36,822 nucleotides of DNA from a virus (lineage: Duplodnaviria > Caudoviricetes): positions 1-36,822 of IMG/VR virus record IMGVR_UViG_3300037419_000253; one strand, 5' to 3'. Position numbers and translations under genes: made by a program. Of the stretch, positions 1 to 36,822 are shown piece by piece; the stretch's first letter is position 1; every line of letters starts with the position of its first letter. A model generated the notes under the pieces. It had not been told where the DNA came from. It saw only the letters and a program-made list of their open reading frames with translations, and made no database searches.

Positions 1-2
1 TA

Positions 3-701
3 ATGGAAGTATTACAAAAAATAGATAGACCATTTATTAATATTGTTTGGAATACTAGTTTGAAATCAAAGAATAATCCCATTGGTGAGTATTTAAAGAA
101 TGTGGCAAGTCTACATCAATATAAAAATTTAACCTTTAAAGATTCAGAAGTTGAAAAAATGAAAAAAGCTAGTGGAAGTAAACATGAAGTAATGATAAAA
201 GAAAAACTAGGTGAAGATTTTGAAATAACTGCCGACCTTATCTTGAAATGGGGTCAAGGATATAGTGATTTCGAATACATGAAACTAGAAAAATATTATA
301 ATGATATGATGCAATCATATGAAATTGAAACACCTCAACATAAAACAGATTTAGAAAAACTAGCTAAATTAAATATCAAAATGGATAGATTAATTGAAGA
401 AGATGATTTTGCAAATATCCAAAAATTAGGTGCGACAATTAGTAAAATTCAACAAGATGCAGGTTTCCGAGCAATTGATAGAAAAAGTGGTGCAGAAGCA
501 ACAGGTTTATTTAGTTTTTCTCAAGTATGGGCAAAAATTGAACAAGAAGGATTTGTCGAGCCAAAACAACATGACTATGATAAAGATGATATTGACTATA
601 TGTTAATGTATTATGTTCAATTTACACAAAGATTAGCAGGTAAAGAGGTTAGCGTAGAACCTAATCAGAATTGGCGAAATGAAGTGGTTGAAAGTGAGTA
701 G
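3..701 (+). CDS. Putative terminase small subunit / packaging-associated protein (probably 5'-truncated by the window)
   Basis: 232-aa ORF open from the window edge whose end overlaps the start of the large terminase. The function is inferred from position only. Confidence 0.5.
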   Translation: MEVLQKIDRPFINIVWNTSLKSKNNPIGEYLKNVASLHQYKNLTFKDSEVEKMKKASGSKHEVMIKEKLGEDFEITADLILKWGQGYSDFEYMKLEKYYNDMMQSYEIETPQHKTDLEKLAKLNIKMDRLIEEDDFANIQKLGATISKIQQDAGFRAIDRKSGAEATGLFSFSQVWAKIEQEGFVEPKQHDYDKDDIDYMLMYYVQFTQRLAGKEVSVEPNQNWRNEVVESE

Positions 702-2448
702 TTACAAAAATTATTCGAAAAAAGATGAAGGTCGCAGAGAATATTTAAGAAGCGACTCTCAAAACTCTAATTCAGATAAGAGCAAAAAAGCAACTAGTAT
801 ATCATCTTTTGAAAATGTAAAAGAAGATTTTACAAAAATGCTATCTCTGTTTAGAGAATATCCCGACTTATTTATAGATTACTTAAAAACAGAAGAAACT
901 CGATTTGATTTAACACCATTTCAAAGAGTTTATTTGAGAGCATTTTTTAGAAATAAAAAAGTGGGAATTATTGCAAGTCGTGGTATTTCTAAGACATATA
1001 TTGACGTAATGGCAAATTATTTAAAATGTATTATGTATCCTAGAACTCATATAGCAATAGCAATGCCAACAAAGGTTCAAAGTGCAAAAGTAACACAGGA
1101 AAAAATAACAGAATTATGGTTAGATTATCCATTATTAAAAAATGAAGTTAAAGAATTTAAGTTCCAAAAAGACTTCACTTCCGTAGTATTTTGGAATGGT
1201 GCAACGTTAGATACATTAACAGTTGGAGAATCAAGTCGTGGATTACGTGGAAATGGTCTTGTAATTGAAGAGTTAGTAGATGAAAAGATTGATAGAGATA
1301 CTATTAATGAAGTAATTCTTCCTATTTTAGCACAACCACGAATGACAAGACATGGTGCAGACCCAAATGAGCATAGTAAAACACAAGCTTACATAACTAC
1401 TGCTTCTCACAGACAATCATATTGTTTTGAGAAAACTATGGAGTTGTTTAATGAGATGGTTGATGGAAAACCAACTATTCTATTAGGAACTTCATATGAA
1501 ATGGGTACTAGATTTGGAACACTAGATGAAAATGATGTTATTGAAAAATTAGACTCTCCAACATACAGTCCATTGAGTTTCGACAGAGAATATCGTTCAA
1601 TATTTACAGGTTCGTCAGAGCGTTCATTGGTGTCATTAGATGACTTAAATAAGTGCAGAATTCTAACAAAGCCCGAACTAAAAGCAAGTAAATCTAATAA
1701 AGATGCAATCTACGTATTGTCCTATGACGTAGCAAGGGCAGAAGGTAAACAAACTGCACAATCATCTTTAAGTGTCATCAAGGGTGTGCCTAGAGGTGAT
1801 GGAAGTTATCAGAAATTCTTAGTGGCAATATACAATATGGAAGGAACACATTTTACTGAACAAGCAATCTTCTTGAAGAAAAAGGTTGTTGAATATAATG
1901 CTAATATGTTAGTACTTGACCATAATGGTATCGGTAGAGCAGTAACAGATATTTTAGTGACTGAGTGTGATGAAAATCCACCATATAGCGTTATTAATGA
2001 TGATAGATACGATAAATACAAAAAACCAAACAGTATTCCAATGTTATTCTTGGTTTCTTCCAATACAAAAGAAACAAAAAATAGTGATATCATCAATGTA
2101 TTTATGTCCACTATTGCTAATCATGATGTAAAGCTATTAAAGTCTGAAACTAATGCAAGAGCATTTGTAAAAGGGAAAGATTCATCTGAATTAGCAAATC
2201 AATTAATTCCATTCATTCAAACTGATAGATTGATTGATGAAATAATGAATCTAGAATATGAACAAAGTGGAAATACAACAAAGGTCAAACAGATTTCTAG
2301 AGGTGTTGAAAAAGATAGATTTTCATCTTTTGCTTATGGTATTTACTATTTTTATATATTAGAGCAAAAAAGTAAACAACGCAGGAGAGAACAAAGTAAT
2401 GACCTCTCTGCATTTGTTCGATTTACTGCACCAAAATCTATTTTTTGA
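694..2448 (+). CDS. terL: Terminase large subunit (SPbeta YonF-like)
   Basis: Walker A-like IASRGISKT, Walker B-like RGLRGNGLVIEE, motif-III-like ITTA, and RNase H-like nuclease acidic motifs LSYDVAR, LDHNGIG and KDRFSS. GTG 694 is the preferred start; the ORF track start is 679. Confidence 0.9.
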   Translation: MSSYKNYSKKDEGRREYLRSDSQNSNSDKSKKATSISSFENVKEDFTKMLSLFREYPDLFIDYLKTEETRFDLTPFQRVYLRAFFRNKKVGIIASRGISKTYIDVMANYLKCIMYPRTHIAIAMPTKVQSAKVTQEKITELWLDYPLLKNEVKEFKFQKDFTSVVFWNGATLDTLTVGESSRGLRGNGLVIEELVDEKIDRDTINEVILPILAQPRMTRHGADPNEHSKTQAYITTASHRQSYCFEKTMELFNEMVDGKPTILLGTSYEMGTRFGTLDENDVIEKLDSPTYSPLSFDREYRSIFTGSSERSLVSLDDLNKCRILTKPELKASKSNKDAIYVLSYDVARAEGKQTAQSSLSVIKGVPRGDGSYQKFLVAIYNMEGTHFTEQAIFLKKKVVEYNANMLVLDHNGIGRAVTDILVTECDENPPYSVINDDRYDKYKKPNSIPMLFLVSSNTKETKNSDIINVFMSTIANHDVKLLKSETNARAFVKGKDSSELANQLIPFIQTDRLIDEIMNLEYEQSGNTTKVKQISRGVEKDRFSSFAYGIYYFYILEQKSKQRRREQSNDLSAFVRFTAPKSIF

Positions 2449-2480
2449 TTCAATCAATATTATATAAGGAGTGAGTAGTT

Positions 2481-3998
2481 TTGTCAACAGAACAAGAAGA
2501 AAAAACATTGCAAAAATTCGATTTCTTAAATGAGAATGGGGAACGTTTTTCTGCATTAAATAAAGAGACAGTGAATTTTGCTAATGTTGTTAACAAGATA
2601 ATTGATAGGGCTTCATATCGTTCAAAGTCAAGATATCAAAAACATACTAAAGAAGATATCCGTAAATGGTTGGACAACCCTCAATCGTTTTCAGACAACC
2701 TAGTAATGTTATCTAATCATTACTATAATTCAAGTTCTCAATATACTAGATTAATCAATTATATGGTTAATCTATTAAGTTGGGCTTATACAATTGATGT
2801 AGTAAATATCTCTCATAAAGACATGAAATCTAAAAAAGATAAGATTGAAAAGGATTACTTTGAAGTATGTTCAATGGTAGAAAATATGAATATATCTCAT
2901 GAAATGAAAAAGGTATTACATACTGCTTTTAGAGAAGATGTATTTTTTGGAGTGGAGCATGAAACAAAAACTTCATACTACATTCAAAAGCTACCATCTA
3001 AATTTTGCTTTATCTACGGTATTGAAGATGGCTCTTTTACATTTGCATTTGATTTCTCATATTTTGATACAAATGATGTAATCAATACTTATGATGAAGA
3101 ATTTCAACGAAAATATAAAAAATATCAAGCAAACAAAAAAGAATACAGATATCAATTAATAGATTCTAGTCGTTCTATTTGTATTAAAGTTAATGAAGAA
3201 TTAGACTATATTTTGCCACCATTCTCTTCTACATTTGATAGTGCTTATGACATTGATTTGTACAAGCGTAGTCGTGATAACAAAGAGAAGCTAGGAAACT
3301 ATAAAATTTTAACTCAAAAAATTCCTGTTCGTGAAGATTCTGATTTAAATAATGACTTCATCATTGACATTGATACTGCTATGATGTTTCATAATCAAAT
3401 CGTAAAAAGTTTACCTCAAGAGATTGGATTGTTAACATCTCCAATGGAGTTACAGGAGTTTAATTTTAAAGGTGATGCAGGTGATATTGATAATGTATCG
3501 AAAGTACAAAGAGATTTTTGGGAATCGGCAGGTGTTTCACAAACATTATTCAATGCCAATGCTAATTCATCAATGTCTATGGGACTAGCTATTAAAACAG
3601 ATGAGCAAGTAGTATTTGGGGTTGCAACACAAATCGAAAGATGGCTAAATCGTAAAATCAAAAAGAGATTTAAAAACTTTAGAATCAATATTCTAGAGGT
3701 TACTAGATACAATGAAACAGAGGTAATTGATAATCTAGTTAAAACAGGAAGTGTTGGTATGCCTGTTAAAACTGCTATTGCCAGTGTATTAGGCATGAGT
3801 CCTTCAACTTTCTTAACTACCGCAGTATTGGAAAATGAAATTTTAAATTTAGATGATTTATTGAAACCATTAGTGACATCACAACAGATGACCGCATTGG
3901 ACAAACAAGAACAAGCAGGTAGACCTACTAGTGGAAAACCATTGACCGATGAAGGGCAAAAAACTAGGGAACAAAATAAAAATAAAGAAAATAAATAG
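2481..3998 (+). CDS. Portal protein
   Basis: 505-aa ORF directly after terL, TTG start with AAGGAG RBS. It has portal-like C-terminal features (AGVSQTLFN, IERWLN, terminal GRP motif with a charged tail). Confidence 0.8.
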   Translation: MSTEQEEKTLQKFDFLNENGERFSALNKETVNFANVVNKIIDRASYRSKSRYQKHTKEDIRKWLDNPQSFSDNLVMLSNHYYNSSSQYTRLINYMVNLLSWAYTIDVVNISHKDMKSKKDKIEKDYFEVCSMVENMNISHEMKKVLHTAFREDVFFGVEHETKTSYYIQKLPSKFCFIYGIEDGSFTFAFDFSYFDTNDVINTYDEEFQRKYKKYQANKKEYRYQLIDSSRSICIKVNEELDYILPPFSSTFDSAYDIDLYKRSRDNKEKLGNYKILTQKIPVREDSDLNNDFIIDIDTAMMFHNQIVKSLPQEIGLLTSPMELQEFNFKGDAGDIDNVSKVQRDFWESAGVSQTLFNANANSSMSMGLAIKTDEQVVFGVATQIERWLNRKIKKRFKNFRINILEVTRYNETEVIDNLVKTGSVGMPVKTAIASVLGMSPSTFLTTAVLENEILNLDDLLKPLVTSQQMTALDKQEQAGRPTSGKPLTDEGQKTREQNKNKENK

Positions 3999-4011
3999 AT
4001 AATAGTGTACA

Positions 4012-4062
4012 AAATAAAGGAGATTTTACTATATTATATGAAACACCAAATCTCCTTTATTT
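4012..4062. repeat. 15-bp perfect inverted repeat with 21-nt loop between portal and protease/scaffold genes
   Basis: AAATAAAGGAGATTT (4012-4026) pairs with AAATCTCCTTTATTT (4048-4062). Confidence 0.8.
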
Positions 4063-4089
4063 GCAAAAATAAGGAAAGGGGGATAAATT

Positions 4090-5343
4090 TTGAATAAAAA
4101 TATCAAAATAGAATCTAATTTTTCAAATGTTGTAAGAATGAACCCACAGTTTTCTCAAGCTAGAGTTCGTGTCTTATATACAGGAGATAATAGAAATGGC
4201 TCTCATTTTGAGAAAGCCAATGTCGAAAAAGCTATTTCAAGTATTTTCAATATTCCAATTGTGGGAGAATTTAAAGAAGATACTCAAGATTTTGGTGGTC
4301 ATGGTGGCAAAATTGAAATCACAGAAGATTCATATAAATTCATCCAAACTACCAAGCCAATAGGTGTTGTTCCCGAAAGTGCAACATTTCATTGGGAACA
4401 AGTAGAACAAAAAAATGGTGCTATGAGAGATTATCTCTACATTGAGCCTGTATATCTGTGGCATAGTCGTTATCAAGAAGAAGTGGATAAACTTTTAGAA
4501 GATGGAAGTAGTCAATCAATGGAGATTGAAGTAAATGACTATGAAATGATGGATAATGGCATGTATAATATTACAGATTTTAATTTTAGTGCCTTGTGTG
4601 TACTTGGACAATCTACCGAACCTTGTTTCGAAGATAGTAGATTTTTAGGGTACTCTCTCAATAAAGAAGAATTTTCACTTCAATTTTCAACAATGTTGAA
4701 GGAGTTAAAAGCTTCTATGGAAGTAGGTGAAACAATGAAAATCTGTGAGAAATGTGGTAAAGAATTTGATGGTGAAGTTTGTGGTTGTGAGGTTGAACCT
4801 GTTGTAGTAGATGAGCCAATCGTAGTTGAACCTGTGATTGAGGATGAGCCTGTAATTGATGAGCCTAAAGTAGAAGATGAGCCAGTTGTGGTTGATGAGC
4901 CTGTGGTTGTTGACGAACCAATTGTTGAACCAATTGATGAGCCTATCGTAGATGAGCCAGTTGTCGAAGAACCTGTGGTTGACTATCAAACATTATATGA
5001 AACTCTTAAATCTGACTATGAAGCATTAGAGGTTAAATACAACGCTTTAGAAACTTTCAAAGCGACAACTTTAAAAACACAACATGAAGCAAATGTAGTA
5101 TCACTATTAGAAAAAGATGAGTTCTCTATGTTGGAACAAGAAGATATTTCTGAAATCGTAGAAAAACAACATGATTTCTCTTTAGAAGAAATTGAAAATA
5201 AATTCTACTCTATTTTAGGTAAAAAAGTAGCACAATCTCAATCTTTCTCTAAAAACAAGAAAAAAGATACTACTGTTCAAGTTAAGTTTAGCAAAACAGA
5301 AGATAAATCTTCTGCAAAAATTTATGATAGTTTATTTGAATAA
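4090..5343 (+). CDS. Prohead protease / scaffold fusion (YonD-like)
   Basis: Lies between portal and capsid genes. The N-terminal domain has GDNRNGS, QSMEI and FSALCVLG..EPCFE motifs. The C-terminal part has an acidic DEPVV repeat and a coiled coil. Confidence 0.7.
   Translation: MNKNIKIESNFSNVVRMNPQFSQARVRVLYTGDNRNGSHFEKANVEKAISSIFNIPIVGEFKEDTQDFGGHGGKIEITEDSYKFIQTTKPIGVVPESATFHWEQVEQKNGAMRDYLYIEPVYLWHSRYQEEVDKLLEDGSSQSMEIEVNDYEMMDNGMYNITDFNFSALCVLGQSTEPCFEDSRFLGYSLNKEEFSLQFSTMLKELKASMEVGETMKICEKCGKEFDGEVCGCEVEPVVVDEPIVVEPVIEDEPVIDEPKVEDEPVVVDEPVVVDEPIVEPIDEPIVDEPVVEEPVVDYQTLYETLKSDYEALEVKYNALETFKATTLKTQHEANVVSLLEKDEFSMLEQEDISEIVEKQHDFSLEEIENKFYSILGKKVAQSQSFSKNKKKDTTVQVKFSKTEDKSSAKIYDSLFE
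4789..4983 (+). repeat. Low-complexity tandem (D/E)EP(V/I)V coding repeats
   Basis: About a dozen imperfect GATGAGCC-containing units encoding EPVVVDEPIVVEPVIEDEPVIDEP... Confidence 0.85.
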
Positions 5344-5372
5344 TAATAACAATCGAAAGGTGGAAATAAACA

Positions 5373-5852
5373 ATGGCAATCGTAAGACGAGACAAAGTAA
5401 AAAGTGGCTATAATGGAAATTTAATTTCTTTAACTCATACTGCACAAATGACAAACGGTTTATTTATGGCGGTTAGTGGTTTAGTAGCAGGAGAGCGTGA
5501 ATTATATCAAGTAAAAACTGCGGGATTAGATATTACTGCGGATAAATTTTGGTTCGTAAATGCACCCGAAGTAATGTATGATGAGAGATTATCTCGTTTA
5601 AAAGACTTCGTTATTCCTGCTAACCAACCTGCAAGAGCATATGAAATCCAAGTATCAGATATCTTAACTTTAACTTCTGACTTATTCAGTGGTACAGTTG
5701 CAGTTGGCGATACTTTAGAAGTAGATGCTACTAACAACAAATTAAAGAAAAATGTAACTCCAACAGGTAAATTACAGTTCAAAGTTATCGGTCAAGATGC
5801 TTTAGGTGGAACTGCTAATGATTCATATGTTGTAGAATGTATCAAGGCTTAA
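5373..5852 (+). CDS. Putative capsid decoration / minor head protein
   Basis: 159-aa beta-rich ORF between scaffold and major capsid, with AAAGGTGG RBS. Function inferred from position. Confidence 0.6.
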   Translation: MAIVRRDKVKSGYNGNLISLTHTAQMTNGLFMAVSGLVAGERELYQVKTAGLDITADKFWFVNAPEVMYDERLSRLKDFVIPANQPARAYEIQVSDILTLTSDLFSGTVAVGDTLEVDATNNKLKKNVTPTGKLQFKVIGQDALGGTANDSYVVECIKA

Positions 5853-5881
5853 TTCTATTAAGCTATTTATTTAACAATTTC

Positions 5882-5899
5882 ACAAATACAATAAATAAT
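5882..5899 (+). promoter_or_regulatory. Conserved 18-nt motif, copy 1 (upstream of major capsid)
   Basis: ACAAATACAATAAATAAT, identical to copies at 10299 and 25538; one mismatch to the copy at 33885. Confidence 0.65.
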
Positions 5900-5917
5900 T
5901 AAGGAGTGAATTACGCA

Positions 5918-6904
5918 ATGAAGAATGAAATCGTAGCATTAGCTTTAGATTTACATAAAGGCTCTCTTGGAAAATACTCTAAAGAGGATGCAGAACAAAA
6001 ATTAAGAGAAGCGTTCATTAAAATTGCAGGAAATGAAGAAGGTAAAGTTGATTACCGTACTTTCCGTAAAAACAAAATCGAAATCTTTGAAATCTTAGAA
6101 GAAGTATTAGATATCCAAATCAAAGAAGGTATTGAAAACCAATTCCAAGAGTTTACAGAAATTAAAGACTTAGCTTGGGGAGATACTAATGAATTCCAAA
6201 TCCCTAACAAAGACTTATTCCAAATCTCTGTTGTTGCAGATGGTACAGGAAATATCCGTAGACAACGTACAAAAGACTATACAACTTTAAGCCTTCCTGT
6301 TAAAACTTACGCAGTGAAAATCTATGAAGATTTCCACCGTTTCTTAGCAGGTCGTATTAATTGGTCAGAAATGATTTCTCGTATTGCTAAATCTTTTGAA
6401 GTTAAGTTAAAAAATGATATTTACAACTTAATCTACAACGCTTACAATACTTTATCTGCACCTTATCAATACAGTGGTTCTTTAACAGTTGATAGTTTAC
6501 TAGATATGGCTTTACATGTTGAAGCTAAGAGTGGACAAGATGTAATTATCATGGGTACTAAAAAAGCATTATCTAAAGTTACTCCTGCTCAAGTTTCTGA
6601 TAACATGAAAGACAAATTTAATAACACAGGTTACTATGGTGTAGTTAGTGGAGTTGAAATGTTTGAAGTTAAACAATCACACGCTATCGGTACTGATACT
6701 TTTGTTATTAATGATAACTTCTTCTTAATCGTACCAAAAGATTCTGATAAATTTGTTAAACTTGTAAACGAAGGACATGCTTTAATTCGTGAGTATGACG
6801 AAAACAAATCTGCGGATATGACTATGGAGTATGAATTCATCAAAAAATTCGGTCTTGGTATCTTAGCAGGTACTTCAACTTTCGGTTTATACCGTTTTAG
6901 CTAA
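5918..6904 (+). CDS. Major capsid protein (YonB-like)
   Basis: About 328 aa, in the head module, with highly-expressed codon style (CGT, TTC, AAC, ATC) and a following terminator. ATG 5918 follows the AAGGAG RBS; the track start GTG 5906 overlaps that RBS. Confidence 0.8.
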   Translation: MKNEIVALALDLHKGSLGKYSKEDAEQKLREAFIKIAGNEEGKVDYRTFRKNKIEIFEILEEVLDIQIKEGIENQFQEFTEIKDLAWGDTNEFQIPNKDLFQISVVADGTGNIRRQRTKDYTTLSLPVKTYAVKIYEDFHRFLAGRINWSEMISRIAKSFEVKLKNDIYNLIYNAYNTLSAPYQYSGSLTVDSLLDMALHVEAKSGQDVIIMGTKKALSKVTPAQVSDNMKDKFNNTGYYGVVSGVEMFEVKQSHAIGTDTFVINDNFFLIVPKDSDKFVKLVNEGHALIREYDENKSADMTMEYEFIKKFGLGILAGTSTFGLYRFS

Positions 6905-6914
6905 TATTTAAACT

Positions 6915-6948
6915 AAAGGACAGGCTCACTGCTTGTCCTTTTTATTTT
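6915..6948 (+). terminator. Rho-independent terminator after capsid gene
   Basis: AAAGGACAGG-loop-CTTGTCCTTT followed by TTATTTT. Confidence 0.85.
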
Positions 6949-6981
6949 GTATATTAATCTAGTGTAAAAGGGGATATAAAA

Positions 6982-7617
6982 ATGGAAAAAGATTTAAAAA
7001 CTCTTACAAAAAAACAATTAATTGAGGTTCTAGTAAAAGAATACGGTCATGAAGAAAAAGATATTAAAACTTTAACAAATGGCAAATTAATTGATTTAAT
7101 TAAACAAGAACAAGAAGATATGAAAGAAGCAGAAAAGCCACAAGCTATCTCAAAACCAAAGCAAACTAAACTTGATAAAGAATATCAAGTATTAGTTATG
7201 AATGGTACTTATGGTCAACTACAATATATTTCAGATGTTAATGGTAGCACTTGGAAATTCACAGAATATGGTCAAACAGATGAAATGAATTTTGGTGAAA
7301 TCCAATCAATGCTAAATCGTCAACCTACTTTTATTAAAGATGGTTGGTTAGTAATATTAGATGACCAAGTTATTCAAGAATTAAGATTACAAGAATATTA
7401 CAAACATATTTATTCAGAACAAGAACTTGATGATATTTTTGCAGAAGCTAATATTGAAAAGATTCGTGAAATTATCAAAGGTGGTAATTTAGGAATTAAA
7501 ACAATGTTTGCACAATATTCTATGAATCGTTATAAAGAAGGGAAATTACACGACTTCCGTATCATTCGTCTTGTGCAAGAAGAACTAAATTTAATCTTAG
7601 ATTCAGAATCAATTTAA
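6982..7617 (+). CDS. Conserved phage head-region protein (N-terminal short helical, HeH-like motif)
   Basis: 211 aa with AAAAGGGG RBS, immediately after the capsid gene. Confidence 0.5.
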   Translation: MEKDLKTLTKKQLIEVLVKEYGHEEKDIKTLTNGKLIDLIKQEQEDMKEAEKPQAISKPKQTKLDKEYQVLVMNGTYGQLQYISDVNGSTWKFTEYGQTDEMNFGEIQSMLNRQPTFIKDGWLVILDDQVIQELRLQEYYKHIYSEQELDDIFAEANIEKIREIIKGGNLGIKTMFAQYSMNRYKEGKLHDFRIIRLVQEELNLILDSESI

Positions 7618-7631
7618 GGGTGGTGTAATGA

Positions 7632-8060
7632 ATGTCAACACCTTATTCAGAAGTTTATGATAGATTTTTATCAAAAATTAATAGTTATTTTTATTCAACC
7701 TTAACACTTTCTGAATTAGAGGATGAGTTGTACGACTATTTAGTAGTTGCAATCGAAAATTTTGACGAATGTGATAAATTAGTTGATAATAACGATTTTC
7801 TAAAACAATTCAACCAAACTTTGAATATAAGAGAGAAAGATATTTTAGCTACATTGATGGCTATTGAATATTTAACTCCTAAAATATTAACAGATGAATT
7901 AATCATACATGCTTTAACAGATAAAGATATTCGTATGACTAGCCAAGCAAATCATTTAGATGCTTTACAACGAACAAAAAGTATATTAGTTCGAGAAGCT
8001 AATCAAAAAATTAATAAGTATAAATTAGATAAAGGTCTAGATGGTTTCAATGATAAATAG
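7632..8060 (+). CDS. Putative head-tail adaptor
   Basis: 142-aa helical ORF in the connector position. Function inferred from position. Confidence 0.5.
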   Translation: MSTPYSEVYDRFLSKINSYFYSTLTLSELEDELYDYLVVAIENFDECDKLVDNNDFLKQFNQTLNIREKDILATLMAIEYLTPKILTDELIIHALTDKDIRMTSQANHLDALQRTKSILVREANQKINKYKLDKGLDGFNDK

Positions 8061-8379
8061 AGCAGATAAAATGTTTATAGATTATTGTGATGGGCTAGTT
8101 CACAAAATATATAAAATATTACCTTTATTTGAAGAAGGAAATCATGGATTGATTAGTAATCTACAATCTTTAACTTTATTTGAAGTTAAAGGATTAAAAC
8201 TTGTCATTGAAGATATGGATTGTTCTCATGAATACATTGAATTATTGGCAACACTTGAGCAACTGCTATTAGATATTGATTTCGGACAAATAGAACAACC
8301 AATCGTTAAGAGAGAAATCTTTAAGTGTATTGGTTTAGTGAAAAAGATTCAATCCTCATCAAGAGAGTTGGTTGAATAA
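8041..8379 (+). CDS. Hypothetical connector-region protein
   Basis: 112-aa ORF (alternative ATG 8050) overlapping both neighbours. Confidence 0.5.
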   Translation: MVSMINRADKMFIDYCDGLVHKIYKILPLFEEGNHGLISNLQSLTLFEVKGLKLVIEDMDCSHEYIELLATLEQLLLDIDFGQIEQPIVKREIFKCIGLVKKIQSSSRELVE

Positions 8380-9044
8380 TGGGCTATTTTGAAAAATATC
8401 GTAATAGAGCAGGAAAAAGTATTGGAGATAGAATGAGAGAACACACAGAAAATAAAGTACAATCACAATTGGTGAATAGTCCGAACTATAAGCAGGTTCT
8501 AATAGGTGGAACTTGGCATGATGTTAGACTTGTACAAGGTATTCGTGTTGGTTCTCTAGAAATTCTTTTTGCCCCACATCAAGATGTTCCTATTGGTTCA
8601 ATTGTTGAATTTGATGGCGAAACTTGGTTGATAACTGAAATATCACATCAAATTACAATTGTTAAAAAAGGTGTAATGTACAAATGCAATAATACACTTC
8701 AATGGAAAAAAGCTAATATACCATATTCATTACCTGCATACATAACTCAATATTACACTCTAGGAGTGTATGATATTGAGGCTAAAACAGGCATTGATTA
8801 TGATACCGCAAAAGGCGGTTTATTTGCTTATGTTCAAAATAATGCTATCTCTAAAACTATTATTTTAGGAGATAAGTTTTCGATTAATGGACAAGCATTT
8901 GAGGTTGTTGGAATTGATAATATTTCACACATTGTTAATAATGTAGGATATATAAAATTAACAATCATGAGAACAATCAATGATGGAACAACCATTGTAG
9001 ACAACACAAATAATAAAGTTACGAATGGTGGTGGATTGTGGTGA
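8379..9044 (+). CDS. Putative head closure / stopper-type protein
   Basis: 221 aa with two beta-barrel-like segments (IGSIVEFDGETWLITEI; LGDKFSINGQAFEVVGID). TAATG coupling to the upstream gene. Confidence 0.5.
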   Translation: MGYFEKYRNRAGKSIGDRMREHTENKVQSQLVNSPNYKQVLIGGTWHDVRLVQGIRVGSLEILFAPHQDVPIGSIVEFDGETWLITEISHQITIVKKGVMYKCNNTLQWKKANIPYSLPAYITQYYTLGVYDIEAKTGIDYDTAKGGLFAYVQNNAISKTIILGDKFSINGQAFEVVGIDNISHIVNNVGYIKLTIMRTINDGTTIVDNTNNKVTNGGGLW

Positions 9045-9544
9045 AAATGGAACATTTATCTCAAAATCTAGTTCAAGTATTGACAACAATAGTGTCAAAT
9101 AACAGAGAATTAGCAGAGTATTTAATAGACAGTGCAGACAATCCATTAACTGATGGAACAGATGTTGTCCAAACAGTTCTTAATAATGATTATAATAAAT
9201 TAATCATGAAATATGTTAAACCCTTCCCATTCGATGATATAACTGAAACATTACAGTCAGAGATTAGGGTATTTTTCCATCATGGTGAAATGGAGACAAA
9301 ATCAGTTATTTCAAACAACATTCTTATTTTTGATATTCTAGTTCCTAAAGTTTATTGGTTAATCAATGATGGTCAACCAAAAATTAGAGCATATGAAATC
9401 ATGAGAAACATCATTAATAAATTTGATGATAAGAGTGTTGGCACAATCGGTCAATTAAATTTTACAACTTTTGCTCACTTGATGGTAAATGATAAAATTA
9501 GTGGTGTAAGGTTGTTTGCAGAAATGACCATGATGAAAGTATGA
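9038..9544 (+). CDS. Putative tail terminator / completion protein
   Basis: 168 aa alpha/beta ORF two genes before the tail tube. Function inferred from position. Confidence 0.45.
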   Translation: MVKMEHLSQNLVQVLTTIVSNNRELAEYLIDSADNPLTDGTDVVQTVLNNDYNKLIMKYVKPFPFDDITETLQSEIRVFFHHGEMETKSVISNNILIFDILVPKVYWLINDGQPKIRAYEIMRNIINKFDDKSVGTIGQLNFTTFAHLMVNDKISGVRLFAEMTMMKV

Positions 9545-10293
9545 ACAAATTCGATTTGGACTTAAAATTATTAGCAGGTTTACCATTAGAGGTTGAAGAT
9601 ATAATTATAGAACCAAAAAAACTAAGAGAAATCATTGGTATGAATTATTCGGTTTACAATAAACATATTGGATTCTTAACAATAACTCATACAGATTTAT
9701 ATAGCAAAGAAACTCTAGAAGAATATCAAGAGTTGAAAAAAGTTACTATCTTTGATGTGTTAGTATTTTTAGCAGGAGAAGAGTTAAAACAAGAGTTTAT
9801 CAACTCTTTGCATTATTTCTTAGGAACATATAAGCATGAGATTGATAGTGAAAGTGGTATTCTTATTTTAGAAAAAGGTAAGAAAGACTATTACTTTCTC
9901 AACAGTTCTCGATTCGCTAGAATCGTTGATTATATAAAGTTTCAGAATTGTATAGAAGAACCTAAAGAAAAAATTGAAGAACAACCTGTTGATGAAAAAA
10001 CACGAAAAATATTAGAGAAACTTCAAAAAGGTAAACAAGAAGCTACTAAATTGCAAAGCAAGAACAATACTGAATCTAATATTGATTTTTATTCTATCAT
10101 TAGTGCAGTAAGTACAAAATCTCATGGAATCAATAAGTTAAATATATGGGATTTAACAATTTATCAATTATATGATGAATATAAGAGATTATCTTTAATT
10201 GACAATTATGAAACTTCAATTCAAGCCATAATGAATGGTGCAGATATGAAAGGTGAAAAACTTCCTCATTGGTCTGAAAGAATTGAAGATTAA
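9541..10293 (+). CDS. Tail-region protein, possible tail assembly chaperone
   Basis: 250 aa, ATGA overlap with the previous gene; C-terminal IWDLTIYQLYD motif resembles phage tail chaperones (inference). Confidence 0.45.
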   Translation: MNKFDLDLKLLAGLPLEVEDIIIEPKKLREIIGMNYSVYNKHIGFLTITHTDLYSKETLEEYQELKKVTIFDVLVFLAGEELKQEFINSLHYFLGTYKHEIDSESGILILEKGKKDYYFLNSSRFARIVDYIKFQNCIEEPKEKIEEQPVDEKTRKILEKLQKGKQEATKLQSKNNTESNIDFYSIISAVSTKSHGINKLNIWDLTIYQLYDEYKRLSLIDNYETSIQAIMNGADMKGEKLPHWSERIED

Positions 10294-10298
10294 AAAAT

Positions 10299-10316
10299 AC
10301 AAATACAATAAATAAT
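10299..10316 (+). promoter_or_regulatory. Conserved 18-nt motif, copy 2 (upstream of major tail tube)
   Basis: ACAAATACAATAAATAAT followed by AGGAGTGAATTA, as at the capsid gene. Confidence 0.65.
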
Positions 10317-10331
10317 AGGAGTGAATTAATC

Positions 10332-11045
10332 ATGGCATTACAATATGGTGCAAAAGAAGTTTGTGACGTAACGTTCATTGATTTAACAACAAATAAACCT
10401 GTTCTTTATATTGATACATTAAAAGTATCTTCTTTAGAGAACAAAGCCGACCAAGCAGTAGCTAGAGGCGGTAAAGGTAATCCAAAACGCTTAATTTGGG
10501 ATTTCAACCGAGAAGCAACTGTAAAAATCTCTAACGCATTAATGTCTTTAAAATCTTTATCTTTATCGGCAGGTACTTCAATTACAACAGGTGCACAAAA
10601 CGTTTTCAAACGTGAGTTATTAACTGTTGCTACAAACAAAGTAAATACAACTGATACTCCTGTTGCAGGTTCAGTTACAGTTCTTAACTCTACTGATGGT
10701 TCTGAATTAACAGGTGTTACAGTAAGTGGAAATCAAGTAACTTTAACAGGTCAAACAGATGGTACTTTAGTAGAAGTATTCTATACTACTAACAAAGCTA
10801 CTACTTCTACATTCTCTATTAAGTCTAATGCTTTCCCATCTTATTACAAAATTATCGGTGATACAGTTATTCGTAACGCTAACACTGGTGTTGACGAGGC
10901 TTTCCAAATGGTAATCTATAAAGCTAAAGTTTCTCCAAACTTTACAATGGACTTCAAAGCAGATGGCGACCCATCTCAATTTGATATGGACTTAGATGTA
11001 TTCCCTAACGCTAGTAACGTAATGGTAGACTTCATTAAGTACTAA
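10332..11045 (+). CDS. Major tail tube protein
   Basis: 237 aa, beta-rich, with ARGGKGNPKRLIWD and FKADGDPSQFDMDLDV motifs. High-expression codon style and a following terminator. Confidence 0.8.
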   Translation: MALQYGAKEVCDVTFIDLTTNKPVLYIDTLKVSSLENKADQAVARGGKGNPKRLIWDFNREATVKISNALMSLKSLSLSAGTSITTGAQNVFKRELLTVATNKVNTTDTPVAGSVTVLNSTDGSELTGVTVSGNQVTLTGQTDGTLVEVFYTTNKATTSTFSIKSNAFPSYYKIIGDTVIRNANTGVDEAFQMVIYKAKVSPNFTMDFKADGDPSQFDMDLDVFPNASNVMVDFIKY

Positions 11046-11087
11046 GATTGATTATATAAGAGATTAAGTGAAAATTCAAGAATTTTA

Positions 11088-11125
11088 GGAGAAAACTATT
11101 TCGATAGTTTTCTCCATCTTTTTTT
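11088..11125 (+). terminator. Rho-independent terminator with UUCG tetraloop
   Basis: GGAGAAAACTAT-TTCG-ATAGTTTTCTCC followed by ATCTTTTTTT. Confidence 0.85.
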
Positions 11126-11134
11126 AAGTTTAGT

Positions 11135-11164
11135 AATTTGATAAAATGCTCGTTTTATCAAATT
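11135..11164. repeat. Perfect 12-6-12 palindrome (candidate protein-binding or recombination site)
   Basis: AATTTGATAAAA-TGCTCG-TTTTATCAAATT. Confidence 0.7.
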
Positions 11165-11208
11165 CAACGATAGCCAAAAAACACATAGAAGAAAAGGGGA
11201 AATTAAGA

Positions 11209-11679
11209 ATGGCAAAAACTAAAAATTTAACAGTTGCGAGTCTAAAAAAGGATGCAAAACCACTAGATAAGATGTATTCGGTTACAATCAACGATTATTC
11301 GTTAAAAATTTATGAAACCTTCTCACCTACTAAATTAGGTGCAGTTGTTAATGAATTTATGGATGATTTTCAAACAATGGGTGGCGGTAAAGAAATTATG
11401 AATGTATTTACTCCATATCTATACCTTATGCTAATCAAACATGTGACATCATTAGATGTTCCAAATGACATTGAGGGTAAAATTGAAACTATTGAACTCT
11501 TAACAGATTTAGGTATTTTTGCAGATATTTTAGAGGCAATGCCACAGTCTGAATTAGAAAAATTTGCAGATAAAATTAAAGAAGTATCTAATTCTATTAA
11601 TGCAAATATGGATGTTTTGGAAGATGAAATTTCAGAATATGAATTTGAAAATGAGGAAGTTGAAAAACTATTAGAATAG
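11209..11679 (+). CDS. Putative tail assembly chaperone
   Basis: Acidic helical 156-aa ORF after the tail tube. ATG 11209 follows the AAAAGGGG RBS; the track start 11146 lies inside the palindrome. Confidence 0.5.
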   Translation: MAKTKNLTVASLKKDAKPLDKMYSVTINDYSLKIYETFSPTKLGAVVNEFMDDFQTMGGGKEIMNVFTPYLYLMLIKHVTSLDVPNDIEGKIETIELLTDLGIFADILEAMPQSELEKFADKIKEVSNSINANMDVLEDEISEYEFENEEVEKLLE

Positions 11680-11694
11680 ATTGGTAGTGATAAA

Positions 11695-12195
11695 ATGGCA
11701 GATTTTACTTCAATCAAAGCACTTGAGGACTATTTAAACACTTTTGTTCAAATAGCTTTAGTTGATAATGTGAAACCAAAAATTGCAGAGATTGTAGATA
11801 ATCATGTTTGGTTAGATGTGTATCCTAGATATAATCCAAAAGATTATGATAGAAGATATGGTAGCACACCTTTATCTATTGGATATAAAGACAATTTGAT
11901 TTCAGTTAATGATACAGGTGCAAAAGTAAATATGCCATATTTATCACATGATGGTGGATATGTACTAAACTTAAAAAAGGATGCACGAAATGAATTTTGG
12001 GGAACTGATATTGTTCCTATTATTGAATATGGTATTGGATATGATTGGAAGAAGTCAAAGATTTTTAAAATGCAACCATTCCCAAGACCATTTATTAAAA
12101 ACGCAGTAGCAGAAATTAAAGATTATAATTTACATTTAAAAGCAATGAAAGAAGGATTATCACCGTTCGTGAAATCTTCTAGCATTACATATTAG
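11695..12195 (+). CDS. Putative neck/tail component (HK97 gp10-like motif)
   Basis: 166 aa with IIEYG...PRPFIKNA signature. Confidence 0.55.
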   Translation: MADFTSIKALEDYLNTFVQIALVDNVKPKIAEIVDNHVWLDVYPRYNPKDYDRRYGSTPLSIGYKDNLISVNDTGAKVNMPYLSHDGGYVLNLKKDARNEFWGTDIVPIIEYGIGYDWKKSKIFKMQPFPRPFIKNAVAEIKDYNLHLKAMKEGLSPFVKSSSITY

Positions 12196-12201
12196 AAATG
12201 A

Positions 12202-13179
12202 GTGGGTGAAATGAGTAAAAAACTAAAAGATATTACAGATGAAATGTGGAATGATGTTGATGAGTTTAATAAATATATTACAAATGAATTTCTTACACAA
12301 CCACATATTTCAGACCAAACAAGAAAACAATATCGTTCTGCTTTGAGACAGTTTTTTTATTGGAATAAAGTTAATAATATGAACAAGCCAATATATGAAT
12401 TAAAATTAAGAGATGGTTTAAAATATCAGACATATTTAAGTAGTTTAGGATTGAGTTCGAGTGCTATAAAATTTAAAAGGTCATCTGTAAGTAGTTTATG
12501 TGGATTTATTGAAATTTTTTATAATGATGAATATCCTTTGTTTAGAAGTATTTTTAATAAAAATATACCAAATCCTCCAAGTGTAAAAAAGAAAGAGGTA
12601 GTAGTTTTATCAAAAGAAGAGGTTGAAAAAATATCCAGTGTGCTAGAATCAAAAAAAGAGTGGCAAAAATTAGCATTATTTAAAACTCTTTACTCAACAG
12701 GTTGCAGGAGAGCAGAAGTAATTCAATTAAAAACTGAAATTATTAATTATCCAAAAAGCAAAAATAAAGATGGAGAAGAACAAAATTTCTATGTATCACA
12801 TTTTGTTAGAGGTAAAGGTAGGTCAACAGAGGGCAAACCTATTAAACTATTAATAGGAGATGATGCAATGGAATCTATTAAAAAATGGTTGAAAGAACGA
12901 GATGACGACTGCGAATATATCTTTACGAGAAAAACTAAAGATGGACATGCTCAAATTAATGTAAATACAATAAATAATTGGGTAGATGAGTTTGGAGAAA
13001 TAATTGGAAGAAAGATTCATCCACATAGTATAAGAAAATCTAGGTCAACACATATAGTTGTAGACGATGGATTAGATATTAAAGTCGCAAGTAAATTGTT
13101 AAACCATGCCGATTCTTCGACTACGGACAAGTTCTATGTAATTAGAGATGATGAAGATGAGTATGGAGATATTTTTTAA
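12202..13179 (+). CDS. Tyrosine recombinase (integrase/XerC-D family; SPbeta YomM-like position)
   Basis: Full catalytic set visible: YSTGCRRAEV (R), RGKGR (K), HPHSIRK (HxxR), LLNHADSSTTDKFY (H..Y). The start could be ATG 12211. Confidence 0.9.
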   Translation: MGEMSKKLKDITDEMWNDVDEFNKYITNEFLTQPHISDQTRKQYRSALRQFFYWNKVNNMNKPIYELKLRDGLKYQTYLSSLGLSSSAIKFKRSSVSSLCGFIEIFYNDEYPLFRSIFNKNIPNPPSVKKKEVVVLSKEEVEKISSVLESKKEWQKLALFKTLYSTGCRRAEVIQLKTEIINYPKSKNKDGEEQNFYVSHFVRGKGRSTEGKPIKLLIGDDAMESIKKWLKERDDDCEYIFTRKTKDGHAQINVNTINNWVDEFGEIIGRKIHPHSIRKSRSTHIVVDDGLDIKVASKLLNHADSSTTDKFYVIRDDEDEYGDIF

Positions 13180-13205
13180 TCAAAGAGAAAAAGGAGATTA
13201 TTAAC

Positions 13206-13622
13206 ATGGAATTAAAATTACAGGCTAACTTAATAGAGTCATTTGGTACATTTTTAATTGAGGGAAAATTAGTAGGTAAGAAATCTCGATTACGTTCACG
13301 ATTATTTACAAAGTTGGATGAGAGAGTAAAACAACTTAAATCAGAATATCAAGAATTAATTAGTGAATTTGCATTAAGAGATGATGATAATAATATTGTA
13401 TCACATAAAGATGATGAAGGGCAAGACCATATTCATATCGAAAATATGGCAGAGTTTCAAAAAGAATTGAATGAACTATTAAATGAAATTATTTCATTTG
13501 AAGTTGATGAAGGATTAAAAACATTGTTAGAAGAGATTTTCTTAGATACAGAAAAAGAATTTGAAGGATTATCTGCGTTAGAGTATGATAAATGGTGTGA
13601 AGCTATTGAGGACATTAAATAA
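13206..13622 (+). CDS. Small acidic helical phage protein (DUF1617-like)
   Basis: 138 aa with AAAGGAG RBS. GKKSRLRSRLF...FQKELNELLNE pattern resembles that family from recall. Confidence 0.5.
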   Translation: MELKLQANLIESFGTFLIEGKLVGKKSRLRSRLFTKLDERVKQLKSEYQELISEFALRDDDNNIVSHKDDEGQDHIHIENMAEFQKELNELLNEIISFEVDEGLKTLLEEIFLDTEKEFEGLSALEYDKWCEAIEDIK

Positions 13623-13657
13623 CACACCATAAATAAAATATATTAGGTGGTGGAATA

Positions 13658-15934
13658 ATGTCGCAAGATTTAAATATTATCGTTAAAGCAAAGGTCGATA
13701 CAACAGACCTTAATAACCAATTGAATGATGCAACTAAAGATAAACAAATTGATATAAAGGCGAAATTATCAGAGGTTGATTTATCACAATTAGACAAACA
13801 ATTAGAAAATTTTAAATTTAAGTTTACTACTGATAATATTACTAGTTTAGCTACTGCAATTAAGAAATTGTTAAAAGAGAATAAATTTGATTTAGACTTG
13901 AATGTTAAAAATATTCAAGCAATTCAAAATATTAAAAAACAAGTTTCTAATAGTGGATTACAAGGTAAATTAGGAAATGTTGATTTGGCAAATGGTTTTT
14001 CAGTTGAAGATATAAATATGGACAATCTTCAACAAAAAATGAGAAAAATCATGAAAGAGGTAGACCCTACATTCTTCAAAAAAGCTATCATCTCTAACAT
14101 TACTAATTCCAATATTGATGGAGAATTAAAAAGTTTTGTTGTTCAAGGTGAAAATGCTAGTGGTGTTGTGAAGAAATTATTCTTCAATCTTCAACAATCA
14201 GAAGAAGGTATTAAGAATTTTGCTTTAACAAATATTAATACTCTTGACAAACAACAACAACAACTTAAAAAAGCAGAAGAATTAGCAGGTAAACTTGAGA
14301 GACAATTCAAGAAACTTAATGATAACATGGGTCTTAAAATGCTTGATAGAGCAAGAGACAATGGATTAACTGTTGACAAGGTTAATGAAATTGGCAATAA
14401 GAGACAAGATGTTCGTGACAAATATCAAGCAGGTCAAGACGAAATTTCTTTATATAACAAACGTCTACAATTAATGCAACTAATTAATAAAGAAACTAGA
14501 GATTTAAATCTTTCAGAAGAAAGACGATTAGATTATCAAAAACAAATCTACAATGTAATGCGTAACCAAAAATCTGAAAAAGATAAAATTTCTCAACTAT
14601 CAAATATTAATAATGCAGTTAGTAATGAAATCAAAGCAGGAAAAGAACAAATTAATAATACACAAAAATTAGTAGAGTTAGAAACTAGAAGAAGTAATGT
14701 TGCAAAAACATTGACAGATTTAAGAAATAGTTATAACAAATCAGAATTTGGAAATGAAGAATATACTAAATTAAATAAAGAATTAGAATTACTTCAAAAG
14801 GTTACTAAATATTCTAAAGAAGCAGATATATCTTTGAAACAATTAGAATCACAGGTTAAAATAGTTCAAAACAGGCTAACAGGTGATGCTAATGTGCAAA
14901 AAAATCTTGGAGCAAAAAATGAATTAACATCTCTTTATAAACAATTAGAAGATTCAAAAAAATTGCAATATGCAACAGAAGAATTACAAAAACGATTTGA
15001 TTTTTTAGGAGTAGCAATTAAAAGAGATTTAAGCACAAGTGATATTCAAAGATATCGTAAAGAACTTCAAGAGTTAACAAAAGATATTGAGAAGGCTATT
15101 AAGAGTGCAAGTGTTACAACTCCTGTGGCAAATAAAAACAATCAAGGGTTAGTTAATGCAGTAGATAATTATAAGAGTGATAACTCATTAGAAAAACATA
15201 AGGCAGACCTAGACCAAGTTACAAAATCTTTACTAGGTCAAAAAGCAGTTATCAAAGATATCATTGTTGAAGATAGACAGTTGGATGGAATTGTAACAAA
15301 ATTCAATGCTTCCATACAAACAGGACAAAAAGATATTAAACAATATACTTATGAATTAAATCATCTAACACAAGAATTACGTGTTGTTCGTGAGCAACTA
15401 GTAAACAATCCAAATAAGAATCTAGGACTATTTGAACAACTTAAAATAGCAATGGAGCGAGTACCTGTTTGGATGATTTCTATGACCGCATTCTATGGAA
15501 CTATCAATGCACTTCGTTCTGCAATGTCTACTATTGTTGAAATTGATGGTCAAGTTACACAGATGAAGCGTGTAATGGATGCAGATACTAACTTCACAGA
15601 TATCATGAATACATCAATTGAGAGTGCAGAAAAGTTTGGGAAAACCATCACAGATGTAAATCAAGCCATGATTGAGTTTTCTAAACAAGGTTTCAAAGGT
15701 CAAGAATTAAAAGATATTGTTAATACTAGTATTCTAGCTTCTAACGTATCTGACATGTCAACCGCAGAAACATTAGAAACATTAACATCTGTAATGAACT
15801 CTTACAAAATTGAAGCAAAAGATACTATTGGTGTAATAGATAGTTTGAATCAAGTAGATAACGATTTCGCAACTAGTGTTAAAGATTTGTCATTAGGTTT
15901 AACTAAATCTAGTGCAGTAGCAAATAACTTCGGT
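13658..15934 (+). CDS. Tape measure protein, exon 1 (759 codons)
   Basis: Coiled-coil-rich N-terminus, then TMP core (VPVWMISMTAFYG, EFSKQGF, SLNQVDNDFATS) ending ...ANNFG at the 5' splice site. The unspliced frame stops at 15961. Confidence 0.9.
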
Positions 15935-16038
15935 AAAATTTTGTGCCGACCTATGAAGTGATTCATAGTGCAAAAGTTAGCCATATCGGGAAAACTCTAG
16001 AAGTAGACAATTCCGAGGAAAGACCATTAATCTTAAAA

Positions 16039-16067
16039 TTGACAAAATTGACAAAAAATAATATAAT
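16039..16067 (+). promoter_or_regulatory. Consensus sigma-A/sigma-70 promoter inside the intron
   Basis: TTGACA (16039-44), 17-nt spacer, TATAAT (16062-67); RBS GAGGTG (16080-85) before ATG 16092. Confidence 0.85.
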
Positions 16068-16091
16068 AACATATGAAAAGAGGTGAGTCAA

Positions 16092-17045
16092 ATGAGCAAA
16101 GAAAATGTTGAAGTTCAATGTCATTTATGTGGAAAATCAAAATTCGTAACACAATACAAATACAATTATAATATTTCCAAAGGTTCGAATTTTTTCTGTG
16201 ATAAATATTGTTCAAATAAATGGAGAGCAATAGAATATAATAAGAATAGAACAGATAAAAGAAAAAATACAAACTGTATTTATTGTAATAAAGAAATTTT
16301 AAAGAAAGCAAAAACCACAAAATACTGTTCAACACAATGTAAAGGTGAGCATAAAAAAGAAATTAATAGAGTAGATGTTGAATGCAGTAATTGTAATAAG
16401 ATATTTCAAAAAACAAAATTTCATGTAAATGATAGTAATAATTTTTGCACTAAAAAATGTTCATCTGAATGGAACTCTAAGCAATCAAAGAGAGTCGAAA
16501 TGACTTGTATCATTTGTAATAAAAAATATCAAGTTCAAAATAACAGACAAGATATATCTAAAGCTTGTTCGATTAAATGTAATAATACATATAAAAGTAC
16601 AATATGGTCTGTTGAGAATGTTGAATTTTTAAGACAAAACGGTGTAATATCAAGTCTAAATCAAAGCAAAGATGGAACATGGTGTGAGAATGTTATCGAA
16701 AATTATCTTAAATCATTAAACATAAAATTTGAACCACAAAAAAATATTGATGATAAATATATTGCAGATTTCTATATAGAAGATTTAAACTTAATAATAG
16801 AAGTCTATGGAGATTATTGGCATTCTAATCCATCAATATATGGAGAATCGGAAAATTTAAAACCACTCAATGACCACCAAAAGAAACAAGTTAAGAAAGA
16901 TAATAAAAAGATTGGTTATTATAAATTTAAAAAATTCTCTTATTTAATATTGTGGGAAAATGATATAGGTAAAAATTTTGATAATATTAAAGAAATAATT
17001 ATTAATAAGATTAATGGAATCCGTAACGACTATCGGAATATATGA
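16092..17045 (+). CDS. Intron-encoded homing endonuclease: four Cys4 zinc motifs plus C-terminal Vsr/DUF559-like PD-(D/E)XK nuclease
   Basis: Four CxxC...CxxxC repeats, then ADFYIEDLNLIIEVYGDYWH...KKD...LILWEND. Located in the P6 loop of the intron. Confidence 0.8.
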   Translation: MSKENVEVQCHLCGKSKFVTQYKYNYNISKGSNFFCDKYCSNKWRAIEYNKNRTDKRKNTNCIYCNKEILKKAKTTKYCSTQCKGEHKKEINRVDVECSNCNKIFQKTKFHVNDSNNFCTKKCSSEWNSKQSKRVEMTCIICNKKYQVQNNRQDISKACSIKCNNTYKSTIWSVENVEFLRQNGVISSLNQSKDGTWCENVIENYLKSLNIKFEPQKNIDDKYIADFYIEDLNLIIEVYGDYWHSNPSIYGESENLKPLNDHQKKQVKKDNKKIGYYKFKKFSYLILWENDIGKNFDNIKEIIINKINGIRNDYRNI

Positions 17046-17188
17046 GTAATTGTATATTCTTACGCTAACCCCTTCCTCCTGTCAATAGGAAGGTGAAGAT
17101 AGAGTCTGACCACACATATAACAAATGAAGTGTGTGAGATAGGCAGAAATGACCTATCCCTCTCATAGATTGAGAGAGTAACAAAGTG

Positions 17189-20100
17189 ACAGATTTAAAT
17201 CATTTAATTGGCTACATTACTGCGGTGCAATCAAGTACAAGAGAAAGTGGTACAGTCGTTGGTAACTCAATGAAAACCATTTTATCACGTATCACAACGA
17301 TTGAAGATGCAGGAAAATCTCTTAAAACTGTTGGTATAGATATTAAAGATATGACAGGTAGCGTTAGAAAAACAGATGATATTTTAGGAGATTTAGCAAA
17401 ATCTTGGAATTTCTTAACAGATTCTCAAAAACAAAATATCGCAATCAACGTAGCAGGTCGCCAACATATTACTAGATTTTTAGCGTTAATGGATAACTGG
17501 AAAATTGTAACTGATGCTACCGCTACTTCTCAACATGCACAAGGTTCTGCAATGAGAGAAAATGCTAGATACATGGATAGCATGGAAGCAAAATTAAATT
17601 CATTAAAAACTTCATGGCAAGAACTTTCATTGGCAATGGGTAAAGCAGTAATGAATGATGCTTTCTTTGGTGTAACAAGTATCCTACAAGGAATGTCTCA
17701 AGGTGCTATTTTCTTAGTTAGTAAATTTGGTTTACTTCCTAGTGTAATTGGACTTGTAGCTATAAGTTTTATCTTATTAAATAAAAAATTACAAGAGTCT
17801 ATACTTAGTACAGGAAGATATTCTTTAGCTATTGAAAATTTAAAAAGAGCAGAAAATGGTCTTGCTATTAATAACACTAGACTTGCAACATCAATAGAAA
17901 CAAAAAATGTTGCTATGCGTGGTGTATATGCTACTGTTGGAAGAACTGAAATGGCTTTCAGAGGATTAGGTTCGGTAATTGCAGGAGCAGGTCGTTCTTT
18001 AATGGCTCTAGCACCCGAAATTGCAATTGTAACAGGTCTTGGTTGGGCAATTGAAAAATTAATTGGTGCTTTTGGTAAATGGTCGGAAGAAAAAGCTAAA
18101 GATGAAAGAGAAAACAAAGCATTATCAGAAGCATATCGTAGTCATGGCAAAGATATTAGTGATTTAATTAATCAATATGATGAATTAAACAGTCGAACAG
18201 GATTATCGTCAGAGAAAGAACAAGAGAAGTTAGATATTGCAAATAAATTATCTGCATTAATGCCTTCACTTGTAAAACATACAACTGATGATGGACAAGC
18301 ACATTTATTTACTGTTGAGCAGATGAAAAAACAACTAGAATTAGCTAAACAAATTGCAGAAGTTGAAAGCAAGAAAAAAGCTAAACAAAAAGATTCTGAC
18401 ACAGGTGACGATATCAAAGCTTACAATACAAAAGCTAATCAACTAGAGGAAATGAAGAAAAAAGTTGAAGAACTTAAAGCAAACATTGAAAATCAACGAA
18501 CTCTAGGAAATACTGAATTAGTTAATGCAGGAGAAATCGAGTTATTAGAGTGGGAAGCTAAACTAATGAAACTTGAGTCTGCTACTGCAAAAGCTAAAGA
18601 TACAGTAAGCAATGATATTAGAGATTTAGTGAATAAAAGTGTTAAAGAATTAGGTAATTTTAAAGCACCAAAATCAATAGAAGAATCTATTAAAAACATG
18701 TTTACAGATGGTAAAGTAACAGGTCAAATGTTATCTGATTACAGAGGATTTGTATCTCAAATGACTACTGCCTCTCAAAAATTGCAAGATGCTTTAAACA
18801 TGAAGATTAAAGGTGATGAAGGAACTGCCGAATTCAATAAGTCAATGAAGGATAGACAAACTGCTATTCGACAAGCAACTTCTGATTTAATGGGTCTACA
18901 TGAAAGTTATGGAGTTTCTGTATCTGACATTTGGGCTTTAACTGATTCAGTTAAAAAACAAAATGATGAAGTAAAAAATACAGGAGATGGCATTGTCCAC
19001 TATAACTCTAGTTTAGATGAGTTAGATACTATCACAACTACTACTTCTCAAAACATTGAATTGATAACAAATGCAATTGCAGAATATAATGCTACTCAAA
19101 AATTAAGCAAAAAGACAGTAGACGACATAATTCAACAATATCCTCAATTAGAAAAATATCAAAACAATGAGAAGCAATTGGTTAAAGAAATCACTAAATT
19201 ACGTGATGGTGAAGCAGAGGCAGAAAGACGAGCATTTAACTTAAAATTAGCATATAATAATAATTATATCAAGAATTTAGCAAGTCTTTATGGTGTTGAA
19301 ATAAATAATTGGAAAAATAAAGCACAAGCACAGTTACAAATTGAAAACTCATTAATTCAAGCATTAGGAACAAACTGGAATAAGTTTTTCAATGCGAACC
19401 AAGATAAGTTGACAGAGCAAGGTAGATATGCTATGAAACTTGCAAAAATTGGAGCAGAAGATGGTTCTAAGTCTGCACAAGGATTTATTGGTGGTATTAA
19501 TGGTGTTTTAACAGGTCAATACAAACAGGCTTTAGACTTAGTTGACCAAATTCAATATACAACTGCTAACTTTATTAAACCTGCTACACAATCTTATGAG
19601 ACTAAACCAACGAAAACTTCAAAACCTAAAAAATCAAGTTCATCATCTTCTGATAAAGACCCTACTAAGTTAAACCAAACTGCTAATCAAGTTGCAATTG
19701 ACAGATTAAATTCTGAAATTGCAGTAATCGAAAAGAAGAATGAGTTACTTGATAAAGGGTCTAAAGCATATCGTGATAATCTACTTGTTATTATTGCTAA
19801 AGAAAAAGAATTACAGAAAAGATATACAACAGAACAAAATGACATTCAAAAGAAAATCAATTCTGATAATTCAAAAATCAAAAGTTTTGAAAAAGGTGGA
19901 GTATCTAAGAAGGAACTTGATTCATACAATAAATTAAAAAATGAAGTGGCAGACCTAACTAAAAAATTAGGAGAAGCTAAAGTAAATCTTCAAGATACTA
20001 CAAATGACATTGCTAAAAATTATGCTTCTATCAATGAATCTTTAATAGCAGGAATTAACTCTTTACTTGATTCGACTGTTCAAAAATACAACAATATATC

Positions 20101-21520
20101 TGATATGTTATCAAAATTAGACAAAGATATTTCTGTTGCACAAGCTTATGACAAAGATGGTTCTTCAACATCAACAGTTATAGCAAAAGAACAAGAAAAG
20201 ATTAAATTATTAAAGATACAACAAGGTTTGGTTGCTCAAGATATTGCAACATTACAAAAAAGTTTAAATTCTAATAAAAATAATAAAGTAATTACAGAAC
20301 AAGTTAATGCATTATTAAAAGAAAAATTAGCATTACAAGATGATGTAAATGTTGCTCTTGCTCAAGAAAGAAAAAATTTAAATGATATTCGTAGCGATAT
20401 TGCAGACAAAATTATTGAAGCAGAGAAAAAATATTATGAGCAAAAAAGAGATTCTGAATTAAAAGCAATTGATGATTCAATTGAAGCATATGAGAAAGAA
20501 TACACTATTAAGATGAAAGGTTATGATGACCAACTTAAAGCTATTGACGATATCTATAATGCTCAATTGAAAAGTATTCGTGATACAAAAGATAAAGATG
20601 ATTATAATCGTAATCTACAAAAATCACAAGATGAAGCACAAGCTATCCAAAATAAAATAAATGCTCTATCATTAGATGACTCTATGGAAGCAAAAGCTAA
20701 AAAAGAGGAACTTGCTAAACAATTAGCAGATAAGCAAATGGAAATAGAAGATATGGTAAGAGAACACAATTACCAACTTCAAGAAAATGCTATCAATGAT
20801 AGTAAGGATGCAGATGAAAAAGCACTTCAAGGTAAAAAAGATGCTCTAGATAAAGAGAAAGATGAATTTGAACAATCACAAGACGATAAGCGTAAAGCAA
20901 TTGAAAAAATGTATGATGACATTTTAAATAATGAATTATTTTGGAAACAAAAACATGATAATATTGTACAAGGTGCTTTAAGTGATGATATTAGTAAAAT
21001 GCAAGAATTCGTCAAAGATGTTCAAGGTCATATGGAGAATCTTGGAACAGTTATTCAAAATAACTTAGTTGCTAATTTGACAGACGCTTTTAATCTATTA
21101 AAACAAATTAGTGATATTCCATTACCATCATTATCAGATTATACAGATAGTGACTACACTCACTCTCAAATTAAAGATAATGTTGTCTCTGCTAAAGACA
21201 GAGGTGGAACTATAAATAAATCGGCTTATGTTAGTTTGGATACAGGTGGTCATACAGGAAACTTTGATGGTGGTAAATTAGCACTTCTCCATGAAAAAGA
21301 GTTAGTCCTTAACAAAATGGATACTTCAAACATCTTGACAGTTGTTTCTATGGTTCGTGATTTATTTAGTGGTAAAGCAACTCAAAACAATAATCCTTCT
21401 TCTTCTGATAACAGACCAATACAAATTATCATTGATAAAATGTATGGAACACAGAAAGATATCGACAACACATTGGATTTAATGGAAAAAGGATTGAAGT
21501 CTAGAGGATTGGTTAAATAA
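17189..21520 (+). CDS. Tape measure protein, exon 2 (1443 aa; spliced product about 2202 aa)
   Basis: Resumes the TMP core (TDLNHLIGYITAVQSSTRESGTVVGNSMKTILSRI), then a hydrophobic segment, long coiled coils and a C-terminal DTGGHTG..LHEKELVLN motif. Confidence 0.9.
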   Translation, partial: TDLNHLIGYITAVQSSTRESGTVVGNSMKTILSRITTIEDAGKSLKTVGIDIKDMTGSVRKTDDILGDLAKSWNFLTDSQKQNIAINVAGRQHITRFLALMDNWKIVTDATATSQHAQGSAMRENARYMDSMEAKLNSLKTSWQELSLAMGKAVMNDAFFGVTSILQGMSQGAIFLVSKFGLLPSVIGLVAISFILLNKKLQESILSTGRYSLAIENLKRAENGLAINNTRLATSIETKNVAMRGVYATVGRTEMAFRGLGSVIAGAGRSLMALAPEIAIVTGLGWAIEKLIGAFGKWSEEKAKDERENKALSEAYRSHGKDISDLINQYDELNSRTGLSSEKEQEKLDIANKLSALMPSLVKHTTDDGQAHLFTVEQMKKQLELAKQIAEVESKKKAKQKDSDTGDDIKAYNTKANQLEEMKKKVEELKANIENQRTLGNTELVNAGEIELLEWEAKLMKLESATAKAKDTVSNDIRDLVNKSVKELGNFKAPKSIEESIKNMFTDGKVTGQMLSDYRGFVSQMTTASQKLQDALNMKIKGDEGTAEFNKSMKDRQTAIRQATSDLMGLHESYGVSVSDIWALTDSVKKQNDEVKNTGDGIVHYNSSLDELDTITTTTSQNIELITNAIAEYNATQKLSKKTVDDIIQQYPQLEKYQNNEKQLVKEITKLRDGEAEAERRAFNLKLAYNNNYIKNLASLYGVEINNWKNKAQAQLQIENSLIQALGTNWNKFFNANQDKLTEQGRYAMKLAKIGAEDGSKSAQGFIGGINGVLTGQYKQALDLVDQIQYTTANFIKPATQSYETKPTKTSKPKKSSSSSSDKDPTKLNQTANQVAIDRLNSEIAVIEKKNELLDKGSKAYRDNLLVIIAKEKELQKRYTTEQNDIQKKINSDNSKIKSFEKGGVSKKELDSYNKLKNEVADLTKKLGEAKVNLQDTTNDIAKNYASINESLIAGINSLLDSTVQKYNNISDMLSKLDKDISVAQAYDKDGSSTSTVIAKEQEKIKLLKIQQGLVAQDIATLQKSLNSNKNNKVITEQVNALLKEKLALQDDVNVALAQERKNLNDIRSDIADKIIEAEKKYYEQKRDSELKAIDDSIEAYEKEYTIKMKGYDDQLKAIDDIYNAQLKSIRDTKDKDDYNRNLQKSQDEAQAIQNKINALSLDDSMEAKAKKEELAKQLADKQMEIEDMVREHNYQLQENAINDSKDADEKALQGKKDALDKEKDEFEQSQDDKRKAIEKMYDDILNNELFWKQKHDNIVQGALSDDISKMQEFVKDVQGHMENLGTVIQNNLVANLTDAFNLLKQISDIPLPSLSDYTDSDYTHSQIKDNVVSAKDRGGTINKSAYVSLDTGGHTGNFDGGKLALLHEKELVLNKMDTSNILTVVSMVRDLFSGKATQNNNPSSSDNRPIQIIIDKMYGTQKDIDNTLDLMEKGLKSRGLVK

Positions 21521-21548
21521 AGAGATGGAGTATTCCATCTCTTTTATT
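21518..21548 (+). terminator. Rho-independent terminator after TMP
   Basis: AAAGAGATGGA-GTAT-TCCATCTCTTT followed by TATT. Confidence 0.75.
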
Positions 21549-21571
21549 ATATTAAGAAAGGAGTAGATTAT

Positions 21572-22336
21572 ATGATTGAAAATTTAGATTTTTACTATGA
21601 TGGTATATCATCTATTGATATGGGTTTAATCAATGTTCAAACTGATAGTGGATTATTTAAAGAACAATTACTACCAAACAGAAATATTGAAGAGGTCAAA
21701 ATTCGTGGAAATGATAAGCCATATTTTCAAGATTTAACCTTTGAACCTTTAGAATTTAGTTTAACATTTGGTTTTTCAGAATCATTTGACACAGATAAAC
21801 TGCGTTCAGTAGCGAGATGGTTAAATCAAGATTACTATAAGCCATTTTATTTTTCAGATAGAATAGATAGAATTTTTTATTGTATGCCAGTTGGTGAAAC
21901 AATGTTAAACCATAATGGTTTAGGAGAAGGATATGTGACATTAAAAATGAGATGTGATGGAGCATATTCATATACCAATATGTTTGAAACTCCTACTTAT
22001 AACTCAACATCTACAACAACATATACTGATATTGTTTTTGATAATATTGGAGATACAATTGTTTATCCTACTTTATTCATAGAAAAGGTAGGCACAGGAG
22101 ATGTGGAAATTTTCAATACAACAACAGGAGAAACGATGCTAATTACAGGATTAGCAGATGGTGAAAATTTGGTAGTAGATTCAGAGAAAGAGTCTATTAC
22201 AACAGATATTCCAATGACATACAGATATTCAAATTTTAACGACAATTATATATACCTAACAACAGGAACTAACAACCTAAGACTAAAAGGAGTATATAAT
22301 CTATATATTAGATATTACTTTAAAATATTAGGTTAG
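21572..22336 (+). CDS. Distal tail protein (Dit)
   Basis: 254 aa right after TMP, with FYYDGISS.DMGL, PLEFSLTF, DNIGD..VYP and LTTGTNNL motifs typical of siphophage Dit. Confidence 0.85.
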   Translation: MIENLDFYYDGISSIDMGLINVQTDSGLFKEQLLPNRNIEEVKIRGNDKPYFQDLTFEPLEFSLTFGFSESFDTDKLRSVARWLNQDYYKPFYFSDRIDRIFYCMPVGETMLNHNGLGEGYVTLKMRCDGAYSYTNMFETPTYNSTSTTTYTDIVFDNIGDTIVYPTLFIEKVGTGDVEIFNTTTGETMLITGLADGENLVVDSEKESITTDIPMTYRYSNFNDNYIYLTTGTNNLRLKGVYNLYIRYYFKILG

Positions 22337-22347
22337 GAGTGTTTAAT

Positions 22348-25300
22348 TTGGCTTCTCACAGTAATTATAATCCAATTATAGTGCAACATAGAAGCGTAGC
22401 AATTGACATCACAGAAAATTTAGTTGTTCATAATAGTAAAGCAATTTTAACAGAAATTGCAGACAAATTTTATAAAGTTTCAGTCAATTTATTTACCGAA
22501 GTTGAGCAAATAGAACATGGTGTAACACCTACTTTATTATCCAATCAATTTTGGGTAGATTATCAAATGGGAGTAATTAATTTTCATTCATCTATTGCAG
22601 ATGGAACAACTGTTACTGCTACCTATAAAGGTAGAGGGTTAGTTCAATATCCTGCACAACGTATTTATTATCAAGATGGAGACATAATTAAGAGTTTAAC
22701 AGATATTATAAATCAGAGTAGTACAGGTGGTGGAAATGGAACTGTTACATGGGAAAGTATAACAGGGAAACCAACAACATTTTATACTCATCCATCAACC
22801 CATCCTGCAACAATGATTACAGAAGATTCAACCCATAGATGGACAACAGATGTAGAAAAATCGAATTGGAATGGTAAAGCTAATGCAAGTCATACTCATA
22901 CAATTACAGATGTAACAGGATTGCAAAATGCATTGGATGGAAAAGCAAGTTCATCTCATGCACATACGTTGTCAAATATCACAGACATTGATTTGACAGG
23001 TAATACAGATGGATATGTATTGACTTACGAATTGGCAAGTGGAAAATTCAAACCAAAACAACCTGCTAGTGGTGGCGGTAGTAGTAGCACAGGTTCTACA
23101 TCATATCTATTAGAATTGACTAGATGGAATGTTAAAAATGATGGAACAAGTGCTACAACAACATCTCAAGGAATTAATGATGCTATGGCTTGGGCAGTAT
23201 CAAATGGATATACTGAAATCGTTTTGCCCAAAGGTACATATTTAATTGATGAAACAAAGCCAATTGAACCACAAAGCTATTTAACATTGAATTTAAATGG
23301 TTCTACGTTAAAAATAAGAGCAAATGGACTTCAAGGATATTCCGTTATTAGTTTTGATAAAAACCAAATTTATTCAAGAATTACCAATGGTATTATCTTG
23401 GGCGATAGAGACACACATGATTATTCTAGTGGCGGTACATTTGAAGGTGGGTATGGTATTCAAGTTGGAAGTTTTAATCCTCCTGCAAACGGTGGATGTA
23501 ATACTAGATATATTATATTAGATAATCTAGACATCAATGGTTTTACAGGTGATTCAATTACCTTAAATAGTGATTTTGGTCAAATTTCACCTTTACCATC
23601 TACATTAGCAAGTTCATGGCAACAAGGAGATATTGATACAACCACAGGTGCATTAGTAAGTAGTACTAGTAAAATTCGTTCAACATTGAATATAAGTATG
23701 ACACAATCTGCAATTGTTAAATATGGTTATTTTGGACTATATGGAGATGGATATGGTGCATTAGGTAGCGATATTGTATGTGATTACTATAATGTGTATT
23801 TTTATCGTGTTGATAACTCATTTATTTCAAGCGTTACATTGGTCAATTTCTTTGATGAGGTAGAAGTACCTAGTGGTTCATCATATGCAAAAGTAGTACT
23901 TCATCAATCAACTGTACCTGTTTCTGCAAACACTTCAATCAATGTTCGTGTCGCAACATTCCCACGCTTTGTTTATATTGAGAAGTGTAATATACACCAT
24001 AATAGACGACAAGGGATAAGTGTTTGTGGAGCAAAAAATGTTTATATTCAAGATAATGAGATTCATCATATTGGTGGAACAACAAACTTGACAGGTACAG
24101 ACCCAATGGGTGGTATTGATGTTGAAGATGGATATGACCTAAACCAATTCATACATATTGATAAAAACAATTTCCATGACAATGAGAAGTACAATATTAT
24201 TGTTGTAAACGGAAAAGGTATTTATATTACTAATAATACATTATTAAAAATTAATAATCAAAATATGGTAAGTCTAGCAATCAATGGTGGAGTAGACCGT
24301 TCTGTTATTTCAAATAATATTATTCGTCATGGACAGGTCGGGATAGGTGGAGAATGTCAATTTGTAAATAATCATGTATACGGAACACAAGTAAACTTTA
24401 CTTCTGTTTATGCTACTAGACCGATTAACGTTGTAGGGAATACATTCTACAACTGTAAGACAGTAATTGACACACCTTATGCTTATTTAAATACGATTTC
24501 TGATTGTCGTTTTATCAATGATTATGACAAGTTAAATTCAACATCAAACTATCAATGGACTATTGAATATAAAAATCAACCTCAACGTTTTTCAAACTGT
24601 ACGTTTGAAGGTTCAGATGTTGCTTATTTCAGTTCTGTTCCAACTACTGCAACGAAACAAAACTGGATATTTGAAAATTGTTTATTTAAAGGAATTGCTT
24701 TACCGATGTTAGGTCGTATTGTCAATTGCGTTGGGGATGGAGCAAGTATCTTTTCCGCTTACTCATCAAGCACAGGAACGACAACCGATGTATTGGAATT
24801 AATCAATTGTAAATTCACAAGTACCGACTCGTTTAATACAGTTTTTACAGTAAGTGGATTAAAATCATTCCGCATGGAAAACTGTTACTTTGAGAAAACT
24901 TCGGGTTGGTTAATGAGTATACAAAATATCACCCAAGATGTTGTGATTAAAAACAATGTGTTCAGAGTTGTAAATGATGCGTTTGGTCGAACAATGTTAA
25001 CATTTACTTCTGCTTTTACAGGTACAGACATTGTAGTTACAGGCAATTTCTTTACTTCTGTTAATCAAATGCAATCAATCGACAATCAAACGACAAACAA
25101 CCCAAAATTCATTATCAAAGATAATGTAATGAAAAAAGCAAGTATCATTTTTAATGGAACTGAAACATTAAAGAACAATGCAATTGATGGAGTAATTGAC
25201 CCATATTTTAATGTTACAACAGACCCTAGTTCATTAAAATATGTAAAAGGACAAGTATTGTATAATTCAAATCCTGCAAGTGGTGGATATTTAGGATGGG

Positions 25301-25527
25301 TATGTACAACTAGTGGTACTGCTAATAAATCTGCTTGGGCAGGAACAACATCTTACACAGTCAACACATTGGTAAATGCAAACGGTAAAGTATATAAATG
25401 TACGGTTGCAGGAACAAGTGGTTCAACTGCCCCATCGCATACAACAGGTACTGCAACTGATGGAACAGTTACTTGGCAATATATTGATGTGTTGGCAGTG
25501 TTTAAGCAATTTGGTTTAATTAATTAG
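22348..25527 (+). CDS. Tail spike / depolymerase-like receptor-binding protein (right-handed beta-helix)
   Basis: N-terminal anchor domain, HxH fibre repeats, pectate-lyase-like start (INDAMAWA..EIVLPKGTYLI), parallel beta-helix repeats (HHNRRQGISV, IQDNEIHH, GIDVE), and a C-terminal CBM5/12-like motif. TTG 22348 follows the AGGAG RBS. Confidence 0.8.
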   Translation: MASHSNYNPIIVQHRSVAIDITENLVVHNSKAILTEIADKFYKVSVNLFTEVEQIEHGVTPTLLSNQFWVDYQMGVINFHSSIADGTTVTATYKGRGLVQYPAQRIYYQDGDIIKSLTDIINQSSTGGGNGTVTWESITGKPTTFYTHPSTHPATMITEDSTHRWTTDVEKSNWNGKANASHTHTITDVTGLQNALDGKASSSHAHTLSNITDIDLTGNTDGYVLTYELASGKFKPKQPASGGGSSSTGSTSYLLELTRWNVKNDGTSATTTSQGINDAMAWAVSNGYTEIVLPKGTYLIDETKPIEPQSYLTLNLNGSTLKIRANGLQGYSVISFDKNQIYSRITNGIILGDRDTHDYSSGGTFEGGYGIQVGSFNPPANGGCNTRYIILDNLDINGFTGDSITLNSDFGQISPLPSTLASSWQQGDIDTTTGALVSSTSKIRSTLNISMTQSAIVKYGYFGLYGDGYGALGSDIVCDYYNVYFYRVDNSFISSVTLVNFFDEVEVPSGSSYAKVVLHQSTVPVSANTSINVRVATFPRFVYIEKCNIHHNRRQGISVCGAKNVYIQDNEIHHIGGTTNLTGTDPMGGIDVEDGYDLNQFIHIDKNNFHDNEKYNIIVVNGKGIYITNNTLLKINNQNMVSLAINGGVDRSVISNNIIRHGQVGIGGECQFVNNHVYGTQVNFTSVYATRPINVVGNTFYNCKTVIDTPYAYLNTISDCRFINDYDKLNSTSNYQWTIEYKNQPQRFSNCTFEGSDVAYFSSVPTTATKQNWIFENCLFKGIALPMLGRIVNCVGDGASIFSAYSSSTGTTTDVLELINCKFTSTDSFNTVFTVSGLKSFRMENCYFEKTSGWLMSIQNITQDVVIKNNVFRVVNDAFGRTMLTFTSAFTGTDIVVTGNFFTSVNQMQSIDNQTTNNPKFIIKDNVMKKASIIFNGTETLKNNAIDGVIDPYFNVTTDPSSLKYVKGQVLYNSNPASGGYLGWVCTTSGTANKSAWAGTTSYTVNTLVNANGKVYKCTVAGTSGSTAPSHTTGTATDGTVTWQYIDVLAVFKQFGLIN

Positions 25528-25533
25528 TAATCA

Positions 25534-25627
25534 GTGAACAAATACAATAAATAATCAATATATAAAGTGAGAGATGTTATTCTCTCACTTTTATTTTTTT
25601 TATAACAAAGGGGGAAAGTAAATGGCA
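25534..25627 (+). repeat. Intergenic direct repeat copy A (18-nt motif + terminator hairpin + RBS + ATGGCA)
   Basis: First 40 nt are 38/40 identical to 33881-33920. Hairpin AAAGTGAGAGA/TCTCTCACTTT followed by a T-tract. Confidence 0.85.
25564..25601 (+). terminator. Rho-independent terminator
   Basis: 11-bp stem 25564-25591 followed by TATTTTTTTT. Confidence 0.8.
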
Positions 25628-28147
25628 TTAGATACACAATATGGGTCTTTGATTATTCAAAAGCGTGATGTTGCTATTGATATGGTTGAAGATTTAAAAA
25701 TTATTAATCATAGATTAGTATTGACAGAGATTCCAAACTCCCTATATAAAGTAAATATTACAAATTATGTAGAGAAAGATTATAACGGATATAAACTCGG
25801 AACAAAATTAAATAATAATGAATTTGTTGTTGACTATGGGCTAGGAATTGTTATTTTTGCCGACACAGTATTAGATAATACATCTGTCCATGTTGTTTAT
25901 AAAGGTATGGGATATATTCAATATCCTGCTTCTAGGATTTATTACCACAATGAACAACAAGATACAATTGATAATCTACAAGATATTATCAACGAAAGTA
26001 TTCCTGCGGTTCAGACTGTTAATGATTTAACTGCTAAAATAACAGAAGGTAATACTTTAAAAACAAATTTAGAAAATGATATTGCTAGTGGTAATACTGT
26101 TAAGTCAAATCTAGACTCAAGCATTACTACTGCAAATTCTACAAAAACTGCATTAGATACTAGTAATACCAATGCAAATAATACTAAAATTAATTTAGAC
26201 ACTAGTAATAGTACCGCAGTTACAACAAAGACAAATTTAGATAATACTATTTCAACTGCCAATACTACTAAAACTAATTTAGACAATAGTATTAGTACAG
26301 GAAATACATTAAAAACAAATTTAGATACGTCTAATACAAATGCAACTAATACGAAAACAGGATTAGACACTAGTATTTCAAGTGCAAACACTAGTAAAAC
26401 AAATCTTGATGGTAGTATTACAAGTGGAAACACTCTTAAAACAAACCTTGATACTAGTATAACAAATGCAACAAATATTAACAATACTTTAGGTGTAACA
26501 ATTACAAATGGTCAAACAAAAATTGATACAATTGATAATTTTAAGCACTTAGGTACTTATGTCGGTGCAACCGCTTATGTACCTAGAAATATGGTGGAAT
26601 ATAATGGTAGTACATATGTTTGTATTTTAAATAGTACAGGCAATTTACCAACAAACACAACTTATTGGAAACTATTTGCTTCAAAAGGTACAGATGGAGC
26701 AGGTAATGTTTTAAGTGTCAATGGATATACAGGAACAGTTGTTTTAAATGCAGGTGATGTTGGAGCAATAAGTTCAACTATTCCTACTGTAAGTGGAGAT
26801 TTAAATACCTATGTAACAACAGGTATGTATTATGTTCCTACAAGTACAACAAATGCACCAACTACTAGTGCATACAATTTAATAGTAATAAGCAATGGAA
26901 CAAATGTTACTCAAATTGCACATTTACTAGGAACAAGTAACTATGGTGTTCAAACAAGAAGTAGTGCCAATAATGGTTCAACATGGAATAGTTGGGTAAG
27001 AGAAATAGTGGCATCAGATTTTACATCAACACCTTCAAGTAGCACGACAACTGGATTGACTCCAAACTGGGCATATCAATTAGGATTTTTTGATAGTTCA
27101 TATACAATTTCAACCAATAATGGTGCGGTAGATTTAAACACAACGTATGCCAATACTGTATTTAGAAATCTAACAGGAACATTAACAAATGCACCTAGTG
27201 GAGTTACAACTAATGTATTGTTTATACAATATCGTTTAATTGGAACAACAGATTATATTCAACATTTATGGACAAATGAAGCAAATCCTAGATATTTTAC
27301 AAGAGCGAAAACAGGGAATGTTTGGGGAAATTGGATGCAACAAAATGACTTTAACTCGCTTGCAAATAAGCCAACAACATTGAGTGGTTATGGTATCACA
27401 GATGCTCTAAGTACAAGTGGTGGAACAATTAGTGGTCTTTTAACACTATCAAGTACTTTGACCCTATCAAATACTAATATTTCATATACAGATGGAACAA
27501 CTGGATTTAATGTTATGAGATTTAAGAATGGTAACTCTAATGGTCATGCAGTAGGTATTGGTGCAGGTGGTTCAACATTAATTGGTGGGGGAGAATCTGT
27601 TGCAACCGTTATGAATGATGCAACAAATGGTATTACAGATGCAACAAAAGAAACATTATATTTAACTTCTGATGATGATGTGCAAATATGGACAAATATA
27701 CAAGCAGGTATCACTTCGGCAAAAAAGAGTTATTTTGATAAATTAGGTAATTTAGTTGTAAATAATACTATATCAGAAGGTGGAACATTATTATCTAGTA
27801 AATATCAACCTAAATATACAACAGGTACTTCCGCACCTTCGGTAACACCTACTTCCGTTGGATTAATTTATATTGATACAACAAATCAAAAAGCGTATAT
27901 ATCAACGGGTACAAGTGTCGTTTCTGATTGGGAACAACTAGACCAAGTGGATTGGACAAATATCTTAAATAAACCATCAACATTCACTCCTTCTGCTCAT
28001 ACACATGTTGTTGCAGATATTACAGATTTATCGACAAATTATTACAATAAAACACAAGTTGATGCGAAAGTTCCATCAAATAAGATTACTGTTAGTTCAA
28101 CTCAACCATCATCACCTGCCCTAAATGATATATGGATACAGGTATAA
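25622..28147 (+). CDS. Tail fibre protein (mosaic)
   Basis: N-terminal domain paralogous to that of 22348-25527, then 14-aa repeats, a CBM-like motif (AYVPRNMVEYNGSTYVC..TYW), VLSVNGYTGTVVL, two pyocin-knob-like units, NKPTTLSGYGITDA and AHTH fibre motifs. Confidence 0.8.
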   Translation: MALDTQYGSLIIQKRDVAIDMVEDLKIINHRLVLTEIPNSLYKVNITNYVEKDYNGYKLGTKLNNNEFVVDYGLGIVIFADTVLDNTSVHVVYKGMGYIQYPASRIYYHNEQQDTIDNLQDIINESIPAVQTVNDLTAKITEGNTLKTNLENDIASGNTVKSNLDSSITTANSTKTALDTSNTNANNTKINLDTSNSTAVTTKTNLDNTISTANTTKTNLDNSISTGNTLKTNLDTSNTNATNTKTGLDTSISSANTSKTNLDGSITSGNTLKTNLDTSITNATNINNTLGVTITNGQTKIDTIDNFKHLGTYVGATAYVPRNMVEYNGSTYVCILNSTGNLPTNTTYWKLFASKGTDGAGNVLSVNGYTGTVVLNAGDVGAISSTIPTVSGDLNTYVTTGMYYVPTSTTNAPTTSAYNLIVISNGTNVTQIAHLLGTSNYGVQTRSSANNGSTWNSWVREIVASDFTSTPSSSTTTGLTPNWAYQLGFFDSSYTISTNNGAVDLNTTYANTVFRNLTGTLTNAPSGVTTNVLFIQYRLIGTTDYIQHLWTNEANPRYFTRAKTGNVWGNWMQQNDFNSLANKPTTLSGYGITDALSTSGGTISGLLTLSSTLTLSNTNISYTDGTTGFNVMRFKNGNSNGHAVGIGAGGSTLIGGGESVATVMNDATNGITDATKETLYLTSDDDVQIWTNIQAGITSAKKSYFDKLGNLVVNNTISEGGTLLSSKYQPKYTTGTSAPSVTPTSVGLIYIDTTNQKAYISTGTSVVSDWEQLDQVDWTNILNKPSTFTPSAHTHVVADITDLSTNYYNKTQVDAKVPSNKITVSSTQPSSPALNDIWIQV
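26039..26500 (+). repeat. About 11 tandem 42-bp (14-aa) coding repeats
   Basis: ITEGNTLKTNLEND / IASGNTVKSNLDSS / ... / ITSGNTLKTNLDTS; double-heptad periodicity. Confidence 0.85.
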
Positions 28148-28162
28148 AGGAGGTAATTAAAG

Positions 28163-29437
28163 ATGACTATTTACCTCTCGATGAATGGAACAAGTGATTA
28201 TCTTCAATTACCATCTATGACAATGAAAAAGTTTGTTATAGATGCGTATTGGGAGTTACCAATAACTGACTATCACATTCTCTTAGATACGAGAATAGGA
28301 GAAACAAACGGTTATATCTATGCAATGAAAGATGGTTCATTAATTACCGCAGGAGCAACCTTTTCTGTATCACCTACAATAGCATTTAATAGTAGACAAA
28401 CAATCACATTTAATGCAGTTAATAATATTGATGGTAATGGCAATTTTACAGATAATCCAACTATATTCGCTAATAATACAGGTGGAGAAAACTACAAGGG
28501 TAAAATTTATAGTATCAAGTGTTATAACGCTAATAACGTTTTAATTGCTAATTATGATATGTCAACAGGCACAGTACAAGACCAAAGTGGCAACGGAAAT
28601 CATGCAACATTAAACGGTGGAGCGTGGCTTGATTCAAATAGAATTGTTGTCGTATCTGACTCATTTAATCGAACTGCTAATGCTACAAGTTTAGGTTCAA
28701 CTGATAGTGTATATGGTGGAACATCTAAAGCATGGCAAATTTCTCCATCAAGCGGTGGAACAGTATATGGAATTGACTCAAGTGGTCAAGCATATGCTTC
28801 AACTCCAAGTGGAACTAGAACAATTGCAACAGTAGATACAGGAGTTTCAGATGGACAAGTATCTTTAAGAATATCTACCTATGATTCTTCTAATAAACCA
28901 AAACTTGTTTTAAGAGCAACAGATGAAAACAATATGCTTTTATTAGGCACAACAGGAAATATGATTGAATTTTACTCATATCAAAATGGAACAATTGTAA
29001 GTTTTTGGGATTCTCCATCAACAACAGGAGAGACAATTGCAAATGGAGATATTTTATCTGTTAAGATGGAAGGTTCAACAATTAGTTTATATAAAAATGG
29101 AGTGTTGTTGACAAGTCCATTAACAGTAACATTCAATCAAACTGCTACAAAATTTGGTATTAATATGTACAATTATGGATTGGCTAGAGTTGATAATTTC
29201 ATATTTGAAAAATTCCCATCTCCAAAATCATTTCAAGTTTGGAATGGAACTAGTCTTACAAACGTTTCATTATCATCTATTAAATCTTGGAATGGAACAT
29301 CTTTTGTTCCTGTATTGGCAGTAAAGGTATGGGATGGAAATGCATGGGTAGATGTAATTGTCAATAGTAATTCAATTGGAAATCTAGATTATTGGATTAA
29401 GAGTCCATTCAAACTTCCAAATCTTGATACATTATAA
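28163..29437 (+). CDS. Putative fibre-tip / lectin-like (LamG/concanavalin-like) receptor-binding protein
   Basis: 424 aa with AAGGAGG RBS. LamG-like motifs (YKGKIYSIKCY, VQDQSGNGNHATLNG), a second beta-sandwich, and C-terminal VWNG repeats. Confidence 0.6.
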   Translation: MTIYLSMNGTSDYLQLPSMTMKKFVIDAYWELPITDYHILLDTRIGETNGYIYAMKDGSLITAGATFSVSPTIAFNSRQTITFNAVNNIDGNGNFTDNPTIFANNTGGENYKGKIYSIKCYNANNVLIANYDMSTGTVQDQSGNGNHATLNGGAWLDSNRIVVVSDSFNRTANATSLGSTDSVYGGTSKAWQISPSSGGTVYGIDSSGQAYASTPSGTRTIATVDTGVSDGQVSLRISTYDSSNKPKLVLRATDENNMLLLGTTGNMIEFYSYQNGTIVSFWDSPSTTGETIANGDILSVKMEGSTISLYKNGVLLTSPLTVTFNQTATKFGINMYNYGLARVDNFIFEKFPSPKSFQVWNGTSLTNVSLSSIKSWNGTSFVPVLAVKVWDGNAWVDVIVNSNSIGNLDYWIKSPFKLPNLDTL

Positions 29438-29452
29438 AATAATAACAACTTC

Positions 29453-29479
29453 AAAGAGTAGCAGATTGCTACTCTTTTT
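29453..29479 (+). terminator. Rho-independent terminator
   Basis: AAAGAGTAGCA-GAT-TGCTACTCTTT followed by TT. Confidence 0.8.
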
Positions 29480-29506
29480 AATTTTAATAGAAAAGGGGAA
29501 TTTTAA

Positions 29507-29860
29507 ATGAATGTAGGAACATCTAATTATAGAAAATTATATAGTGGACAACCATCAACATCTGCAACAACTTTATATACTGCACCTGCAAATACAACAC
29601 CACAACCTTCACCATACGTAACTGCGGTCATTAAAGAAATTTGGTTGGTAAATACAACTTCAACTGCTCAAACAGTTACAATTGGAATTAATGGAACAAG
29701 TGCGGTGAATCAAATTATTCCTGCTCAAACGATTCAACCAAATACCGCAGTACCAATTTCTGATATTAACAAAGCATTAAGTGGGGGAGACACTATACAA
29801 GCACTTCAAAGTGTTGCAGGTGCGATTACAGTTCATATAGATGGAATTGAGGTGCAATAA
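29507..29860 (+). CDS. Small beta-sandwich virion adaptor protein
   Basis: 117 aa with AAAAGGGG RBS, TLYTAPA...IWLVNT...GIEV pattern, directly before the propeller protein. Confidence 0.5.
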   Translation: MNVGTSNYRKLYSGQPSTSATTLYTAPANTTPQPSPYVTAVIKEIWLVNTTSTAQTVTIGINGTSAVNQIIPAQTIQPNTAVPISDINKALSGGDTIQALQSVAGAITVHIDGIEVQ

Positions 29861-29863
29861 TAT

Positions 29864-32800
29864 ATGGCAATTAAATCGTTAAATGGTAACGATAGAATGA
29901 TAGATTTAAGTGGGGGTGATATGCTCACTCCTAGTTATAAAAATGTTCTAGTGAATAATTATAACTCTAATATATTAGATATAAAGAATCAACTAGGATA
30001 TTGGTATACACAAGGAACTATTACTAGAAGTGCAGTTAGTGTTATCAATAGTGCATTAGATACAAGTGGTAATGGTGGTAGAAAAGTTGTCAGATTAGAC
30101 AATGGTTGGATAGTTCTTGGAGTATTAGATACTAGTGGATTAAAATATGTGCTATATTATAGCACAGATTTTGGAGCAACTTGGCAAGTATTTTGGACAG
30201 GTTCTTCGCAAACTAGTGTGCAATCTATATCTTTAGCAACTAATGGAACATATATTTATTTATTATTTTCATATAATAATGCAAATATTATGTGTGCAGT
30301 ATTTAACCAATCAAAATCAGTAATTCAAGCACCAAATATTGAAACAGGGCAAACCGCATTAGGCGGAAGTTCAATGACATATAATCCTAGTGATAAAACC
30401 CTTCATTGTGCATGGGCGAGTATAAACAGTACCTATCCGAACTCATACAACATTCGTTATGCAAAAGGAACGATTGCAAATGATGGTAGTGTGACATGGG
30501 GTACGGTGACACAAGTAACAACTGCTAGTACGACAGGTTCGGATAGTAAAAATCCTTCTGTTGTAATGAGTGGCACAAATCCGTTGATTATCTATTCTTT
30601 TGGTACGAGTTCAAGTAGTAACCAACAAATCAAATGTTACAACGTAACGAATAGTACAACTACGAATGTTTATTCTGTGACTTCAACTGTGTATTTACAA
30701 TTCTCCCCATCCGCAACAGTCGATGGTACAGGTGCGATTCATGTGGTGTGGTATGGTTACGATGCTACGGATACCGCAGTTTATAATGTTCGCTATAGCA
30801 AATCAACAGATGGCGGTGCAACTTGGTCTGCGATGACGAAGTTGACAAGTGGTAATACGTATCATCAAGCATACCCTAGTATCACTTATGACCAAAATAA
30901 TAACATATATGTTTATTTTTCAGGTCGAGGTTCAAGTAATACGGATTCTTATAGAATTAGAAGTATTATATATAACGGTTCTTGGGGTTCTATAACAGAC
31001 ATTACATCTAACACAACAGGTCAAGCGAATATGGTTTATGTTTCCTTATGCGACAACATCCGTACATTCACATCACCGTTAGTCACATGGCAAGACAACG
31101 TATCACCATCCGTTAAATTTAGTGGTACATGGACAGACATAACTGCACAAGGTACAAAATCTTCAATAGTTGATAATAATACTTTATTTAATAAATTGTC
31201 AACTATGGCTAGTGATAGTTTAACAGAAACACAGAAAACTAGTTTAATGAATACATTGAATGGATATATTAATGGTGATATTCAAAATCAATGGGGATAC
31301 TCTCCTACTTATGGCACAACAACAAATCCATCAAGAACTAATATAAATATCGTAGCAAGTGCAAATGATGTTTCAAAAGGCGGTCATAAAACATCTACTC
31401 GTCTGAAAGATGGTACATTAATTTCCATTTCAAAAAGTGGATTAAATATATTAATGTATAAGAGTACAGACAATGGTAATACATGGTCGTTATTAAAAAC
31501 CATAACTGCTACAAGTAGTTTACAAGATGCTTCTGTGACAACAAATGGTAAGTATATTTATTTATTAAGGGCGGAACAGACTACTTCTGTTTTCTTAAAT
31601 GCTTACGATGTAACTGGAACATTAATTGGTGGTGCAGGTAAAACGATTGATAGTTTGCAATCACAAATTAGTGAAATTACGATTACCTACAATCCATATG
31701 ATAAAACACTTCATATGGTATCTATAACTAAGAACTCGACATATACAGGTTCTTGGAATCTTCGATATTCAAATGTTTCGGTTAATTCAATAGATGGTAG
31801 TTTAGGCACACCTTCTACTGTAACTCAACTTACAACCGATAATAGTGCAGGTGGTATAGATTGGTTCACTCCATGTATTATCATACGTAAAGATGGCACA
31901 CCTTTTATTGTGGCAACTCAAAGTTATTACACAAGTGGCAATGGTAATGCTATTTGGGGTTATTATCTAAATGGTAGTTCATGGTTAAGGTATCAAATTA
32001 ATAGTGGTGGTTGGGATGCTCGATATAGTTCACATGCAACAGTAGATTCAAGTGGAACAATTCACGTAGCATTTGCAGGTTATGATACAACGGATACAAC
32101 ATGGTCAAATATTCGATATACAAAATCAACAGATAATGGTGTCACATGGTCTGCAATGGTAAAACTAACAAGTGGGAATACTTATGGACAGTATAACCCT
32201 ATTATTAAGACAGACCAAAATAATAATATATATATCTATTGGGAAGGTACAACTGCTTCAAGTAATGGTAAATATAATATTCGTTCGATTATTTATAATG
32301 GCTCTTCGTGGGGTTCAATTAATGAAATAACTACATCAACAACTGCCGATATACGTTATCCTAATTTTGTAGAAGGAATTGACACCTTTACATCACCGCC
32401 TGTTATATGGACAGACAATGTAAGTCCTTCTGTTAAATTTAATGGTTCGTGGACAGATAAACCAATTACAAATGAGGTATTATCCATTAGTGCAGTAAGT
32501 AATAAAGCATTAATAGATGGTGTAATTGCAAAAGGAATTGGCAAGCGATATGCTTCGGGTACAGTAACAAGTAGCAGTTCTACGCAAACATTTACTGCGG
32601 TAGATGGAGCAACTACGTATCTTAGACCATATGTAACAATAACAGGATTATCTTTTAAACCATCACGTATTGTGCTATTTGAAACACTAAATCCAACATT
32701 GGTTTTATATTCAGAAGATATGGATGGAAACTATGGGAAAACCGTTAAACATTCACTATTTTATAATCAAAATTCTAATTCAACATCATACACTTATAAT

Positions 32801-32899
32801 TACAGAGGGGATGTTGCACCTGTTAGTGTAATAAACGGAAGTTTCACATTACCTGTATATCAGAGTAGTAGAGTTCATACATGGATAGCTTATGAATAA
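29864..32899 (+). CDS. Receptor-binding protein with two tandem BNR/Asp-box (sialidase-like) beta-propellers
   Basis: Asp boxes STDFGATW, STDGGATW, STDNGNTW and STDNGVTW. Two ~390-aa repeats each ending DNVSPSVKF.G.WTD. Fibre-type C-terminus (TGLSFKPSRI...WIAYE). Confidence 0.75.
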   Translation: MAIKSLNGNDRMIDLSGGDMLTPSYKNVLVNNYNSNILDIKNQLGYWYTQGTITRSAVSVINSALDTSGNGGRKVVRLDNGWIVLGVLDTSGLKYVLYYSTDFGATWQVFWTGSSQTSVQSISLATNGTYIYLLFSYNNANIMCAVFNQSKSVIQAPNIETGQTALGGSSMTYNPSDKTLHCAWASINSTYPNSYNIRYAKGTIANDGSVTWGTVTQVTTASTTGSDSKNPSVVMSGTNPLIIYSFGTSSSSNQQIKCYNVTNSTTTNVYSVTSTVYLQFSPSATVDGTGAIHVVWYGYDATDTAVYNVRYSKSTDGGATWSAMTKLTSGNTYHQAYPSITYDQNNNIYVYFSGRGSSNTDSYRIRSIIYNGSWGSITDITSNTTGQANMVYVSLCDNIRTFTSPLVTWQDNVSPSVKFSGTWTDITAQGTKSSIVDNNTLFNKLSTMASDSLTETQKTSLMNTLNGYINGDIQNQWGYSPTYGTTTNPSRTNINIVASANDVSKGGHKTSTRLKDGTLISISKSGLNILMYKSTDNGNTWSLLKTITATSSLQDASVTTNGKYIYLLRAEQTTSVFLNAYDVTGTLIGGAGKTIDSLQSQISEITITYNPYDKTLHMVSITKNSTYTGSWNLRYSNVSVNSIDGSLGTPSTVTQLTTDNSAGGIDWFTPCIIIRKDGTPFIVATQSYYTSGNGNAIWGYYLNGSSWLRYQINSGGWDARYSSHATVDSSGTIHVAFAGYDTTDTTWSNIRYTKSTDNGVTWSAMVKLTSGNTYGQYNPIIKTDQNNNIYIYWEGTTASSNGKYNIRSIIYNGSSWGSINEITTSTTADIRYPNFVEGIDTFTSPPVIWTDNVSPSVKFNGSWTDKPITNEVLSISAVSNKALIDGVIAKGIGKRYASGTVTSSSSTQTFTAVDGATTYLRPYVTITGLSFKPSRIVLFETLNPTLVLYSEDMDGNYGKTVKHSLFYNQNSNSTSYTYNYRGDVAPVSVINGSFTLPVYQSSRVHTWIAYE

Positions 32900-32914
32900 G
32901 AAAGGGGAAAAATA

Positions 32915-33658
32915 ATGAATATCGGTAGAAGAATATATTTTGAATTATCGACAGGTAGTGTAATTTTAGATAAAGGTGAAATGCAAGGCTCAATCGTTCC
33001 CACAACGATTGAGCAAGACATTGAAAATTACATAGTCTTACAAGAAAGAGTAAGAGAATCATATGATTATATTGAATTGCCATATGGTCAATATGCTCAA
33101 GATTTTCTAGAGAATAATGGATATAGAATTAATCTTGAAACTAGAGATATGGAGTTTAGTTATCCAACAGGAGAACCAAATCAAGAGCCTGTATTTAGAA
33201 CACCTTTATCAACACAAGTACAAGAATTACAAAACCAATTAAAAACCGCAGACCAAAAATATAAAGAACTAAATCTAGAAACTATTGATTTAGAAACTTT
33301 AAAAACTGCTAAAATTGGACAACTTGAAGAGAATTGTAATCAAGCTATTGTTGATGGATTCGATTACACTATCAACTCTGTATCATATAAGTTTTCTTGC
33401 TCTCTTGAAGCACAAGCAAACTTTCAAGGTGCAGATACATTGTTTAAAGATGGTTTAATTACGGAAGCAGAATGGACAGTTTTTAATAATGCAACTCAAA
33501 AAGTTGAGCGTGTTATGATTGAACAAACTACTTTTCCATCTATTAAACTACAAGTATTCCAACATATCAACTCTAATATTAGCAAATTACGAAACACTTT
33601 GCAACCACAAGTAGAATCTGCTACTACAAATCTTGAAGTAGACAGTATTGTGTGGTGA
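32915..33658 (+). CDS. Putative tail fibre assembly chaperone (C-terminal DUF4376-like region)
   Basis: 247 aa after the fibre gene, with LKTAKIGQL...Q(AN)F...VESATTNLEVDSIVW ending typical of fibre chaperones. Confidence 0.6.
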   Translation: MNIGRRIYFELSTGSVILDKGEMQGSIVPTTIEQDIENYIVLQERVRESYDYIELPYGQYAQDFLENNGYRINLETRDMEFSYPTGEPNQEPVFRTPLSTQVQELQNQLKTADQKYKELNLETIDLETLKTAKIGQLEENCNQAIVDGFDYTINSVSYKFSCSLEAQANFQGADTLFKDGLITEAEWTVFNNATQKVERVMIEQTTFPSIKLQVFQHINSNISKLRNTLQPQVESATTNLEVDSIVW

Positions 33659-33662
33659 TAAA

Positions 33663-33881
33663 ATGAAAAAATACATTTGGAACTTATTAGTTGCACTAGA
33701 CCAATTTTTTAATGCTTTATTTGGTGGCGATAGTGATGAAACAATTTCATCTAGAATGGGTAAACATGTTATAAAAAATGATTGTGTATTCTGTAATTTC
33801 ATGTGTAAGTTTTTAAATTTATTTCAGAAAGACCATTGTATTAAATCTATTGAAAAAGATGAAGGCGAAAAAATAGAGTAG
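33663..33881 (+). CDS. Small conserved phage protein
   Basis: 72 aa, DQFFNALFGGDSDETISSRMGK...C..L...DHC motif common next to fibre genes. Confidence 0.6.
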   Translation: MKKYIWNLLVALDQFFNALFGGDSDETISSRMGKHVIKNDCVFCNFMCKFLNLFQKDHCIKSIEKDEGEKIE

Positions 33882-33982
33882 TGAACAAATACAATGAATA
33901 ATGAATATATAAAGTGAGAGGAATGTTTTATTTCCTCTCACTTTTTTTTGTATATAAGGAAAAAGGGGGAAAATAAATGGCA
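33881..33982 (+). repeat. Intergenic direct repeat copy B (18-nt motif variant + terminator hairpin + RBS + ATGGCA)
   Basis: GTGAACAAATACAATGAATAATGAATATATAAAGTGAGAG..., matching 25534-25627. Confidence 0.85.
33911..33949 (+). terminator. Rho-independent terminator
   Basis: AAAGTGAGAGGAA / TTCCTCTCACTTT stem followed by a T-tract. Confidence 0.8.
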
Positions 33983-36822
33983 ATAAGTTTAAAACCGAAA
34001 AAAGTATCACTTCATTTAGCTAAACCGAATATGCAAATTATAACTAAATTGAGCGAAGCTTATAATATTAAATATGATGAAAAACTAACAGAATTAAGCG
34101 AATTATCTTTCTCTATTCCGTTTCGAGTGGATAATTACTTAGATATTACACCAAATGAAAATATACCATTAGTCAAAGAAAAATATTTAGTAAAGTTAAC
34201 ATATAATGGTAAAACTCAATGGTTTGAAATTGATGAGATTACAGATAGTGCAAATGATATAGATACCAAAGATGTGCATTGTTTCTTATTACCAAAACAA
34301 TTATCAGATAAAAATATTCGTCTATATGATTCTGAAACATCTAAAAATGCAGACGATATTTTAGTAGAATTACTAGAAGAATCTGTATGGGGTGTAGGAT
34401 ATGTAGATAGTTTATATTCAGTAACAACATATCGAAATATTCAAATAGATTCTGCAACTCTATTAGATGCAATTATTCAAGTGGCAGAATCATTTAATGC
34501 TTTAATTGTTTGGGATACAGTTAATCGAACAGTTAATTTTTATCAACCTCAAAATATTGGAAGAGACACAGGTATGACATTTAGTTACAGAAAATATCTA
34601 CAATCTCTTTCACAAGAAACTAAAATAGATGGTATGGTAACTAGATTAAAAGTGTATGGTAAAGATGGGTTGACAATTAATAGTGCTAATCCATTGGGAA
34701 CTAATTTCATAGAAGATTTCAGTTATTTTATGTATCCATTCTCACAAGATGGAAGTGGCAATGTTTTAACACACTCTGATTATATGAGTGATGAATTATG
34801 TAAAGCTATTATTAATCATAACAAATTAATTTCAGATAATCAAACAAATTTTGCAACTTATACTGCAAATTTAAAAACATATCAAACAGATATGACAACT
34901 TTAAATAATCAGATGAGTGTATTAAAAAATGATTTGACGATTATTCAACAAGCATTAGATAGAGCAAATTCATTAGGAGATACTACAACTGCTAGTGCAA
35001 AAATAACAGAAAAAAATAATAAACAAACTGAAATTAATAACAAGCAAACTGAAATCAATAACAAACAAATACAGATTGATGGAGTTAATACACAGATTAA
35101 TAATCTTAAAAACACTTTATCAATTGAATCAAACTTCACACCTCAATTAATAACTGAACGGAATTTATATATTATTGAGAAAGAAGCTACTGACGATAAT
35201 ATCACTAATGTTGATGATTTATATAAAATGGCTCAAGACAAGATTTTAGAAATGAAAACACCTGTTATTTCTGCCACTATCAATATTGTCAACTTTAAAG
35301 AGATGATTACAGAAAGTGATAATTGGGATAGATTAGAAATTGGTGACATAGTTCGAGCAAGACATGAAATTACAGGAATTGACATTAAGGCAAAAGTTAT
35401 TGGAATCTCTTATGATTTTGAAGGTAAATCTATTAGTTTGACAATCTCTAATGTAAAGAAAACAACAAATAAAGGAGATATGTTGCTAGATTTATTATAC
35501 AAAAGTGCCTCAACTAGTAATACTGTAAGTATGAATAAATTTAAATGGGATGTAGCAACAAATATACAAGATACAGTAGATGCTTGGTTTAATGACCAAT
35601 TTGATGCTACAAAACAAACAATTACCGCAGGTATTAATAACTCTGTTGAAATTAGTGGGAAAGGTATTTTAATTAAAAATTCTGATTCTCCTTTAAATAT
35701 GCTAATTGCTCAAAATGGTGTATTAGCACTGACTAATGATGGTGGCAATACATGGAAAACTGCAATTAAACCAACAGGAGTTGTAGCAGAGCAAATAGCA
35801 GGTAAATTAATTGTTGGTATTAACTTATCAATGGAAAATGAAAGTGGTAAATTTAAGTTTGACAAAAATGGAGTTACCATTGATGGTTCTAGTTTAACAG
35901 TTACAGGTGGAATTAAAGAATCTCAACTAGACCCTGCATTATCATTTATTAAAAGTGGAACAGATTATAATGGTGTTAAAATTGATTCTACTAATGGTAT
36001 CGTAATTACCAAATCTAATAATAAGTCTAAAACAATTTTAAATGCAACAAATGGTATTTTAATTAGTAAATCATCTGATGGTACAAACTGGACAAATGTT
36101 TTTAGTGTTGATACAAATGGTGATTTAAATATCACAGGTAATATCACTATGAATGGTGGTAGTATTAATTGGGGTGCTATTACAAAACCAACCTATACTG
36201 CTAGTGATGTTGGTGCAGTAAGCAATTCTCAAACTGCGGTCTTTAATACTTTAACTAATAATGGTACTCTTGGTGGATTGTTCATGAGTGGTGGACAACT
36301 ATATATCAATGCTAGTTATATCAATGCAGGTACTATTAGTGGAGATAAGATTAGTGGTGGAACTATTACAGGTACTATTATTAGTGGTGTTAATATTAAC
36401 GGTTCTAATATTACATCTAAAACAGACGTTGCTACTAATTCTTATGTAGAGTTATATTATAATGAACTACGCTTTTGGAATAGTGGAACTTTGATGATGA
36501 GAATGTTTGCAAATAGTGGAAGCAGTAATTTTCAAATTGTCCCAACCAACAATATATCTGTGGCAGGTCAAGTTAATGCTTCTAGTTTTTCATGTTATAA
36601 CGGTATATACGTTTCTTCGGGTAGTTCAACATTTTACGGTAATGTAACTGTAATGAGTGGTTATACGTTAGATGCACAAGCAATTACAATAGCAGGCTCA
36701 TCTGTTGCAACTCAATCCTACGTAAATTCAAACTATATTGGTTCTTCATGGTTCAACTCACAAGGTTATGCAACTCAATCATGGGTGACATCACAAAATT
36801 ATACACCACCATTTTATTATGG
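33977..36822 (+). CDS. Tal / tail spike hub protein (SPbeta YomG-like), 3'-truncated by the window
   Basis: Missing from the ORF track because no stop occurs. ATG 33977 follows AAGGGGG and reads MAISLKPKKVSLHLAKPN...SELSFSIP...VTRLKVYGKDGLTINSANPLG..., then a coiled coil and a fibre-like C-terminus. Confidence 0.85.
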   Translation, partial: MAISLKPKKVSLHLAKPNMQIITKLSEAYNIKYDEKLTELSELSFSIPFRVDNYLDITPNENIPLVKEKYLVKLTYNGKTQWFEIDEITDSANDIDTKDVHCFLLPKQLSDKNIRLYDSETSKNADDILVELLEESVWGVGYVDSLYSVTTYRNIQIDSATLLDAIIQVAESFNALIVWDTVNRTVNFYQPQNIGRDTGMTFSYRKYLQSLSQETKIDGMVTRLKVYGKDGLTINSANPLGTNFIEDFSYFMYPFSQDGSGNVLTHSDYMSDELCKAIINHNKLISDNQTNFATYTANLKTYQTDMTTLNNQMSVLKNDLTIIQQALDRANSLGDTTTASAKITEKNNKQTEINNKQTEINNKQIQIDGVNTQINNLKNTLSIESNFTPQLITERNLYIIEKEATDDNITNVDDLYKMAQDKILEMKTPVISATINIVNFKEMITESDNWDRLEIGDIVRARHEITGIDIKAKVIGISYDFEGKSISLTISNVKKTTNKGDMLLDLLYKSASTSNTVSMNKFKWDVATNIQDTVDAWFNDQFDATKQTITAGINNSVEISGKGILIKNSDSPLNMLIAQNGVLALTNDGGNTWKTAIKPTGVVAEQIAGKLIVGINLSMENESGKFKFDKNGVTIDGSSLTVTGGIKESQLDPALSFIKSGTDYNGVKIDSTNGIVITKSNNKSKTILNATNGILISKSSDGTNWTNVFSVDTNGDLNITGNITMNGGSINWGAITKPTYTASDVGAVSNSQTAVFNTLTNNGTLGGLFMSGGQLYINASYINAGTISGDKISGGTITGTIISGVNINGSNITSKTDVATNSYVELYYNELRFWNSGTLMMRMFANSGSSNFQIVPTNNISVAGQVNASSFSCYNGIYVSSGSSTFYGNVTVMSGYTLDAQAITIAGSSVATQSYVNSNYIGSSWFNSQGYATQSWVTSQNYTPPFYY

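Follow-up and report, generated by a model that had tools for sequence, protein, structure and literature searches.

A group I intron with a predicted zinc-module EDxHD endonuclease in the tape measure protein gene of a large siphophage

The tape measure protein (TMP) gene carried on a viral contig of 36,822 nt (IMG/VR record IMGVR_UViG_3300037419_000253; this whole stretch of DNA is referred to as the window) is interrupted by a group I intron. Judged from its sequence, the intron very probably splices itself out between codons 759 and 760, restoring a TMP of 2,202 aa, and is very probably spread by its own zinc-finger EDxHD endonuclease. The best reading of the element is a mobile selfish intron rather than a device for metering TMP. 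A first-pass annotation of the window had already proposed a group I intron in the TMP gene, and the complete core, the exon register and the orthologous introns agree with it; its account of the ribozyme held throughout, but the 317-aa open reading frame (ORF; 16092-17045) and the internal promoter had been omitted. The coordinates of all features are compiled in Table 1.

Table 1. Features of the interrupted TMP gene and its intron (window coordinates)
Feature	Position	Strand	Description and evidence
TMP exon 1	13658..15934	+	759 codons, ends AAC TTC GGT; PF10145 model 2-111; phrog_4211 TMP
Group I intron	15935..17188	+	1,254 nt, between codons 759/760; register, homologues, fold, orthologues L027 and L109
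P1	15930-34/15945-49	+	exon UCGGU with intron GCCGA; U15934.G15945 at 5' splice site
P10	15940-44/17189-93	+	internal guide UUUGU with exon 2; 5 pairs
P2	15951-68	+	hairpin, GUGA tetraloop
5' half of core	15976..16034	+	P3 5' strand, J3/4, P4, P5, P6 5' strand, P6a 5' strand
P3	15976-81/17064-69	+	located in core fold
P4	15986-89/16013-16	+	located in core fold
P6a	16024-34/17007-17	+	11 bp, closes loop L6a
Sigma-A/sigma-70 consensus promoter (predicted)	16039..16067	+	TTGACA-17-TATAAT, 12/12, inside L6a
Ribosome-binding site	16080..16085	+	GAGGTG, 6 nt upstream of ATG 16092
Predicted homing endonuclease ORF	16092..17045	+	317 aa, loop L6a; DUF559, PDB 3R3P profile and Foldseek
3' half of core	17007..17188	+	P6a and P6 3' strands, J6/7 GUA, P7, P7.1
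3' half of core (continued)	17007..17188	+	P3 3' strand, P8, J8/7 AAGAUA, P9, P9.1, P9.2, terminal G17188
P7	17028-32/17102-06	+	bulged C17027; outer pair A.G
P7.1	17036-59	+	extension between P7 and P3
P8	17071-93	+	located in core fold
P9, P9.1, P9.2	17111-76	+	region z -4.6
TMP exon 2	17189..21520	+	1,443 codons and stop, begins ACA GAT TTA; Pfam, PHROG, GenBank homologues

The window spans the structural genes of a large siphophage, among which terminase, portal, TMP, Dit, tail spikes and a YomG-type tail protein were recognized by Pfam and PHROG profiles. Among GenBank phage TMPs the nearest come from Bacillus phages, which account for 82 of 125 records and include Thrax2, Kirov, phi3T and SPbeta relatives, and the window DNA was matched in soil and rhizosphere metagenome runs; from this TMP kinship and these runs a Bacillaceae-like host and an SPbeta-like layout are inferred. 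No RNA run was found among the sequencing runs matching the window DNA. A tyrosine-integrase-family gene (12202-13179) is located amid the virion genes, two genes upstream of the TMP gene, and an integrase-family neighbour near TMP is also present at loci L006, L013, L109, L111 and L112. The TMP ORFs on either side of the intron span 13658-15961 and 17186-21520; gene callers start the second at an in-frame GTG at 17186 and give a product of 1,444 aa. The expectation that automated annotation would call two TMP fragments proved true here, with a hypothetical protein in addition, and likewise in the GenBank phage MaeS.

Deletion of 15935-17188 reproduces the proposed in-frame join with one stop, the 2,202-aa TMP and the junction NNFG/TDLNHLIGY (a slash marks splice points here and below). 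The open frame is not decisive alone; because many other U/G joins nearby likewise keep the frame, it is the register of the joined protein that proves the splice position. On the joined TMP, the PF10145 match reaches model position 111 at residue 759 and, seven residues on, continues from 118, and phrog_4211 advances from model position 746 to 749 over three residues; the break thus falls in the middle of a conserved TMP domain (PF10145). The 11 top-scoring full-length homologues (41-46% identity) have no gap within 15 residues on either side of the join, and among all 52 homologues spanning it 25 align without a gap and the 27 with a gap are distant (30-38%), so that the homologue register predicted at the join is borne out by the best relatives. 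The suggested search for intronless alleles of the joined exons was productive as well: in the best 80 of 385 related IMG/VR TMP loci, near-duplicates included, 71 are unbroken, all 71 in register with [FY]G/[VA] at the join, and seven are broken, beyond the phage's own two copies. For TMP loci in genomes, 18 of 22 are unbroken at the join, three are broken and one is partial.

The first residue of exon 2 is Thr (ACA, 17189-17191), which occurs in none of the 71 intronless alleles (V in 64, A in 7). This ACA codon pairs fully with the intron guide, and codon and guide may be co-adapted. No close intronless allele was found among the IMG/VR TMP loci, the best intronless junction matching only 32 of 48 nt; viral contigs contained no close intronless relative past the phage's two copies, and metagenome contigs gave one distant locus. 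Contigs of four DNA sequencing runs, aligned over the join, showed no intronless joint; two of these runs had been picked for a partial word share with the window, which reflects low coverage.

All helices named in the first-pass annotation are present in the intron. The ORF-less core folds at -86.9 kcal/mol compared to -58.6 +/- 4.5 kcal/mol for shuffled sequences (z -6.3; 0/100 shuffles as good), and the P1 and P2 region reaches z -4.1. Free folding of the ORF-less core recovers every located helix except P10 and the P7 pseudoknot. Moreover, compensatory changes across the ORF of about 1 kb were seen in the 10 introns that could be parsed out of 14: P3, P4 and P7 covary as compensating pairs with strands up to 1.2 kb apart. 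P3 varies at six of six pairs yet stays paired among the parsed introns, the only mismatches coming from three alignment rows that are one base out of register; pair 3 is GC or AT in P4 and CG or GC in P7. The outer P7 pair is A.G, a non-Watson-Crick pair, in all three introns at site 759 (window, L027, L109). Subgroup IA2 is characterized by a P7.1-type extension between P7 and P3 and by a simple P5. P7.1 comprises 31 nt in the window intron and is missing from four of the 10 parsed relatives. With the U.G pair in P1, the terminal G, the core domains, the exon register and P10, the element is, on its sequence features, a group I intron.

The anticipated match to the Rfam covariance model RF00028 did not materialize. 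No Rfam model matched at gathering score in the window and no group I match was obtained over 15700-17400; RF00028 on the 3' half scored 13.5 bits (E 0.27) against a gathering threshold of 50 bits. This is a poor test, as two ORF-less relatives (L007 and L012) likewise gave no Rfam group I match, and for that reason RF00028 is insensitive to this intron lineage. Partial matches have been described for ORF-split phage introns in the available text of PMC11878797. A profile built from seven public phage introns, a training set picked by similarity and thereby biased, matched in the window only 17016-17161 (E 6e-4) and 15969-16029 (E 2.3).

Independent support for the splice sites comes from two distant phages, L027 (TFG/VSLEE) and L109 (TFG/VSMEE), that carry orthologous introns at this codon, the cores being 76% and 73% identical to that of the window, respectively. 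Both retain P1 including its U.G pair. The guide of L027 has changed along with exon 2 (ACAU/GUGU compared to UUUGU/ACAGA in the window), amounting to four co-varied P10 pairs; in L109 no P10 adjoining P1 was found, at best three pairs further off. At the 3' end, G17188 aligns with the final G (28,450) of the BAKA tail intron, and an unrelated contig present in all four DNA runs matches 17136-17188 and diverges right after G17188 into another gene. The predicted splice sites 15935 and 17188 were thus confirmed to the nucleotide, by register with 71 of 71 unbroken alleles and, for 17188, by alignment with the BAKA site, which is proven by RT-PCR. L027 carries a mere remnant of the nuclease, which is the expected end of a homing cycle.

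The 317-aa ORF takes up three quarters of the intron, and its final 13 codons cross P6a, P6, P7 and P7.1. Four CxxC...CxxxC (Cys4) modules occupy nuclease residues 10-163, with 16 of 16 cysteines present, and the C-terminus is an EDxHD/Vsr-like domain. The best profile match is PDB 3R3P (I-Bth0305I; E 7.4e-9), the AlphaFold model has a pLDDT of 94.6, and Foldseek places 3R3P at ranks 1-2 for this model with a target TM of 0.78-0.79. With single-sequence input the PDB search gave no match and the model a pLDDT of 35.8; the alignment-based versions succeeded. The catalytic residues E199, D226, H244 and D270 match the corresponding positions of 3R3P; among 66 nuclease homologues D226, H244 and D270 are invariant and E199 and E237 nearly so. 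A Pfam search of the nuclease found no NUMOD match, the four Cys4 modules standing instead, and its relatives show a zf-FCS-like domain. The protein is therefore predicted, from its profile and model, to be a variant architecture of the EDxHD family; no characterized member with zinc modules was found in the literature searched, as far as the texts of the sources were available.

The five best full-length IMG/VR homologues of the nuclease (L109, L110, L111, L112 and L114; the ranking leaves out the phage's own copies and L113) all lie within TMP introns. The family is large, with 476 representatives at E 1e-10 or better and matches in 26 of 401 genomes, and is not confined to TMP. A TMP-specific family was considered and rejected, as distant members are found in a chromosomal ribonucleotide-reductase gene or free-standing in Bacillales genomes. 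In nine Bacillales loci (L291-L298 and L301) related EDxHD genes break this chromosomal reductase gene, which is presumably nrdJ-like, at one common site.

A perfect promoter such as the one preceding the nuclease would be expected by chance at about 6e-5 in that spacer. The window holds just one other 12/12 sigma-A consensus (2487-2459, minus strand), which is situated at the portal start codon and runs antisense into the terminase gene. Such a promoter is lacking from seven of eight scanned L6a leaders of related introns. No hairpin hiding the ribosome-binding site of the nuclease was found (z 0.87 and 0.14). An autorepression operator was also considered and rejected: identity between junction and promoter is at best 14/20, a level also attained by 104 of the 200 random exon fragments compared.

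The following course of events is proposed. Ribosomes on exon 1 would run into the intron for 27 nt and stop ahead of the core, at the in-frame TGA seen in P2 (15959-15961). By group I chemistry, a guanosine held in P7 would attack after U15934, which is held in P1, and exon 1 would next attack after G17188, aligned by P10. The nuclease gene would be transcribed from its own predicted sigma-A-type promoter in L6a, separately from the tail operon. By analogy with I-Bth0305I, the nuclease would cut the unbroken junction in a related phage sharing the host cell, the four zinc modules binding the flanking DNA, and repair would copy the intron in. By analogy with T4 td, translation of the nuclease from the unspliced RNA would compete with splicing because the ORF ends inside P7/P7.1; this would be a cost and not a function. 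The intron is most likely close to neutral for the phage.

Whether the element still homes bears on this proposal. There is some, rather small, chance that the intron splices while its nuclease has lost the ability to home and the element is passively inherited; nuclease decay is common in the family (remnants in L027 and L036), and no close intronless allele, the expected nuclease target, was found. What speaks for a functional enzyme is that the ORF is intact, with none of the 16 module cysteines or the catalytic residues lost, and that it has the perfect promoter and the ribosome-binding site.

The first-pass annotation had further suggested that tail assembly depends on splicing, which could restrict how much TMP is made, or when. 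The dependence on splicing stands in so far as, given the intron in the gene, full-length TMP requires splicing; a role in dose or timing gained no support. That splicing is an adaptive control on TMP amount or timing appears quite unlikely. The majority of related loci are unbroken at the join (71 of 80 in viral contigs, 18 of 22 in genomes), the introns sit at many codons and are of differing types, which fits the targeting of conserved sequence and not a kept control, and late-gene introns tested elsewhere splice efficiently (PMC3706429, as far as its text was available). The homing-type nuclease and its loss in L027 are traits of a selfish intron. These observations outweigh the facts that TMP is essential, that its domain is repeatedly invaded, and that translation of the nuclease ORF, which runs into the core, could tune splicing as described for T4 td in the available text of PMC2988022.

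Very unlikely is a lack of splicing, with TMP split into two separately made proteins and exon 2 translated from GTG 17186. The in-frame GTG, the 1,444-aa called product and the internal promoter reading into exon 2 would permit it, but the ribozyme is conserved over its full extent, compensatory changes included, the sole ribosome-site-like sequence (GAGAG) is inside the P9.2 stem, and the break lies mid-domain. That the window, a metagenomic contig, contains an assembly artefact or a dead prophage remnant is scarcely credible, as two IMG/VR contigs, possibly from the source sample, are identical over 8,401 nt, two runs, again possibly the source sample, span the stretch in a single contig without differences, and orthologous introns exist in distant phages.

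The preferred reading of a mobile selfish intron is placed in a wider context by the remaining TMP loci. Group I-like introns, related or of other kinds, break the TMP domain at nine inspected positions, namely the L006/L013 site, the L007/L012 site and approximately residues 693, 734, 735, 759, 785, 850 and 856 in window TMP numbering; breaks in L186 and L200 are not counted among these nine. The TMP gene of L109 alone has three breaks. Full nucleases of the same build occur at TMP sites 693, 734, 759 and 785, and remnants in L027 and L036. The nucleases tend to group by site below firm support (site pairs 85/79 and 88/91), one of nine inner branches of the tree being firmly supported, and the two site-759 nucleases are each other's best match; this is suggestive of nuclease lineages that track their own insertion codon. 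A tentative and rather doubtful extension would be that the SPbeta-like TMP domain is an intron hot spot, where arrays of 3-5 zinc modules would retarget the enzymes as natural modular phage zinc-finger nucleases. A second DNA pattern search returned 15 matches, of which three were known introns and the other 12, upon inspection, chance.

Two further introns were noted. Phage MaeS (L001, MT362618) has an unannotated group I intron in its TMP gene (2970-4275), which encodes a nuclease of this kind and lies 25 codons upstream of the window site; GenBank lists four hypothetical proteins there, and its TMP resembles those of Bacillus phages, the stated host being Microcystis. On the minus strand of L009 (IMGVR_UViG_3300021400_000138, about 1620-2575) a related group I intron lies in an unnamed gene and has its nuclease replaced by sigma-A-like promoter matches, a short ORF and a PemK/MazF-like ORF (PF02452, E 6.7e-5), a cargo that is likely a toxin-antitoxin pair.

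Split annotation into two TMP fragments and a hypothetical protein leads to wrong tail-length estimates and gene counts for such phages, and Rfam overlooks the intron lineage. Neighbouring sites that each carry a related nuclease offer a test system for the change of homing endonuclease targets. The known picture of phage introns and of tail assembly is unchanged; the nuclease family and the candidate TMP hot spot are the parts most worth following.

Compared to known systems, the rarity of such introns implied by the first-pass annotation was overstated, since late-gene introns of B. cereus prophages, ICP1 and cluster J mycobacteriophages are published, as far as these sources were available. 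Tourasse and Kolsto (2008, PMC2504315) describe, in the available text, group I introns at three TMP sites in B. cereus-group prophages and also list a Lactobacillus phage TMP intron. Their TMP-IVS1, IVS2 and IVS3a/b resemble the window intron in their PF10145 location, early in-frame stop and gain or loss of nucleases. IVS3b on pBWB404 (L208, 28555-28800) even shares the junction TTCGGT/ACA and the 9-nt guide TTGTGCCGA, which is either convergence or a shared guide; its host TMP belongs to a remote family, is barely alignable to the window TMP and is interrupted at a different site. In PF10145 model positions, IVS3 lies at about 201 and another B. cereus site at about 118-131, in contrast to 111 for the window intron, which sets the window site apart from the two mapped sites out of the three published. 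The only B. cereus TMP nuclease reported in the available part of PMC2504315 is an H-N-H enzyme, unlike the EDxHD enzyme of the window. Of 80 TMP loci in B. cereus-type prophages (L209-L288), 37 carry an IVS3-type intron start, which makes this a common site. The TMP group I introns of phages 11143 and BMBtp13 (L317 and L318) are annotated merely as separate TMP pieces; BMBtp13 TMP has two introns, the second with an HNH gene.

The TMP transcript of ICP1 contains three introns whose splicing was demonstrated by RNA-seq and RT-PCR (Barth et al. 2023, PMC10448857, available text). ICP1 resembles the intron family described here in having several introns in one TMP gene and variable nuclease content, and differs as a Vibrio myophage with HNH-3 nucleases and three introns. 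According to the accessible parts of PMC3706429 (Pope et al. 2013), the capsid and tail introns of cluster J mycobacteriophages splice efficiently, and splicing of the BAKA tail intron was shown by RT-PCR. The BAKA/Optimus intron also interrupts a late tail gene and has the same sequence from P9.1 to the end with the same 3' G column; unlike the window intron, it comprises 265 nt without a nuclease, in a mycobacteriophage minor tail gene.

As far as described in the available text of PMC3239194 (PDB 3R3P), I-Bth0305I is likewise intron-encoded and from a Bacillus phage (recA group I intron of 0305phi8-36), and has the same Vsr-like EDxHD C-terminus with aligned catalytic residues. It carries two NUMOD2 repeats and is encoded in P5 of the recA intron, whereas the window enzyme has four Cys4 modules and is encoded in L6a of a TMP intron. 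The specificity of I-Bth0305I is reported to lie with its nuclease domain. A related EDxHD outgroup with CapR-like repeats is mentioned in the available text of PMC12350094. The T4 td intron with I-TevI (PMC2988022, available text) shares the loop nuclease, the internal promoter and an ORF 3' end over the core, an overlap that makes nuclease translation compete with splicing in T4; it differs in its GIY-YIG nuclease, phage late promoter and control by hairpin and operator, neither of which was found in the window intron. For introns in SPbeta-type TMPs no publication was found in the literature searched, as far as texts were available. TMP group I introns as such are already published; as far as the searches reach, what is new is the insertion site, the SPbeta-type TMP host and an intron family at at least nine positions in one TMP domain.
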